Part shown: in pieces, positions 1 to 64,000 of the stretch
Numbering within the stretch: position 1 is the first letter of the stretch
Layout of the letters: every line of letters starts with the position of its first letter
NCBI GenBank assembly: GCA_965216565.1
Contig: OZ244170.1
Location: 1,184,001 to 1,248,000, forward strand
DNA length: 64,000 nucleotides
Reading direction: 5' to 3'
DNA from: Bythopirellula sp.
GTDB lineage: Bacteria; Planctomycetota; Planctomycetia; Pirellulales; Lacipirellulaceae
Translations under genes and position numbers: made by a program
The notes under the pieces: generated by a model
Databases searched by the model: none
Told to the model about the DNA's origin: nothing
The model's input: only the letters and a program-made list of their open reading frames with translations

Positions 1-533
1 GTCATGGCGGGGGAGTAGACCGCTCCGCCGGCACAGGGACCCATCACCAGGGAAATCTGGGGAATGACTCCGGAAGCGAGCACGTTCCGCTGAAACACCT
101 CGGCATATCCGCCGAGCGAAGCGACGCCTTCTTGGATGCGTGCCCCGCCCGAGTCGTTGATGCCGATGATGGGCGCGCCGACCTTCATGGCCTGATCCAT
201 CACCTTACAGATTTTTTCAGCGTGCGCTTCGGAGAGTGAACCACCGTAAACAGTGAAATCTTGGCTAATGACGAAGGTCAATCGTCCATTGATCGTGCCA
301 TAACCGGTGACGACGCCGTCGCCGGGAATGCGTTTTTGATCCATGCCGAAGTCCGTACAGCGGTGTTCGACGAACATGTCCCACTCTTCGAACGAACCAG
401 GATCTAAGAGGACATCAATCCGCTCACGCGCTGTGAGTTTACCCTTGGCATGTTGGGCGTCGATGCGATCTTGGCCACCCCCCAACTCGGCTGCAGCCCG
501 CTTTTCCGCGAGCTTGCTGACAATATCTTGCAT
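1..533 (-). CDS. pccB: Acyl-CoA (propionyl-CoA) carboxylase beta / carboxyltransferase subunit, 5' part (runs off window)
   Basis: Manual minus-strand translation from ATG at 533: [39 protein letters not shown]...DGVVTGYG...[13 protein letters not shown]...[11 protein letters not shown], the typical PccB/AccD N-terminus. Not in the ORF track because it is truncated. Confidence 0.92.
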
Positions 534-1165
534 GTGTGGATCGCAATGGTTAGGAGGGGGCAGTTGAATGGTAGCTAGGGCCTTAATTCTGCGTGTTTTT
601 AGGCCCTTTATCAAGCCCCGCGAGACTCGGCATTTCCTGGTTGAAGTCCAGGCACGAAGCTTTCCAATGCGCAAATTGAAGCGGAGAGGTGAATTAGTAA
701 GTGACTTATAAGGATCCATGGATTGAGTGTGGTCTGGAGCCTCTTGCCAAGCAGATTTTTGAACAGGAGTAACGGAGAGAACGGAGAATCGGTACTTAGT
801 TTGTCGATCTTTTTGTTGGTTACCACTTTGGTTTCAACGCAATCAACCTTTGGACCACACCACCAGAAAAGAATGGGCTTACAGAACTCCGTTGGCTTTG
901 TTTCCTTCTGTTCAACAAAAGAGATATTCATCGCCGAGACTCTAAACCGGTACGGGCGACGATATGCAGTCCGCGCTTTGATATGGCGAGAACTACGGAG
1001 GGGGGGCTAACGCTGGTAATCGTGCGATATGTGGAAATCTCAAAAAACTCTGAGTTGTTTTACTCCGCTTGAGAGCAACCTCTAACCTCAGCATCTACTA
1101 CAGCTTGCGCCGCTTTCTCAGTTGCTAGCTCCAGCCGAAATTGCATGGTGAGGGCAGAAAAAATG

Positions 1166-1193
1166 TTGACACCTTAAGGAAGTGGGGTATCAC
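1166..1193 (+). promoter_or_regulatory. Possible sigma70-like promoter for the LamG/RTX gene
   Basis: Perfect TTGACA at 1166-1171, 16-bp spacer, weak -10 TATCAC; about 60 bp upstream of an AAGGAG ribosome-binding site and ATG 1256. Confidence 0.35.
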
Positions 1194-1255
1194 TGTCCTT
1201 CGAGAGGCACCGCCCAACTTTCTCACAGTTGTACGGAACAAGAAGGAGCAGGGAA

Positions 1256-4200
1256 ATGTTTTTAGATTTGATGAAATTGCGCAAGGGGTGCGCGCAGACG
1301 GTTTGTCGTTTCTTTACTGGTCTTAGTAAGAAATCATCTGCCTACCTATCGGCTCAAGGTTTTTCTGGCCGGGGTTTTTCTGGAAGAATTGAAACGCTAG
1401 AGCAGCGTCAAGTTCTTAACGCCGGACCCATCGATGTATCGTCACTGGATAGCGATACTGTGTATGTGTCGACAGACACATTGTCTTTCTCAGGCGAGAA
1501 GGCCGACGCATTCGAGGTCGCCCATAATAGCGATCTAGCGCTCTCAGAGGGAACGGTCTCGCTGGAGTTTAGTGTGGACGCAACGGATGGTCGTCAGACC
1601 TTGTTCAGTAAGGACCACAGTGGTTACCAGCAGGGAGGACACATCACCGCTTGGGTGGTAGACGACCATGTGGAGGTACGTCTGCAGAGTGACAGCGAAA
1701 GTGTGAAGCTGCACTCAGCGGTTGGCTCGATCACCGCGGGTGAAACGCATCAGGTGGCAGTGAGCTTCGGCGCCGAGGGGGCGCGGCTCTACGTGGATGG
1801 GTTGATTGCCGATGCGGAGGTGGACTTCCAGCAGGGGATTGCCCCGAACGACAATTCGCTAGTATTGGGCGCTAGCACGGTGAGCCGCGATGGCGATCGG
1901 CAGAACTTCCGCGATCCACTCGCTGGCGAGATTAGTAGCTTTGTGATCTATGCCGATCAGTACGGCTTGGCCGAGATGGCAGCGCTGGCTGGAGTCGATC
2001 AGTCGCCGCTGGAGACACCGACCGAGATTGATGGAGTGATGACAGGTACCGAGTACCGCGATACGCTGCGTGACTCGTTGGTTGACGGTAGTTACGGCAA
2101 CGACCTAGTGTTCGGTACGAGAGGCAATGATATCCTCAACGGTGGCGCAGGCTTGGATCGACTGAAAGGTGAAGCCGGCGACGATCTGTTGATTAGCCGT
2201 AGTGACGGCTGGGAACCAGTCATTGCCCAGGACTACGATGCGGGAGACGACCCGTATGGGGAAGTCGATCCCGACTCGCGAACTCTCTATCCAGGTCAGC
2301 CGATTGCCTCGGACGATCTGCTGATCGGTGGCAAAGGGGCCGATACGTTCCGGTTCGAGATCTTAATCAATGCCAAAGAGCGGATTCTATTTAAGCATGT
2401 GAACGACGATGGCACGATCGACTGGAAGGGTGTGACAGGCGAGAACCGATTGGTCCACGACCACTGGGTCGATCGGATCGGCGACGAAGTGATTCTCGAC
2501 TTCAATCGCGCCGAGGGCGACAAGATCGAGATCGTTGGCCATACGACGGACGTTTATAAGGTGACGCATCTGGATACCGATGGCGATGGGGTGTTGGACG
2601 CTTCGCGGCTCTACATTCAGTCGAACCAAGGGAATGCCGGCGCCCATAACAAGGATAAGCTCGGTACGGTCACGGTTTATGGCGACTTGGTGCGTGACGA
2701 AGACTATACGGTTGACGCCCATGCCAATTTAGGGATTGTCGAAACGATCGGTGAACTGGCCGAAGCGCTAGCGCCCAAGTATCGGGGACGACCGGTCACG
2801 ACCGATGGCGAGTCGCACTGGCTCTTGTCAGAGGTAGAGGAAGCGGCACTGCCGGAGAACGCGGTCTTCTCGGTGGGACAATCGTTGTCGTTTAATGGCG
2901 AGAAGGCCGACGCATTCGAGGTCGCCCATCATAGCGATCTAGCGCTCTCAGAGGGAACAGTCTCGCTGGAGTTTAGTGTGGACGCAACGGATGGTCGCCA
3001 GACCTTGTTTAGTAAGGACCACAGCGGTTACCAGCAGGGAGGACACATCACCGCTTGGGTGGTAGACGATCATGTGGAGGTACGTCTGCAGAGTGATAGC
3101 GAGAGCGTGAAGCTGCACTCAGCAGTCGGCTCGATCACCGCGGGTGAAACGCACCAGGTGGCAGTGAGCTTCGGCGCCGAGGGGGCGCGGCTCTACGTGG
3201 ATGGGTTGATTGCCGATGCGGAGGTGGACTTCCAGCAGGGGATTGCCCCGAACGACAATTCGCTAGTATTGGGCGCTAGCACGGTAAGCCGCGATGGCGA
3301 TCGGCAGAACTTCCGCGATCCACTCGCTGGCGAGATTAGTAGCTTTGTGATCTATGCCGATCAGTACGGCTTGGCCGAGATGGCAGCGCTGGCTGGAGTC
3401 GATCAGTCGCCGCTGGAGACACCGACCGAGATTGATGGAGTGATGACAGGTACCGAGTACCGCGATACGCTGCGTGACTCGTTGGTTGACGGTAGTTACG
3501 GCAACGACCTAGTGTTCGGTACGAGAGGCAATGATATCCTCAACGGTGGCGCAGGCTTGGATCGACTGAAAGGTGAAGCCGGCGACGATCTGTTGATTAG
3601 CCGTAGTGACGGCTGGGAACCAGTCATTGCCCAGGACTACGATGCGGGAGACGACCCGTATGGGGAAGTCGATCCCGACTCGCGAACTCTCTATCCAGGT
3701 CAGCCGATTGCCTCGGACGATCTGCTGATCGGTGGCAAAGGGGCCGATACGTTCCGGTTCGAGATCTTAATCAATGCCAAAGAGCGGATTCTATTTAAGC
3801 ATGTGAACGACGATGGCACGATCGACTGGAAGGGTGTGACAGGCGAGAACCGATTGGTCCACGACCACTGGGTCGATCGGATCGGCGACGAAGTGATTCT
3901 CGACTTCAATCGCGCCGAGGGCGACAAGATCGAGATCGTTGGCCATACGACGGACGTTTATAAGGTGACGCATCTGGATACCGATGGCGATGGGGTGTTG
4001 GACGCTTCGCGGCTCTACATTCAGTCGAACCAAGGGAATGCCGGCGCCCATAACAAGGATAAGCTCGGTACGGTCACGGTTTATGGCGACTTGGTGCGTG
4101 ACGAAGACTATACGGTTGACGCCCATGCCAATTTAGGGATTGTCGAAACGATCGGTGAACTGGCCGAAGCGCTAGCGCCCAAGTATCGGGGACGACCGGT

Positions 4201-4846
4201 CACGACCGATGGCGAGTCGCACTGGCTCTTGTCAGAGGTAGAGGAAGCGGCACTGCCGGAGAACGCGGTCTTCTCGGTGGGACAATCGTTGTCGTTTAAT
4301 GGCGAGAAGGCCGACGCATTCGAGGTCGCCCATCATAGCGATCTAGCGCTCTCAGAGGGAACAGTCTCGCTGGAGTTTAGTGTGGACGCAACGGATGGTC
4401 GCCAGACCTTGTTTAGTAAGGACCACAGCGGTTACCAGCAGGGAGGACACATCACCGCTTGGGTGGTAGACGATCATGTGGAGGTACGTCTGCAGAGTGA
4501 TAGCGAGAGCGTGAAGCTGCACTCAGCAGTCGGCTCGATCACCGCGGGTGAAACGCACCAGGTGGCAGTGAGCTTCGGCGCCGAGGGGGCGCGGCTCTAC
4601 GTGGATGGGTTGATTGCCGATGCGGAGGTGGACTTCCAGCAGGGGATTGCCCCGAACGACAATTCGCTAGTATTGGGCGCTAGCACGGTAAGCCGCGATG
4701 GCGATCGGCAGAACTTCCGCGATCCACTCGCTGGCGAGATTAGTAGCTTTGTGATCTATGCCGAGCAACTTAGCGAAGCGGAAATTCCCCTATCAAGCGA
4801 AGCGATGAGCAACGCTGCTGTGGATTTGGCAGTGGCTGAGCTTTAA
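1256..4846 (+). CDS. Secreted LamG-like jellyroll / RTX Ca-binding repeat protein with LEPRxLL-type N-terminal motif
   Basis: RIETLEQRQVLNA motif; three LamG-like domains (HQVAVSF..GARLYVDG..LVLGA); GGxGxDxL nonapeptides (NGGAGLDRL, IGGKGADTF). Start moved to ATG 1256, which follows AAGGAG. Confidence 0.85.
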   Translation: MFLDLMKLRKGCAQTVCRFFTGLSKKSSAYLSAQGFSGRGFSGRIETLEQRQVLNAGPIDVSSLDSDTVYVSTDTLSFSGEKADAFEVAHNSDLALSEGTVSLEFSVDATDGRQTLFSKDHSGYQQGGHITAWVVDDHVEVRLQSDSESVKLHSAVGSITAGETHQVAVSFGAEGARLYVDGLIADAEVDFQQGIAPNDNSLVLGASTVSRDGDRQNFRDPLAGEISSFVIYADQYGLAEMAALAGVDQSPLETPTEIDGVMTGTEYRDTLRDSLVDGSYGNDLVFGTRGNDILNGGAGLDRLKGEAGDDLLISRSDGWEPVIAQDYDAGDDPYGEVDPDSRTLYPGQPIASDDLLIGGKGADTFRFEILINAKERILFKHVNDDGTIDWKGVTGENRLVHDHWVDRIGDEVILDFNRAEGDKIEIVGHTTDVYKVTHLDTDGDGVLDASRLYIQSNQGNAGAHNKDKLGTVTVYGDLVRDEDYTVDAHANLGIVETIGELAEALAPKYRGRPVTTDGESHWLLSEVEEAALPENAVFSVGQSLSFNGEKADAFEVAHHSDLALSEGTVSLEFSVDATDGRQTLFSKDHSGYQQGGHITAWVVDDHVEVRLQSDSESVKLHSAVGSITAGETHQVAVSFGAEGARLYVDGLIADAEVDFQQGIAPNDNSLVLGASTVSRDGDRQNFRDPLAGEISSFVIYADQYGLAEMAALAGVDQSPLETPTEIDGVMTGTEYRDTLRDSLVDGSYGNDLVFGTRGNDILNGGAGLDRLKGEAGDDLLISRSDGWEPVIAQDYDAGDDPYGEVDPDSRTLYPGQPIASDDLLIGGKGADTFRFEILINAKERILFKHVNDDGTIDWKGVTGENRLVHDHWVDRIGDEVILDFNRAEGDKIEIVGHTTDVYKVTHLDTDGDGVLDASRLYIQSNQGNAGAHNKDKLGTVTVYGDLVRDEDYTVDAHANLGIVETIGELAEALAPKYRGRPVTTDGESHWLLSEVEEAALPENAVFSVGQSLSFNGEKADAFEVAHHSDLALSEGTVSLEFSVDATDGRQTLFSKDHSGYQQGGHITAWVVDDHVEVRLQSDSESVKLHSAVGSITAGETHQVAVSFGAEGARLYVDGLIADAEVDFQQGIAPNDNSLVLGASTVSRDGDRQNFRDPLAGEISSFVIYAEQLSEAEIPLSSEAMSNAAVDLAVAEL
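1493..4764 (+). repeat. Intragenic tandem direct repeat, 1404-bp (468-aa) period, about 2.3 copies
   Basis: GGCGAGAAGGCCGACGCATTC starts at 1493, 2897 and 4301; similarity ends near 4764. Confidence 0.97.
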
Positions 4847-4874
4847 TAGTTAAATTGCTTTGCTTCTTCATAGC

Positions 4875-4929
4875 AATGGCCTAGTAGTGCCGGGAGCTAA
4901 TCCCGCGATGCTGCTTGGCCATTCTTCTT
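4875..4929 (+). terminator. Long hairpin after the LamG/RTX gene, possible intrinsic terminator
   Basis: AATGGCC...GGCCATT outer stem, CGGGA/TCCCG inner stem, followed by CTTCTT (weak U tract). Confidence 0.4.
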
Positions 4930-5236
4930 AGAATGAAGTGACGATGTACGCGACTTTAAGTCGCGTTGCTCTGTAGACGGCGATTCGACTGCATACATTG
5001 GGAAAACCACACTTCTCTGGGTGTATGATGCGAATTGAGGGTGTCTTTGGGTTGGTTTGCGCAATAATATTCAGGCTTTGGAGTGATCAACTTGGTGTTG
5101 TGTGGACGGTGAATGTGGGGCGATTGTTAACGACGTTGTTTTTGCAACGTTTCCTGTTGGTAGTGTCGTTGCCGACACCGCTAACGCGGGTGGTTGGTCA
5201 ATGGTGTGGCTGGTTTCGATTTGGAATATTTGAAGA

Positions 5237-8200
5237 GTGCCTGAATCTACCCAAACTATCGATAGTCTAAGCGGCTTCCACGAATGCACGCGAACGTGGT
5301 TTGCCGAAGCGTTTGCTGCGCCGACCAAGGCTCAGGACCTGTCCTGGCCACCCATTCAGTCGGGTCAAAGCACGCTGCTCCTGGCTCCCACTGGTAGCGG
5401 GAAAACGCTTGCTGCTTTTTTGGCGGCGCTGGATCGGGTGATGTTTGGGGGCTTGGGTGAGAGGAATATCGACTCTGCTTTGGAGGCCCCCTCCCCTAGC
5501 CCCTCCCCCGCAGACGAGGGAGGAGGGGGATTGCGTGGAGCCGCGCGAGAACGCTCGGTTGAGGCCGCGCGAGATGCGTCGGGTAAGGCTGCGGGTAGTA
5601 AGTCGGCTCGGGCAGGGGTGCGGGTTCTTTATATCTCTCCGCTGAAGGCCCTGGGCGTAGACATCGATCGCAATCTTAAGGCACCGATCGCCGGCATTCG
5701 GGCTGTAGCGCAGCGTTCTGAGACCTCCTACACTGAACCCTCGGTGGCCGTTCGATCGGGGGATACTCCACAACGCGAGCGTCAAGCCATTCTGCGAATT
5801 CCGCCCGACGTATTAATCACAACGCCAGAGTCGCTGTACCTGATGCTGACCAGCAATGCGGAGTCGATACTCGCTTCGGTCGAGACGGTCATCATTGATG
5901 AAATTCACGTCATGGTTCCGACCAAGCGTGGAGTGCATTTGTTTCTTTCGCTCGAACGTTTAGAACGACTGCGAAAGAAGGCGAATGAAAACTGCCGACC
6001 ACTACAACGGATAGGCCTTTCGGCGACACAGCGGCCCTTGGAAGAAGTTGCCAAACTCCTGGGGGGCGGTGTTGCGACGGCTGATCCTGATTTGGCCGTT
6101 ACGCCACGTCCTGTGCAGATTGTCGACGCCAGCGAGCCGAAGAGGTTGGAACTCACGGTCGAAGTTCCGGTGGAAGATATGGCCAGGTTGGGGGACAACG
6201 CTTTCCGAGACGGGAGTAACTCGGAGAGTGGCAACGCCGCGCTGGGTGAGCCGAGCGATGCCTCGATGTTCACGTCGCCGACGCCGCCAAGTATCTGGCC
6301 TGCGATCCATCCTCGGTTGCTCGAATTAATTAACAAGCACCGTTCGACGATGATTTTCGTGAATAGTCGGCGGCTTGCAGAACGGTTGTCACTTGCGATT
6401 AACGAATTGGCCGCCGAGGAGAATCCGGATGTAGGCGAGGTGGCGCTAGCCCACCATGGGTCGGTTGCCAAAGAAAAGCGTGCGGCGATTGAGGATCGGC
6501 TCAAGCGGGGGCAGCTTCCAGCCATCATCGCCACCAGTTCGTTAGAATTGGGTATCGATATGGGAGCCGTCGATTTGGTCATCCAGATTGAGGCACCCCC
6601 TTCGATCGCATCGGGGATGCAGCGAATTGGTAGGGCAGGGCATCAGGTCGGTGAGTCGTCACGTGGTGTGATCTTCCCCAAATATCGTGGCGACCTACTA
6701 GCCTGTTCAGCCGCGACCGGGCGAATGCTGGAGGGGACGGTCGAGGAGACTTATTATCCTCGCAACCCACTCGACCTCATCGGACAGCAAATCGTGGCGA
6801 TCGTTGCGCGGGAGTCGATCTCTGTTGACGATTTATATGCGCTGCTGCGAGGTGCCGCTCCCTATGCCGACCTCCCCCGAGGATCATTCGAAGGCATCCT
6901 CGATATGTTAGCAGGGAGATATCCTTCCGATGAGTTTTCGGAACTCCGGCCTCGCATCAATTGGGATCGTTTGACTGGCGTCTTGTCGTCGCGACGGGGA
7001 ACACAACGCCTGGCTATCCTCAACGGCGGCACGATTCCAGACCGAGGCCTGTACGGTGTGTTTCTCGCAGGCGATGGTCCCGACGGAACCGGTGGCAGTC
7101 GAGTGGGCGAACTCGACGAAGAGATGGTTTTTGAAACTCAGCCAGGAGATGTGTTCTTGCTGGGCGCCTCGACTTGGCGAGTTTTAGAAATCACCCGCGA
7201 TCGAGTGATCGTGGTTCCGGCTCCTGGCGAGCCTGGCCGGATGCCGTTCTGGCGCGGCGATGCACCAGGGCGTCCGATGGAATTTGGCCGAGCGATTGGC
7301 CAACTCGCCCGTGAACTCACTTTCCAGGATGAACAAGACGCTTTGGAGAGGCTGGATCAGCAGCATGCGCTTGATGGCCGGGCAGCAAAGAATCTGCTGC
7401 GGTATTTGCACGATCAACAAGAGGCAACAGGAGAAACACCTAGCGATCGGGCGATCGTGGTGGAATCGTTCCTCGACGAAATAGGTGACTGGCGGGTTTG
7501 TATACTTTCGCCGTTTGGCGCGCGGGTGCATACTCCTTGGGCCATCGCGGTGGCAGCCCAATTGCGTGAATCGGGTGTTGGCGAAGTCGACATGAGCTGG
7601 AGCGACGACGGGTTGATGTTTCGGCTCTTGGAATCGGAGAATCCCCCCGCGGTCGATCAATTCCTACCGCAGGCGTCGGACGTCGAGGAACTGATTACTC
7701 GCCAGTTGGGTTCAACGGCCCTGTTTGCTGCACGGTTCCGAGAGAATGCTGCCCGGGCTTTGCTATTGCCGAAACGTCGTCCGCAGGGGAGGACTCCTTT
7801 GTGGATGCAGCGTCGCAAGAGTGCTGACTTGCTTCAGGTGGCAGCTCGCTATCCAAGCTTTCCGATCTTGATGGAAACCTATCGCGAGTGCCTCCGCGAC
7901 GTCTTTGATTTGCCCGGGTTGATTTCATTGTTGCGGGATGTCGAGCAGCGACGTGTGCGAATTGTGACGGCAGATACTACGGTCCCATCCCCGTTTGCCG
8001 CCTCGCTGATGTTCAACTACACAGCCAATTTCTTATACGAGGGTGATGCGCCCCTTGCCGAGAGAAGGGCGGCGGCCCTGGCACTCGATCACACACAACT
8101 GCGGGAGCTGTTGGGCGATACGGACTTGAGCGAGTTGCTCGATGAAGAAGTGATTGATCAGATCGGACTGGAAGTCGGGCGGCTCGATCGGCCGATGGTC

Positions 8201-10018
8201 CGTGATGCAGACGATCTGCATGAGCTGCTGCTGATGCTTGGAGATCTTTCGAGAGACGAAATCGCCGTTCGCTGCGACAAAGAGATTATGACTGGCGAAA
8301 TGCTGGAAGCTTCTCTCGACAAGTTGTTGTCCGAGCGACGAATCATGGCAGTGCGGATCGGGGGTGACGATCGTTTTGCGGCTGCGGAAGACGCGGCACG
8401 ACTTCGTGACGCGCTAGGAGTGAACCCAACTCCCGGTCTGCCGGCGGCCTTCTTGCAGAGTGTCACGGATCCGTTGGGCGACATGATCTCGCGTTATGCG
8501 CGAACGCACGCCCCGTTCACGGCAGGCGATGTCGCACAGCGTTTGGGTTTGGGCGAAGCACCTGTTCTCTCAGGATTGCGGCAACTTGCTGAATCGGGGC
8601 GAATCGTAGAGGGTGTGTTCGTCACTGGACTTAGTGGACGCCAGTGGTGCGATGCTTCGGTGCTGCGAAAAATTAAACGTCGCTCTCTGGCCAAGTTGCG
8701 GCAACAGGTCGAGGCAACGCCGGCAGTGGCCCTCGCAAGGTTCTTGCCGGCCTGGCATGGCGTAACTCAGCCCGCACGTGGGATGGATGGGCTGCTTGAT
8801 GTTGTGGAACAACTTCAGGGTGCCCCGCTGCTTGCGAGCGCACTCGAATCAGAAATTCTTCCTGCTCGAATCGTGGATTACCAATCGTCGGACCTGGATG
8901 AGTTGTTCTTGGCAGGTGAAGTTACTTGGCGGGGTATCGAAGGTGTCGGGGCATCTGATGGACGGGTGGCGCTGTATCTGACCGATCAGGAACCGTTGTT
9001 GTCACCCTGGTTACAGAAAGACGATTCGCAGTCGGACGAGCCAGATCCACTGGAGGATGCAATTCGAGAATTGCTAAGCCAGCGGGGTGCGTTGCGATTC
9101 GAAGAAATCGTGGATGCGACGGATGCCTTCTCGAAAGATGTGCTGGACGCCCTCTGGCGACTCGTATGGCAGGGAGAATTAACGAACGATACCTTGGCCC
9201 CGCTGCGTTCGATGCTCAAACAGACCCATGCGATCGGCACGCCCCGATCCAAACGAACTCGAAGAGGGCAATCGCGGAAACCCCGCTTTCGGTCGCGTCG
9301 CCGCTCCGTGTTGGCGGGTTCTGAAGGGCGCTGGTCGCTGGCCGCGCGAAATGAACAGCCATCGACGACCGAACGTCAGGCAGCCGTGGTCATGCAACTC
9401 CTTCAACGCCATGGCGTATTCACACGTGGGGCTGCGTCACGGGAATGGGCTCCCGGTGGGTTTGCGGCCTTGTATCCAGTTCTGAAAGCCATGGAAGAAG
9501 CGGGCAAGGTGCGTCGCGGATATTTTGTGGAAGGCCTCGGTGGAGCACAGTTTGCTGTCACCGGTGCAGACGAATTGTTGCGGGCGGAATCAGATCCGGT
9601 GGATCCACAGGCTTCGAATGCGGTCATTCTGGCAGCCACCGATCCTGCCAATGCCTACGGGGCAGCGCTGCCTTGGCCCAAGCCGGAGGATTCGGCGCCG
9701 AACAATGAAGAAACAGAGAAGAGTCGCCTGCAGCGAACGGCTGGAGCACTCGTAATTTTGTGCGAGGGAAATCTGGTCGGTTACATCGGTCGCAGCGGTA
9801 AGAATCTCACTACGTTTATTTCGTCGGAGGAGCCCGACCGCTCGCGACAAATAAAGCAGCTCGCCACGGCGTTAGCTCGTCGAGCTACCGATCGAGGTTC
9901 GGTGCTGCTCGAGAAAATCGACGGCGAGCGACCAGCCAACTCGCCACTAGCCGAAGCGTTGCTAGAAAGCGGATTTTTCGCCATCAACCGTGGATTTGTC
10001 CATCGTGGCGAAAGTTAA
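5237..10018 (+). CDS. lhr: Lhr family ATP-dependent DEAD/H-box helicase, long form with C-terminal winged-helix region
   Basis: APTGSGKT, YISPLKAL, TTPESL, DEIH, GLSAT, HHGS, TSSLELGID, QRIGRAGH, GGTIPDRG, GELDEEMVFE, RRGYFVEGLGGAQFA; 1593 aa. Confidence 0.95.
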   Translation: MPESTQTIDSLSGFHECTRTWFAEAFAAPTKAQDLSWPPIQSGQSTLLLAPTGSGKTLAAFLAALDRVMFGGLGERNIDSALEAPSPSPSPADEGGGGLRGAARERSVEAARDASGKAAGSKSARAGVRVLYISPLKALGVDIDRNLKAPIAGIRAVAQRSETSYTEPSVAVRSGDTPQRERQAILRIPPDVLITTPESLYLMLTSNAESILASVETVIIDEIHVMVPTKRGVHLFLSLERLERLRKKANENCRPLQRIGLSATQRPLEEVAKLLGGGVATADPDLAVTPRPVQIVDASEPKRLELTVEVPVEDMARLGDNAFRDGSNSESGNAALGEPSDASMFTSPTPPSIWPAIHPRLLELINKHRSTMIFVNSRRLAERLSLAINELAAEENPDVGEVALAHHGSVAKEKRAAIEDRLKRGQLPAIIATSSLELGIDMGAVDLVIQIEAPPSIASGMQRIGRAGHQVGESSRGVIFPKYRGDLLACSAATGRMLEGTVEETYYPRNPLDLIGQQIVAIVARESISVDDLYALLRGAAPYADLPRGSFEGILDMLAGRYPSDEFSELRPRINWDRLTGVLSSRRGTQRLAILNGGTIPDRGLYGVFLAGDGPDGTGGSRVGELDEEMVFETQPGDVFLLGASTWRVLEITRDRVIVVPAPGEPGRMPFWRGDAPGRPMEFGRAIGQLARELTFQDEQDALERLDQQHALDGRAAKNLLRYLHDQQEATGETPSDRAIVVESFLDEIGDWRVCILSPFGARVHTPWAIAVAAQLRESGVGEVDMSWSDDGLMFRLLESENPPAVDQFLPQASDVEELITRQLGSTALFAARFRENAARALLLPKRRPQGRTPLWMQRRKSADLLQVAARYPSFPILMETYRECLRDVFDLPGLISLLRDVEQRRVRIVTADTTVPSPFAASLMFNYTANFLYEGDAPLAERRAAALALDHTQLRELLGDTDLSELLDEEVIDQIGLEVGRLDRPMVRDADDLHELLLMLGDLSRDEIAVRCDKEIMTGEMLEASLDKLLSERRIMAVRIGGDDRFAAAEDAARLRDALGVNPTPGLPAAFLQSVTDPLGDMISRYARTHAPFTAGDVAQRLGLGEAPVLSGLRQLAESGRIVEGVFVTGLSGRQWCDASVLRKIKRRSLAKLRQQVEATPAVALARFLPAWHGVTQPARGMDGLLDVVEQLQGAPLLASALESEILPARIVDYQSSDLDELFLAGEVTWRGIEGVGASDGRVALYLTDQEPLLSPWLQKDDSQSDEPDPLEDAIRELLSQRGALRFEEIVDATDAFSKDVLDALWRLVWQGELTNDTLAPLRSMLKQTHAIGTPRSKRTRRGQSRKPRFRSRRRSVLAGSEGRWSLAARNEQPSTTERQAAVVMQLLQRHGVFTRGAASREWAPGGFAALYPVLKAMEEAGKVRRGYFVEGLGGAQFAVTGADELLRAESDPVDPQASNAVILAATDPANAYGAALPWPKPEDSAPNNEETEKSRLQRTAGALVILCEGNLVGYIGRSGKNLTTFISSEEPDRSRQIKQLATALARRATDRGSVLLEKIDGERPANSPLAEALLESGFFAINRGFVHRGES

Positions 10019-10045
10019 GGAATAGGGACGACACGGAGGTTTATC

Positions 10046-10864
10046 ATGCCAGAGGGCGACACACTTTACCGCATCGCGAATAAGCTGCGACCTGTGCTGG
10101 TCGATCAAGTGATCACTGACGCCAAAGCGTGGGAGGTGCGTCGGGGGCCATCTATCGATGCCGAGTCGCTGGTGGGAAAACGTGTGACGGCTGTCGAGGC
10201 GATCGGCAAACACTTGCTTGTGACTTTCGAAGATCGGCGTGTCATCCACTCGCACCTAGGCATGACCGGTTCGTGGCACGTCTATGCACACGATGAACCC
10301 TGGCGCAAGCCGGCTCAGCGGGCGGCGCTGAGGCTGGGGACGGAATCGCATGTCGTGGTAAATTTCAGCCCCAAACTCATAGAAATTGCCAGCCGATCCA
10401 GAGTGCTGGGCGACTCGTATTTACAGCGATTGGGTCCCGACATGATGAAAAGGGAGCTGGACTACCAGTTCGCACTAGCGCGGCTGAGAGTTCATAACCG
10501 CACCCCCATTGGAGAAGCGGTGATGAACCAAACGATCGTCGCAGGGATCGGGAATGTGTATAAGTCGGAGTCGCTGTTTCTCTGCCGATTCGATCCTTGG
10601 CGGCAGGTGGGGAAAATCGGGGACGCTTCACTCTTAGACTATCTGCAGCAGACGCATCAGTTGATGCGGAAGAATCGCCGCGGCGGTATGCGGATGACCC
10701 GCTTTGCTGTCGATGGGGTGCATAAATGGGTCTATGGAAGAGAAGGCGAACCCTGTTTGGTTTGCGGTACGCAAATTCGAATGCGCAGGCAGGGCGATCA
10801 AGCTCGTAGTACTTATTGGTGCCCTCGGTGTCAGAAGCAGTCGTCTCAAGTTGCTTCTACATGA
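10046..10864 (+). CDS. nei: Fpg/Nei family DNA glycosylase/AP lyase (endonuclease VIII-like)
   Basis: N-terminal MPEGD, HLGMTGSW, H2TH motif GIGNVYKSE, C-terminal zinc finger CLVC...CPRC; GGAGG ribosome-binding site. Confidence 0.92.
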   Translation: MPEGDTLYRIANKLRPVLVDQVITDAKAWEVRRGPSIDAESLVGKRVTAVEAIGKHLLVTFEDRRVIHSHLGMTGSWHVYAHDEPWRKPAQRAALRLGTESHVVVNFSPKLIEIASRSRVLGDSYLQRLGPDMMKRELDYQFALARLRVHNRTPIGEAVMNQTIVAGIGNVYKSESLFLCRFDPWRQVGKIGDASLLDYLQQTHQLMRKNRRGGMRMTRFAVDGVHKWVYGREGEPCLVCGTQIRMRRQGDQARSTYWCPRCQKQSSQVAST

Positions 10865-10984
10865 GTTGAGCATTCGAGTTTGAGCAATTGAGTGGTTTGG
10901 CCAAGATGCCCGCTGTTGGCGGGACAAGAGTGTTTGCTGAAGAATCGAAGGCGCTCAGTAGATTTGATTGCGGACTCTCGATTT

Positions 10985-11890
10985 TCATCTAAAGCGTTCC
11001 CTCAAGCTGCGACGTCTGGGGCCTCTTCGTTCGGGGGCCGGAGCACCAAGTAAAATCAGGGTTAAAGCATAGAACCGATGCGGCTTGTAAGGCTCGAGGA
11101 ATCGAACCATGTCTTCGTCGTCGCCCTCGGCTTTGCCAGTGAAAAACTGAGCCACGTGCCGGGGGTGGCTGTAGTCGCCGAGCATGAGGGCGTCATCGTT
11201 TCCCATGCCTGCTCCCTGCAAGTATCCGATCGTCCAAGGCCCAATGCCTGGCAGCTTCGCTAGCAATTGCGTCGTTTCTTGCACGGCACTGGATTGCAGT
11301 CCCGCGCCCCACGTCGATTCGATCCGCTTAGACCTGCGCATGGTTTCTACAATCCTGCGTCCGTGCTGCGGGAGTACGCCACACTCGATGAATTGATGAG
11401 AGACAAGTTTCGCTAGTTCTTGCGAAGTCGGCGAATACCATAGGTCGGGTTGATCGGGGACTTGTGTGCCATACGTCGTGACCAGCTTCCGCCAGCCATA
11501 GCAAGCGTCTCGAAAAGTGACGAGTTGCTGCAGAATAATTTGCACGAGTCGTTGGGAGAGATAGGGGTACCTTTGGATTCTCATGCCGCGATACTTATTT
11601 GCAATAGTAACCAGGGCCCGTGGGGCACGGATCTCTGGTGGCTGGTACTCAAGCCCAAACAATACGGGAAGATGTTCTACGAGCCAGTGACTCTCAGTAT
11701 CTAAAAACTCGACGTGTAGTTGGTCATCCTCGTGTTTGACAGAAATAGCAGCCCGGCCCGCTGCCGTGGTGAGAGCCATTCGGAATTGATGAGGCCCATC
11801 GAATTTCAGGCATGGGTCTCCCGATCCCATGGAGAATAGAAAAAACGTGGAGGCCAGGTCGTATGGGCCTTCTAAATCGAACGAGTGCAC
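10985..11890 (-). CDS. AlkA-like HhH-GPD DNA glycosylase (3-methyladenine glycosylase II family)
   Basis: ILQQLVT, HhH motif LAKLPGIGPWT followed by GDY; GAGG upstream of the GTG start. Confidence 0.85.
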   Translation of the reverse strand: MHSFDLEGPYDLASTFFLFSMGSGDPCLKFDGPHQFRMALTTAAGRAAISVKHEDDQLHVEFLDTESHWLVEHLPVLFGLEYQPPEIRAPRALVTIANKYRGMRIQRYPYLSQRLVQIILQQLVTFRDACYGWRKLVTTYGTQVPDQPDLWYSPTSQELAKLVSHQFIECGVLPQHGRRIVETMRRSKRIESTWGAGLQSSAVQETTQLLAKLPGIGPWTIGYLQGAGMGNDDALMLGDYSHPRHVAQFFTGKAEGDDEDMVRFLEPYKPHRFYALTLILLGAPAPERRGPRRRSLRERFR

Positions 11891-11911
11891 CCTGCTAGTT
11901 CCTCACCGGTC

Positions 11912-11951
11912 AGGGTACCGCCCACATTCGTGTAATTTTGCACGTTAAGCA
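11912..11951 (+). repeat. Tn3-family terminal inverted repeat (tnpA side)
   Basis: AGGGTACCGCCCACATTCGTGTAATTTTGCACGTTAAGCA; contains the tnpA stop codon. Confidence 0.97.
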
Positions 11952-14863
11952 TTCCGGATGAGGCTACGGTCGAGTCGGTATTCGCCGTAAAGCACCACAT
12001 TTTCCCACTCGATGGGACTGACGTGCTGCAAGCAGTCTAGGTCAACGCCTGATTCCACCGCTGATGGGCTGCCCAAGCAATCCGAGATTTCGCGTGCCTG
12101 CCAGTAGATGATGCAGGCAAGAATCAGCGTCAAGCAGCTACAACTGTTAAGTTGTCCGTGGATTTCACGGGCATTGACCTTTCCACGCTTGCCGTAGAAC
12201 ACGTCGCGTGCCAAGGCGTGCAGTTCTTCGACCTTGAGTAGCCCCCGCCGAATCCGGCTGCGAAGCTGCGGCTGCGAGAGATACTGCAAGATGAACTCGG
12301 TTTTGAAAATTCGGCCTAGGTCCCGGTTGGCTCGAAAAAAGCGGTTCTTCGCCGAGTAGCGAACTAGCCTCCGCAGAGCCACACTCGCCGTAGTGTGCCC
12401 ACGCTCTAGCGATGCGTAAAAGTGGCCCATGCGGTCCCATTGGGCGGTAATCGCTTCGGTCTTCACCGTTCGGTCAGCTCGGGAGACTAGGTTTTCGAGG
12501 GCTCCATAATCGCGATACGGGTCGACGCGGTAGATGCGTTGCTGCTGGACACCTCGAATTCTTGGGCAGAACCGGCGACCGAGCATCGAGAAGGCGGCGA
12601 AGTTGATTTCGGTGTAGCCGTGGGTATCTGTGTAGTGCTCTTCCAGGTCGAGGTCGTTCTCGTTGTAGAGCAAGCCGTCGAGCACGTTAGCCGCATCCCG
12701 GTCGGTGCATTCTATCGGAGTGCTGTAGAAAGGGGCGTAGTTGTCCGAGACGAACGAATAGAACTCTAAGGCGAAGTCACTGAATCGGGGGCTGTAGGTT
12801 TGCTGCAACACTTTCCTGGGAAACAAGAACCTCTGCCCATCGCTGGCCGAAGTCTTGCCCTGCCCCCAGGTCATCATCGTATCGAGTCCAGCAATTGCGG
12901 CGACCAGCTCGGCCAAAGCCCCACGCTGAGCTTCCTCGGTCAGCTGCCAGTCGCTAACCCGCTTGAGTTGTTTGTAGCTGATGCCGGGCGTCAGCTGAGC
13001 CATCGTATAGGACCCGATATTGCAGCCGTGAGCCATCACGGCCGCCAAAGCCGTACAGACTTCTTCGGCGGTTCGGTTTTGGTTTTGAGCGGGCGTCATG
13101 AAGTGCCGCGTGAAGCCGATGGCGTTATCCACTTCGATGAGCAGCTCGGGAAGCCTAATTCGACGCATGCTCCTGCCGAGCCAGGCCTTGAACTGGCTGA
13201 TGCGTTGCTGGGTTTCGTCGTCGGGTTGCCCACCCTGGTCGACCGACAGATGCCAACCGTCTTCGTCCGCTTTGGCGTAGCTATTGGAGGGGGCTGTTTC
13301 GAGAAACGTGTCGTAAGCCAAGTTCAAGCGATTGGTGAGATATTCGCTTACCGCTGATGGGTTTGTTGGCAGCCCAGACTTCTGAAAAAAGTCTTCTCGA
13401 TGCGTTTGCCATTCTTCTTCGGGAATGAAGAAGTCATCGAAGCGGCCGTACCGTTTACTGTGGCGAATCGACAGGTTGCCGCAGCGGACCTCGTCGCGGA
13501 TGGCGTACAGCAGCGAGCACTCCCAAGGCCTACGTTCGGGGATGGAATCGGCAGCGACGAACGACCTGAACCGGGCAGGCACAAATTCAATTGGAGCGTC
13601 TTCAGAGAGCTTCCGCTTGTTCGCCTCATTGAGCTGTTTCAGCAACATAAGGGCTTCTAGGCAGGGCGAAGCGTCCGCAGGTGATTCCGTTTCGAAAGCG
13701 AGCGATTTGAAGAACGACGGAGAGAATTTTCGCAGGTAGGAAAACCGCTTTAAGATGCCGTGGACCTTGCTGCTTGACTTGCCTTGGGTCCACTCCGTGA
13801 TGCTGGCAAGCTGAGCCTTCAGCCGCTCTTTTGGAACCCGTCCATAAACCTTAGAACGAACATTGTCGTCCGGTATGTCTTCATCGAGTAACGTCGATGC
13901 CAAGACTTCCAGAACCGACAAGGATTCAAGGATGCCCCGGCGTTTATCTTTGAGACGTTCGTCGAGCTCGTTCTGGGCGTGGCTCTCGATACGAGTGAGC
14001 AGCTTATCGAACAGATTGAACGCCTGGTCGACCGCATCCCGGTAGGCCTGCCAAAGGAAGCAGGTCATCGCCGCGTCACGCCTCGGCTTGGTCAATTTCT
14101 GCAGGCGGTCGACCGAGCAGTTCCGGACGTGGTGAAACAGCGACCTCTGGTAGTTGCCATTCAGCCAGTCGAGTTCGACGCCGATAACACCCGACTCTTC
14201 GATGGCTGTCATCTTCATCAGCAGGGCAAGAATCGCCTCGGGCGATGACTTGTCCGGATTCGCCTTGATAGCCTGAAGGCCTGAGACGCGGGTGCTGTCA
14301 TCGACAGAGAGCAATTCCTCAAAAGCGGTTTCCGCTTGCGGAGGCAACTGGTGAGCAATCCGGTCATGGATGCGTTCCCTGGCCCGTGTTCGCTGCTCAC
14401 TGATGAGTCGGTGAATTGACGATTCAGCCGGGGTCAGCACCCCACGAGCCGCCAGGAAATCGTTGGCTCTAGCGACTAGCGAAGCTGTCCGTTCCAAGCG
14501 GAAACATTCCTCAAACAAGAACGCTTCCAGCTGGTTGACCACTTCTCCCTCGAAGCGTTGCAGTCCTAAGTATTCGCGAATACGAACCTGATGTTCCGAG
14601 ACGGTTTGTCGCCTGCTGAGATAATCCTCGATTCCTTCCGGGTCGACCCGGAGCTGTACCCCGGTGTAGACCAACAGCTCGTCGATGATTTCGACCGACT
14701 CGGCAATCGGAAAGCGATTCATCAACCGCACAAAGCCAACCTGGTACGCAAATCCGAGGCGGCTATAGTCGCGGCGGCATTGGTTGATTTGGTCGTAGTC
14801 TTCAACGGTTAGCGAAGCCCGCTCTGCTAGCTGTTTCCGCGTGTAGGTCTTGGCCCTGGTCAT
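11945..14863 (-). CDS. tnpA: Tn3 family transposase
   Basis: About 970 aa; RLGFAYQV N-terminal region, SASDGQRF, VLDGLL, HYTDTHGYTE, HALARDVFYG, HVSPIEWENV. Start set at ATG 14863 because the longer ORF start runs through the res site. Confidence 0.96.
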   Translation of the reverse strand: MTRAKTYTRKQLAERASLTVEDYDQINQCRRDYSRLGFAYQVGFVRLMNRFPIAESVEIIDELLVYTGVQLRVDPEGIEDYLSRRQTVSEHQVRIREYLGLQRFEGEVVNQLEAFLFEECFRLERTASLVARANDFLAARGVLTPAESSIHRLISEQRTRARERIHDRIAHQLPPQAETAFEELLSVDDSTRVSGLQAIKANPDKSSPEAILALLMKMTAIEESGVIGVELDWLNGNYQRSLFHHVRNCSVDRLQKLTKPRRDAAMTCFLWQAYRDAVDQAFNLFDKLLTRIESHAQNELDERLKDKRRGILESLSVLEVLASTLLDEDIPDDNVRSKVYGRVPKERLKAQLASITEWTQGKSSSKVHGILKRFSYLRKFSPSFFKSLAFETESPADASPCLEALMLLKQLNEANKRKLSEDAPIEFVPARFRSFVAADSIPERRPWECSLLYAIRDEVRCGNLSIRHSKRYGRFDDFFIPEEEWQTHREDFFQKSGLPTNPSAVSEYLTNRLNLAYDTFLETAPSNSYAKADEDGWHLSVDQGGQPDDETQQRISQFKAWLGRSMRRIRLPELLIEVDNAIGFTRHFMTPAQNQNRTAEEVCTALAAVMAHGCNIGSYTMAQLTPGISYKQLKRVSDWQLTEEAQRGALAELVAAIAGLDTMMTWGQGKTSASDGQRFLFPRKVLQQTYSPRFSDFALEFYSFVSDNYAPFYSTPIECTDRDAANVLDGLLYNENDLDLEEHYTDTHGYTEINFAAFSMLGRRFCPRIRGVQQQRIYRVDPYRDYGALENLVSRADRTVKTEAITAQWDRMGHFYASLERGHTTASVALRRLVRYSAKNRFFRANRDLGRIFKTEFILQYLSQPQLRSRIRRGLLKVEELHALARDVFYGKRGKVNAREIHGQLNSCSCLTLILACIIYWQAREISDCLGSPSAVESGVDLDCLQHVSPIEWENVVLYGEYRLDRSLIRNA

Positions 14864-14889
14864 GAGGGGCTTCCTTGCATGTAACGGTA

Positions 14890-15023
14890 GTCCCAAAAAC
14901 GCTCGTTTTTGGGACACCTTGGATGAGTGCTGAAAAGTGCCTCCTTGCAACGGTAAATGTGTCCCACAACTTGTCTCTTTATCAAAGTCCCAATACTTAG
15001 TATAGGATTAGCTTATGGAACAC
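14890..15023. promoter_or_regulatory. res (resolution) site
   Basis: Perfect palindrome GTCCCAAAAAC-GCTC-GTTTTTGGGAC (14890-14915) plus related half-sites GTCCCACAAC, GTCCCAATAC and TTATGGAACAC between tnpA and tnpR. Confidence 0.75.
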
Positions 15024-15049
15024 ACTGATTTCAACAAGGATGAGTTTTT

Positions 15050-15610
15050 ATGCTGATTGGTTACGCACGAGTTTCAACTCAAGACCAGAAGCTCTCGTCA
15101 CAGCAAGATGCCCTCAAACAGGCTGGCTGCGAACGCATCTACACCGACAAAATCAGTGGAGCCACCGAGCAGCGTAGTGGACTGGATAAGGCGTTGGACC
15201 AGCTCCGGCCTGATGACACGCTCGTCGTCTGGAAACTCGACCGGCTGGGCCGGTCTTTGACTCATCTAGTTGAGCTAGTCAACGACCTCAAGGACCGTGA
15301 GATTGGCTTTCGCAGCTTGCAAGAAAACATCGACACTACATCGGGTGTCGGGAAGCTGGTGTTCCACATCTTCGCTTCGCTTGCGGAGTTTGAGCGTGAC
15401 TTGATTCGTGAACGGACAATGGCTGGCCTCAATTCGGCACGGTCTCGCGGCAGGCTTGGAGGTCGCCCCAAGGTGATGGATAACAAAAAAGCGGCGATGG
15501 CACGCTCGATGCACCAAGGTGATGACCTTTCGGTGAAGGAAATATGTACCACGCTTGGTATCAGCAGAACAACTTTTTACCGGTATCTACGAGCCGAAGA
15601 TGCAGCATAG
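15050..15610 (+). CDS. tnpR: Serine recombinase (resolvase)
   Basis: GYARVST, LVVWKLDRLGRS, LAEFERDLIRERT, GGRP, C-terminal HTH (LGISRTTFYRY). Confidence 0.96.
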   Translation: MLIGYARVSTQDQKLSSQQDALKQAGCERIYTDKISGATEQRSGLDKALDQLRPDDTLVVWKLDRLGRSLTHLVELVNDLKDREIGFRSLQENIDTTSGVGKLVFHIFASLAEFERDLIRERTMAGLNSARSRGRLGGRPKVMDNKKAAMARSMHQGDDLSVKEICTTLGISRTTFYRYLRAEDAA

Positions 15611-15642
15611 GAAGTTTGCGTCGAGCAGCAAAATGTCTCGCC

Positions 15643-17736
15643 TCATCTCACCTCTATCCACTTGATGATGCGAACTCCGCTTGGTCTAGCTCCTTTGTAA
15701 AGCTCGTAAATCTGGTCTGGACATAGAGCACGACTGTAGACCCGTACTTCGTCTACTCTCCCGTCAAAATATCCCGAACTGCTTTCCATCACACCTTCAC
15801 CGACCTTGAAGACCTCGGAGTTGTTTCCGTACTCAGAAGCTCCCGTGCCGCCGCTTGCGACCTCATGCCCATTGACGTAGAGCGTCAGTGACGTGCGGGT
15901 GCCAACAGCAGCAACATGCTGCCACTTCCCTAGGACCATGACGTTAGGTGCCGTGAGCGACCCACCCGCGTCGGTCCACAGCTCTAGTTGCCTAGCCGAC
16001 ATATCGATGCCCACCTCGACCAATTCATACTGGCCGAAAAACGATTTCACGGGAGCTAGGTCGGAAGACTTGAACCATCCGGCTAATGTGAATTCCTCTA
16101 CGTCGTTCAACAGGCCTTGGTTAGCTGTTACGTATTCGCTGAACCCATCTAACTGTACTGACTTATCTGTTTTTGGCGGAAATGCTCCAGCAGCCCCTAG
16201 CGTGGGTGAAGCGATGTATTCTGCGTCATTTCCGCGACCGCTACTGTCAGCCGCATCAGTCCCAGTCGACTCATCAAACGCCCAGTGAGCAATGATGCCG
16301 TACAGTTCTGCAATTTCCGCCGGAGAGAGCTTTGTTGAATACACCCGAAAATCTCGCAACGCCCCTTCCCAGTTTTCTGAACTACCCGTTCGCGTACCAA
16401 ACGAAAGTAGGCCGGGGGATTGCGACGTCATATCCGAGCTATTCGTACCACTGTTATCGAGTTTTCCATCTACCCATACTTCGTAGGTGTCATCATTGGC
16501 ATCAAACACTGCCACGACGTGATACCAGCGGTCCTCCTTCTCGAGCGATGCGTTGGTCACAAACTCTGGAGGACCTTCTGCACCTAGGTCGAAGGACAAT
16601 GTGCCATCTGGCTCCTGCCGTGTTTCCCAATCTCCGCCCAAACCGAAAATTCGTTCGCGTGAGGTTGGATTTCCGGAACTTCGCATCCAGAATGCGATAG
16701 TTCCAGTAGACGGCGGTGAAAATGGTGAACCCGTTACTGCATCACCACTGAAGCCATCAAACTCAATGATGTTACGATTGAGACAATCGGTTGCCCAACT
16801 AGCCCCACTCTGAAGCGTCACATCATTGCCAGTCGAAGTGCTGTCAGCGGCCGTTGTGCCAAAGCCCTCGTCAAACTTCCAATGGCCCACCAGGCCTGCG
16901 GATTGATTACCTTCCTGGAAATGGAGTAGTACTTGAGCTGCCGAGAGAGCCGTGTTGTAAAGGGCTACTTCATCTATCTGGCCATCGAAATCACGATTCG
17001 TAGTCGAAGTGTTATTGTCATGGAAACGGGTGCCAGCAACGGCATCCCCAATCACAGCAGGATTGTGGTTCCAAAGTCGTCCGACGCCCACTTGCTGTCC
17101 TATGCTGACGCCGTTCAGATAGCCCGTGATGGCTCCCGAGGTACCCGACGCATCGCCGTCCATCACTAGGACGACATGGTAAGTCGTATTCGTGGCGACC
17201 GCTCCCAGCAGAGAGACGAATATTGGCGTTGGCGTTCCCCACGGTGCGGCTCCGCCACCCCCATCGTCATTTGCCCGGTTCCAACCCGCTAGGTACAGGT
17301 CTCCGCCATCTAGGTAAATGTTCAGCCCGCGAGTGCCGCCTCCCTGCTCATAGAGAACCTGCCTACCACTAAGGGAGTGGGGACGAAACCACAACTCAAT
17401 CGTTTTTTGCGTGAACGGGCCTGCTCGATTGATGTCGTTGATATTGCCAAAGGAGACAGAACCTCCAGAAAACAGAACGGATGTTCCCGGTCCGGCAACC
17501 AAAGAAGTTGCCTCCTTTGTGTGAGCAGAAACAAAAGACCCATTCGCGGCAGAACCAAGGGAGCCGTCGTTTACAGCCGTGCTGCCCGAGGTTTCGTCAA
17601 GCTTCCAATAGGCAATCGGATTGTCTGCCAATACTACGTCTGAATAGGCTGCCTCGCACCGATAGCAGGCGGAACCTAACACCAGTCCCAAAGCAAGCAC
17701 GATGGCAGGTGTCAGTTTAGTAATGCAGAGCTTCAT
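15643..17736 (-). CDS. Secreted triple LamG-like jellyroll protein (transposon cargo)
   Basis: Signal peptide; three domains starting AYWKLDE / GHWKFDE / AHWAFDE and ending FDGQIDEVALY / WEGALRDFRVY / FDGRVDEVRVY; C-terminus GVRIIKWIEVR. Confidence 0.9.
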   Translation of the reverse strand: MKLCITKLTPAIVLALGLVLGSACYRCEAAYSDVVLADNPIAYWKLDETSGSTAVNDGSLGSAANGSFVSAHTKEATSLVAGPGTSVLFSGGSVSFGNINDINRAGPFTQKTIELWFRPHSLSGRQVLYEQGGGTRGLNIYLDGGDLYLAGWNRANDDGGGGAAPWGTPTPIFVSLLGAVATNTTYHVVLVMDGDASGTSGAITGYLNGVSIGQQVGVGRLWNHNPAVIGDAVAGTRFHDNNTSTTNRDFDGQIDEVALYNTALSAAQVLLHFQEGNQSAGLVGHWKFDEGFGTTAADSTSTGNDVTLQSGASWATDCLNRNIIEFDGFSGDAVTGSPFSPPSTGTIAFWMRSSGNPTSRERIFGLGGDWETRQEPDGTLSFDLGAEGPPEFVTNASLEKEDRWYHVVAVFDANDDTYEVWVDGKLDNSGTNSSDMTSQSPGLLSFGTRTGSSENWEGALRDFRVYSTKLSPAEIAELYGIIAHWAFDESTGTDAADSSGRGNDAEYIASPTLGAAGAFPPKTDKSVQLDGFSEYVTANQGLLNDVEEFTLAGWFKSSDLAPVKSFFGQYELVEVGIDMSARQLELWTDAGGSLTAPNVMVLGKWQHVAAVGTRTSLTLYVNGHEVASGGTGASEYGNNSEVFKVGEGVMESSSGYFDGRVDEVRVYSRALCPDQIYELYKGARPSGVRIIKWIEVR

Positions 17737-17759
17737 CTCGAAGTGGCCTTCCTCAATGG

Positions 17760-17951
17760 CTAACTTACTTTCTCGCCAAAAGATGCCAGCAAGTCGCTTG
17801 CGGAAATTAGGATTTGCGTATCATGATTCGCACAGTCCTCGCTGGAACAAAACCAGTTTTGTCCGCCATCAGGCGAATGCACAGCTTGGACTTTACTCTC
17901 CGTTTTGCCAAGAAGCCGTATGTAGAATATCTCCCCTGGCTCAATCTTCAT
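17760..17951 (-). CDS. Small hypothetical protein (63 aa), apparent paralog of 18029-18235
   Basis: MKIEPGEIF...GGQNWFC...DTQILISASDL aligns by eye with the neighbouring ORF; same strand as the LamG cargo gene. Confidence 0.6.
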   Translation of the reverse strand: MKIEPGEIFYIRLLGKTESKVQAVHSPDGGQNWFCSSEDCANHDTQILISASDLLASFGEKVS

Positions 17952-18028
17952 TGCATTTTTCTTCATATCGAGAGGACTTTCCTGCAAGCTAGTAAGGACT
18001 CGCTGCAACAGCAGGTGTTTTCAACGCA

Positions 18029-18235
18029 TTAATCGCGTTTCACAACACTCCTTGCTGTCTCTACGCTGCTGAGAATGTCTTGGAGTTCTTCCTCGGAGAT
18101 TATGATGGCGGTTTCACTTATCTGACGGTCAGTGCGAATACAGAGCCACCCTCCGCCTACCGCGGAAAGAACTTGCATCGGAGCTTCCTCACCGTTAATG
18201 GTCTGACTGAAACAGTCGCCTGAGCAGATTTCCAT
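18029..18235 (-). CDS. Small hypothetical protein (68 aa), apparent paralog of 17760-17951
   Basis: MEICSGDCF...GGGWLC...ETAIIISEEEL. Confidence 0.6.
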   Translation of the reverse strand: MEICSGDCFSQTINGEEAPMQVLSAVGGGWLCIRTDRQISETAIIISEEELQDILSSVETARSVVKRD

Positions 18236-18668
18236 GATTCAAAATCTCAAAATTTGTGACCTAAAACGTAATTATTCCTTACGATTTGAAAATAGGATAT
18301 TGTAAGTGAAAGTCAAGAAACCGCTTGGCTTGTAGGGAACGCAAGCGAATTTCGCTGGGTGTCCACTGCTCATCCAATTCGCCATCGAATGCGTCGTGCA
18401 ACTGCTTTCCGGCTAATACTTCGCGTCAGCCTTGTATCTGGCCAGCAACTTAGTGCATCCAATGGATTGAGAAAGGAAAAGTCGTACAACCCCGAATATC
18501 AGAATGAACAGAACTCTTGTCCTTTGCCCCAACAAGTCGAATAAGTGGAATCAATGTTAGTGCCATCTTTTTCTTTTCATCTCGATGTGATGAGCAACCT
18601 ATTCTTTTGAAGCTGTCAATTCCTCCGAGTATTAGGGACGATTGAATCCACCCAGTAGGTGTGCTGAC

Positions 18669-20012
18669 ATGAATGGCGTTTGCAAAGAGCATTTAGAGTC
18701 GAACGCTGCGGCTCCCTTTGACACTCTGACTGGTCTCCCCGATAGGTCAGCATTCCTAAGTGAACTTGAGGATGCTATAGAACAAGTGCGTTCATGTGAC
18801 GGTTCATTTATTGTATTGTTCATTAACCTAGACGGTTTCAGACCCGTCAACGAAAGCCTTGGCTATAAACTCGGTGACGAGCTGCTGCTTGAAGTAAGCC
18901 GTCGGCTCCGCTCCGCCGTGCGGCCACACGACGTAGTCGCTCACTTCGGGGCAGATGAGTTTATTATCCTTGCGAGAGACGTTGCTAGCCTGCCGCATGT
19001 CGACTCAGTCATCCAAAGGATTCAACAAACTATAGGTCGCCAGTACGACGTAGGTGGAAAACTACTCGCTTTTTCCGCCAGCATTGGCGTTGTGATTAGT
19101 TCGGAGAATTACAACACTCCAGACGAAATACTACGCGATGCTAGTATTGCAGTACACCGGGCGAAGTCACTGGGAAAAGCTAGACACCAAATCTTCGACG
19201 TTTCCATGCACCAGCACGCATTGCTGCGACTTGGACTTGAGGGCGACATCCGACGAGCTATTGATCAGGATGAGTTTGAGCTGTTCTATCAGCCGTTTAT
19301 ATCAATGGCAACAGAAGAAGTAATTGGTTTCGAGGCCCTCATTCGCTGGGACAGACCAGGAGTTGGTTTCGTTTCGCCCCAGAACTTTATTCCAGTCGCC
19401 GAAAAGAATGGTCTTATCGTACCTATTGGAAGCTGGGTGTTACGCCAGGGATGTAAGCAGCTCTGTCATTGGAAGAAGCAATTCCCCGACCTGGACCTCA
19501 GCATAGCGATTAACGTAGCCAGCTCACAGTTTTCGCAAGGGAATCTTGTTGGCGAAGTGTCCGACTTGCTGCAAGAATATCAGCTAGACGCCAGCAGCCT
19601 CAAATTAGAAATCACAGAAAGTGGGATTGTCGAAAACCCAATTGCAGCAGCAGATGTAATGCAAGCACTCAATCTTATGGGCATTCAACTCAGTATCGAC
19701 GACTTCGGGACTGGGTACTCATCATTGAGCCAGCTCTATCGTTTTCCGTTCGACATCCTGAAAATCGACCGGCTGTTTATCAACCAACTGTGTGACCGGG
19801 ATGACGATTCTACCGTCTTCGTCGAAGCAATCATTCTATTGGCAAAGAATTTGGGTATGCGAGTGGTCGCTGAAGGAATCGAGACGGATGAGCAGCTTCG
19901 CAAACTACAGCACATGGATTGCGATATCGGGCAAGGCTTCCTCTTCTCTAAGCCACTTTCGTGCGACAACGCGACGATATTGCTAGAGCGTAGTTGCACC
20001 GCCATGACCTGA
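18669..20012 (+). CDS. GGDEF-EAL protein, likely c-di-GMP phosphodiesterase (degenerate GGDEF)
   Basis: DTLTGLPDR, HFGADEF in place of RxGGDEF; intact EAL motifs EALIRW, LEITES, IDDFGTGYSSL, LKIDR, VVAEGIE, GQGF. Confidence 0.92.
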   Translation: MNGVCKEHLESNAAAPFDTLTGLPDRSAFLSELEDAIEQVRSCDGSFIVLFINLDGFRPVNESLGYKLGDELLLEVSRRLRSAVRPHDVVAHFGADEFIILARDVASLPHVDSVIQRIQQTIGRQYDVGGKLLAFSASIGVVISSENYNTPDEILRDASIAVHRAKSLGKARHQIFDVSMHQHALLRLGLEGDIRRAIDQDEFELFYQPFISMATEEVIGFEALIRWDRPGVGFVSPQNFIPVAEKNGLIVPIGSWVLRQGCKQLCHWKKQFPDLDLSIAINVASSQFSQGNLVGEVSDLLQEYQLDASSLKLEITESGIVENPIAAADVMQALNLMGIQLSIDDFGTGYSSLSQLYRFPFDILKIDRLFINQLCDRDDDSTVFVEAIILLAKNLGMRVVAEGIETDEQLRKLQHMDCDIGQGFLFSKPLSCDNATILLERSCTAMT

Positions 20013-20164
20013 CGCATTAGACATTTTGTTGCTCCTTATCGCCAAATGGAGGCTGCTAAGCACCGGCACGAGGCCCAATTCTCCAAGAATTTACATACCC
20101 ACTTGGTCCAGATTACAATTGAACTTAGTGTCGGGCTATTTGCGGGTGCCCCTGCTAGCTCGGC

Positions 20165-20203
20165 TGTCCGGGGGAGGTTTGTGCCGCCCCCGGACACTTT
20201 TTT
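20165..20203 (+). terminator. Intrinsic terminator downstream of the GGDEF-EAL gene, inside the transposon end
   Basis: TGTCCGGGGG...CCCCCGGACA stem followed by CTTTTTT. Confidence 0.7.
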
Positions 20204-20289
20204 CATTCGCGAATTGATTTTGAAAATATGGCTAGTCCGCACTGATTCAGAAGGGAAATAGTGTCCTGCGGACTCCCATTTGACCGGTC

Positions 20290-20329
20290 TGCTTAACGTG
20301 CAAAATTACACGAATGTGGGCGGTACCCT
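20290..20329 (-). repeat. Tn3-family terminal inverted repeat (cargo side)
   Basis: Exact reverse complement of 11912-11951. Confidence 0.97.
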
Positions 20330-20508
20330 CGGTCGAGCGAAAAGTCATGAAATCCCGCAACTTCCCCTCAACCGCAAACGAGGTAAGGAAATATGGATTG
20401 GCTCTCAGAGAATAGTAGAGCCGATTCTCTAGTGGCCAAGCCTTTCAAATGACGCAAAGCCAAAGCCTACCTGACAGATAGGTGAAAATGTTGTCTCGGT
20501 GCTGATAG

Positions 20509-21360
20509 CTAGGAGGTCGAATCACTCAGCGCTTGTTGGAGGTTATCGTAGCTTGTTCTGGCGATGGATTCTCCACTGGGCTCGTACTTGAAAACTTCGA
20601 CCGACACCCAGCCCTTGTAACGAATATCCTCCAGTGCATCCATTGTTGGTTGCAGTTCCACCTCGCCCATGCCAGGGCCCAAAAGGTTTGGGTCGTTCGC
20701 GTGGAAGTGACAGACAGTCTCGGCATTGGCTCGGATGATCTCGGGAATGGGTGTGCTCTCGCTTGCCATGGCTTTCACGTCCAAGTGAAGTTGGCAGGCG
20801 GGAGAATCTACACGCATAATCAAGTCAACCGCCGAGGCTGCGGTGTTCAGGAAATTACCCTCAGCCGGGCCGAGTGGTTCGAGCGCCAGACGAATGTTGT
20901 GATCTTCCAGCCAAGGGGTGACTGAACGAATGACTTCAGCCGCGTGCTCTGCGCCTTGTTCGTGCGTCATGCCGGTGGGCAGGTTTCGTTGTTGGGGAGA
21001 ACCTAGTACGAGAATCGACCCTCCCAATTCGCCGCAAAGCTTTCCCAGGGCCAGCAGATACTCGCCGGTACTTTTTCTGATCGCAGAATCGGGACTGGTA
21101 AGGTGAAACCCTTCGGTCTTGGCAAATAGCCAATGCAAGCCAACAACTTCCAGGCCAGCCGCGTCCACCTGCGCCTTGATCGAGTTTCTTCTCTCGGTGG
21201 AAAGTTCCCTGACGTCGGCCAGGGGGTTCTCTCCGCACAAGCCGTCTCCCAACGTGAAGGGGGCCAATTCGATACCCGTATAGCCGATATTGGCTGCCAA
21301 GTGGAAGCCGTCTTCGAGAGACAACTCGCCAAAAGTTTCATTGCAAATTGCTAGACGCAT
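20509..21360 (-). CDS. Sugar phosphate isomerase/epimerase (xylose isomerase-like TIM barrel, D-tagatose 3-epimerase-like)
   Basis: GYTGIELAP, LALEPL, LHLDVKAM, HFHAND, WVSVEVF. Confidence 0.88.
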   Translation of the reverse strand: MRLAICNETFGELSLEDGFHLAANIGYTGIELAPFTLGDGLCGENPLADVRELSTERRNSIKAQVDAAGLEVVGLHWLFAKTEGFHLTSPDSAIRKSTGEYLLALGKLCGELGGSILVLGSPQQRNLPTGMTHEQGAEHAAEVIRSVTPWLEDHNIRLALEPLGPAEGNFLNTAASAVDLIMRVDSPACQLHLDVKAMASESTPIPEIIRANAETVCHFHANDPNLLGPGMGEVELQPTMDALEDIRYKGWVSVEVFKYEPSGESIARTSYDNLQQALSDSTS

Positions 21361-21584
21361 CTCAGCTCCTCAAACCTATGGTGTGTGTCACTACACTCTC
21401 GCCGAATTGGCCTTGTTGGTCTAGCGGGAGATCTCACAAAAATTACGAAGGCAGGTCGTGCGGGAACTCGGCAGCTTGTTGTACAATAACTCTTCTACCA
21501 CGAGAGCCGCATTAGCCGCAGAACACTTATGCCAGTCTCTGAGGAATTGGTAGTTCACGTTTGCGAGAAATGGGAAGTAAGAAC

Positions 21585-22469
21585 ATGAAGCTAGGTCTTT
21601 TTTCCGTAAGTTACGCCGGCTATTGGGGGCAGCAGAAGCTCGAATTGCCGGATTTCATTAGCACCGCTGCTGAGCAAGGTTACGACTGTGTGATGCTGGC
21701 CGGCAAGCGACCACATCTTTCGCCTTTGGACGCTGACGAAGAAAAACTCGCCTCGGTCAAGCAGGCACTCTCTGAGCACGACATCTCCTGCGGCGTCATT
21801 GCTGGGTATACCGATCTGTCGCCGACCGCGGCGGTCGAGGTGCCGTACTTGGAAATGCAGATCGCCTATGTCGAATCGCTTGCGCGGATCGCCGCGGAAC
21901 TGGGTGCCGGAGTGGTGCGTGTCTTCACAGCGTACGAAGCGGAGGGCCATTCACCCCAGGCGGTCTGGAATGGGGTGATCTCGTCACTTCGCGAAATGAG
22001 CGATCGGGCCGCCGATCACGGCGTGACCCTGGCGGTGCAAAATCACCACGATGTGGGCGTTCACACCGATGTTCTCATGGAATTGCTCCACGACATCGAC
22101 CGATCCAATTGCAAGCTGGGATTCGATGCCTGGTCTCCGGCTTTGCGTGGTGAAGACCTGTACGAATGTGCCAAGAAGATGGCACCGCATACGATCATCA
22201 CCACAAGTGCAGACTACATCCGTATGCCGCGCTTCCAATATCGGCCCGAGCTCATCAATTACGAACGGGCGCTACCCGATTCGGTGCGGGCCGTGAAATT
22301 TGGCGAGGGATTTATCGATTACGCAGCTTTCTTCCAAGGATTGAAAGAGGGCGGCTTCGACGGCATCGCCAATTATGAAATGTGTTCACCCATTCGGGGT
22401 GGCGGGGCGATTGAAAATCTTAAAGCTTACTCTAAGCACTATGTCGACTGGATGCAGTCGAATGCCTAG
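21585..22469 (+). CDS. Sugar phosphate isomerase/epimerase family TIM-barrel protein
   Basis: VVRVFTA, TLAVQNHHD, KLGFDAW, GEGFIDY, ANYEMC. Confidence 0.85.
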   Translation: MKLGLFSVSYAGYWGQQKLELPDFISTAAEQGYDCVMLAGKRPHLSPLDADEEKLASVKQALSEHDISCGVIAGYTDLSPTAAVEVPYLEMQIAYVESLARIAAELGAGVVRVFTAYEAEGHSPQAVWNGVISSLREMSDRAADHGVTLAVQNHHDVGVHTDVLMELLHDIDRSNCKLGFDAWSPALRGEDLYECAKKMAPHTIITTSADYIRMPRFQYRPELINYERALPDSVRAVKFGEGFIDYAAFFQGLKEGGFDGIANYEMCSPIRGGGAIENLKAYSKHYVDWMQSNA

Positions 22470-22486
22470 AAGCAGCTTCAAATTAA

Positions 22487-22565
22487 TGAGCCGAACGCGC
22501 TAGCGTCGGATAGCGCTAGAGTAAGACTTCGACTTACGCTACCCGCGGCTAGCGCCGTCGGCTCA
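22487..22565. repeat. REP-like palindromic element between convergent genes
   Basis: Nested inverted repeats TGAGCCGA/TCGGCTCA, GCGCTAGC/GCTAGCGC, TAGCG/CGCTA, GTAAG/CTTAC. Confidence 0.75.
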
Positions 22566-22597
22566 CATGGGTCAGTTTTCGGTTTTTGAAACTGGCT

Positions 22598-23512
22598 TTA
22601 AGCGAATGCCTCGCGAATCTGAGCGAGATATTTGGGGCATTCCACCCGGGGGTCTTTCGATTCTTCGTACTCCAGCACGATATAGCCCCGGTATCCTGAG
22701 TCGCGAAGAATTTCCGCCAACCGCGGGAAGTCGCTGGGGTGTTTATTCTCTTGCGGGTCGGTTGTGACAACTTTCACCTGGACGTTCAATGCGTAGGGGG
22801 CAATCTTCGCCAGGTCGCCGTAGGGGTCGTCGGACGGGAAGTTGCCGCTATCTAAATTGACTCCGAACCAGGGGCTCTGCACGTCGCGTACGAAGGCCAG
22901 CAAACCGTCTGCCGTTGATGTCGGCCCGCCGTGGTTTTCCAGAGCCAGATGGACGCCATGTTGGCCAGCGTAGTCGCAAACTTCCTCGAACCCTTCGACC
23001 ATGAGTTTATGCGTTTGCTCCGCAGAGATGCCTTCCTGCTGATACCCGGCAAAAATGCGGATCACCGGGGCGCCGAGGATTTCTGCGTTCTCGATCCATT
23101 TTTTCACCCAGTCAATTTCCTTTTGTCTCTTCTCGCCAGCCGGGTAGCCAAACTCATTGCGGATCGCTGTGCCGGAAACGTCTAGCCCCAACGTGAAGCA
23201 TTGCTGCTTGAGTTTTCGCAGATATTCCTCTGTGGTTGGCTGCGGGAAGTAGTAGGAAGTAGGTTCGGTACCCTCAAGCCCCATCTCGGCGCAGTCGTCG
23301 ACGAAGTCCGCCATTGTGAGTTCCGGAGGATCGCCCGTGAGCAAGTCACGATAGCTATACGCCGCAAGGCTGAACTTAAACTTCGGCGTCCCATTGCGTT
23401 TAATCGGCTCAATCGCCGAGGCCATGCTTGGAAAATTGCTCAGGGCAGCGGCGGCCAGGGTGGCTTGCGTGCCTGTCTGGAGGAATCGGCGGCGGTCGAT
23501 GGAGTGGGGCAT
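22598..23512 (-). CDS. Tat-exported sugar phosphate isomerase/epimerase family protein
   Basis: Twin-arginine signal DRRRFLQTG; APVIRIFAG, LALENHGG, VNLDSGNF, YIVLEYE; AAGGA upstream of ATG 23512. Confidence 0.88.
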   Translation of the reverse strand: MPHSIDRRRFLQTGTQATLAAAALSNFPSMASAIEPIKRNGTPKFKFSLAAYSYRDLLTGDPPELTMADFVDDCAEMGLEGTEPTSYYFPQPTTEEYLRKLKQQCFTLGLDVSGTAIRNEFGYPAGEKRQKEIDWVKKWIENAEILGAPVIRIFAGYQQEGISAEQTHKLMVEGFEEVCDYAGQHGVHLALENHGGPTSTADGLLAFVRDVQSPWFGVNLDSGNFPSDDPYGDLAKIAPYALNVQVKVVTTDPQENKHPSDFPRLAEILRDSGYRGYIVLEYEESKDPRVECPKYLAQIREAFA

Positions 23513-23653
23513 GTTGTCATTCCTTGGAATGTGCTGACGGCGATTAGTTGTCGACTTTCGTTCGCTGGTCATTTTGGCTGAGCCGCGAGTAGTATGCAAC
23601 CATTGGGAACAGTCATTGAATGAGCAGCGGACTCGCCAGTGACCGGGCCACGG

Positions 23654-25849
23654 TTACGCACCGATGCTGGTCACCAACATCGCCAGACCGATAATGCCAA
23701 AGCAGGCAGCGACACTAATCACAAAGCCTACAACGTCAGCGCGACTTGGCTTTTGGACTTCTAGGCTAGAGTTCGGCCACAGTTTACGGTCGTTATAGCG
23801 GTCGGGCTGTTCGTAGGATCGCTCAAGCTCCGCAGCGTCCTGCTCGGCGTCGCCATGCACTGGTGTTTTCATCTTCGCGTAGTAACGGTCCAGCGCCGCC
23901 TTGCTGTTCCGCGGAGTGAACCAACTGACGACGATCATCACCAGAAAAGGCACGATGATCTTAGGTGGCAAATCGAGTGTCCGCAGCGTCGAATCGGAAT
24001 ACTCACTGAGATCAATGCCTAGCAGCTTGTAGAGCAAGAAATCAAACTTAAACTGTCCCGTACCTTGTAGGCGCTGAGCAGGTTCGTAGCGTTTGATTAC
24101 TTGTGTTGTGTTTTCGTCGAGTTGGCTAGGGGTACCTACCGGCTGTGGGGCGACGTCCGGGAGCACATTGCCTTGATCGTCGATGGGCACTGCCGGACCG
24201 GTCCAAAAGATTGATTGGCCGCCGGTCCGCTTCGTTTCGGAGAGTGAATCACCGATTGCTATAGGTTGAGGACGCGGGCCGAGCTGCTGGTTGGTCTCTT
24301 CGTCTTGTTCCAGTGCCGCCTGGGCTTCATCCCACACAGTGATGGCTGCGTTCCTGCGGGCAACATCTGCCGGCGCTGCCAGGTGTGTAGTTGTCGTTTC
24401 CACAACTGGGGTGACTTGGGTAAGCGTCTGATTTGTGTCGAGTTCGTCAATGACAATTGGTGCAATGAGCGGTATGAGAAAGAACGCCAGAGCACAGAAT
24501 AGGATTGTTGTCCACGCACCCGCAGTGGTTGCGCGACGCCAATACATCCCAATCCAAAACGGGGCGGCGATTGGCGCGAGCACAATCCACGTGAGCTGAA
24601 GCTGCGCGAATACGTCCATGATCGAAAGCGATATAAGAACGGAACCGCCCACAATCAGGATGCCCGTTAGTCGCGCAACCAGTAAGCACTGCCTCTCGGT
24701 TGCGTCGGGGCGGAAGAACGCCACGTAGATGTTGCGCACGACCAAGGCCGAGCCCACAATCATGTAGACATCAATCGAACTCATCAGGGCTGCCAGCAAG
24801 CAAGCCAGCATCAGTCCACTGAGCCCTGGGCCAAGTAGCTCTCGCGAGGCGATTCCCCACGTTCTGTCGGGATCTTCGGCCAATTCTGGGCTGTCTGCGT
24901 ACAGGGCTAAGACAATCAGTGCAGTGAGTACCCAGCCGATAGTGCAAAACCGTTTCAAAAAGTTCCCGACGACCAAACCATAGCGGGCACTATTTTCGTC
25001 CTTGGCCGAACCCCCACCGGTTAGAATAAAATGGGGCTGCACAACGATTGTGATCAAGTTTATAAGGACAACGGCCACGATAAAGTGCAGTGGGAATTCG
25101 CTGGTGCTCGTGGATCCGACGACGGAGAAATACTCGGGAGGGACCTGTTCGTGCATGATGCGAAAACCGTCGAGCATGCCCATTGTCGCTGGGTCACCAA
25201 ACTTCTCGACCAATGCCGATAACCCAAACGGAATCAAAAGGAGCGAAAGCAGGATGATGCATAGCCCTTGAATAAGATCGGTCCAATAAGCGGCTCGCAG
25301 TCCACCCGCAGTACCATAGATAAGAACAATGATGCCAATAATGGGAACGAGCAGGTATTCGATACCGATAGTTTGCGCACCCAGCTCGAAGGTGCCGGTG
25401 CCTACTAGTGGTGCGGCGACTTTGCCGATGGCAGAGAACATCATCGACCCGTAGACGGTCATGAAGAAGATCCCGAACAGGGCGTAAACAGCTCCGAGCT
25501 TTCGTGATTCGTAGCGTTCGGCAAACCAATCGCCGAGAGTGGTGAGACGCATGCGTCGGTACCAAACAGCAGTGATCCAGTAAAATGGCGTGACGAAGAG
25601 CCAATACATGACACTCCACATGCCGCTCATGCCGCTGGTGAAAGTCGTGCGTCCTGTGTTTACCGGGTCGCTGGAACCGGTGCCCGCCCCGAATGCGGCA
25701 AACGTCTGAAGCAATTTGCCGAATCCACGGCTGCCTAAGAAGTACTCGTCCTGTCCTTTCACTCCGCGCATGCAGACGAAGCCGATGGACGCCATCAGCA
25801 GGAAGTAAACCGCGAGTACGATGTAATCCAATAAGACCATACTGTTCAC
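23654..25849 (-). CDS. Sodium:solute symporter family protein
   Basis: LDYIVLAVYF..EYFLGSR, GGLRAAYWTDLIQG, LAALMSSID; many TM helices and a long soluble insertion before the last helices. Confidence 0.92.
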   Translation of the reverse strand: MNSMVLLDYIVLAVYFLLMASIGFVCMRGVKGQDEYFLGSRGFGKLLQTFAAFGAGTGSSDPVNTGRTTFTSGMSGMWSVMYWLFVTPFYWITAVWYRRMRLTTLGDWFAERYESRKLGAVYALFGIFFMTVYGSMMFSAIGKVAAPLVGTGTFELGAQTIGIEYLLVPIIGIIVLIYGTAGGLRAAYWTDLIQGLCIILLSLLLIPFGLSALVEKFGDPATMGMLDGFRIMHEQVPPEYFSVVGSTSTSEFPLHFIVAVVLINLITIVVQPHFILTGGGSAKDENSARYGLVVGNFLKRFCTIGWVLTALIVLALYADSPELAEDPDRTWGIASRELLGPGLSGLMLACLLAALMSSIDVYMIVGSALVVRNIYVAFFRPDATERQCLLVARLTGILIVGGSVLISLSIMDVFAQLQLTWIVLAPIAAPFWIGMYWRRATTAGAWTTILFCALAFFLIPLIAPIVIDELDTNQTLTQVTPVVETTTTHLAAPADVARRNAAITVWDEAQAALEQDEETNQQLGPRPQPIAIGDSLSETKRTGGQSIFWTGPAVPIDDQGNVLPDVAPQPVGTPSQLDENTTQVIKRYEPAQRLQGTGQFKFDFLLYKLLGIDLSEYSDSTLRTLDLPPKIIVPFLVMIVVSWFTPRNSKAALDRYYAKMKTPVHGDAEQDAAELERSYEQPDRYNDRKLWPNSSLEVQKPSRADVVGFVISVAACFGIIGLAMLVTSIGA

Positions 25850-26787
25850 TTGATTCCTAGGATTGAACTCGGACCAATGGCCGTGAGCTGATGCACGTCT
25901 TCATCAGGCAGGTTGAGATGTCGGGAGAGGTTCTCTGCCATTTGCGGCAATGAGGTAGCTGAACCGACGAAGTGCGACCCTTTGGTCGAGCGTGGGACAC
26001 GATCCTCGCCAACAATTGCTTCTTGTCCCGCCACCTTGTAACGACCAGGCCCCAATCCCGCTGCGGAGATTGCATCGCTCACCACGACGCAGCGATCCAT
26101 GCCCGCGGCACGAAGGTAGTTTCGCAATGCGGGATAGGGTACGTGTGCGCCGTCGGCGATAAAACTAATCCAGAGGTTGTCGGAGAGGCTCAAGACCCGT
26201 TCGATAATGTTGTCGTGCCTAGTGATTTGATGGGGGCAGCCATTCCCCAGATGTGTGAACATCGTTAGCCCGGCATCGACTGCCGCGTTCAGTTCATTAA
26301 GACTAGGATTGCAATGGCCGGCAGAAACGGTAATTCCCTGATCGGCCAGAAATCGCGTGACGCGCAACTCTACGTCGAGTTCCGGAGCAAGCGTGACAAT
26401 TCGCGTCAGCCCGTCGGCTGCTTCCAGCAATCGCTCAGCAGCTGAGACATTCGGCGGCGTAACGCAATCTGCGGGATGGGCCCCGACATAGCCGGGCTCC
26501 GCACTGATAAATGGTCCTTCGATGTGGATGCCGAGAATCATTTCCTGCAACAGCGGATCGGACTTTCGTACCTCTACCAAGCGAGACAACCGACTAGCCA
26601 TGACTTCCAGCTCGTCGGTGATCACAGTCGGCAGGAAACCGGCAACACCTTCCTCCCGCAGACGCTGGCACACGCCGAGCATGTCTTCGGTCGTTAGTTC
26701 GTTGCCGTTGAAGTCTATGCCGGCGTAGCCGTTGAGTTGAAGATCGACAAAACCGTTGCCCGTTGGTGATGGCCGATCATTAGGCAT
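25846..26787 (-). CDS. nagA: N-acetylglucosamine-6-phosphate deacetylase
   Basis: GFVDLQLNGYAG, GIHIEGPFIS, VTLAPE, SAGH, FTHLGNG, IADGAHV, VSDA. Confidence 0.9.
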   Translation of the reverse strand: MPNDRPSPTGNGFVDLQLNGYAGIDFNGNELTTEDMLGVCQRLREEGVAGFLPTVITDELEVMASRLSRLVEVRKSDPLLQEMILGIHIEGPFISAEPGYVGAHPADCVTPPNVSAAERLLEAADGLTRIVTLAPELDVELRVTRFLADQGITVSAGHCNPSLNELNAAVDAGLTMFTHLGNGCPHQITRHDNIIERVLSLSDNLWISFIADGAHVPYPALRNYLRAAGMDRCVVVSDAISAAGLGPGRYKVAGQEAIVGEDRVPRSTKGSHFVGSATSLPQMAENLSRHLNLPDEDVHQLTAIGPSSILGIK

Positions 26788-26800
26788 GCGAGAACTATTC

Positions 26801-27550
26801 CTAACTTTGCTGTTCGCTTTGCAGCAGAGAGGCGGACTGCTTGTCGAGAACCAACGTGGTGCGCGGATGTTCCTGCAGAATCGAGGCAGGAACTTTCGGC
26901 GTTACGGGACCTTCAATTGCAGCTTGCACAGCCTCGGCCTTGCGGCGATCGGGTACTGTGCAAACGATCTCCGCTGATTTCATAATCTGCCGAACCGACA
27001 TGCTGATGGCACGCGTTGGAACATCGTCGAACGATGCGAACCAACCTTCGCCAAACTGTTGCTGACGACAGGCGTCGTCCAGCTCAACGATTAGATAGGG
27101 ATCTTCGGTCTCGAAATCTGCCGGTGGATCGTTGAACGCAATATGACCATTCTCTCCGATGCCGATGCAGGCGACAGCAATGGGATGCTCAGCGATAAGC
27201 TTACCGAGTCGATCGCATTCGGCAGCGGGATCGGCACTATCACCCTGCACCCAATGAAACGTCTTGAGGCCGTCGACTTGATCGCAGAACCGTTCTTTCA
27301 GGTAGCGTCGGAAACTCGCAGGATGGGTATCGGAGAGGCCCAGGTATTCGTCTAGATGGAAACAGGTGACGCGGCCCCAATCGACGTCAATTTGAACTAG
27401 TTCATTCAGCATCTCGAACTGGCTTGCCCCGGTGGCGAGGATGATTTTCGCCTCGCGGCCATCAGAGAGTGCTTTGTCCAAGGCGTCGGCCGCACAGGCG
27501 GCGGCCTTGCGGCCTAACTGTTCTTTGTCGTTTTCAACACAGATTTCCAT
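26801..27550 (-). CDS. nagB: Glucosamine-6-phosphate deaminase
   Basis: [40 protein letters not shown]. Confidence 0.9.
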
Positions 27551-27657
27551 GATTGGATTCTACGGAGTTTGGGTGGGGATGAGGCCTTAATTCGGCAAAC
27601 AAACTTTGACTGAGGTTGTCGGGGAGTTTTTAAACGGTGACCACAGACGCGAAGCTT

Positions 27658-27720
27658 GCTGTCAAGCTGAGGTCCCCCGAAGGCCTAGCCAGAATCCTCG
27701 GCGGACCTCGGAATGACAGC
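27658..27720. repeat. Palindromic stem-loop element in the nagB / DUF1553 divergent intergenic region
   Basis: GCTGTCA/TGACAGC, GAGGTCC/GGACCTC and CCGA(A)GG/CCTCGG nested arms. Confidence 0.7.
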
Positions 27721-28059
27721 TACTGACTTAGCAGTGGCAATCTGCTGTGACAATCTATCGAAGTTTCCGGACGCGTTCAATTTACTTCATGGAAATCTTA
27801 GCGGAGATGTGATCTATCTCCAAGTACGCGAAGCTTCTAAATCAGGCAGGTAGCGGAACCGAGGTCTTGGGCGAAGTGCGATAGTAGATTGATGTGGCTA
27901 ATCCCTCTCAAGGTTGTATGTCAACACGCAGCTACGTAGAATTGGATAGAGTATCCCCAGTTCGCCGAAGCAAGTGCATTCGATGCTTTTGCAGATTTCG
28001 AACTAGTCGACTGTGTCAGCGGAATAGAGTTGCCGCTACCATACTTTTCGAGCTGAGCC

Positions 28060-31000
28060 ATGGTCCATGCAAGACTCGTGTTGCTAGTTACTGGGATATT
28101 GCTCAGTATTCCAAATCTTGCGAGCTCTGAGTCTAAGCCAGCTGGGACGAGCGTCGACTACACGCGCGATATCCGTCCTATCCTCTCCGATTCGTGTTAC
28201 GCTTGCCATGGACCTGACGAAGAAAGCCGCGAGGCGGAGCTGCGGCTTGATCTACAGGAGAGTGCGTTAGGGGAGGGCAGCTCTGGGGATTTCATCTTGC
28301 TCCCTGGTAATCCAGCGGAGAGTGAGCTCTACAAACGAATCTCCAGCGTCGACGAAGAAGAAGTGATGCCACCGATTGATTCGGGTAAATCGCTTACTCC
28401 CAGCCAAATTGCGCTAGTTCGTACTTGGATCGAGCAAGGCGCACCGTGGAAAGAGCATTGGGCGTTTGTCGCTCCGGAAAAGTCTGAGCTTCCCTCCGTG
28501 AAGAATCCCGACTGGCCCAACAACTCGATTGATTATTTCATTCAGGAAAAGGTCGAACAGCAAGGTTGGCAGCCTGCACCGGAAGCGGAACGAGAAATTC
28601 TCCTGCGGCGTGTGACGTTTGATCTGACTGGTTTACCGCCAACATTGGCTGAGATTGAAGACTTCCTGGCCGATCAGACATCGGGCGCCTATGAGCGGGT
28701 TGTCGATCGTCTTTTGCAGTCGCCCCATTATGGCGAGCACATGGCGCGATACTGGCTCGACGGGGCCCGTTATGGGGACACGCACGGCTTGCATTTCGAT
28801 AACTATCGGGAGATGTGGCTCTACCGCGACTGGGTCGTCAAGGCTTTCAATGAGAATAAGCCCTACGATGAATTTGTGATTGAACAATTGGCGGGTGATT
28901 TGTTACCCAACCCCACGGTTGATCAGCAGGTGGCAACCGGGTTTTGCCGTTGTCATGTTACGACCAACGAGGGTGGTTCCATCGAGGAAGAAGTCTACGT
29001 TCGCAACGTGGTTGATCGCGTGAGTACCACGGGAACGGTCTTTATGGGTTTGACGCTGGGATGTGCGGTTTGCCATGACCATAAGTTCGATCCCATTTCT
29101 CAAAAGGAGTTTTACCAATTCTTCGCATTCTTCAATAGCTTGGATGGCCCGTCGCTGGATGGAAACGTGAAAGACCCAGCCCCGATTGTCAGCGTGCCCG
29201 ATGAAGAACAGTTGGCTTCGCTTGAGGCACTACGCGAGACTATCGCCGCAACGCGGGCGAAGCGCGAGGAGAGACTGCAGTCGGAGTTGCCCGAATTTGC
29301 CAGCTGGCTCGCCCAACGGCGGCAAGACTTTCAGCAAAGCGGTACCAATCCGCCATTGGAAGTTTCAGAAGGTCTAGTGCTGCATGTCAATTTTGAAGAC
29401 GGGGTAGGGGGGCAAGTTGAGAATAAAGCAAACCCGGAGCAGGTGGCTGTCGTCCATGGAAGTCCGCGCTGGGTGGACGGCTTGGCCGGACAGGGATTGG
29501 ATTTTACCACGCACAGCTACCTCGATTTTGGCAATGCTGCCGATTTCCAGGACGACCAGCAGTTTAGCTACGGGGCCTGGGTCCGCGTGAAGCCGCAGCT
29601 CAATGGTGCGATCATTGCCAAGGTAGATATCGCGGGAATGTTCAAGGGCTACGATCTTTCTGTGAACAACGGCGTGGTGAGTGCGCGAATCACACGCCGC
29701 AGGCCGGGATACTCTATCAAAGTCTCCACGAAGAAGAGCGTTCTGCAGCCCGACCGATGGCATCACGTGCTGGTGACTTACGACGGTTCGAAACTTGCTG
29801 GCGGTGTGGTGATCTACATTGACGGCGAGCGGCAACCCATCGATGTGCTTGCCGACTCGCTCAAACACAAGGGGGGGATCCGGCACTCAAAGCCATTGCT
29901 AATTGGCCGACGCGATACCGAAGCTGAGTTTGCCGGCGGTCAGATGGACGATGTGCGAATCTACAATCGGCGGCTTTCCGACGCAGATGTTTTGGCCATT
30001 TATCTTGGTAGCCAGTTGGCTCCGGTATTCAGTACGTCTCACGAAAACATCACCGAAGAACAGCTTCGAATGTTGCGGCAACTGTATTTGGTTCGAAACG
30101 ACCCGGCATATATTCAGTACACAGACAGCTTAGACACACTCGCTAGCGAGCATCGCCAGGAATTATCGCAGGTGCCGACGACGCTTATCTTCCGGGAGCG
30201 GAAGAATATACGCGATGCTTTTGTGTTATTGCGTGGCGAGTACGATCAGCATGGAGAGAAGGTCTCGCGACAAACTCTCGACTGCCTCCCGCCGATGGAG
30301 GGAGAAATGTCTAAAGATCGTTTGGGCCTTGCGCAATGGATTGTGGCTGATGAGCACCCGCTGACAAGTCGCGTCGCGGTGAATCGATTTTGGCAGCAAT
30401 TGTTTGGGATCGGACTAGTTGAAACTAGCGAAGACTTTGGCAGCCAAGGGTCGCCGCCATCCCATCCAGAGTTGTTAGATTGGTTGGCGGTAGAGTTTCG
30501 CGATCGCGGTTGGGACGTTAAGGCCTTAATGAAACAGCTCGTGATGTCTGCCACTTATTGTCAAAGTTCCCATGCGAATTCAGAACTTACTCAGCGCGAC
30601 CCTCAGAATCGGCTTTTGGCCCGTGGTCCCCGTTTCCGGCTCGACGCCGAAATGCTGCGCGATCAGGCACTGGCGGTGAGCGGTCTGTTGGTGGACGACA
30701 TCGGCGGTCCGGGCGTCAAACCCCCGCAGCCGAAGGGACTTTGGCATGCCGTTGGATTCACCAACTCGAATACAGCAAACTTCGTTGCAGATACGAAGCC
30801 AGCCGAGATTCACCGCCGCAGCCTTTATACATTCCATAAGCGAACCGCTCCTCCTCCGGAAATGAGTACGTTCGACGCACCTTCCCGGGAATCGACTTGC
30901 GTCCGACGCGAACGGACCAACACACCGCTGCAAGCGTTGCTCTTGCTGAACGATCCGCAATATTTCGAGGCAGCCCGGGCGCTGGCTGAACGAGCCTTGA

Positions 31001-31269
31001 AAGAGTCCGGCAATACCGCAGCTGTGCGTGCCGCCTATATGGTGCGATTAAGCACGGGACGCCATGCCAGCGAAGATACTGTTGCCGAGCTAGTCGAGCT
31101 TTACGAAGATCAGCTTCGCATTTACCAGCAAAACGAAAGCGAAGCCCAGGCCCTGCTTGAATCAGTGGGTGAACAGCCAGGACCGGATCTGGACAGCAAC
31201 GAACTTGCCGCCTGGACGATTGTGGCAAATCTCATTCTGAACTTGGATGAGGTGGTGAACAAGAACTGA
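28060..31269 (+). CDS. Planctomycete cytochrome c / DUF1549 (PSCyt2) / LamG / DUF1553 (PSD1) protein
   Basis: Signal peptide; CYACHG and CAVCHDHKFDP haem motifs; LLRRVTFDLTGLPPT; PSHPELLDWLA; NTPLQALLLLND. Confidence 0.93.
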   Translation: MVHARLVLLVTGILLSIPNLASSESKPAGTSVDYTRDIRPILSDSCYACHGPDEESREAELRLDLQESALGEGSSGDFILLPGNPAESELYKRISSVDEEEVMPPIDSGKSLTPSQIALVRTWIEQGAPWKEHWAFVAPEKSELPSVKNPDWPNNSIDYFIQEKVEQQGWQPAPEAEREILLRRVTFDLTGLPPTLAEIEDFLADQTSGAYERVVDRLLQSPHYGEHMARYWLDGARYGDTHGLHFDNYREMWLYRDWVVKAFNENKPYDEFVIEQLAGDLLPNPTVDQQVATGFCRCHVTTNEGGSIEEEVYVRNVVDRVSTTGTVFMGLTLGCAVCHDHKFDPISQKEFYQFFAFFNSLDGPSLDGNVKDPAPIVSVPDEEQLASLEALRETIAATRAKREERLQSELPEFASWLAQRRQDFQQSGTNPPLEVSEGLVLHVNFEDGVGGQVENKANPEQVAVVHGSPRWVDGLAGQGLDFTTHSYLDFGNAADFQDDQQFSYGAWVRVKPQLNGAIIAKVDIAGMFKGYDLSVNNGVVSARITRRRPGYSIKVSTKKSVLQPDRWHHVLVTYDGSKLAGGVVIYIDGERQPIDVLADSLKHKGGIRHSKPLLIGRRDTEAEFAGGQMDDVRIYNRRLSDADVLAIYLGSQLAPVFSTSHENITEEQLRMLRQLYLVRNDPAYIQYTDSLDTLASEHRQELSQVPTTLIFRERKNIRDAFVLLRGEYDQHGEKVSRQTLDCLPPMEGEMSKDRLGLAQWIVADEHPLTSRVAVNRFWQQLFGIGLVETSEDFGSQGSPPSHPELLDWLAVEFRDRGWDVKALMKQLVMSATYCQSSHANSELTQRDPQNRLLARGPRFRLDAEMLRDQALAVSGLLVDDIGGPGVKPPQPKGLWHAVGFTNSNTANFVADTKPAEIHRRSLYTFHKRTAPPPEMSTFDAPSRESTCVRRERTNTPLQALLLLNDPQYFEAARALAERALKESGNTAAVRAAYMVRLSTGRHASEDTVAELVELYEDQLRIYQQNESEAQALLESVGEQPGPDLDSNELAAWTIVANLILNLDEVVNKN

Positions 31270-31298
31270 GGCTCTCCTCTTGATTGAGGGATTTAGAT

Positions 31299-32762
31299 AT
31301 GGATCCTATTCAGCAACATTTTCAGAACCTGACGCGCCGCCATTTCTTTCAGCGTGGCACGTTGGGGCTTGGCACGGCAGCGTTGTCGTCGATGCTTCCC
31401 GGAAGCGTTTGCACCGCGACGGCAAATATGGGTTCTTCTAATGGACTGCCGGGCCTTCCTCATTTTGCTCCGCGTGCGAAACGGGCGATCTACTTGTTCA
31501 TGGCGGGCGCGCCATCGCAGATGGACATGTTCGATTACAAACCGAAGATGGCCGACTGGTACAACAAGGATCTTCCCGAGTCGGTCCGCATGGGGCAACG
31601 ATTGACCACAATGACCAGCGGGCAGGAACGGTTTCCGCTGGCGCCCTCGAAGTTCTCTTTTCAGCAATACGGCAAGAACGGCACCTGGATTAGCGAGTTG
31701 TTGCCTTACCACGGTCGGATGGTCGACGATATTGCAATCGTCAAATCACTGTACACCGAAGCGATCAACCACGACCCGGCTATCACTTACATTTGCACCG
31801 GCAATCAGTTGCCTGGTCGTCCGAGTCTGGGAGCTTGGCTCAGTTATGGGTTGGGAACAGAGAACAACAATCTACCTTCGTTTGTCGTCATGACCGCCAC
31901 CTGGTCGGGATTGCCCGAGGCACAGGCGCTTTACAATCGTTTGTGGGGGTCCGGATTTCTAGCCAGCAAACATCAAGGTGTCGCGCTGCGGAGCCAGGGC
32001 GATCCGGTGCTATTTCTTTCGAACCCCGAGGGCGTCGACCGGAAGACGCGCCGCCGTATGCTCGATTCGCTGGCTCGCATCAATCAACAGACGCTCGAGA
32101 AATTTGGCGATCCCGAGACGCAGGCGAGAATCACCCAATATGAAATGGCTTTCCGTATGCAGAGCTCCGTGCCGGAGTTGACGGACTTGTCCGACGAGCC
32201 GAAGCACGTGCTCGATATGTATGGCCCAGACGTCCATAAGCCGGGCACGTTTGCTGCCAGTTGTTTACTGGCGCGGAGAATGGCGGAGCGTGATGTGCGG
32301 TTCGTGCAGATTTTTCACCGCGGCTGGGACCAGCATAAAAACGTAGGCGGCGACTTGCCCGACCAATGCCGCGACGTCGATCAACCTAGCTGGGCACTGA
32401 TTCAAGATCTGAAACAACGCGGATTATTGGATGACACCCTGGTGATTTGGGGCGGCGAATTCGGCCGTACGATTTACTGCCAGGGCGAACTAACTCCCGA
32501 GAATTATGGCCGCGACCATCATCCGAAATGTTTCACGGGTTGGCTTGCCGGGGGAGGCATCCAACCGGGAATTGTTTATGGAGAGACGGACGACTTCAGT
32601 TACAACATCACTAAGAACCCGGTGCATATCCACGATTTGAATGCCACGATCCTGCACTGCCTGGGCATCGACCATAATCGCTTGTCCTACAACTTCCAGG
32701 GACTGGATATGCGGCTCACGGGTGTCGAGCAACAACAGCCGGTGTTCGATATCCTCAGCTAG
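31299..32762 (+). CDS. DUF1501 domain protein (Tat signal)
   Basis: [48 protein letters not shown]; usual partner of DUF1553 genes. Confidence 0.93.
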
Positions 32763-32810
32763 GGTCACCACTGGCTTGGATCACTGGAAACTGCGAAAGG
32801 ATTTTTCCGC

Positions 32811-34283
32811 ATGACAATTTCTCGTCGACGATTTCTCAAGAATTCCGCGTTAGCCACCACGTCGCTTGCCTTGCCGGTGGGATCGGTTCGAGGGGTTGTT
32901 GGCGCTAACGAGCGTATTCGCGTTGCCGTGGTGGGCGTCGGAGGACGTGGAAAACAACATATTGATGGATTCAAAGAACTTGTCGTGGCACTGTGCGATG
33001 CGGACCAACATTTTCTTGACCTCAGGGCCGATGAATACAAGCAGGAATATGGAACAGCCGTCGAGAAGTACACCGATTATCGCAAATTGCTCGAAGATCC
33101 CCATATTGATGCGATATCGATCGCTACGCCCAACCACACGCACGCGCTCATTGCCATTGCAGCCTTGGAGGCGGGCAAAGACGTTTATGTGGAGAAGCCA
33201 GTCTCGCACAATATTTGGGAAGGGCGGCAGCTAGTTCAGGCGGCTGAAAAGTACGACCGCATCGTGCAGAGCGGAACACAAATGCGTTCTAGCCCGTGCG
33301 TGGCAGAGGCGGTTTCGTTTGTGCAGTCGGGCAAACTTGGCAAGATTCTGTACGCCCTTGGGACTTGCTACAAACCTCGCAAGAGTATCGGCCAGAGTGA
33401 ATCGCCGCTGCGGTTTCCTGCTTCCTTAGGTCGCGACCTATGGCTGGGGCCAGCGGCCGATGTGGCGATCTATCGTCCCGAAAACAACTCCCGCCGCGGA
33501 TACAATCCGCATTACGATTGGCACTGGGACTACAACACAGGCAATGGCGACGTGGGCAATCAAGGCATTCACGAGATGGACGTGGCCCGTTGGTTCCTGG
33601 GAGAGAGTTTGCTGCCACGTCGGGCGATGAGTATCGGTGGACGTTTCGGATACAAAGATGCGGGCAACACGCCTAACACCCAAGTTGCCTATTTCGATTA
33701 CAGCAATGCTCCTCTAATCTTTGAAGTGCGTGGCCTACCGAAATCGAAGGCGGGTCAGCAGGATTGGAGCCATTCGATGGACAACTATCGTGGCTCGCAG
33801 ATCGGGGTGATTGTGCAGTGCGAACATGGCCACGTGTTAGTGGCGGCCCACGACCAAGCCACGGCAATCGACAACGATGGTGAGATCATCCAGAAATGGG
33901 AGGGCGTAGGAGATCATTATCAAAATTTCCTGCAGGCGGTTCGTTCCAGGAAGAAATCGGATCTAAACGCCAGCATCCTCGAGGGACACCTGTCGAGCGC
34001 GCTTTGCCACGTAGGCAATATCTCGCACCGACTTGGAACCCAAGTTTCTTCCCAGGAGATTCAAGGCGAAATCGAACAGCATGAGCTTATTGCTGATTCG
34101 TTTCAGCGCATGGTGCATCATTTGAAAGCCAACGAAGTCGATCTCGCGGGTGACGATATCACCCTCGGCCCGTGGTTGGAAATGGAGCCTGAGTCGGAGC
34201 GATTTTCGAACAACGCAGGTGCGAATGATTTGTTGACGCGGGAGTATCGTACTCCATTTGAGATACCGAAGATTTCGATGTGA
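32811..34283 (+). CDS. Gfo/Idh/MocA family oxidoreductase (Tat signal)
   Basis: SRRRFLK, VGVGGRG, IATPNHTH, DVYVEKP, NQGIHEMD. Confidence 0.92.
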   Translation: MTISRRRFLKNSALATTSLALPVGSVRGVVGANERIRVAVVGVGGRGKQHIDGFKELVVALCDADQHFLDLRADEYKQEYGTAVEKYTDYRKLLEDPHIDAISIATPNHTHALIAIAALEAGKDVYVEKPVSHNIWEGRQLVQAAEKYDRIVQSGTQMRSSPCVAEAVSFVQSGKLGKILYALGTCYKPRKSIGQSESPLRFPASLGRDLWLGPAADVAIYRPENNSRRGYNPHYDWHWDYNTGNGDVGNQGIHEMDVARWFLGESLLPRRAMSIGGRFGYKDAGNTPNTQVAYFDYSNAPLIFEVRGLPKSKAGQQDWSHSMDNYRGSQIGVIVQCEHGHVLVAAHDQATAIDNDGEIIQKWEGVGDHYQNFLQAVRSRKKSDLNASILEGHLSSALCHVGNISHRLGTQVSSQEIQGEIEQHELIADSFQRMVHHLKANEVDLAGDDITLGPWLEMEPESERFSNNAGANDLLTREYRTPFEIPKISM

Positions 34284-34745
34284 AACACTATGGTGATTGT
34301 TGCATTTTCCAAAGAGTGGTCGCGAAGTCACCAGAGAAGGCAGTGACTAAGAAACTCTCGTTATGATTGAAACGCTCTACGCTGATGTGTGCTATCGCAC
34401 ACAGGGTCGCGGGATGGGTAGCGAAGCGCTGCGGAGGACTCTCGGTAGCTTCTTAAATTTTGCTAATTGCATAAGTAATTGGCTTAAAAAGATACATATG
34501 TACTATTGGAAAACCGTGAAAAGGTTTGCATCGCTCCTGAAAGTCGTTTATCATGCGAAGTGTGTAGGCTGCGCGAAAAAGAGGAAATCGCACCGCAAAG
34601 CCGATACATGAACCGCTTGGTTTCGTGTTAGGATACACGGAAGTTAGCTCGTCTAATCCCGTCAACTGTTTAGTTCTAATCGAACCACGTGTCCTGCAAC
34701 TGGGTGTCGTGCAAGTTTGACATCTTTTCAAGAGGGGAAAAGCTC

Positions 34746-35825
34746 ATGATTAAGAGTCTCGTAAGTTGTGCTTCCATCGCACTGGTATTCTGCCTATCTG
34801 CTACGCTCAGCCAGGGGCAAGAAGTTTATGACTTTGACGGAGGCGGCGACGGCACCTCCTACAGTGATCCGAACAACTGGGTCGTAGTCACCGACCCCAA
34901 TGGAAATCCAGGTAGCGGTAATCCCGCCACTGCGCCGCAATCGACAACTTTTGCAAACATTGGATTGCCTGGTGTGGTGGTCGATGTGACCGATCCAAAC
35001 GCGTCAACGCTGGTCGTCAACATTCGCGGAACGGGTTCGGCGTCGTTAGGTGCAGGTTTCTTTTTAAGTACGGGTGGCGATCTCGCAATAGGTACCGATC
35101 CTAATGGTGCAGCAACAAATGCACTTTTCACAATGACTGGCGGTACACAGGAGACAACAGGTTCCGGTTCAGATATCGAAGTCGGTCTTTCTTCTCCCGG
35201 AACTATGAATATGAGCGGGGGTACGGCAAGTGCACGCGATGATGTTGTTGTTCGCACGGATAGTGCTCTTAACGTAACGGGCGGAACACTAAACGTCGGT
35301 GACCGTTTAATCACCGAAGACAATGCCATCGTGACGAACGATGGTGGCTCGATTATCGCCAGTGACGATTTCTTCTTCTTCGGCAATTCGCAAATTACGC
35401 AAGAAAACGGCCTGATGGAAGTCAAAGACAAAATGCGCTTCACAGGCGATCCGAATGATGGTGTTTCCAAGTTAACGATCAACGGTGGTACTGTTCGTAC
35501 TGAAGAATTCCATTTCAACATCACCACAATTGATGATTTCCGTGGCATTACTGAAATTAACGACGATGGCGTGCTTCAGGTCATTCAAGGTGACGGTAGC
35601 ACTCAGAGTGAATTGACAATTCGAATGGCGCGGGACTTGATTGCCGAAGGCGTTCACCTGACAACTGCTGGAGCAAAGCCGCTGGGAGCGTTTTCGGTCG
35701 TTGTTCCAAGCTCCATTCATGGAACGAATTTGACCTACACGCAGATTTCGGTAGTTCCAGAACCTGCCTCGGCATTGATGCTCAGCCTGGGTAGTTTGGG
35801 TCTTCTGATGCGACGGAGAAAGTAA
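34746..35825 (+). CDS. PEP-CTERM protein with beta-strand (xxGG) repeats
   Basis: Signal peptide; C-terminal VPEPASALMLSLGSLGLLMRRRK; five DPN motifs. Confidence 0.9.
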   Translation: MIKSLVSCASIALVFCLSATLSQGQEVYDFDGGGDGTSYSDPNNWVVVTDPNGNPGSGNPATAPQSTTFANIGLPGVVVDVTDPNASTLVVNIRGTGSASLGAGFFLSTGGDLAIGTDPNGAATNALFTMTGGTQETTGSGSDIEVGLSSPGTMNMSGGTASARDDVVVRTDSALNVTGGTLNVGDRLITEDNAIVTNDGGSIIASDDFFFFGNSQITQENGLMEVKDKMRFTGDPNDGVSKLTINGGTVRTEEFHFNITTIDDFRGITEINDDGVLQVIQGDGSTQSELTIRMARDLIAEGVHLTTAGAKPLGAFSVVVPSSIHGTNLTYTQISVVPEPASALMLSLGSLGLLMRRRK

Positions 35826-35999
35826 ATCCTGACCATTTCGTTCAAGGTTTACTTGTTCGAAAATTAGGAGAGAAGTTTTGCAAGGGCGTCGGGGTTGTCC
35901 TGGCGCCCTTGTTCTATTTATGTCATTCAGAATGAATGTGTGCTAGATAACATCGGAATAAAGCCAAACAGTGATCAACTGGAAAAGGGAGTGGCTGTA

Positions 36000-37361
36000 A
36001 TGTTTAGAATACTTGCCGGTTTTGCCTCGATGGCAGTTCTAGTAGTCTTGATGTCTCCTCTGGCTATTGGTCAGCAAGACGAGATCTATGATTTCGATGG
36101 CTCGCCAAGCGATCCCAACTATGCCAACGATCCTAACAACCAACCCTATGATCCAACCGACTGGATGACCTCGGTCAATTGGAGTGACGGTGGTTCCGAT
36201 CCGTTTGGAGGCATATTCGGACCACTACTACCAGACTTCGGAACGCGTGTTGAACTGGAAGAAGATAAGTATGGCGCCAATGCTCCTGTTGTCGGTCCTG
36301 GCGACGTAGCTGAGGCGTTCGGCATACGGATCGGTCGCGCGGGCGGCGGCAATTTGCTCGGGGAAGGTCTACTGACAGTCACCGGTGGATCACTGACAGT
36401 CAGGGATGGCGGGATGAATTGCGCATTGCTGGGTGGCGATAGTTGTTCTCGACTGCGTGTCGGGAATGCTCAGGTGGCAGTCGACGCCGAGCGTTTTCCG
36501 GGAACGTTCGACGTTCAAGGAGGTACTACAACGACCGACACCCTATGGATCGGCAGTGGCTCGCGCGGCACGGTGAACATGAGCGGTGGTGTGGTCAATA
36601 CGCGCAATCACCTCTACTTTGATTGGACCTTCGATCCCACTAGCGCCGCGGGCCCAGATCCGAATAGCAGTGTCTTGAATATGACCGGCGGTACGATCAA
36701 TGTTGCCACTCAATTTGTCATGCATCGCACGTCAAGAATGAACTTGGATGGCGGGGAAATCCTCGTTACCGGGCAAGCTCGGTTTGGGAGCACCTTAGAC
36801 AACCCGGGCGCTTCACAGGGTGGTCAGCAAGACCCGAATGTTGACGTCTCGATTACCGATGGCCTATTTGAAGCCGGTGGTAGACTGCAAATTGGTGGTT
36901 CGGTGGTTGTTGATGGTGGAATTCTTCGGGCGCGAAGGTTCGAGGAATCCCTTAGTGCCGGCACGATCGAAGTGAACAGTGGCGGCCTGCTGCAGTTCGA
37001 TAATTCCCAAGAGAGCGTTTCGGCAGTGCAGACACTGATCACTAGTGGTTTCATCACCACAAGTGAGAGCTCGCCCCTTACCGTCTCGATCGTTGATGTG
37101 GGCGGTACCGATTTCACCCAGGTCTCGATCGATTCGGGCATCCTCGGCGATTTCAACATGGACGGAAACGTCGATGGCCTTGATTTTCTATTTTGGCAGG
37201 AAGATCCCAATGTTGGCCCTCTTAGTGATTGGGAGGGGAACTACGGTTTTACCTCGATCAGCGCCGCAGTGACGAGTGTGCCCGAGCCATCGTCGATTGC
37301 GTTTGCCATGCTTGTATGTTCAAGTTTAGGGATCCGATTTAGAGGCTTCGAACGTCAATAG
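36000..37361 (+). CDS. PEP-CTERM protein with beta-strand repeats and dockerin-like EF-hand
   Basis: Signal peptide; GDFNMDGNVDGLDFLFWQ; VPEPSS followed by TM helix and basic tail; five DPN motifs. Confidence 0.9.
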   Translation: MFRILAGFASMAVLVVLMSPLAIGQQDEIYDFDGSPSDPNYANDPNNQPYDPTDWMTSVNWSDGGSDPFGGIFGPLLPDFGTRVELEEDKYGANAPVVGPGDVAEAFGIRIGRAGGGNLLGEGLLTVTGGSLTVRDGGMNCALLGGDSCSRLRVGNAQVAVDAERFPGTFDVQGGTTTTDTLWIGSGSRGTVNMSGGVVNTRNHLYFDWTFDPTSAAGPDPNSSVLNMTGGTINVATQFVMHRTSRMNLDGGEILVTGQARFGSTLDNPGASQGGQQDPNVDVSITDGLFEAGGRLQIGGSVVVDGGILRARRFEESLSAGTIEVNSGGLLQFDNSQESVSAVQTLITSGFITTSESSPLTVSIVDVGGTDFTQVSIDSGILGDFNMDGNVDGLDFLFWQEDPNVGPLSDWEGNYGFTSISAAVTSVPEPSSIAFAMLVCSSLGIRFRGFERQ

Positions 37362-37409
37362 TCGGCCTCACGGGGATCGACGTTAAGTGGAATTGATGGG
37401 AGACACGAA

Positions 37410-37910
37410 TTGAAGACACGGATGAATGGGGAAGGTGTCGTTCGCAGTGCCCTGCGAACGCCGACAAATCGCGACCCTCTGGCAAGTTCCAGAGGTGTTC
37501 TCTCCTGGTTGTTGACTTGCTTGGTGCTAGGTGCAGCAGGATGCAGCGATGGTCGGCCTCCACGTGTGACGGTATCTGGACAAGTGCTGATTGATGGGCA
37601 GCCGCTGCAACAAGGCTCGGTGCAGTTTATTCCGAAAGGAGGCCGTCCTGCGGTAGGGAAAATTGACGAGAATGGCCGCTTTACCCTGTCAACCTACGAT
37701 ACCGATGATGGCGTCGTGCTGGGAGTCCATCAGGTGGCTGTTAACGCCTCAGAATATTTGAGCGCTAAAAAAAAGAAATGGCACGCCCCCAAGAAGTACG
37801 CCACATTTAGAACTACGCCCCTCACCCAGGAAATTACAGGCTCGGTCGATTCGTTAGAGATCAATCTTACGTGGGATGGTGGCAAGCCATTCGTGGAAAG
37901 GGTGAAGTAG
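37410..37910 (+). CDS. Planctomycete lipoprotein (carboxypeptidase-regulatory-like fold), DUF1559-associated
   Basis: Lipobox AAGC; VSGQVLIDGQPL..GSVQFIP..G.IDENGRFTL..PKKY. Start uncertain. Confidence 0.8.
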   Translation: MKTRMNGEGVVRSALRTPTNRDPLASSRGVLSWLLTCLVLGAAGCSDGRPPRVTVSGQVLIDGQPLQQGSVQFIPKGGRPAVGKIDENGRFTLSTYDTDDGVVLGVHQVAVNASEYLSAKKKKWHAPKKYATFRTTPLTQEITGSVDSLEINLTWDGGKPFVERVK

Positions 37911-37912
37911 CT

Positions 37913-38389
37913 ATGAGATCTTTCACCAACAAAATGTCTCATCTAGGCCTGACAACTTTGAGTTGTGCGGTCCTATCACTTGCCGCGATCGGTTGCGATC
38001 GAGGCCCGCAAACGGTTCCCGTAAAAGGCAAAGTATTGCTCGACGGCGAACCGCTCACTGTGGGTTCAATACGTTTTGTTTCCGACACTGGTCGTCCTGC
38101 GGGAAGCATTGTCGGGGAAGATGGCTCTTTCAGTGTTGTATCTATTTCGGGAAATGATCGAAAGCAGATCCACGGCTTGGTTCCAGGCCGCTATCGCATG
38201 TCGATCAAGGCCACCGAGATGCTCGGCGAAGAAGAAGATGCTGAGGTGCGTTGGCTGGTGCCTCGTCGTTATGCAGATACTCGTACGTCCGGACTGTTGG
38301 CTGATATCGAGGAGCCGACTGAGAATCTGATCGTGAAACTTAGTTCGGATGATTCAATGGAAGAAAACTCGGAGAACGACGATCGCTAA
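37913..38389 (+). CDS. Planctomycete lipoprotein (carboxypeptidase-regulatory-like fold), DUF1559-associated
   Basis: Lipobox AIGC; VKGKVLLDGEPL..GSIRF..VPRRY...TSGL. Confidence 0.8.
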   Translation: MRSFTNKMSHLGLTTLSCAVLSLAAIGCDRGPQTVPVKGKVLLDGEPLTVGSIRFVSDTGRPAGSIVGEDGSFSVVSISGNDRKQIHGLVPGRYRMSIKATEMLGEEEDAEVRWLVPRRYADTRTSGLLADIEEPTENLIVKLSSDDSMEENSENDDR

Positions 38390-38446
38390 TTTCTCGGGTG
38401 GTCCTTGGAAGTGAACGCTAGTCCAATGGTAAAAAGGGAAATAATC

Positions 38447-39523
38447 ATGAACCGCAGTTTAAGAGCTAAACATCCTGATGCATTTCGCAATCTAGGTTTT
38501 ACACTAGTAGAACTGTTGGTGGTGATTGCCATTATTGGCGTGCTCGTGGCCCTATTGCTGCCCGCCGTCCAGGCCGCTCGTGAAGCGGCACGACGAGCAC
38601 AGTGTGTGAATAACGAGAAGCAATTGGGACTGGCATTCTTGAACTATGAAGGAGCTCGAAAGAATTTTCCCGCGGGCCGGCACGGCTGTGATGGAGCCGT
38701 GAATCTCAATGTAGAAGGATGCGAACCCACGCCTGAAATCAAGCGTTCGGCAATGAGCGCGTTTGTTAAGATTCTTCCCTACCTCGAACAGCAAGCACTC
38801 TACGACATATTTACCTCGGAACCTGGAGACGGATATCTCAAAGGGAGCGCCGAGATTATCTGGCCAATCAATAGCGGTAGCGGCAATACGAATTCGTTAT
38901 CAAATTGGGCGACCACAGAATTGCAGCAGGCGTTGAGCAATCGACCTGACGCATTTGTTTGTCCTAGCGCCGGTTCCATGCCCCTATCTGAATCCCTTCG
39001 TTACGAGAGTGATGAATTTCAACCAGCAACTGGCGACTATGTCTTAAACATGGGTCATCGTGGTCACCCTACCTTCGACAGAGATTTCTTGGCTGTAAAA
39101 GTCGATAACTCGGGAATATTCTTTTATATTCGAGAGATCAAGCTCGCAGAGATCGAAGATGGTACGAGCAATACATTCTTCGGTGGCGAAACAAGCTTCA
39201 GCCACACGATTGACAGCAGCAACATCTGGACCCGCTCCGAACGTTTTCTTGATGGTATGCGTAATACGGATAACGCAATTAATTTTCCCTCGGGTCCCGA
39301 CTATGCCGCTACTTTCTCTCCTGAGTTTCTCCATCGGAAATCAGAAGCACCCGACCGACCCTATTTCGCCGCCGGCGCTTTTGGCAGTGAGCATCCCGGA
39401 GGGGCCAACTTCTTTTACGCCGATGGACACGTCGAATTTCTGGCCGATGAGATTGATCTGTTGACGTACCAAGCGACCAGCACCCGCGCTCAACAGGAAG
39501 TCAACGACGTCTACCTGCGATAA
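38447..39523 (+). CDS. DUF1559 prepilin-type protein
   Basis: [42 protein letters not shown]9-DG motif [12 protein letters not shown]. Confidence 0.95.
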
Positions 39524-39577
39524 GTACGAACGCTGTTGTGCTGATAAGATTACGTAGAAGCACTGTAACTATGCGAC

Positions 39578-42163
39578 CTAGCGATCGCGTTCAACACTTA
39601 CGTCTACTAATCGTCGACTCGGAAGTTCGAATGTCACTTGCTGACCGCGTTCCTCGATCGTGATGAGTTTGTCGCTTGATTCCAGCTCCTGGGGATCAAT
39701 ACGTAACCGGTATGTTCCCGGCGTCAATTGCCAGGGCCGCATGGTAATCTGTTCGCTTTGGTCTGAGTGGGAATATAACTTCACTTGCAGGGTGTCGCGG
39801 CCGGTCTCGGTGACTAGCGCGGTGAAGTCCGTGCCAGTTTGCTCCCACGTGACCGCGAAATAGGGGGATAGGTCTTCTTGGACGCCGTCGCCGGTGAGCA
39901 TCGCTTTCAAATGGTCCGAGCCCGGAGCGTAAACCCGATCGGTGTGAACCGCTTCGGAGGTTTTTAGGGGCGTATTGTAGCGCACGTTTTCTAGGAGGCG
40001 CTCTAACCCTGTGACGAGATGACGCTCGTCGCCACTTAGCCGATACCCTCCATAGTGCGTGCCGTAGCGAAGTATGAGATCGTCCCACCGTGGATCGCCA
40101 GTAGAAAATCGCCATTGCTCGACGACATTCCAGAACGGCTGCTGCTCAGCAAGTGTAAACGCTGCCCACGTGGGTGATCCCTTTTTCAGCTGCCTTTCCC
40201 CATCGTTAGGGAATTGTGATTCCTCGGCTTGAATTAATTCCAGCGCAAGAAACATCGGTTCGAGAAGCTGCTTGTCCTTAGTGAGTAGATAGGTGAACAG
40301 CAATTGATCGAGCATCATACTGCCAGCATAGTGCTTCCACTCGTAGTAATTCCAAAACATGTTGGCTTGGTACCAGGTTTGTTCGTCGCCATTCAGTGCC
40401 TCGTCGGTGAACCTGATCGAGGCCGGCACGATCCCGCGGGGCTTTCCCTTATCTGTACGCAATGCCGCATGGACCCAGGCGAGCGACCACTCGTGGAGCA
40501 GCCGGATAGTAGTGGGATCAGGTTTTCTATGCACCAAATATCGCATCGCCTTCACTGCCCGACTGTTGTATTCGAGATCTCGGCCCTTCGGTTCATTCGT
40601 ATCGACTTGAGTTGCGCTGAACCATGCGCTACGAAAGTGCCGATGTCCGCCAGTAGTGAGCCCAGTCCAGACCTGGTCGAAATGCTTAGCGGAATGGGAT
40701 AGCCGGTCGAGATACTGAGGATCGTCATTAAACAGTGTTAGCACGCACATGGTGTCTGCCACGAATTCGGAAGCGTGCTCCACATCCGAAACTTTCCTGG
40801 CATACCCATGTCGGATGTGGTCGCTGCGCCAAACACAGTCCGCCAACTGCTCCCAGCCTCTTTGAGCGGTGGTGTCCCCCGAGAGAACCAGCGGCGTCCA
40901 CCATCGAAGTAACTCCACGTCGTCGCCGAGCTTTCCACCAAATTCTCCGTTGGGCGCCTGTTGTTGTTCGACCCACCAATGCGAAATCTCCCGCAGCCGA
41001 CAGAGTGCCTCCCGTTGGGCGACGGACCAAGTCGGGGCATTTGCCGCGGAAGCCAGGCAATCGCAAGGATCGGGTAAGTCGATTTGTTGTTCGACATACA
41101 TGGCTAGCAACGCATTGTCTGGGTGAAGTGCGTAGAGCTGTTGCAAATCTCTCCGTCCCGAAAATGCCAATTCATCGCCACCCGCCTGTTTGTTCAACCA
41201 ATACAGGATTCTCCCTCGGACGAATAACGCCCGCTCCGAGAGCGGAGCTTGGATGTCTGGGTCGGCGCTCAACAATCCATCAAGCAACATAACCGCTTGG
41301 TAAAACCGATCGAACATGCCCAGGCCCGTCTTCGTTTTGGCCCATTCCCAGCCCCGCATGGCAAAATAGTCTTCTGCCAGCGTCAATTGCTCCAACTGCT
41401 GGAGCCAAAAGGCAGAGCAGGCATCGTCAGGGTTGCGATTCAACGCGTCTTTGATCTGTTTGGTCAATTCAGAGAGTGAGTCCTTGCTCTCGAATGCTCC
41501 TGCCAAGCTAAGTCTCTTAAAGAGCTGGCGATGAGCCGCAGTGGTAGGTGCGGCACGTCGGATAAGCGATAATCCCAGCAGTCGAACCTTTTCGTCTCCG
41601 CCTAGCTGAATTGACAGGCCTTCCGAGCCTACCTTTGCCAGTCCTTGGAACACTCGATAAGTTTTCGGCTGATCTCGCTGGGGCTCTGCCCGAGCCACGA
41701 ATTTCTGCCAACGTAGCGATTGGCTCTGACCTTGAATCTGGAGGTCTAAAGAATTGGGATCTTCTAACCCAGATTCGAGCCAAATGGTGACCCACCAGTC
41801 TCCGGGGACAAGATCAGCTCGAAACCCCAATCGTGGACCCGCGACGCCGTCGATAGTTTTAGAATCGCGAGATTTCTCCAATAGTCCACGAGTGAATTCC
41901 TCCGGGGGGGCATCCGTCCAGCCAAAGCCTTTTTTCGGCGTGTAAAGATTCTTCGCACTTAGCAGCTCGGATCCTGGCTCAACGGGCGAGTCAGCTGGAC
42001 CGGCGTCAAAATGCAAGACACTTCGATTGTTGGCCTGCTGTTCGGCCATTCCGCTGGAGCAAGGGATACTGACTAAGAGACATCCCAGCCTAACGGTAAG
42101 CTGAACATAACCGACGCCGGTCGATTGAAGACATTTCGCGATAAAATTGTCGAATCGAAACAC
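39578..42163 (-). CDS. Large hypothetical exported protein; N-terminal galactose-binding-like region, probable helical barrel
   Basis: 861-aa ORF; FDAGPADSPV..YTPKKGFGW N-terminal pattern; W/Y/H/D-rich core (GEFGGKLGDDVE, DVEHASE). Function and start uncertain. Confidence 0.7.
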   Translation of the reverse strand: MFRFDNFIAKCLQSTGVGYVQLTVRLGCLLVSIPCSSGMAEQQANNRSVLHFDAGPADSPVEPGSELLSAKNLYTPKKGFGWTDAPPEEFTRGLLEKSRDSKTIDGVAGPRLGFRADLVPGDWWVTIWLESGLEDPNSLDLQIQGQSQSLRWQKFVARAEPQRDQPKTYRVFQGLAKVGSEGLSIQLGGDEKVRLLGLSLIRRAAPTTAAHRQLFKRLSLAGAFESKDSLSELTKQIKDALNRNPDDACSAFWLQQLEQLTLAEDYFAMRGWEWAKTKTGLGMFDRFYQAVMLLDGLLSADPDIQAPLSERALFVRGRILYWLNKQAGGDELAFSGRRDLQQLYALHPDNALLAMYVEQQIDLPDPCDCLASAANAPTWSVAQREALCRLREISHWWVEQQQAPNGEFGGKLGDDVELLRWWTPLVLSGDTTAQRGWEQLADCVWRSDHIRHGYARKVSDVEHASEFVADTMCVLTLFNDDPQYLDRLSHSAKHFDQVWTGLTTGGHRHFRSAWFSATQVDTNEPKGRDLEYNSRAVKAMRYLVHRKPDPTTIRLLHEWSLAWVHAALRTDKGKPRGIVPASIRFTDEALNGDEQTWYQANMFWNYYEWKHYAGSMMLDQLLFTYLLTKDKQLLEPMFLALELIQAEESQFPNDGERQLKKGSPTWAAFTLAEQQPFWNVVEQWRFSTGDPRWDDLILRYGTHYGGYRLSGDERHLVTGLERLLENVRYNTPLKTSEAVHTDRVYAPGSDHLKAMLTGDGVQEDLSPYFAVTWEQTGTDFTALVTETGRDTLQVKLYSHSDQSEQITMRPWQLTPGTYRLRIDPQELESSDKLITIEERGQQVTFELPSRRLVDVSVERDR

Positions 42164-42220
42164 TTCAATCCATCCCTACAGAGGCAAGTGGTGAGGTACA
42201 GTTGTTCCCATGTCTGAACA

Positions 42221-43888
42221 CTAAGTGAGGAGTAGCCCCAAAATTCCTGCCACAAGAACGTAGTAGAAAAATACAAGGGCCGTCTTGCGGATCACGTCTC
42301 CCTCTCGTCCCGTCATCCCCACGACAGCGGACGCTGCGACCACATTGTGTACGCAAATGACATTTCCAGCGGCTCCGCCCACTGCTTGAAGCGCGACGAC
42401 CCAGGTGGGATCGGTACCAATCCGCTCGCCGACTTCGAATTGGAACAGAGAGAACATCATGTTGCTAATCGTATTGCTGCCGGCGACAAACGCCCCAATT
42501 CCGCCAATCAACGGGGAGAAAAACGGCCACGCGTTTCCAGTCACGGCGGCGACTCCCTCAGCCAGTTCTACTGGCATTGATCGAAAACCGGCCGCTCCAG
42601 CCGACGAGTTGAGAAACACTTGCACCATAGGCACGGCAAAAACTAGCGCAGCAGACGCACTGACGATCGTCTTGGCCGATTGGCTCACGGCTCGACCCGT
42701 CGCTGCCCAGCTCATCCGATGAACAAAAACTGTCAGGAGGCACACGATGATGAACGCCGTGCCAGGAAGATAGAGTGGTTCGACACTCACGTTGACCGAG
42801 GAACCGAACAAGCCCTGGAAACTGAGCGACACCCGCTTCAAAGCGGCCCCGATTCCCAACTGCGGCAAACGGGAGGCCACCAGCAAAGCTGCCAACACCA
42901 GGTAAGGCAGCCAAGCTTTCCACAGCGAGATGCCGCTGGTCACTTCTGGAACTTGGACTTCGGTATCGCTGCTCCAAGCACTATCCCAGCGTTCGCGACT
43001 CTCAAAGTCCCAGGGCTCCTCGTCTTTTGGAAGGAGCCAGCGATTCTTGGCCGCGGGTACCACGATAGCCAAACCGATCAGCGAACCCAGCAACGTGGGA
43101 AACTCCGGCCCCAGCCAATGTGCGAGGATCACATAGGGAACGGTCATCGCGAAAGCCGCCAGCAAGGCGAACCGCCAAATCCGCAGTCCATCCAGAAAGC
43201 TTCGATTCGCCCCGTAGAATCGAGTCATGAAAGACACGACGAGCAGCGGAATGAGCGTTCCGGCTATCGCGTGCAAGACTGCCACATGGGCACCGATCAC
43301 GGGGAGTAGTTCTTGCCAATGCCGCAGCCCCGCGTCCTCAGCGAATGCAACAACTTGAGGTGCGCCGTCGAGACCTTTGTTGACCCCCACCAAGATCGGC
43401 GTTCCTAACGCCCCGAACGATACTGGAGTGCTTTGAATCATCATTCCCGCCAGAATGGCCGCCATAGCGGGAAATCCCAACCCAACCAGCAACGGAACCG
43501 CCACGGCGGCAGGTGTGCCAAACCCAGCCGAACCTTCGATAAACGAACCAAACAGCCAGGCGATGATAATCACTTGGACCCGTCTATCGGGAGTGATATC
43601 TGAAAAGCCCCGGCGAATCGTGGCCAAGCCACCACTCTCGCGGAGCGTATTTAAGAGCAGAACAGCGCCGAAGATGATGTACAAAAGAGAGGCTGTAACA
43701 ACCAAACCCTTCACCGAAGCCGCCAACACCTGCAGCGGGGCAACCTGCCAAAAATACAGTGCGACGATTACGGCCGTCACATAGGAAAGCGGCATCGCTT
43801 TACTCGCTGGCCATCGCATTCCGACCAGAAAGATTCCCACAACTAGAATTGGTAGCAACGAAACGAACGGCGCAAGAGAATCGATCAT
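42221..43888 (-). CDS. lldP: L-lactate permease family transporter
   Basis: [76 protein letters not shown]. Confidence 0.9.
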
Positions 43889-44276
43889 GCAGTTTCGCGT
43901 ATCGTTTAATTGCGGGGGCTTGATGCCAGATAAGTGAAGTCGAAATCCGTGGGCTCGATTATAGCCTAGGATTTCGTATGGTGTGAGTAGAAAAGTAGGG
44001 TGCGATTGCTCGCGAATTGGCAACTCAACCAGGCTGAACTAAGCTAAGGTCACTGCTTCGTGCGGAACATTGGGGCTATAGGAAACTGCGAGGCAACTGC
44101 TTGGTTGCAAATGCCTCGAGCGACCCTCATCCAAGGTCCAATTCGTGTTCTCGGCTTATCAGAAAATGCCCAGTGAAAGCCGGGCTCGGAACTATAGTCC
44201 GGCTGGATTTATTGTAATTCTTACTGTAGCTATGGTTTCAACCTTAGTGGGGCTTTAGAGGACCCATCGTATTCTA

Positions 44277-44318
44277 GGTCGGGCTGAGAGGATTTGAATC
44301 CCCGACCTCAGCGTCCCG
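44277..44318 (-). other. 3' half of a tRNA-Pro(CGG), degenerate; att-site-like remnant
   Basis: Minus strand reads CGGGA CGCTG AGGTC GGGGA TTCAAAT CCTCT CAGCCCG A CC: anticodon to acceptor 3' strand with G72/A73 typical of tRNA-Pro. No 5' half upstream. Confidence 0.8.
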
Positions 44319-45344
44319 CAACTACTCTCGTCGGAATCAAGAAACGCCTGACTTGCGTTATGCACCAACGTGTCAGAAGTTTGCAGCATTGCAAGAGTTG
44401 TGAAGCAATTGCAACACTTAGCGGTATTATCGCTCAACTGGGTCGAGAACGAGTAGATTTGAGTCCAGGGCAGCAGTAATCGTCCCTCAAACAAAGGGCA
44501 TGGCAATGGTCCCCAATTTGCTACTCTATTGAGCGGAGGTAATAAGATCTCCATTGAATGCCACAATCAGATCCGGCTTTAGCATCCGAGATGTTTGTCG
44601 GACCAAAACTGACACCATTTGCTCCTATGACCATCGATTGGCGAATACTACCAGCCTCGAAGGTGATTGCTTAAACGTGCAATAGGCGTAACTTGCCTTA
44701 ACAGCTGGGCTGAAATTATGAATGCACTTGCAACCCAGAAAGGAGTGTCTCCAGTCTGGTTGCCGACCAAGTTGCAAACATTGGGTGTCAGCAAAACAAT
44801 AAGAATTGACACTGCCGTTTGGTGGAGTGGACAGGTTATGATGGGTTCTTTGTGAAGGGGGAGTATCAGATACTAAATCTATCGTTGCCTTCCTAGCTCG
44901 TTTATTCGATGCCTGAACACACTCTTGAAGCTGCTACACAGCCTTACATTGCTATAACTCAAAGCTCCATGATTCACTATGAGGCTGGATGGGCAGATTT
45001 GGTACAGATGAACTTCACTACTATTAGAACACACCTTCTGGTCTTCGTGTCCAAGTGGACACACATTCTCGGAGATTTGCAATCAAGCTGATACTCAATA
45101 ATAAGGAGCGGTTTTGGCTTTCAACCTGTGAAATGGAGTCTCCCTTCGTTGGAGTAGAAATATTAATGCACCTGTAGAAACACCACAAAAACCTAAATCG
45201 AGGTATTAGCTAAACGTTCTGTAATCTTGTATATATTGGGCTATGTTCCAGAAGGCACTAACTAAGAATGAAGTGGCATCATCCCCCCGGAGGTAAGTGT
45301 CCTACCCTCAGAGGACAGGTGATTACAGATAAAGGTCGGGAATA

Positions 45345-46505
45345 ATGAACTTGGTGAAACCTATATTGCTATCGGTGCTTTTCCTCAGTTCGGCAGGTAA
45401 TGCTGCGGCTGCGATGGAGTTTCGAATCAATGGAAATGTCATCGGTTTGGTAAAAGAGGGCGAAGCAGTACTTACAACATCAAGTGAAGTCTTAGGTGAC
45501 AAAATCGAGGTTGCTCGTGCCAAGATCGGTGATGGTCTGTTTTCCCTCAGGGGAAAGTTTGACGAGATCGAACGTGCCAATGTGGCAATCTTAAACTCCG
45601 AGGGCCAAGGTCGAGGGTCGGTAGATGTCGTTCTAGAACCCGCCTCAATCGAAGTCAGTTATCATGGGAAATATGCCGGTTTGCGGGCTGTTGGCGAAGG
45701 AAAATACGCCAAGTTGTTGATGTCGCAATGGCAACAGAGTGAGGAGTATAAAAAGGCTCTTGAAGAATTTGTGAGGACTGCTACCAAGCGTGACGAATCA
45801 GAGAATGGTGCCGAAAAAGAGGTGCTGAACAAAAAGTATTGGGAACTTTACTATGTGATGCCCAAGCTTCAATCAAAGATACTCGATGCAATAGCCGTTT
45901 CGAGCGAAGATCCGCTAGCAAGTTCCCTGGCAATTCAACTCGGTGGACTTCGCACAAGTGAAAAAGCTGTTGCCAAGTTGGATGAGTTGGAAAAAGTACT
46001 CGGCCCGCAAAAGGGCTTAGTGAATCGACGCAAGGCAATTAAGGGAAGTATCCTTCGTCGCCAGAACTCCCGGCTTATGAAGAAGGACATTCAAAATCTT
46101 GCTGTCTCCGCCAAGAGTATTGATGGAAAGACATTTGATTTGAAGTTCGTACTCAAGAAAAATAAATATGTCCTGCTGGAATTTTGGGCGTCTTGGTGTG
46201 GCCCCTGCCTAAAAGAAGTGCCGCACATGAAGAAGGCCTACCAGGAGTTCAATGCGAAGGGCTTCGAGATCTTTTCATTCTCTTTGGATGACGATCGCCA
46301 ATTGTGGGTTAGCGCATCGGAATCCATCGCACCGCCGTGGATAAATGTGTGTGACCTCAAAGCCTACGAAAGCCCAGCGGCCCTGAAGTTTGGCGTGCAA
46401 ATAATTCCTCGCAACTTCCTCCTAGATAAAGATGGAAAAATCATTGCCAGCGATCTACGAGGCGAAGCCCTCTCGGCCAAACTGGAAGAATTATTGAAAG
46501 ACTAA
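45345..46505 (+). CDS. Exported TlpA-family thiol:disulfide oxidoreductase with DUF4369-like N-terminal domain
   Basis: Signal peptide; VLLEFWASWCGPC, IPRNFLLDKDGKII; Lys-rich and lower GC than the flanks. Confidence 0.9.
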   Translation: MNLVKPILLSVLFLSSAGNAAAAMEFRINGNVIGLVKEGEAVLTTSSEVLGDKIEVARAKIGDGLFSLRGKFDEIERANVAILNSEGQGRGSVDVVLEPASIEVSYHGKYAGLRAVGEGKYAKLLMSQWQQSEEYKKALEEFVRTATKRDESENGAEKEVLNKKYWELYYVMPKLQSKILDAIAVSSEDPLASSLAIQLGGLRTSEKAVAKLDELEKVLGPQKGLVNRRKAIKGSILRRQNSRLMKKDIQNLAVSAKSIDGKTFDLKFVLKKNKYVLLEFWASWCGPCLKEVPHMKKAYQEFNAKGFEIFSFSLDDDRQLWVSASESIAPPWINVCDLKAYESPAALKFGVQIIPRNFLLDKDGKIIASDLRGEALSAKLEELLKD

Positions 46506-46555
46506 CTCGATAGATCACGTCCGCCCCGGTTGAATTGCAAACTTCTCACCCGTTA

Positions 46556-47371
46556 CTAAATGGAGTAGTCATCTTGGATCGAGGGTGGATCAACAAGGCG
46601 ACGTAAGATGTCGGTCACCTCTTTGCGTCGACTTCGGCTTACGGGCACTGTGTGTCCATCGGCCAGGAACAGTTGGGCGGAGCCCGATTTTCCGTAGCGC
46701 ATTTTACGTACCCAGTGAACGTTCACTACGTACGATCGATGCACTCGAACAAAGTCGGGTGATTCCAGATTGCGGTAGAAGTTTTCCAGTGATTCCCGGA
46801 CAAGATAAGATTCGTCACGAATTCTAACATTAACGTAGTTCCCAGCGCTTTCCACGAGTTGAATTTCGGATTCCTGATAGACCAGGTCCTCGCGCACAGC
46901 ACTTAGGATTTTCTTGTCGGCAGCTTCTTCCTTCGCGTCCGGTAGTTCCTCTGTCGAGGCGGAAGCTGTCGCTGTACCGGACGGAATGGGAATGCTCTCG
47001 CTAAGTCGGGAGTCGATACGATCGAGAACCCGAGAGAAGCGAGAGGGATCGATCGGCTTTTTCACATAGTCGAAAGCTTCGTACTCAAAGGCCTTCAGTG
47101 CATAGTCCCCGTAGGCTGTAACAAAAACTACCAAGGGTCGCGTTGTTTGGAGCGACTCGAGGACTTCGAAGCCATTCATCCCAGGCATTTGAATATCGAT
47201 AAACGCAGCGTTTGGCTGAACGCGATGCGCTTCGGCAACTGTTGATTCGCCGCTGTCGCAAACAGAAACGATTCGAAAGCGGGGATCCTGTTCGATCAGC
47301 TCACAGACGTACTGGCGGCTCGGTAGCTCATCATCGGCAACAAGAACACTGTAGAGAGAGTCAGTGCTCAT
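46556..47371 (-). CDS. LytTR family response regulator
   Basis: VADDE, FIDIQMPGMNG, VFVTAY, DYVKKP; LytTR motif FVRVHRSYVVN, VPVSRSR. Confidence 0.93.
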   Translation of the reverse strand: MSTDSLYSVLVADDELPSRQYVCELIEQDPRFRIVSVCDSGESTVAEAHRVQPNAAFIDIQMPGMNGFEVLESLQTTRPLVVFVTAYGDYALKAFEYEAFDYVKKPIDPSRFSRVLDRIDSRLSESIPIPSGTATASASTEELPDAKEEAADKKILSAVREDLVYQESEIQLVESAGNYVNVRIRDESYLVRESLENFYRNLESPDFVRVHRSYVVNVHWVRKMRYGKSGSAQLFLADGHTVPVSRSRRKEVTDILRRLVDPPSIQDDYSI

Positions 47372-48639
47372 GTTGGCTCGTCTTCTGCTTGCAGAGGGAC
47401 CCTTACCGAAACCATCAGGCCTGTCGGCTCGTTTGGCACAAAGGTGATCGCCGCGTTCCCGTCGTACTGCAGAGACAGGCGTTGACGTGTTAGACCAATG
47501 CCATATCGTTCCTCAAGAGTTTGGTCGGGCTCTATTTTCGCGCCGTTATCTACGACTTCTAAAATGCAACAATCGTCTAAGCGTTTTGCCGTGACGTCGA
47601 CTCTCGCAATGCTGTTGTGCTCGCGAAAACCGTGCTTAAAGGAATTCTCCACCAAGGGTTGTAGCACGAAAGCAGGAACCATCGCCGATTCCAATCCTTC
47701 TTCGACTCGAATCGAATAGTCGAGCTTTGGTCCGAACCTCATTTTCTGGATGTTGAGATATGTCTGTAGGATCTCCACTTCCTTGTCGAGACGGATTTCT
47801 TGTTCAGGGAGCGACTCGATGGACTCACGCAGAAGATCCCCCAGCTGACTTATGCAATCGCGAGCCGCTTTGGCATCGGTTGAAATCAAAGCACTAATCG
47901 TGTTGAGCGTATTGAACAAAAAGTGAGGAGTAAGTCGGTTGCAGAGGGTCTCGTGCTGAAGCTGAGTGAGTGTGCTACGAAGTTGCGCGGCCTGTCGGGT
48001 GCGATACTCGGTCAACCGGAAGTAAAGCATCGCATAGCCGGCAGCGGACATCATCAAATAGGAGGTGAGAATCACCATCAGTTCGCCAAGCCAATAGATG
48101 GCTCCGTAGGACTTGTGAAACATGACGTCCGTGTAATCCTTGGTTGCAGTCGCTTTGGAGTCGGCGGATGCGTCGGTAATGTCATCCCCCGTTTTGTCGA
48201 CAGAATCAAGTTTTTCGACCGAGTCACTCTGCAGGGAAGTACTGGCGGACTTCACTAAAGTGTTCTTCTGATCCGCTTGAATATGTGCCAGTCGGTGGAG
48301 GTAGTTGCCAGAGACCACCAGTGCAACGGCCACTAAGCCTAAGTGAAACAGCGCTAGCTTCCAAACGGCGAACCGCCTCTCGACGATTACAGCGGCAATC
48401 AAAGGAACAAGTACCAGCCAGGCACAGGCACGAAGATCAAGAACCGTCCACCAGTACTCGCTCGGTAAGCCAGACTCCAACTTGTCGCTGAAGTAGGTAA
48501 ACGTGCGAACGATGTGACTGATAATTAAGAAGATTTGCAACAGAAAAATCGTGCCGAACACCCACAGATAGGTCTTCGCTCCAGTGTATGGAGCAGGCCG
48601 TTCTGCGGGACTTACGGTCTCTCTTGCGAAGCTGATCAT
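47368..48639 (-). CDS. LytS-type sensor histidine kinase
   Basis: N-terminal TM helices; LTPHFLFNTLNTI, LQPLVENSFKHG, VVDNG, GIGL; overlaps the LytTR start. Confidence 0.92.
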   Translation of the reverse strand: MISFARETVSPAERPAPYTGAKTYLWVFGTIFLLQIFLIISHIVRTFTYFSDKLESGLPSEYWWTVLDLRACAWLVLVPLIAAVIVERRFAVWKLALFHLGLVAVALVVSGNYLHRLAHIQADQKNTLVKSASTSLQSDSVEKLDSVDKTGDDITDASADSKATATKDYTDVMFHKSYGAIYWLGELMVILTSYLMMSAAGYAMLYFRLTEYRTRQAAQLRSTLTQLQHETLCNRLTPHFLFNTLNTISALISTDAKAARDCISQLGDLLRESIESLPEQEIRLDKEVEILQTYLNIQKMRFGPKLDYSIRVEEGLESAMVPAFVLQPLVENSFKHGFREHNSIARVDVTAKRLDDCCILEVVDNGAKIEPDQTLEERYGIGLTRQRLSLQYDGNAAITFVPNEPTGLMVSVRVPLQAEDEPT

Positions 48640-49047
48640 GACCAGTTGACAATTTAATGTGTCGGCTGCTGTGCACGAACACGGCAACAGCGATGTGTTC
48701 TTTTTGCTAAGAATCACACAAAGCTATATCGGTATTCAAGTTAGAAGTGTAGCCCCTTCATTTTATCAGATGCCAGCATGAACGCACAATCAACCCCTGC
48801 ATTCTTAGTGTTCTTGTAGGCACTTTGCGGAGCACCAGCATGCAGATTAGGCAAAGTAAACGCGTTGCCTTAAATGACTGCTGGACGGGTTAGATGTCAT
48901 TGCTCCCAGGGAAGTGTATTTGGCCCCACTGCACTCGGTTGCGACTGCAAATATAGAGGTAGCAGGTTACCTTGAAGGCTTACGAGACCTTGGTCACAGC
49001 AAAGCAGCGGACGCGCACTTTGTGTGGAATTGAGATGACAGAATAGA

Positions 49048-49848
49048 ATGCTGATTCTTTTTTTCAGCTCGCTACTGGTCGGCTTGGCTCTGGGTCTACT
49101 AGGTGCCGGCGGTTCCGTTGTAACCGTCCCAGTGTTGGTCTATTTGTTGGGACATAGCCTCCGCGAATCGATCGCCGAGTCGATGGCAATTGTGGGACTG
49201 ATTTCGCTGGTTACCGCGATACCCTACGCAAGAGCCAAGAGTATTGATTGGAAAAGTGTCTGGTGGTTTGGGTTGCCGGGAGTCGTTGGAACGCTGATTG
49301 GAGCTTGGTACGGCGTGATAGCTTCGGAGACTCTGCAATTCCTGGTTTTGGGCGGTGTGTTTTTTCTGGCGGCGGTTGTGATGATGCGTACTCCTCGTGA
49401 ATCAATGAATCCAAAGGACGAACCCCCTCAGTATCGTTCTCCACTATGGAGAATTGTATTGGACGGAACGTTGGTGGGAATCGTCACTGGTTTTGTCGGA
49501 GTTGGAGGCGGGTTTTTGATCGTGCCAGCACTTGTTGTGCTGGGAAAACTTCCGATGCGACTTGCCATTGGCACCAGCCTGGCAATTATCGCCATCAAGG
49601 CGGCAATCGGTTTTGCGAAGTACGAACATTACCTGTTGAGCCACGACCTTTCGGCCAACAGCGAAACCATTATGGTCTTTGCGCTGATTGGGATCGTCGG
49701 CAGCTATTTGGGCAGATTGATCAATGCACAGCTCGATCAACATCGTTTGCGGCAAGTATTTGCGGCGTTTCTCATTTTGCTAGGGAGCTTTGTGTTGTTC
49801 AGCGAGATGCGCGGTTTGTTCGATGTTTCATCAACTAGCGTCACTTAA
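49048..49848 (+). CDS. TauE/SafE family sulfite exporter
   Basis: LGLLGAGGSVVTVPVL and GFVGVGGGFLIVPAL internal repeat, AIGTSL; about 8 TM helices. Confidence 0.9.
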   Translation: MLILFFSSLLVGLALGLLGAGGSVVTVPVLVYLLGHSLRESIAESMAIVGLISLVTAIPYARAKSIDWKSVWWFGLPGVVGTLIGAWYGVIASETLQFLVLGGVFFLAAVVMMRTPRESMNPKDEPPQYRSPLWRIVLDGTLVGIVTGFVGVGGGFLIVPALVVLGKLPMRLAIGTSLAIIAIKAAIGFAKYEHYLLSHDLSANSETIMVFALIGIVGSYLGRLINAQLDQHRLRQVFAAFLILLGSFVLFSEMRGLFDVSSTSVT

Positions 49849-49954
49849 AAGCCTCTAGCGGCCAGCGAAGTAGCTGCCCTCAACCACAATCACAATCATT
49901 TGATTCGTCTCACAATCTCCAACTATCTGAAATCCGAGCGACTTCGAGTTTTTC

Positions 49955-52351
49955 ATGGCCATTGCAATATCTACTGATATCTATTTGGACGCCAACGCCA
50001 CAACACGCGTACTGCCTGCTGCTGCCGATGAAGCAAAGGCGGCGATGGAGGAGTTGTTCGGAAATCCTAGTAGCTCGCACGTCACAGGCATTCGAGCTCG
50101 ACACATTTTGGAGCAGACCCGCGGATTGGTTCGTTCGCTCTTGGGAGCGGAGGATGGACAAATCATCTTTACTAGTGGCGCAACTGAAGCCATCCAGATG
50201 GCAATCTTTTCTGCGCTGGTCAATCTAAACAAGGATAGTGATTCGCAGGATGCGCTGGGTAGATTTCTCCTTTACGGGGCTACTGAACACAAAGCGGTCC
50301 CACAGGCACTCGGGCACTGGAAGCGAGTGCTGGGGCTCCGCAGTGAACTTCTGGCTATCCCAGTCGACAGCACAGGCAAGCTGGATCTGGAATTCTTGGA
50401 AAATCATGCCGACAGAGCAGACATCGTTTGCACAATGGCGGTGAACAACGAAACCGGAGTAATCCACGATCTAGATGCCATCGAAACCACACTCAGGAGA
50501 TGCAACGAAAGTGTTCCTTGGCTCGTCGATTGTGTTCAGGCACTTGGTAAATTGCCGTTGAATCTATCGTCCACCACCGTCGACTTTGCTTCGATCAGTG
50601 GCCACAAGCTTCACGCTCCGAAAGGGATTGGTGTGCTATATGTACGCGACCAAACCCCTCTAACACCTCTCTTTGCTGGAGGTGGACAAGAAAATGGAGC
50701 ACGATCGGGCACCGAAAATCTCCCCGGAGTGGCAGCGCTATCCGAGGTGTTACGTCATCTAAGTGACGAGCATGACTCGACCTTCAAGGATTTGGAGACA
50801 CTCGACGGATATCGCGAACGTCTGGTGCAGAGCCTCAAGACAGCATTGCCGACGATTGTTTTCAATACCGACTTTCAAAATGCGGTTCCCACGACGATCA
50901 ACTTTTCGGTCGAAGGATTTTCTAGCAAAGAGATCATGGACTTATTCGATGCCGCTGGGATCCGCGTTAGTTCGGGATCGGCGTGTGGTTCGTCATTGCG
51001 TGGCTCTTATGTTCTAGATGCGATGGGGCTGCCGAAATGGCGTAGTGAAGGAGCGATACGCATCTCGTTCGGACTGACGTCGCAAGAAGTCGAGATCGAG
51101 AGCGCATGCAAACAGATTGAAGCTGCCGGCAGGGCACTGCGAGAATCGTGTGTATTGCACGCTGGCAAGTCAGTGGCAAATCCTTTGTCTACCGACGAAA
51201 GATTGATCCAACTGAAAAGCGGCTCGATGTGCACCTGGATTCTTATCGACTCGAACGTGCGTCGTTGTGTGATCATCGATCCAGTCGATGAGCTCTCGGG
51301 ACGAATCGAAAACTATGTGCGTTGCCAGGGGCTGCAGGTTTTTGCCATTCTGGATACTCATCTGCATGTAGATCACCAATCCAACCGCGAGGCACTGCTT
51401 CACTTACTGAAAGATCGACTCGTATTCCCCGATCAGTCTACAGACCCGATGGGATGGCCTGAGAATGCCGACGGGGTCGCGATCCTTGGCGATGGCTCGG
51501 AAGCCGAGTACCTCAACTTCTCCGAAGAGCAGATGCTGGTGCGAACCGGGCTCGCCGGTCATACAATCGACAGCCATGCGTTGCTGTTCGGTTGCCTTTC
51601 ATCAGGAGGCAAACTTGCTCCCAGCGATATTGACTTCGCGTTTACTGGAGACACCGTCCAGATTGGTGGCATAGGCCGGACCGACTTCTCGTCGAGCTCC
51701 ATTGATGCCATGTACGGCTCTTTGCGACGATTGCCACACATCCTGAGCCACAATACACCAATTTGCCCGACGCACGACTATAGGAATGGTTTTGCAACGA
51801 CCCTGGAAACAGAACTTCGGGACAACGATTTTCTAGCACACACAGTCGACCCCTTGGCGCCGATTTCGCTTGAACAGTTTAAGGCCACTAAACAAACACT
51901 CGATGCAAAGATTGATGACGAGAGTAACGAGGAGCTAGTGTGCGGTCTCATCCTTAGCGATAAGGGCCGCCAGACTTCCATCGACATTGCCCCGGCAGAG
52001 AGAGAACATTTTTTCGCCAAGCACAAACAGTCGCGAATCATCGATGTTCGGGAACGTCAAGAGTTTCAGTTTTCGCAAGATTGGAGCTCCGTGGGGTTGG
52101 CTGAGCCTCCGGAGAATGTGCCGCTTACGCGATTAACGGGACTGCTTCAGGAGTTACTTGTAGAGCCTCGACAGCCAACTAGCGGAGATTTGATTTTTGT
52201 TTGCCGTAGTGGAAACCGAAGTGGCATCGCAGCGGACATGTTTCGGAGGATGGGTTTTAAGAATGCCTACCATATTGCGGGAGGACTTGCCCTTGGCATC
52301 CGCCCCAACGGAATTTCGGCGGATAGCGTGGACCATGATTTCATGATTTGA
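49955..52351 (+). CDS. Fusion: cysteine desulfurase (class V PLP) + ETHE1-like metallo-beta-lactamase persulfide dioxygenase + rhodanese
   Basis: YLDANATT, GNPSS, SGHKLHAPKGIG, RSGTEN, VSSGSAC; DTHLHVDH, GHT, FTGDT, GRTDF, CPTHDY; IIDVRE, CRSGNRS. Confidence 0.9.
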   Translation: MAIAISTDIYLDANATTRVLPAAADEAKAAMEELFGNPSSSHVTGIRARHILEQTRGLVRSLLGAEDGQIIFTSGATEAIQMAIFSALVNLNKDSDSQDALGRFLLYGATEHKAVPQALGHWKRVLGLRSELLAIPVDSTGKLDLEFLENHADRADIVCTMAVNNETGVIHDLDAIETTLRRCNESVPWLVDCVQALGKLPLNLSSTTVDFASISGHKLHAPKGIGVLYVRDQTPLTPLFAGGGQENGARSGTENLPGVAALSEVLRHLSDEHDSTFKDLETLDGYRERLVQSLKTALPTIVFNTDFQNAVPTTINFSVEGFSSKEIMDLFDAAGIRVSSGSACGSSLRGSYVLDAMGLPKWRSEGAIRISFGLTSQEVEIESACKQIEAAGRALRESCVLHAGKSVANPLSTDERLIQLKSGSMCTWILIDSNVRRCVIIDPVDELSGRIENYVRCQGLQVFAILDTHLHVDHQSNREALLHLLKDRLVFPDQSTDPMGWPENADGVAILGDGSEAEYLNFSEEQMLVRTGLAGHTIDSHALLFGCLSSGGKLAPSDIDFAFTGDTVQIGGIGRTDFSSSSIDAMYGSLRRLPHILSHNTPICPTHDYRNGFATTLETELRDNDFLAHTVDPLAPISLEQFKATKQTLDAKIDDESNEELVCGLILSDKGRQTSIDIAPAEREHFFAKHKQSRIIDVRERQEFQFSQDWSSVGLAEPPENVPLTRLTGLLQELLVEPRQPTSGDLIFVCRSGNRSGIAADMFRRMGFKNAYHIAGGLALGIRPNGISADSVDHDFMI

Positions 52352-52681
52352 AGCTTGAAGCGATTGGCCAGATTACAGCAGCGCGACGCGCACTTGTTAC
52401 ATCAAGCGAGTTTTTACGACTAGAGCAGAAGAGGAATGAACCTGAAAATGGACGAAACATTGACACCCGTGACCGAGGCAGGTAGGTTCAGTTATTCGCG
52501 TATCGCACCTTTTTCTCGCGCCGTTCCGGAATCTTCTCTCATCGTTGCTGACTCCTCGCAATGGATAGCAAAGTACGCGAGTCGGTTTCAAGCTGCCATT
52601 AAGCCAATGATGATTATCTCCGCTAAAAACACCGTTGCTCCCGCGAAAGAATGTGGGCATTTTCTCAGACGTTGCCGACTG

Positions 52682-53632
52682 ATGACGAACTCTGGCCGAG
52701 GTTTTACGCTAGTAGAATTGCTGGTTGTGATTGCGATTATTGGGGTACTTGTGAGTCTGTTGCTGCCAGCAGTCCAAGCGGCACGCGAGGCCTCCCGACG
52801 AACCAAATGCCTGAATCATATGCGTCAACTAGAATTGGCAGTGATGAATTTTTCGTCCGCGATGGGAGAGGATCTTCCGGACGCTTTGCATAACTACCCC
52901 CCCACGCCACCTGGGAAGACGAAAGCGGAGACCAGCCCGCTTTCGATGCATATTGCGACGATGCCTTACACGGAAAACAAGGCTTTGCGTGAAAAGTACA
53001 CGGCTGTTGCTTCCACATTAGACTTTTTTGAAGTGGCAATTTACAACTGTCCCAGTGATCCTTCGAAGGCGCTAGTTGAGAACCGACCTACAACAACTTC
53101 TTACCTGTCGAATGGAACATTGTTTTCTGACGAGCCAAATTTCCGCAAAGTAACCGATGGTACTTCAAACACTATTGCATTTGCTGAGAGTTACGCTCGC
53201 ACTGAGCTTTCTGGCAACGCAACAGTCACCGTCTACTCAACCCGTTCTGGCAAGGGTGCTGCAACCTTTGCCCATGTATGCAATGGAGAAACGGAGTTCT
53301 GCTTCGACGTCAGAATTGGCCCCCCCGGCGGCGGCTCAGCTGCAACATTTGGTCGTTCTAACCGTCCCGAAATGTCCACGCCAGGCAATTGGCAACCAGA
53401 CTTCAACGCGGCAGCAAACAACGCCCTTGACGATGTGATCGATCCCCCCATCGAATCTAGTCCAGATCCTGAGCAATCAGACATTCGACTTCTCCAAAGC
53501 ATTCACCCGGGCGTCATCAATATGGTGATGCTCGATAATAGCGTTCGTTCTGTATCCGATAGCATCGATCCGATCGTTTTTTGGTCATACGTCACCCCAG
53601 CCGGTGGCGAATCGGTTCGGTTTCTTGAATAA
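52682..53632 (+). CDS. DUF1559 prepilin-type protein
   Basis: [57 protein letters not shown]. Start uncertain (52682 or an upstream ATG). Confidence 0.92.
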
Positions 53633-53655
53633 CATTTGTGAATTTCGAGGATCTC

Positions 53656-55041
53656 ATGCGTAGTACATTGTGTCTTTGTGTCTCCACTTGCCTGCTGAAT
53701 CTGCTTCTCCTTTCCGGATGCAGTGCTGAAGATGCGGGAGTTGGCCAACAAGCGAAGCCGGTTGCCAAGCTTTCTTCCGCTACAGTCGAAGCCGAGAAGC
53801 CCGAGGCTTCCTCCGCGGCAAAGCTCGACGCGCCGAAGAAGGCGACCTTCGCGCCACTCGGCAGTCCAGACAAGGCCAAGTCGGTCAAAGCTGATACTGA
53901 AAAGAAGCCGGTTGTCGCAAAACTGGGTAGCCCAGGAAAGCCGAAGTTCGCACTCAAACGAACTGGTTTTGGCCCCGGCGCTGGAGCGAATGCTCCCGAT
54001 CGTGCTGCCGAAGTGAAGCGATTGATTGCGGCATACGAAAATATAGCCATTCGCTATGCCGACATGATGGTCCTCGCCACGACGCCCGAGCAAGAGGAAG
54101 CCGCTGCCAAGCATTGTCCTTCTGCCAAGGCACTGCGGTCAATCGCCACGTTGTTGGCGCATATAGTGGCAGTCGACGCAACCGACGAACCCGCGATGGA
54201 GGCGCTTTCTTTCTTGGTCAAGTATGTTGGCGTACCAGAAATCGATGCCGTATTTGCCGGAGAATTCAGCGATGGCACTCAAGTCGATCCGATGGCAATG
54301 TTGCTCGAGCACCACGCCAACAATCCCAATATGGTTGGCACACTGCGAAGATTACCACGGAGCAGCAGCGCCGATGCCTTTCTCATTGCTCTCTTTCAGA
54401 AGACATTGAACCCGGATGTCCGCTGGTTGTCGGGAGCCCAACTCATCGCCAGTTTGCGGCGAAACGGTCGGCCCGAGGAGGAGATGGAAAAGGTTGTCGT
54501 CGCGATGTCCGAAGACAGATACCTGGAGGGTGTCAAAGTCGGTCGGTCAAATGCGCGTGACTGGGCGGTGAACAAACTTCGCGAAATACGAACTCTTGGC
54601 ATCGGCAATGTGCTTCCTGAAGTTAGCGGCGAGAAGCTGGAAGGCGGCATCGGCAATGTCTCCGACTACCGCGGCAAGGTTTTGCTGCTGGATGTCTGGA
54701 CCACCTGGTGCGGACCATGTCGGGCGATGACTCCCCACCATATAGAACTGGTGGAACGTCTCAAGGACAAGCCGTTTGCGATGCTAAGTGTGAGTTGCGA
54801 TCGAGACAAGGCGACGCTCGAAGAATTCCTCGCTAACAATTCCATGCCTTGGGATCACTGGTGGGTAGAGGCGGAAAGCGAGTTCAAGAAAACCTTGAAT
54901 ATTGCTTCTTTCCCGACTATCTACGTCCTGGATGCCGAAGGAGTCATTCGGTACAAGAACATCAAGGACGAAGAACTGGATCAGGCGATCGATACGTTGC
55001 TGAGCGAATCTGAGAGTTCGGCTGCTTTGTCAAAGAATTAG
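53656..55041 (+). CDS. Lipoprotein with C-terminal TlpA thioredoxin-like domain
   Basis: Lipobox LSGC, Lys/Ala/Pro-rich linker, helical region, LLDVWTTWCGPC, FPTIYVLDAEGVIR. Confidence 0.88.
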   Translation: MRSTLCLCVSTCLLNLLLLSGCSAEDAGVGQQAKPVAKLSSATVEAEKPEASSAAKLDAPKKATFAPLGSPDKAKSVKADTEKKPVVAKLGSPGKPKFALKRTGFGPGAGANAPDRAAEVKRLIAAYENIAIRYADMMVLATTPEQEEAAAKHCPSAKALRSIATLLAHIVAVDATDEPAMEALSFLVKYVGVPEIDAVFAGEFSDGTQVDPMAMLLEHHANNPNMVGTLRRLPRSSSADAFLIALFQKTLNPDVRWLSGAQLIASLRRNGRPEEEMEKVVVAMSEDRYLEGVKVGRSNARDWAVNKLREIRTLGIGNVLPEVSGEKLEGGIGNVSDYRGKVLLLDVWTTWCGPCRAMTPHHIELVERLKDKPFAMLSVSCDRDKATLEEFLANNSMPWDHWWVEAESEFKKTLNIASFPTIYVLDAEGVIRYKNIKDEELDQAIDTLLSESESSAALSKN

Positions 55042-55086
55042 CCAGCCCTTGGTTTCATCCTTCGCATCATAGTACACTATTGTGCC

Positions 55087-56229
55087 ATGTCACCCAGGTC
55101 GTGCAGATCGATTGCCAGTTTCATAGTTCCGGCAATGATTGTGCTGGCTAGCATCAAGAGCCCCAGCTTAGCGAAGGAATTGCCCAAGTTGGGGAGTTCG
55201 ATGACAGACGAGCAAGCTACCTCGTTCGCCAATCTGGCAATCGAGAACATCGAGACCGAGTTTCCCAACAAACTCTCACACGTTTGGACCGGTAACGAGG
55301 AAGCGCACAATCCGCGCGATCTGCATCCCGTTTTCTATGGCAGCTTCGATTGGCATTCCTCGGTTCATGGTCATTGGATGCTGGTCCGACTATTGAAGCT
55401 CCACCCTCAAGCGGAATTCGCCCCCAAGACGCGCAAACTCTTGGACCGGCAGCTAACTGCCGAAAAGCTCCGCGCTGAAGCTGAGTATTTTCAGCTCAAG
55501 AGCAATCGCACCTACGAACGGATGTACGGCTGGGCCTGGGCACTTCGCATGGCCCAAGAACTGCGTACTTGGGATGACCCGCAGGCACGCCAATGGGCTG
55601 AGAACTTTGCTGTGTTGGAGAAGCAAATTGTCTCGGCAGTCCACGACTATTTACCACGGCTGACGTATCCGATTCGCACGGGCGTCCATCGAGACACTGC
55701 ATTTGCACTCTATCTCATCCTGGACTACGCCAGAGCTGTCGACGATCAACAATTAGTCGACTTGATTTCTAACTACTCAATCGAAAAGTACGCAGGAGAC
55801 AAAGACTATCCCGCCAACTACGAACCCTCGGGGCAAGACTTTTTCTCTTCGGGACTGAATCAAGCAGATCTCATGCGTCGAGTCATGCACCCGGCAGAGT
55901 TCTCGGAGTGGTTCGATCGATTTCTGCCGAAGATCGATAAGCCAGGGTCCACGGCAGCTAAACTATTGCAGCCCGCCACGGTCTCTGACTTATCGGACCC
56001 GCAGATCGTTCATCTGGTTGGGCTCAATTTGTCGAGGGCCTGGAACCAGCGTGGCATTGCCTCCGCGCTGCCGAAGGATGATCAGCGACGTCAGGCTCTC
56101 GAAGAGTCGGCCGCACGGCACTGCGAAGAGGGACTCAAGTACGTCTTTAGCGGACACTACGAAGGAGAGCACTGGCTCGCGACGTTCGCTGTCTATCTGC
56201 TAACCGACGCCGGAATCTCGGGTCCATGA
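55087..56229 (+). CDS. DUF2891 family protein with signal peptide
   Basis: EFPNK, LHPVFYGSFDWHSSVHGHW, YERMYGWAW, PIRTGVH, EPSGQDFFS, HLVGLNLSRAW, YEGEHWLATFA. Confidence 0.88.
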   Translation: MSPRSCRSIASFIVPAMIVLASIKSPSLAKELPKLGSSMTDEQATSFANLAIENIETEFPNKLSHVWTGNEEAHNPRDLHPVFYGSFDWHSSVHGHWMLVRLLKLHPQAEFAPKTRKLLDRQLTAEKLRAEAEYFQLKSNRTYERMYGWAWALRMAQELRTWDDPQARQWAENFAVLEKQIVSAVHDYLPRLTYPIRTGVHRDTAFALYLILDYARAVDDQQLVDLISNYSIEKYAGDKDYPANYEPSGQDFFSSGLNQADLMRRVMHPAEFSEWFDRFLPKIDKPGSTAAKLLQPATVSDLSDPQIVHLVGLNLSRAWNQRGIASALPKDDQRRQALEESAARHCEEGLKYVFSGHYEGEHWLATFAVYLLTDAGISGP

Positions 56230-57458
56230 GTAAGCCGCCGACAAACCGACCCTGGTGGAAGGTGTGCGGACCTGGGTTGTTGGTCACCGCTGCATTTATT
56301 GGCCCTGGCACTGTGGTCACCGCCAGTCGAGCGGGCGCGGAGTTTGGCTACTCCTTGCTCTGGACGCTCCTGTTCGCAACAACGGCTACTGTAATCCTAC
56401 AAGAGATGGCAGCCCGATTGGGGCTAGTTAGCAGGCAGAGCCTGGCTGGTGCCATTCGACAAGCCATATCTCCGGCTCCGCTCCGATGGTGTGCATTGAT
56501 GTTAGTCCTTGTTGCCATCGCGCTGGGCAACGCCGCCTATCAAACAGGCAATCTCACCGGTGGCGCGCTTGGACTTTCGATCATGACCGGTTGGTCGCAA
56601 ACAACATGCGTTTTGGCCATTGGCAGTAGCGTCGTGGTGCTACTGGTCATGGGTAGGACTCAAGGACGTCTCAAAGCTCTGCTAATTGGACTGGTGTTGC
56701 TAATGAGCGTCGCCTTTCTGGTAACAGCCACGGTGGTGCAGCCGCAGCTTGCATCTATCCTCAGCGGGACAGTCGGTTTTCGCATTCCCGAGGGTGCCCA
56801 CCTTACTGCGGTGGCACTCATTGGGACTACTATCGTGCCTTATAACCTCTTTTTGCATGCCACGACCGTTCAACACACCTGGGCGAAAGATACAGATCGT
56901 AAGCAGGCTCTGCGGGAAGCGCGTCTCGATACGTTACTATCAATCTCGCTCGGCGGGATCGTCACCATGTCTATCATCGTAACCTCCGCGGCTGTCTATT
57001 TTCAGCGCCAGCAAATCGACTCAGCTGCCGATTTGGCTCTTCAACTGGAACCGTTGCTGGGCCCCGCTGCCAAACATCTTTTTGCCGCTGGAATTCTAGC
57101 TGCCGGGATCACAAGTGCCATCACCGCACCGTTAGCTGCTGGATATGCCGTGGCTGGGAGTTTCGATTGGAAACGGTACACGCAAGCTCAGGTCACGACC
57201 TTCGTAGCGCTGGTAGTTGCCCTGGTGGGAATGTTTTTCGCGATTTGCTTTGGAGGCAGTCCACAAGCAACAATCATGGTCGCCCAGGCCGCAAATGCCC
57301 TTTTGCTTCCGTTGATAGCCATCTTCTTGCTGGTGGTGATGAATCAATCGTCACTACTTGGCGAACATAGAAATGGAAGAGCTGCCAACTCGCTAGGAGC
57401 AATCGTAGTGATTGTTACGCTAGGACTAGGGCTACTTGCCATGAGGAAGTTGCTCTAG
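56226..57458 (+). CDS. NRAMP-related (MntH/YcsG-like) membrane transporter
   Basis: GPGLLVTAAFIGPGTV, LQEMAARLG, GTTIVPYNLFLH; about 11 TM helices; ATGA overlap with the DUF2891 gene. Confidence 0.85.
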   Translation: MSKPPTNRPWWKVCGPGLLVTAAFIGPGTVVTASRAGAEFGYSLLWTLLFATTATVILQEMAARLGLVSRQSLAGAIRQAISPAPLRWCALMLVLVAIALGNAAYQTGNLTGGALGLSIMTGWSQTTCVLAIGSSVVVLLVMGRTQGRLKALLIGLVLLMSVAFLVTATVVQPQLASILSGTVGFRIPEGAHLTAVALIGTTIVPYNLFLHATTVQHTWAKDTDRKQALREARLDTLLSISLGGIVTMSIIVTSAAVYFQRQQIDSAADLALQLEPLLGPAAKHLFAAGILAAGITSAITAPLAAGYAVAGSFDWKRYTQAQVTTFVALVVALVGMFFAICFGGSPQATIMVAQAANALLLPLIAIFLLVVMNQSSLLGEHRNGRAANSLGAIVVIVTLGLGLLAMRKLL

Positions 57459-57481
57459 GGGGCGCGTTGCATCGGGTTCTA

Positions 57482-59224
57482 CTATTCCCGATAAGGCTTT
57501 CCGGATTGATACAGGACTAATCGTCCCTGGATTTCACTTGCGTACTGGTGATGGCCGGCTTCTGTGGCAAATGTGAATGCCCGCTTAGCAGTGGCGACAG
57601 CTTTCTCAAACTGTTTATCCTCGGCATACGCTGCGGCAAGTGTGTCGAGCAGTCCGAAGGCACTTTCTGGTCGCGTTTTTACAGCCATCGAAATAAGTCG
57701 AATCGCTTCCTTGCCGTTGCGGAATTGCTTGTTGGGATGGGTAGAGAGAACCCACGCAAGATTGTTTTGGGCGTCGACGTAATTCTCCTTGAGTTTCATT
57801 GCATCGCGATAGTACGAGATGGCTTTTTCCACATCGCCTCGCTTGAGAAGATGATTTCCGACCCTCAGGTACAATCTATGGATATGAGCTGAATTGCGAA
57901 GCTGTGCACGATTTCGAGTGATGTACTCTGCACTATCGTTGACATAACCTTGATCGACAAGCCTCCAGGCGATGTCGAGCGGAGTAAGAGGCTTGCGATG
58001 AATACGCCAGCGTCCCTCGAACGGCAACGCCGTTGGTGAATCGGCAATATTGGGAAGTTGTGCAGCGTCAGCCAGCACTTGGTCGACTGTCACTGGGCCG
58101 CGGTAGAAAACGGCGAGCCTGCCGGAAGAGTCAATCAGTAGACTTGTGGGAACCGAGAGTGGTTGATGGAAGTCGAATAGGTGCTGATCGACGAGCAACA
58201 ATTTGTCGGCCAAGCCTTCAGTCGCCCAGCCTGAATTCCCTCTGTAGCCAAAAGAGGACAAGAGTTCGGAGGTCGAATTCGGCCCATCAGTCTTAGAAGA
58301 TTCGAGACGATCGACGGACAAGGCAAAGACTGTGATTCCTGCTTCGCGGATCTCGGACTCCCGTTCAGCGATCTCGCGAATTTCCTTTAAACAGGGACGG
58401 CACCAACTGGCCCAAAGATTGAGCAAGACGGGCCCACCCTGTGATGCCTCATCGATCCAGCGGGTTTGCCCCTCGTCGGACTCATAGTCCAACCGAGGCA
58501 GCGGGAGTGGGACCGCGGACACTATCCGCGCTTGCTCGGTTGATTTCTGGTAGGGAGAATTCGATGGTGTGAGCGAACCCGTGCTCTTTGGCGGAGTCCA
58601 TTCTTGGGCATTACCACTGTTTTCAATGAGATGGTAGTGGCGATCGGTTTGCAGGCCTTTGAAGGTTTCCCTCTCTCCTCCTGGCCAGCGAACGGTCACC
58701 TGCTTAATTTCTTCAGCAGCTCCTAATCCGAAGTGCATTCTCTTGCTCGATTGGGCCATGAAGCCTTCGCCAGCCCTCAGCGTTTTAACGAGAGTCGAAT
58801 CCTCTCCCTCAGCTTCGGGCGATTGAAGAGTCACTTCCACCCGGGCACCAATTGCATCGCGATTACAGGTTTTCCCCTCCAATCGAATCGTTACGAAGTG
58901 ATTCGAGGTTTCTAAGTCATTGCGAAGAAACCGGACTTGGGGCCCGGTGCGGTTGGCAGTCCACAGGTCGAGGTCACCATCGAAGTCCCAATCGCATAAC
59001 GCCACGGAGCGTCCATCATCGGGGAAATCAAATCCGCTGACAGAAGAGACGTTAGCAAACTTGCCCTGGCCGAGATTCAGAAAACAACAATGCCGTTCCC
59101 GGCCACTCCAAGATCGTCCTTTGCGTACCATTTGAAACAGCGCAGAAGAGACCGGAATGCCATGATCTCCTTCATCAGCAACACTCGTCGAAACAGTCCT
59201 CGACGGGGCACCACCAAGCGACAC
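57482..59224 (-). CDS. ASPIC/UnbV + TlpA + TPR segment (probably the 3' part of a UGA-recoded gene)
   Basis: DWDFDGDLDL FG-GAP repeat, NRDAIGARV, MHFGLG..VRWPGG (ASPIC/UnbV), NLWASWCRPC, TPRs (AQNNLAW, LDTLAAAYAE). No convincing ribosome-binding site of its own. Confidence 0.8.
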   Translation of the reverse strand: MSLGGAPSRTVSTSVADEGDHGIPVSSALFQMVRKGRSWSGRERHCCFLNLGQGKFANVSSVSGFDFPDDGRSVALCDWDFDGDLDLWTANRTGPQVRFLRNDLETSNHFVTIRLEGKTCNRDAIGARVEVTLQSPEAEGEDSTLVKTLRAGEGFMAQSSKRMHFGLGAAEEIKQVTVRWPGGERETFKGLQTDRHYHLIENSGNAQEWTPPKSTGSLTPSNSPYQKSTEQARIVSAVPLPLPRLDYESDEGQTRWIDEASQGGPVLLNLWASWCRPCLKEIREIAERESEIREAGITVFALSVDRLESSKTDGPNSTSELLSSFGYRGNSGWATEGLADKLLLVDQHLFDFHQPLSVPTSLLIDSSGRLAVFYRGPVTVDQVLADAAQLPNIADSPTALPFEGRWRIHRKPLTPLDIAWRLVDQGYVNDSAEYITRNRAQLRNSAHIHRLYLRVGNHLLKRGDVEKAISYYRDAMKLKENYVDAQNNLAWVLSTHPNKQFRNGKEAIRLISMAVKTRPESAFGLLDTLAAAYAEDKQFEKAVATAKRAFTFATEAGHHQYASEIQGRLVLYQSGKPYRE

Positions 59225-61237
59225 GACCTGCCGCCAAAACAGGGATCACAAGTCACCAGTGTCTTCGGTCGAGATATAACCATTGGCAACCACCAGATCG
59301 TCCCAAGCATCGTTGTTTAAATCTGCGAACAGACTGCTCCAGGCCCAACGGCCCATTTCGACCCCTGCCTCTTTGCTAACGTCGAGAAACTTACCCTGTC
59401 CATCGTTTTGCAGCAGAGTGTTTCCTTTGGCAAATTTAGTGACCAGGTTCTTCGTCTCACTATCGGCGGATGGCATAAACTGTTTTTGCTGGGTAATCCG
59501 GCTGCCTGCCGAAGAGAACATATTGGCCACATAAATGTCCATCCAACCGTCCCGGTTGAAGTCGCCCCAACTGACCGACATACCGGTGTTCGAGTCGACC
59601 ACTCCGGCCTGAGCTGCGATGTTAGTGAACTGTCCCCCGTCATTTCTGTAGAGACAATTCTGGCCAAAGTCGTTGGCAACGTAGAGATCCTGGTCGCCAT
59701 CATTGTCGTAGTCTTCCCAAGCGCAGGATAAGCTGTGACGTCGGTTGTCGGCATCCAGTCCGACTTCTTTCGTGACGTTGGTAAACTGCCACTGCCCATC
59801 GGCTCCCATGTCGTTGCGAAAAAGCAGATTCGGTGCCCCGTCATTCGCATTGGTGAATACAAACTCTTCTCTGTTTGCTGAACTCAGGGCGACGAACTCG
59901 ATGCAAATATATAAGTCCAGATCACCATCTTGATCGTAGTCGACGGCAGTAAACGACTGCATATCGGTGTTACCGGTGGCCAACGTATTGCGAAGCTGGT
60001 AGTTGGCACTTCCATCGTTTTCCATGACTAACAATCCAGCACTTGTGGCAGCAATTAGGTCTTGATCACCGTCATTGTCCAAATCCACGATTAGTGCGCT
60101 GCTGGTATGGTCGAGCCAATCAACTCCTGATTCGTGAGAGCGATCCACTGCTGTGCCGTCTGCCTGCTGAATGAAGAGCCGGTTGGGCAATCCTCCCTGT
60201 TGGCAGACGTAAATGTCGTCTCGGCCATCTCCATTCACGTCCCCCATCGCCATTCCAATGCGCATAAACACGTTGTTCCCATACGCACGACTTAAGCGAG
60301 TGAGCCAATGGTGGTGTCCGTAGACTAATTGTTCATTGAAGGAGTGATTCTCCTGGAGAACGGCCCTGGTGCAGTCGACGAGCCACGGTCCTGCCACATG
60401 AACTTCTTCGAAGTCGGTGGCTCGGATAGAAGTGAGTTGAATAGATTTCTCCCCGTTGCGGACCCAAGTGCAATGCCAGGTGGCTCGCTGCTGGACAGAA
60501 CCCGTCTCGCTGCGCCCGCCTGCTTCAAAGTAGGCGACAGTTTTAACGGATGAGGCACCGGTGTGGACCTGCACAATCTTCACATGGACATGCACGTCGC
60601 TAGCGTCAGCAAAAGGTATGGCCAAATTGCGGAGCGACTCCTCAAGACTTTCGCGGCCTTGAAGTTCGGGCGATTCAGGTTTGGTATTAGCCGCGCGATG
60701 GACAGTTATCTCTTTGCCATCGCTGCCCTTGCTCTTTACTGGAGCCAAATCAGCGGGGCGTAGCTGTCCGCAGGTGATTTCCGAAGACACATATTTCTCT
60801 GGTACTTCGATCGACTCGCGGTTCGCCAAGTCGCCGCACAGCTTAAGAAGGATCTTCTTGGCTTGCTCAGCCACGACTTCTGTCTCCCAGCCATCTTTAC
60901 TGGGGTCGAGCCGAGTGTTAGACAACTGCTGATCGGCCTTGATCGACGCGGTTGCAATCTGCACAGGCGATTCGGCAGTGATCGTTGTAGAGACTTCGGT
61001 CACCTTGCCACTGGACGGACCCATCGCTGAGAGTTTGCGATTGTGTGAACGGTCCGAAGAATTGCTAAACCAAACGAAACAAACACCAATAGTGCCAATA
61101 GCAAGAATAACGAACAGGCACAGTTTTCGAGTTGTAACAGGTGCATTGCTAGACGGATAAGTATCCTTGGAAACTCGTGATGACTTGCGATCTCTTTTCG
61201 AGTCTGAGCGTTTCGATTTGCGTTTGCGACCGGGCAT
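57482..61237 (-). CDS. Putative full-length selenoprotein (1251 aa, Sec664): TM anchor - FG-GAP propeller - ASPIC/UnbV - TlpA - TPR
   Basis: Both ORFs share a frame; the junction reads ACT GGT GAC TTG TGA TCC CTG TTT TGG CGG CAG GTC GTG TCG (TGDL*SLFWRQVVS); SECIS-like hairpin begins 11 nt after the UGA. Confidence 0.65.
59217..59235 (-). promoter_or_regulatory. Candidate bacterial SECIS element
   Basis: mRNA GGCGGCA-GGUCG-UGUCGCU: 7-bp stem (two G-U pairs), loop starting GGU, 17 nt between UGA and loop; shares GCAGGUC with the E. coli fdhF SECIS. Confidence 0.65.
59246..61237 (-). CDS. Membrane-anchored FG-GAP/VCBS repeat (CRTAC1-like) segment (probably the 5' part of a UGA-recoded gene)
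   Basis: Basic N-terminus plus TM helix; repeats GDVNGDGRDDIY, DLDNDGDQDL, DYDQDGDLDLY, DYDNDGDQDLY, GDFNRDGWMDIY, DLNNDAWDDL; ends in TGA. Confidence 0.88.
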   Translation of the reverse strand: MPGRKRKSKRSDSKRDRKSSRVSKDTYPSSNAPVTTRKLCLFVILAIGTIGVCFVWFSNSSDRSHNRKLSAMGPSSGKVTEVSTTITAESPVQIATASIKADQQLSNTRLDPSKDGWETEVVAEQAKKILLKLCGDLANRESIEVPEKYVSSEITCGQLRPADLAPVKSKGSDGKEITVHRAANTKPESPELQGRESLEESLRNLAIPFADASDVHVHVKIVQVHTGASSVKTVAYFEAGGRSETGSVQQRATWHCTWVRNGEKSIQLTSIRATDFEEVHVAGPWLVDCTRAVLQENHSFNEQLVYGHHHWLTRLSRAYGNNVFMRIGMAMGDVNGDGRDDIYVCQQGGLPNRLFIQQADGTAVDRSHESGVDWLDHTSSALIVDLDNDGDQDLIAATSAGLLVMENDGSANYQLRNTLATGNTDMQSFTAVDYDQDGDLDLYICIEFVALSSANREEFVFTNANDGAPNLLFRNDMGADGQWQFTNVTKEVGLDADNRRHSLSCAWEDYDNDGDQDLYVANDFGQNCLYRNDGGQFTNIAAQAGVVDSNTGMSVSWGDFNRDGWMDIYVANMFSSAGSRITQQKQFMPSADSETKNLVTKFAKGNTLLQNDGQGKFLDVSKEAGVEMGRWAWSSLFADLNNDAWDDLVVANGYISTEDTGDL

Positions 61238-61389
61238 TTCTCTATACTGTCACATAGGTGGCTGGGCTTAAAGACCTGACCAAGAGTTGCCGTTTAAAAC
61301 CAGCATAGGGATTAACGGCACCATATTGGGACTAACGGCGAATGCGCGAGGTCGATTCGAACTTTTTGAGCCTGAAAACAGGCATTATT

Positions 61390-61418
61390 TTGCTGTATCG
61401 GCAGGTGTTAGTTATACT
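61390..61418 (+). promoter_or_regulatory. Possible sigma70-like promoter for the PEP-CTERM genes
   Basis: TTGCTG - 17 bp - TATACT, about 90 bp upstream of ATG 61508. Confidence 0.45.
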
Positions 61419-61507
61419 CCAACGCTGGAGTCTTATCGATGTTCTAGTGCCTGATTGGAGACCTTATCAGGTTCTATTTTCTACTTTTACTGAGGGAGAC
61501 AGTTCTA

Positions 61508-62374
61508 ATGAGAGTACTGAGTTACCTGACCGCGATTGCGGTGACAATGATTCTAGTTTCGGGGGCATCCGCAGCGTTGGTGAATGAGTGGGATTATAAT
61601 GCCGGACCTCCGTTTTCAACGGACGCATCGACTGGTAGTGGAGAGTCCAGCGGATTTGCGATCCCAATTTTCGGTTTCCCGCTTAACGATGGATCGTCCG
61701 ATGATCCAGCAAGTGTTTCTCCCTGGGACGGAACCAGTCAGAATGGTGCCGCAACGAGGTCAGCTCCCTCGTCCAACAATGGTGATCCGAATGGCCCTGC
61801 GAGTGGACTTGCGATAGCGCAGTGGAATACAAGCACACCGCAGTCGGATATCGTCTTCACTTGGGACATGGTATCTGGTTACCGATCGAGTCGCTTTTAC
61901 CAGATCTCCGTCACCACAGATGGTGTCAATTACAACCCAGTTTCCGGTGGTGTAGGTACTGGCTCGACTGTTGCTGGTGTCGGTAGTGCGACGGTGGACT
62001 CTGATGGTTTGATCACAGTGCTCTTTGATGACGGTTTTGTACCGGGTAATGGTAAGCCTGTGGGAGCCCCTGCGGTCGATTACCTGACTGACCTGTCTTA
62101 CGCTTTTCCTACTGGTTCTGCGGTCGAATCAAACCCTGACTTTGGTATCCAGATTGCGGCTATCCACGATCCTAACGGAAGCGACTACGTCTCTTCCTTC
62201 GCGGGTACTACCGAAATGGGTGATCCGAATAGTGGCTTTATCAGAAGTTCCGGATCAGGTGGTGGATCGACGCGATACGACATGGTGAGCATCTCGGGCA
62301 TCCCCGAGCCTGCGACCCTAGCATTGGCTGCTTGTGGCGCTGCATTCGCCTGTACAAGACGCCGACGTAGATAG
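61508..62374 (+). CDS. PEP-CTERM protein
   Basis: Signal peptide (ASA-A); Ser/Gly/Thr-rich; IPEPATLALAACGAAFACTRRRRR; three DPN motifs. Confidence 0.9.
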   Translation: MRVLSYLTAIAVTMILVSGASAALVNEWDYNAGPPFSTDASTGSGESSGFAIPIFGFPLNDGSSDDPASVSPWDGTSQNGAATRSAPSSNNGDPNGPASGLAIAQWNTSTPQSDIVFTWDMVSGYRSSRFYQISVTTDGVNYNPVSGGVGTGSTVAGVGSATVDSDGLITVLFDDGFVPGNGKPVGAPAVDYLTDLSYAFPTGSAVESNPDFGIQIAAIHDPNGSDYVSSFAGTTEMGDPNSGFIRSSGSGGGSTRYDMVSISGIPEPATLALAACGAAFACTRRRRR

Positions 62375-62478
62375 TCTCCACCCATCAACGGTGAGTCTTG
62401 CAATTGAGAATTCGCCGTCTGGAACGCTGTTCAAGGCGTTCCAGGCGGCGTTCATACATGGACGGAGAGGACCGAGTG

Positions 62479-63798
62479 ATGTTTCTTCAAGCTTTTCGTA
62501 CGGCAACCATTCTAGCCGTGGCTGTCATCGCCACGATCCTTGCCAGTTCTGCAGTTCAGGCGGCTGTCACGTTTGATTGGGCTACCATTGGGGACCCCAA
62601 CAACGCTGCCGATACGCTAGTGATGAACAAAGGTCCTTGCACCAATGGCGCTTCGATAAGCTGCACGGGTGATGGCTCGACTGGATATGGCTCGGTCGGA
62701 TATACGTACCGGATTGCCAAGCATCACGTGACCATGTCTCAATACACGGAGTTTCTGAACACGGTGGACCCAACCGGGTCGAATTCTCTGGAACTCTACG
62801 ACGATCGAATGGAACAAAGGGTGCATCCCGTCTCTTTCTTGCCAATTCCGGCGGAGACTGGTGGTATCGATTTCGATCCGAATGCTTCTCAGGGTGCTAA
62901 ATATACAACGAAGAGTGGCCAGGAAAACTATCCTGCGACCTGGGTCAGTTGGGTTAGTGCGGCTCGGTTTGTCAACTGGCTGAGCAATGGCCAAGGCGCT
63001 GGCGATACCGAAAGCGGAGTCTACAATAGCCTGCCAACAACAGCGTCTGACCCTGTCCCAAGTAGAGACCCTGGGGCGCAGTTCTTTTTGCCGAGCGATG
63101 ATGAGTTCTACAAAGCTGCCTATTACAATCCAACGCTGAACGGCGGCACGGGTGGGTACACAGAATACGGTACCGGCAATAGTCCCCCGACGATTGGCGA
63201 CCCTAATTCAACGCCAGGTGGTGCCAACTATGCCCAAACTGATGGGGTGGATGGCCACAGTGGCGATACCTATTGGCAGAATAACTTTAGTAGCTACAAC
63301 AGCAATCTAGACCACCTTACGGAAGTGGGGGCGTATTCCAACGCGACCAGTCACTATGGGTTATTCGACGTAGATGGGACGGCTTACCAATGGATGGAGA
63401 CCACCCGTCAGAATCAGTTTGGTTCTCAAGATTTACCGATCTACCGCGGCGGCTCCTGGTGGCATGCGTCCGACGGCAATGGTGCAGCCTTCCGCAATAC
63501 TCAATTCTTTGCGACTGGATCTTCAAGCCTGTCCAGCAATTACCATAGTTTTAGAATTGCCTCCTTAGTCCCAGCACTGGCAGGGGACTTCGATATGGAT
63601 GGCGATGTCGATGGCCTGGATTTCCTTGATTGGCAGATAAACAATCGGACGCAGTCTGAACTCATGGATTGGGAAGCGAATTACGGCATGACCCTCCAGA
63701 CTGCTGCGGTAAGTGCTGTTCCTGAGCCCACCGGTCTTGTCCTGCTAGCCACCAGCTTCGCCATGCTTTGTCTTTCCCGACGGCAAAGATGTGCATGA
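62479..63798 (+). CDS. PEP-CTERM protein with formylglycine-generating-enzyme-like (SUMF1/EgtB/PvdO) domain and dockerin-like EF-hand
   Basis: GYGSVGYTYRI, SAARFVNWL, LPSDDEFYKAAYY, SHYGLFD, RGGSW, FRIAS; GDFDMDGDVDGLDFLDWQ; VPEPTGL plus TM helix; start after GGAGAGG. Confidence 0.9.
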   Translation: MFLQAFRTATILAVAVIATILASSAVQAAVTFDWATIGDPNNAADTLVMNKGPCTNGASISCTGDGSTGYGSVGYTYRIAKHHVTMSQYTEFLNTVDPTGSNSLELYDDRMEQRVHPVSFLPIPAETGGIDFDPNASQGAKYTTKSGQENYPATWVSWVSAARFVNWLSNGQGAGDTESGVYNSLPTTASDPVPSRDPGAQFFLPSDDEFYKAAYYNPTLNGGTGGYTEYGTGNSPPTIGDPNSTPGGANYAQTDGVDGHSGDTYWQNNFSSYNSNLDHLTEVGAYSNATSHYGLFDVDGTAYQWMETTRQNQFGSQDLPIYRGGSWWHASDGNGAAFRNTQFFATGSSSLSSNYHSFRIASLVPALAGDFDMDGDVDGLDFLDWQINNRTQSELMDWEANYGMTLQTAAVSAVPEPTGLVLLATSFAMLCLSRRQRCA

Positions 63799-64000
63799 AA
63801 TCGCTGATCGGTCCACGTCACCCTTCACATACCTGGGTCTGGCCGTGGGCGTATTCTCGGTGTCTACCGGCGCGATCTTCATCCGGTTCGCTCAGGAAGA
63901 AGCCCCCTCGCTGACAATCGCAGCGTACCGGCTAGGCATAGCCTCCTTCGTGTTCGCGGTGCCGACGCTGTTGTTCTTGCGAAGTGAGCTGTTGAGGCTC
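63791..64000 (+). CDS. DMT/EamA family transporter, 5' part (runs off window)
   Basis: Manual translation from GTG 63791: ...YLGLAVGVFSVSTGAIFIRFAQEEAPSLTIAAYRLGIASFVFAVP..., open to the window end. Confidence 0.8.
   Translation, partial: MHEIADRSTSPFTYLGLAVGVFSVSTGAIFIRFAQEEAPSLTIAAYRLGIASFVFAVPTLLFLRSELLRL

Follow-up and report, generated by a model that had tools for sequence, protein, structure and literature searches.

Two long open reading frames on the reverse strand of the window (the whole 64,000-nucleotide stretch of Bythopirellula sp. DNA analysed here) are separated by one TGA, and the question is whether this triplet ends a protein or encodes a residue within it. The first-pass annotation had proposed the latter, with UGA read as selenocysteine (Sec) by means of a hairpin inside the frame. 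Read-through translation (61237 to 57482, minus strand) confirmed the layout: the two frames are one, TGA as codon 664 is the sole recoded step, a called GTG start at 59224 follows after 7 sense codons, and the joined chain has 1251 residues, with ISTEDTGDL-U-SLFWRQVVS at the junction. Such pairs are common, however, as the genome holds 46 in-frame ORF-stop-ORF pairs whose two flanks both reach 400 codons or more; in 11 the stop is TGA. Adjacency is therefore no evidence, and the evidence must be sought in conservation.

Table 1 Features of the gene and of its predicted product
Feature	Coordinates	Strand	Detail or basis
Whole gene	57482..61237	-	1251 codons, one recoded UGA; single-chain homologues
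In-frame UGA, predicted Sec664	59246..59248	-	Opens a helix that is inserted into blade six
SECIS hairpin (predicted)	59217..59235	-	+11 to +29 past UGA; 5-nt apical loop from +18
Cys717-Cys718; Cys717 candidate resolving cysteine	59084..59089	-	Conservation
Probable inner-membrane anchor: hydrophobic residues 43-61, preceded by a basic N-terminus	61055..61111	-	Hydropathy
N-terminal alpha/beta domain, about residues 100-283	60389..60940	-	Model; no Pfam match
FG-GAP beta-propeller, about residues 325-773	58919..60265	-	Pfam PF13517/PF01839, conserved Asp sets, model
ASPIC/UnbV domain, residues 795-868	58634..58855	-	PF07593, E 1.8e-20, over cut-off
TlpA/ResA-like thioredoxin domain, about residues 903-1052	58082..58531	-	Profile and fold matches
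CRPC of thioredoxin domain, residues 946-949	58391-58402	-	CxxC motif
TPR repeats, about residues 1110-1232	57542..57910	-	Profile and model

Two paralogues in the genome have the identical TGA and hairpin, making TGA present in 3/3 copies. It is also found in 30/30 family-level loci spanning the Sec column and in 31/31 class-level matches, and it persists across proteins at 37-64% identity. TAA or TAG, which had been named as contrary evidence, never occurs at the junction in 85 distinct rows, and no frame drift is seen. A few copies look damaged, with a second TGA in one locus and a frameshift in another. At least 120 single-chain homologues were listed, nearly all covering the junction.

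If TGA were a true stop, two gene products would have to reassemble the propeller, and the conserved RNA element would aid translation of the second gene. The in-frame downstream start at GTG 59224 would allow this, and TGA is an ordinary stop in this genome, ending 450 of 1586 long ORFs. It is hard, however, to reconcile a true stop with the absence of TAA, TAG and frame drift, with W-R-Q between UGA and GTG 59224 being conserved as protein in the single-chain homologues, with confinement of the gene to sel-bearing genomes in both the family and the class samples, or with a signal/anchor that sits solely on the first half. As the first-pass annotation had claimed, the 30 nt upstream of GTG 59224 contain no purine-rich ribosome-binding run, while one precedes ATG 61237 (both judged by eye). 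We regard a true stop as very improbable. The same count of 450/1586 rules out an alternative genetic code.

The damaged copies might instead suggest that UGA is read as Trp or Cys, or that it is an assembly error or a recent nonsense mutation. But none of the 120 homologue rows listed shows Trp at this position, the only UCA anticodon among the 48 tRNAs found in the genome is that of tRNA-Sec, and TGA is shared with the divergent proteins above and with contigs of other studies. In the sequencing-run comparison, where no RNA run is listed, all runs are contigs and two identical ones may represent the source sample, contigs from two other studies bridge the UGA site with 13 differing letters in 1288 and 16 in 556, without gaps. 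Positions 59246-59248, marked earlier for checking, are free of differences among the 40 contig differences listed (of 50). Misreading or error appears about as improbable as a true stop.

The Sec genes called for by the first-pass annotation are present. The genome encodes selA, selB and selD, all over curated cut-offs, in one cluster with tRNA-Sec. SelD keeps CxxK and carries a fused oxidoreductase domain at its N-terminal end; it scores over the cut-off of the selD model and under that of the 'not SelD' fusion model. Fdh-like genes of the genome have no internal stop. Of the 22 gene-bearing genomes in the bacterial family, 21 match selB and the remaining one has selA; the gene occurs in 21/30 selB-matching genomes of the family-level sample vs 1/90 of those without a selB match. 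At the class level, 15 of 401 genomes bear the gene, and selA is found in 15/15 of these vs 220/401 overall. A gene copy lies within ~15 kb of selB in 5/21 family genomes by coordinates. As a point against the Sec reading, some TGA-bearing genomes outside Planctomycetota gave no clear hit: selB is over cut-off in 3/5, and selA is found in 3/4 of those reached through loci, with completeness not given for either set. That gene and machinery travel closely in the sampled family may help explain why Sec decoding is retained.

Published criteria for bacterial SECIS elements are a loop of 3-9 nt, a stem of 4-16 bp, a spacing of 16-37 nt, G in loop positions 1-2 and an energy of -7.5 kcal/mol or below (PMC13188914). 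The window hairpin falls within all of them, with a loop starting GG, a 7 bp stem, a spacing of 17 and, folded as a 32-nt piece, -9.4 kcal/mol (z -2.1). The expected folding was thus borne out for the short piece only: in a 60-nt context the hairpin is not the minimum-energy fold of the window copy (z +0.48), and the z-scores in this context are non-significant in five copies. Folding energy alone is therefore weak evidence. On the other hand, 83 of 85 distinct TGA genes preserve all five core pairs, when about 3.2 would be expected from peptide and codon usage, as against 0/20 sense-codon relatives; -7.5 kcal/mol is reached by 77/85 TGA rows vs 1/20 sense rows. The hairpin also covaries, as had been sought. 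In a test on 28 rows, picked partly for variation, two pairs have both sides changed and the pairing score was reached by 0/500 shuffles.

A loose SECIS scan passes 167 of 3763 TGA sites and is not specific, although the three family paralogues rank first by frame length. The family genes are missing from the top 60 of a coding-potential scan, which is noisy, and an Rfam search of 59100-59400 gave no relevant family. Nramp-like and DUF2891 genes adjoin the gene on the opposite strand. Neighbourhood clustering of 84 loci revealed no conserved operon, the largest clusters being other frames of the gene itself.

The predicted fold needs both halves of the read-through chain. The joined-chain model (pLDDT 92.5, pTM 0.92) matches murine CRTAC1 (PDB 9etn) with Z 40.4 and 21% identity; the rmsd is 2.2 over 459 residues drawn from both halves. 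The claim that the FG-GAP series continues past the UGA holds, as six of the seven Asp-rich loops of the propeller precede it and one follows. Sec664 is placed where a helix begins, on the side of the propeller that faces away from these loops, within an insertion of ~60 residues that is largely missing from the short propeller paralogues of the genome. The hydrophobic segment has a mean hydropathy of 2.65 over 19 residues, and a comparable one is found in 54/67 long TGA rows.

Machinery, conservation of TGA and hairpin, covariation, co-occurrence, single-chain homologues and fold therefore agree with the proposal of one Sec-containing chain made by way of an in-ORF SECIS, and codon 664 is very probably decoded as Sec, judging from sequence. 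The best explanation of the whole, to which we assign a probability of about 0.9, is a membrane-anchored propeller selenoprotein, with Sec inserted by SelB and the hairpin and with a redox relay as its likeliest function.

Sec-containing proteins are usually paired with Cys homologues. The first-pass annotation had expected TGA in some genomes and Cys in others; the former was found, but Cys fills the Sec column in only 6 of the 140 sense-codon homologues, against Ala in 52, Ser in 48 and Gly in 19, with Glu and Asp also occurring. Among the matches listed, Cys is present in 3 of the 4 best-scoring homologues. Most sense rows form one Acidobacteriota-rich clade, and in a quick tree UGA appears to have been lost in several scattered places among the TGA rows, to Cys, Ser, Gly, Ala, Glu, Gln, His or Asp. 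Because 134/140 sense homologues have non-Cys residues, the Sec664 residue is dispensable in a large clade.

Such replacements raise the alternative that UGA and SECIS serve mainly as a selenium-dependent expression gate and that the identity of residue 664 matters little. Without selenium, the product would be a 663-residue fragment that stops short of the end of blade 6 and has no blade 7, and it would then be lost. The prevalence of non-Cys residues and the scattered losses to varied residues suit a gate, as does the Leu codon preceding the UGA, which is TTG in 80/85 TGA rows vs 22.6% in genome usage and suggests tuned read-through. A pure gate, however, would not need Cys717 and the CxxC to track the UGA, nor the Cys that a second subfamily places at +2. 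We consider a mere gate improbable.

Correlations of Cys717 and the CxxC with UGA are partly phylogenetic, as most sense rows come from a single clade: Cys717 is kept in 80/85 TGA rows, 10/21 non-Sec rows nested among them (a set overlapping the other row sets) and 7/134 non-Cys sense rows, and the thioredoxin CxxC is intact in 79/79 covered TGA rows, 9/21 nested non-Sec rows and 10/129 other sense rows. The five TGA rows without Cys717 include all three Acidobacteriota rows. Of the vicinal Cys pair highlighted earlier, Cys717 thus stands, but the pair as such does not, being kept in 44/85 TGA rows.

We propose that SelB binds the hairpin immediately 3' of the UGA and brings Sec-tRNA, which would yield one selenoprotein. 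By inferred topology, an inner-membrane anchor would hold its propeller, ASPIC/UnbV, thioredoxin and TPR parts outside the cytoplasm. Sec664 would attack an oxidised substrate, Cys717 would resolve it as a selenenylsulfide, and the fused CxxC domain would re-reduce this bond, drawing electrons from a membrane carrier of the DsbD type; the genome encodes a DsbD transmembrane domain. The TPRs may bind a partner or client. Given Sec, chances are even that the protein acts as such a self-recycling thiol/selenol oxidoreductase.

Sec could otherwise be a metal or small-ligand binder, or form a structural Se-S bridge, on a lectin- or adhesin-like propeller rather than a catalytic redox centre. CRTAC1 is the closest solved fold, and the propeller matches that follow it are integrins, lectins and lyases, not oxidoreductases; the Sec column tolerates Ala, Ser, Gly, Glu and Asp; and the adjoining Nramp-like and DUF2891 genes would be in keeping with a ligand. 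Yet the adjoining genes vary between loci, all covered TGA rows keep the CxxC, which decays once Sec is lost, and the second subfamily has a UxC motif. A non-catalytic role is thus rather unlikely, and the redox relay is retained as the likeliest function.

The second subfamily, which shares 28% identity, also carries TGA at the Sec column (15/15 phylum matches). Its hairpin is a different one, whose six stem pairs are all intact in 16/18 distinct rows. Cys lies two residues past the UGA in 17/18 distinct rows, and the read-through frames contain no thioredoxin domain. The motifs are DL-U-S, combined with a far-off Cys and a thioredoxin fusion, vs PDG-U-x-C without thioredoxin. A metagenome scan for this subfamily returned 10 loci, of which 3 are clean TGA loci, 2 look frameshifted and 5 are distant. 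The odds are about even that CRTAC1-like FG-GAP propellers, in the planctomycete envelope and in several other phyla, form a selenoenzyme superfamily that has gone unrecognised. On this reading, at least two subfamilies share the Sec column, a third FG-GAP type has a UC motif, Sec looks ancestral in the sample with repeated losses to non-Cys residues, and the propellers account for most selenoproteins found in this genome.

The propeller family is widespread, yet absent from the selenoprotein lists checked. A 2026 catalogue of 119 families (PMC13188914 Table 1) has no FG-GAP, CRTAC1 or ASPIC/UnbV row, and neither the chain nor the junction scores over the cut-off of any NCBIfam model, in line with the earlier statement that this is not a characterised selenoprotein family. 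No paper that connects Sec to CRTAC1, ASPIC/UnbV or FG-GAP proteins turned up, with Haft and Tolstoy 2025 and Deng et al. 2026 outside the scope of the search. Terms for such propellers are absent from deep-Sep (text and four supplements), BSepDB (text and one supplement) and SelCysML (text).

If the Sec reading is true, a large multi-copy selenoprotein family exists on a fold missing from the catalogue checked, redox chemistry on a CRTAC1-like propeller is indicated, and many genes split by gene callers are to be corrected. Most selenoprotein searches rely on the Sec/Cys-pair rule. Departure from this rule may be why the family was missed.

Among known systems, Arabidopsis SOQ1 offers a functional analogy only to the proposed relay. 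It is a membrane protein in which a Trx-like domain hands electrons on to another Cys pair of its own chain, with methionine sulfoxide reductase activity (bioRxiv 10.1101/2024.11.01.621559); it differs in having an NHL rather than an FG-GAP propeller, no Sec, and its catalytic pair in a C-terminal domain. The CxxC domain here has fold matches to ResA and TlpA, but it is internal and Sec-free, scores below all NCBIfam cut-offs and is a putative reductase. CRTAC1 and other ASPIC/UnbV proteins likewise combine an FG-GAP propeller and, after it, ASPIC/UnbV in a single chain (here on read-through), whereas the present protein adds an N-terminal domain, an anchor, the Sec-bearing insertion, and fused thioredoxin and TPR. 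As in bacterial SelB/SECIS genes such as E. coli fdhF, an in-ORF UGA is followed 17 nt downstream by a 5-nt loop starting with G, and sel genes are present. The likeness to fdhF claimed at first extends to an identical 7-mer, at +15 here and +16 in fdhF, although the long lower stem of the fdhF type is not found in the window hairpin. Unlike in known bacterial selenoproteins, Sec lies outside CxxU/UxxC and the sense homologues are mostly Ala, Ser or Gly, and the host protein is a propeller rather than a molybdoenzyme or a Trx-fold Sec site.

The two open reading frames of the window gene share a single frame, as the first-pass annotation had proposed, and reading the intervening TGA as selenocysteine (Sec; U664) gives a 1251-aa chain with only that codon recoded. 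FG-GAP repeats, ASPIC/UnbV (residues 795-868) and AhpC/TSA (917-982) score over the Pfam cut-off in this chain, TPR matches stay under it, and no NCBIfam family reaches its cut-off. Contigs from two other studies bridge the TGA site; they differ elsewhere, with no difference at the TGA among the 40 of 50 shown. From sequence, we consider the UGA real and very probably Sec-encoding (probability about 0.92).

Conservation of the TGA in several genomes, another early expectation, was borne out. The gene is present in 22 of 120 genomes of the bacterial family, and 31 loci were examined; all 30 that span the U664 column have TGA there. In the class sample, it occurs in 15 of 401 genomes, with one TGA in each of 31 matches. 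Two paralogues within the window's own genome, 53% and 41% identical to the gene, carry TGA at this column too and share its 19 bases at the hairpin. A species-genome scan gave 335 confirmed stretches, of which the best 80 were kept (79 loci); among these, TGA forms came from records titled Planctomycetota, Verrucomicrobiota, Kiritimatiellia, Gemmatimonadales and Acidobacteria, and sense forms from Acidobacteriota only. After removal of duplicates, the final set contained 85 junctions with TGA (TGA rows) and 20 with a sense codon (sense rows). Thirteen rows without W-R at +4/+5 were dropped, namely ten distant paralogue matches, one double-TGA copy, one frameshifted copy and one gene of a second subfamily.

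The RNA directly 3' of the UGA forms a candidate SECIS hairpin at +11..+29. Folded as a 32-nt piece, it has −9.4 kcal/mol, equalled in 5 of 200 shuffles. In a 60-nt context, however, the fold is not significant. E. coli fdhF has a 7-mer in common with it (+15 here, +16 in fdhF). All five core pairs are retained by 83 of 85 TGA rows, when about 3.2 would be expected from the peptides and the genome's codon usage, and by 0 of 20 sense rows, which are one lineage, so that this contrast is not independent of phylogeny. The Arg codon of the hairpin is CGG or CGA when facing U and always CGG when facing C (7 rows), and both sides of a pair have changed in two rows, in line with the covariation anticipated. 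In a set of 28 rows, selected in part because they vary, pairing holds in 97% of cells; none of 500 shuffles comes as high, and slid registers reach at most 68.5%, although such tests are inflated by relatedness of the rows. The hairpin agrees with the bSECIS criteria of PMC13188914.

All four sel genes were found in the genome: selA, selB and a fused selD adjoin tRNA-Sec, each over its curated cut-off, and SelD retains a CxxK motif. TGA is otherwise an ordinary stop, ending 450 of 1586 long ORFs, and neither of the two Fdh-like genes found has an internal stop. A selB match exists in 21 of 22 gene-bearing family genomes (the remaining one has selA) versus 30 of 120 overall, and a strong selA match in 15 of 15 gene-bearing class genomes versus 220 of 401 overall. 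Counting against co-occurrence, among TGA-bearing genomes reached via loci, which may be incomplete, selB clears its cut-off in 3 of 5 while selA does so in 3 of 4. Of 5 genomes with the sense codon, 2 carry selB; G496, holding both forms, is counted in both sets. In 5 of the 21 genomes with a selB match, selB and a copy of the gene are no more than about 15 kb apart; the window's genome is not among them.

Recoding at this column is also supported, largely independently, by sequences of the second subfamily. The gene at L077, which adjoins a family member, has 28% identity over the junction and TGA in the same column. Relatives of this gene (e.g. L123-L140) were found in 12 of the 401 genomes of the phylum sample, with one TGA in 15 of 15 matches. 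They have FG-GAP/ASPIC and a PDG-U-x-C motif without the thioredoxin domain, and Cys stands two residues past U in 17 of 18 distinct rows. Their hairpin, at +15..+32, is unlike the first in sequence; all six pairs form in 16 of 18 rows with several pair types, and in energy-minimum folds not all loops begin with G. selA is present in the L077 genome, the sole one of this subfamily examined for sel genes.

Coordinates of the window gene, its neighbours and features at other loci (G000, the window's genome; other G and L, sampled genomes and loci)
Feature	Location	Observation
ORFs of the gene	window 61237-59246, 59224-57482 (-)	
TGA (U664)	window 59248-59246 (-)	
Leu codon before UGA	window 59249-59251 (-), and relatives	TTG in 80/85 TGA rows vs 22.6% genome usage
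798-aa fusion	window 49955-52351 (+)	cysteine desulfurase-like, metallo-beta-lactamase-fold and rhodanese domains; 5 kb from gene; putative link, could serve sulfur or selenium mobilisation
Convergent genes	window 52436-57458 (+)	DUF1559 prepilin-like, TlpA-like CxxC lipoprotein, DUF2891, Nramp-like; toward gene's 3' end
Divergent upstream genes	window 61508-63798 (+)	PEP-CTERM-type protein (relatives adjoin 2 other family loci); FGE-sulfatase-domain protein
SelD of the genome	L011:9223-11433	fused N-terminal pyridine nucleotide-disulfide oxidoreductase domain
Prx-like lipoprotein	G000:C1:1636968-1637606 (+)	in-frame TGA in UxxC, own clean hairpin; known selenoprotein type
FG-GAP lipoprotein frame	G000:C1, TGA at 3110400 (-)	153+1+353 codons, U-C motif, weak hairpin
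Subfamily-2 gene	L077:3803-6835 (-)	
Second TGA	L034:1017	replaces conserved Trp codon; pseudogene or assembly error
Frameshift	L116:6234	just ahead of UGA; pseudogene or assembly error
Four tandem TGA-bearing copies	G076:C2:376895-409185	adjoin a selB fragment
Three tandem TGA-bearing copies	G411:C76:18501-27271	

Proteins of 688-2190 aa that match the junction region number 1113. Among the best 120 of these single-chain homologues, the commonest residues at the column are Ala (48), Ser (37), Gly (15), Glu (6), Cys (6) and Asp (4); the Cys predicted for other homologues thus exists, but Ala, Ser and Gly are commoner. Residues 100-1251 were modelled with 127 sequences (pLDDT 92.5, pTM 0.92). 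In the model, U664 is the first residue of a helix within an insertion that separates two blade-6 strands, the next strand beginning at Cys717; from FG-GAP topology, the insertion presumably lies on the propeller face opposite the Asp loops. With six Asp-rich loops ahead of the UGA and a seventh beyond it, termination there would leave the propeller open.

A quick tree was made from 143 of the 221 rows after thinning of the sense rows. TGA rows fall to either side of its midpoint root. The three TGA rows from Acidobacteriota form the sister group of a large clade of sense rows, and the TGA-rich half has 21 sense rows scattered through it. An ancestral Sec with repeated loss would fit this ingroup-only tree. 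All 79 TGA rows that cover the fused thioredoxin domain keep its CxxC, as do 9 of the 21 sense rows nested among TGA rows and 10 of 129 non-Cys sense rows. For Cys717, the corresponding counts are 80 of 85, 10 of 21 and 7 of 134, and the five TGA rows lacking it include the three from Acidobacteriota. The vicinal pair emphasized initially, Cys717 with Cys718, is complete in 44 of 85 TGA rows; Cys717 by itself is what is kept. These counts, with a DsbD transmembrane domain encoded in the genome, suggest a function that is predicted: given Sec, an extracytoplasmic Sec-Cys717-CxxC relay is an even bet. Sec may instead bind a metal or ligand, which we think rather unlikely; that the UGA serves as a selenium-dependent gate seems improbable.

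Full-text literature searches gave no paper linking Sec to CRTAC1, ASPIC/UnbV or FG-GAP proteins, and these terms do not occur in the deep-Sep text and four supplements (PMC12013277), in the passages and one supplement of BSepDB covered (PMC13326102) or in the SelCysML text (PMC13745706). With TGA, hairpin and sel genes conserved, and with no FG-GAP, CRTAC1 or ASPIC/UnbV entry among the 119 families in Table 1 of a 2026 review, as far as covered (PMC13188914), the gene stands as a new selenoprotein candidate. It very probably represents a CRTAC1-like family absent from that catalogue and decoded by the known bacterial mechanism. The model matches murine CRTAC1 across both sides of the UGA (Foldseek E 5e-26; Z 40.4, rmsd 2.2, 459 residues spanning both halves). 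For the putative relay, SOQ1 offers an analogy, an intramolecular relay from Trx to a catalytic pair (bioRxiv 10.1101/2024.11.01.621559).
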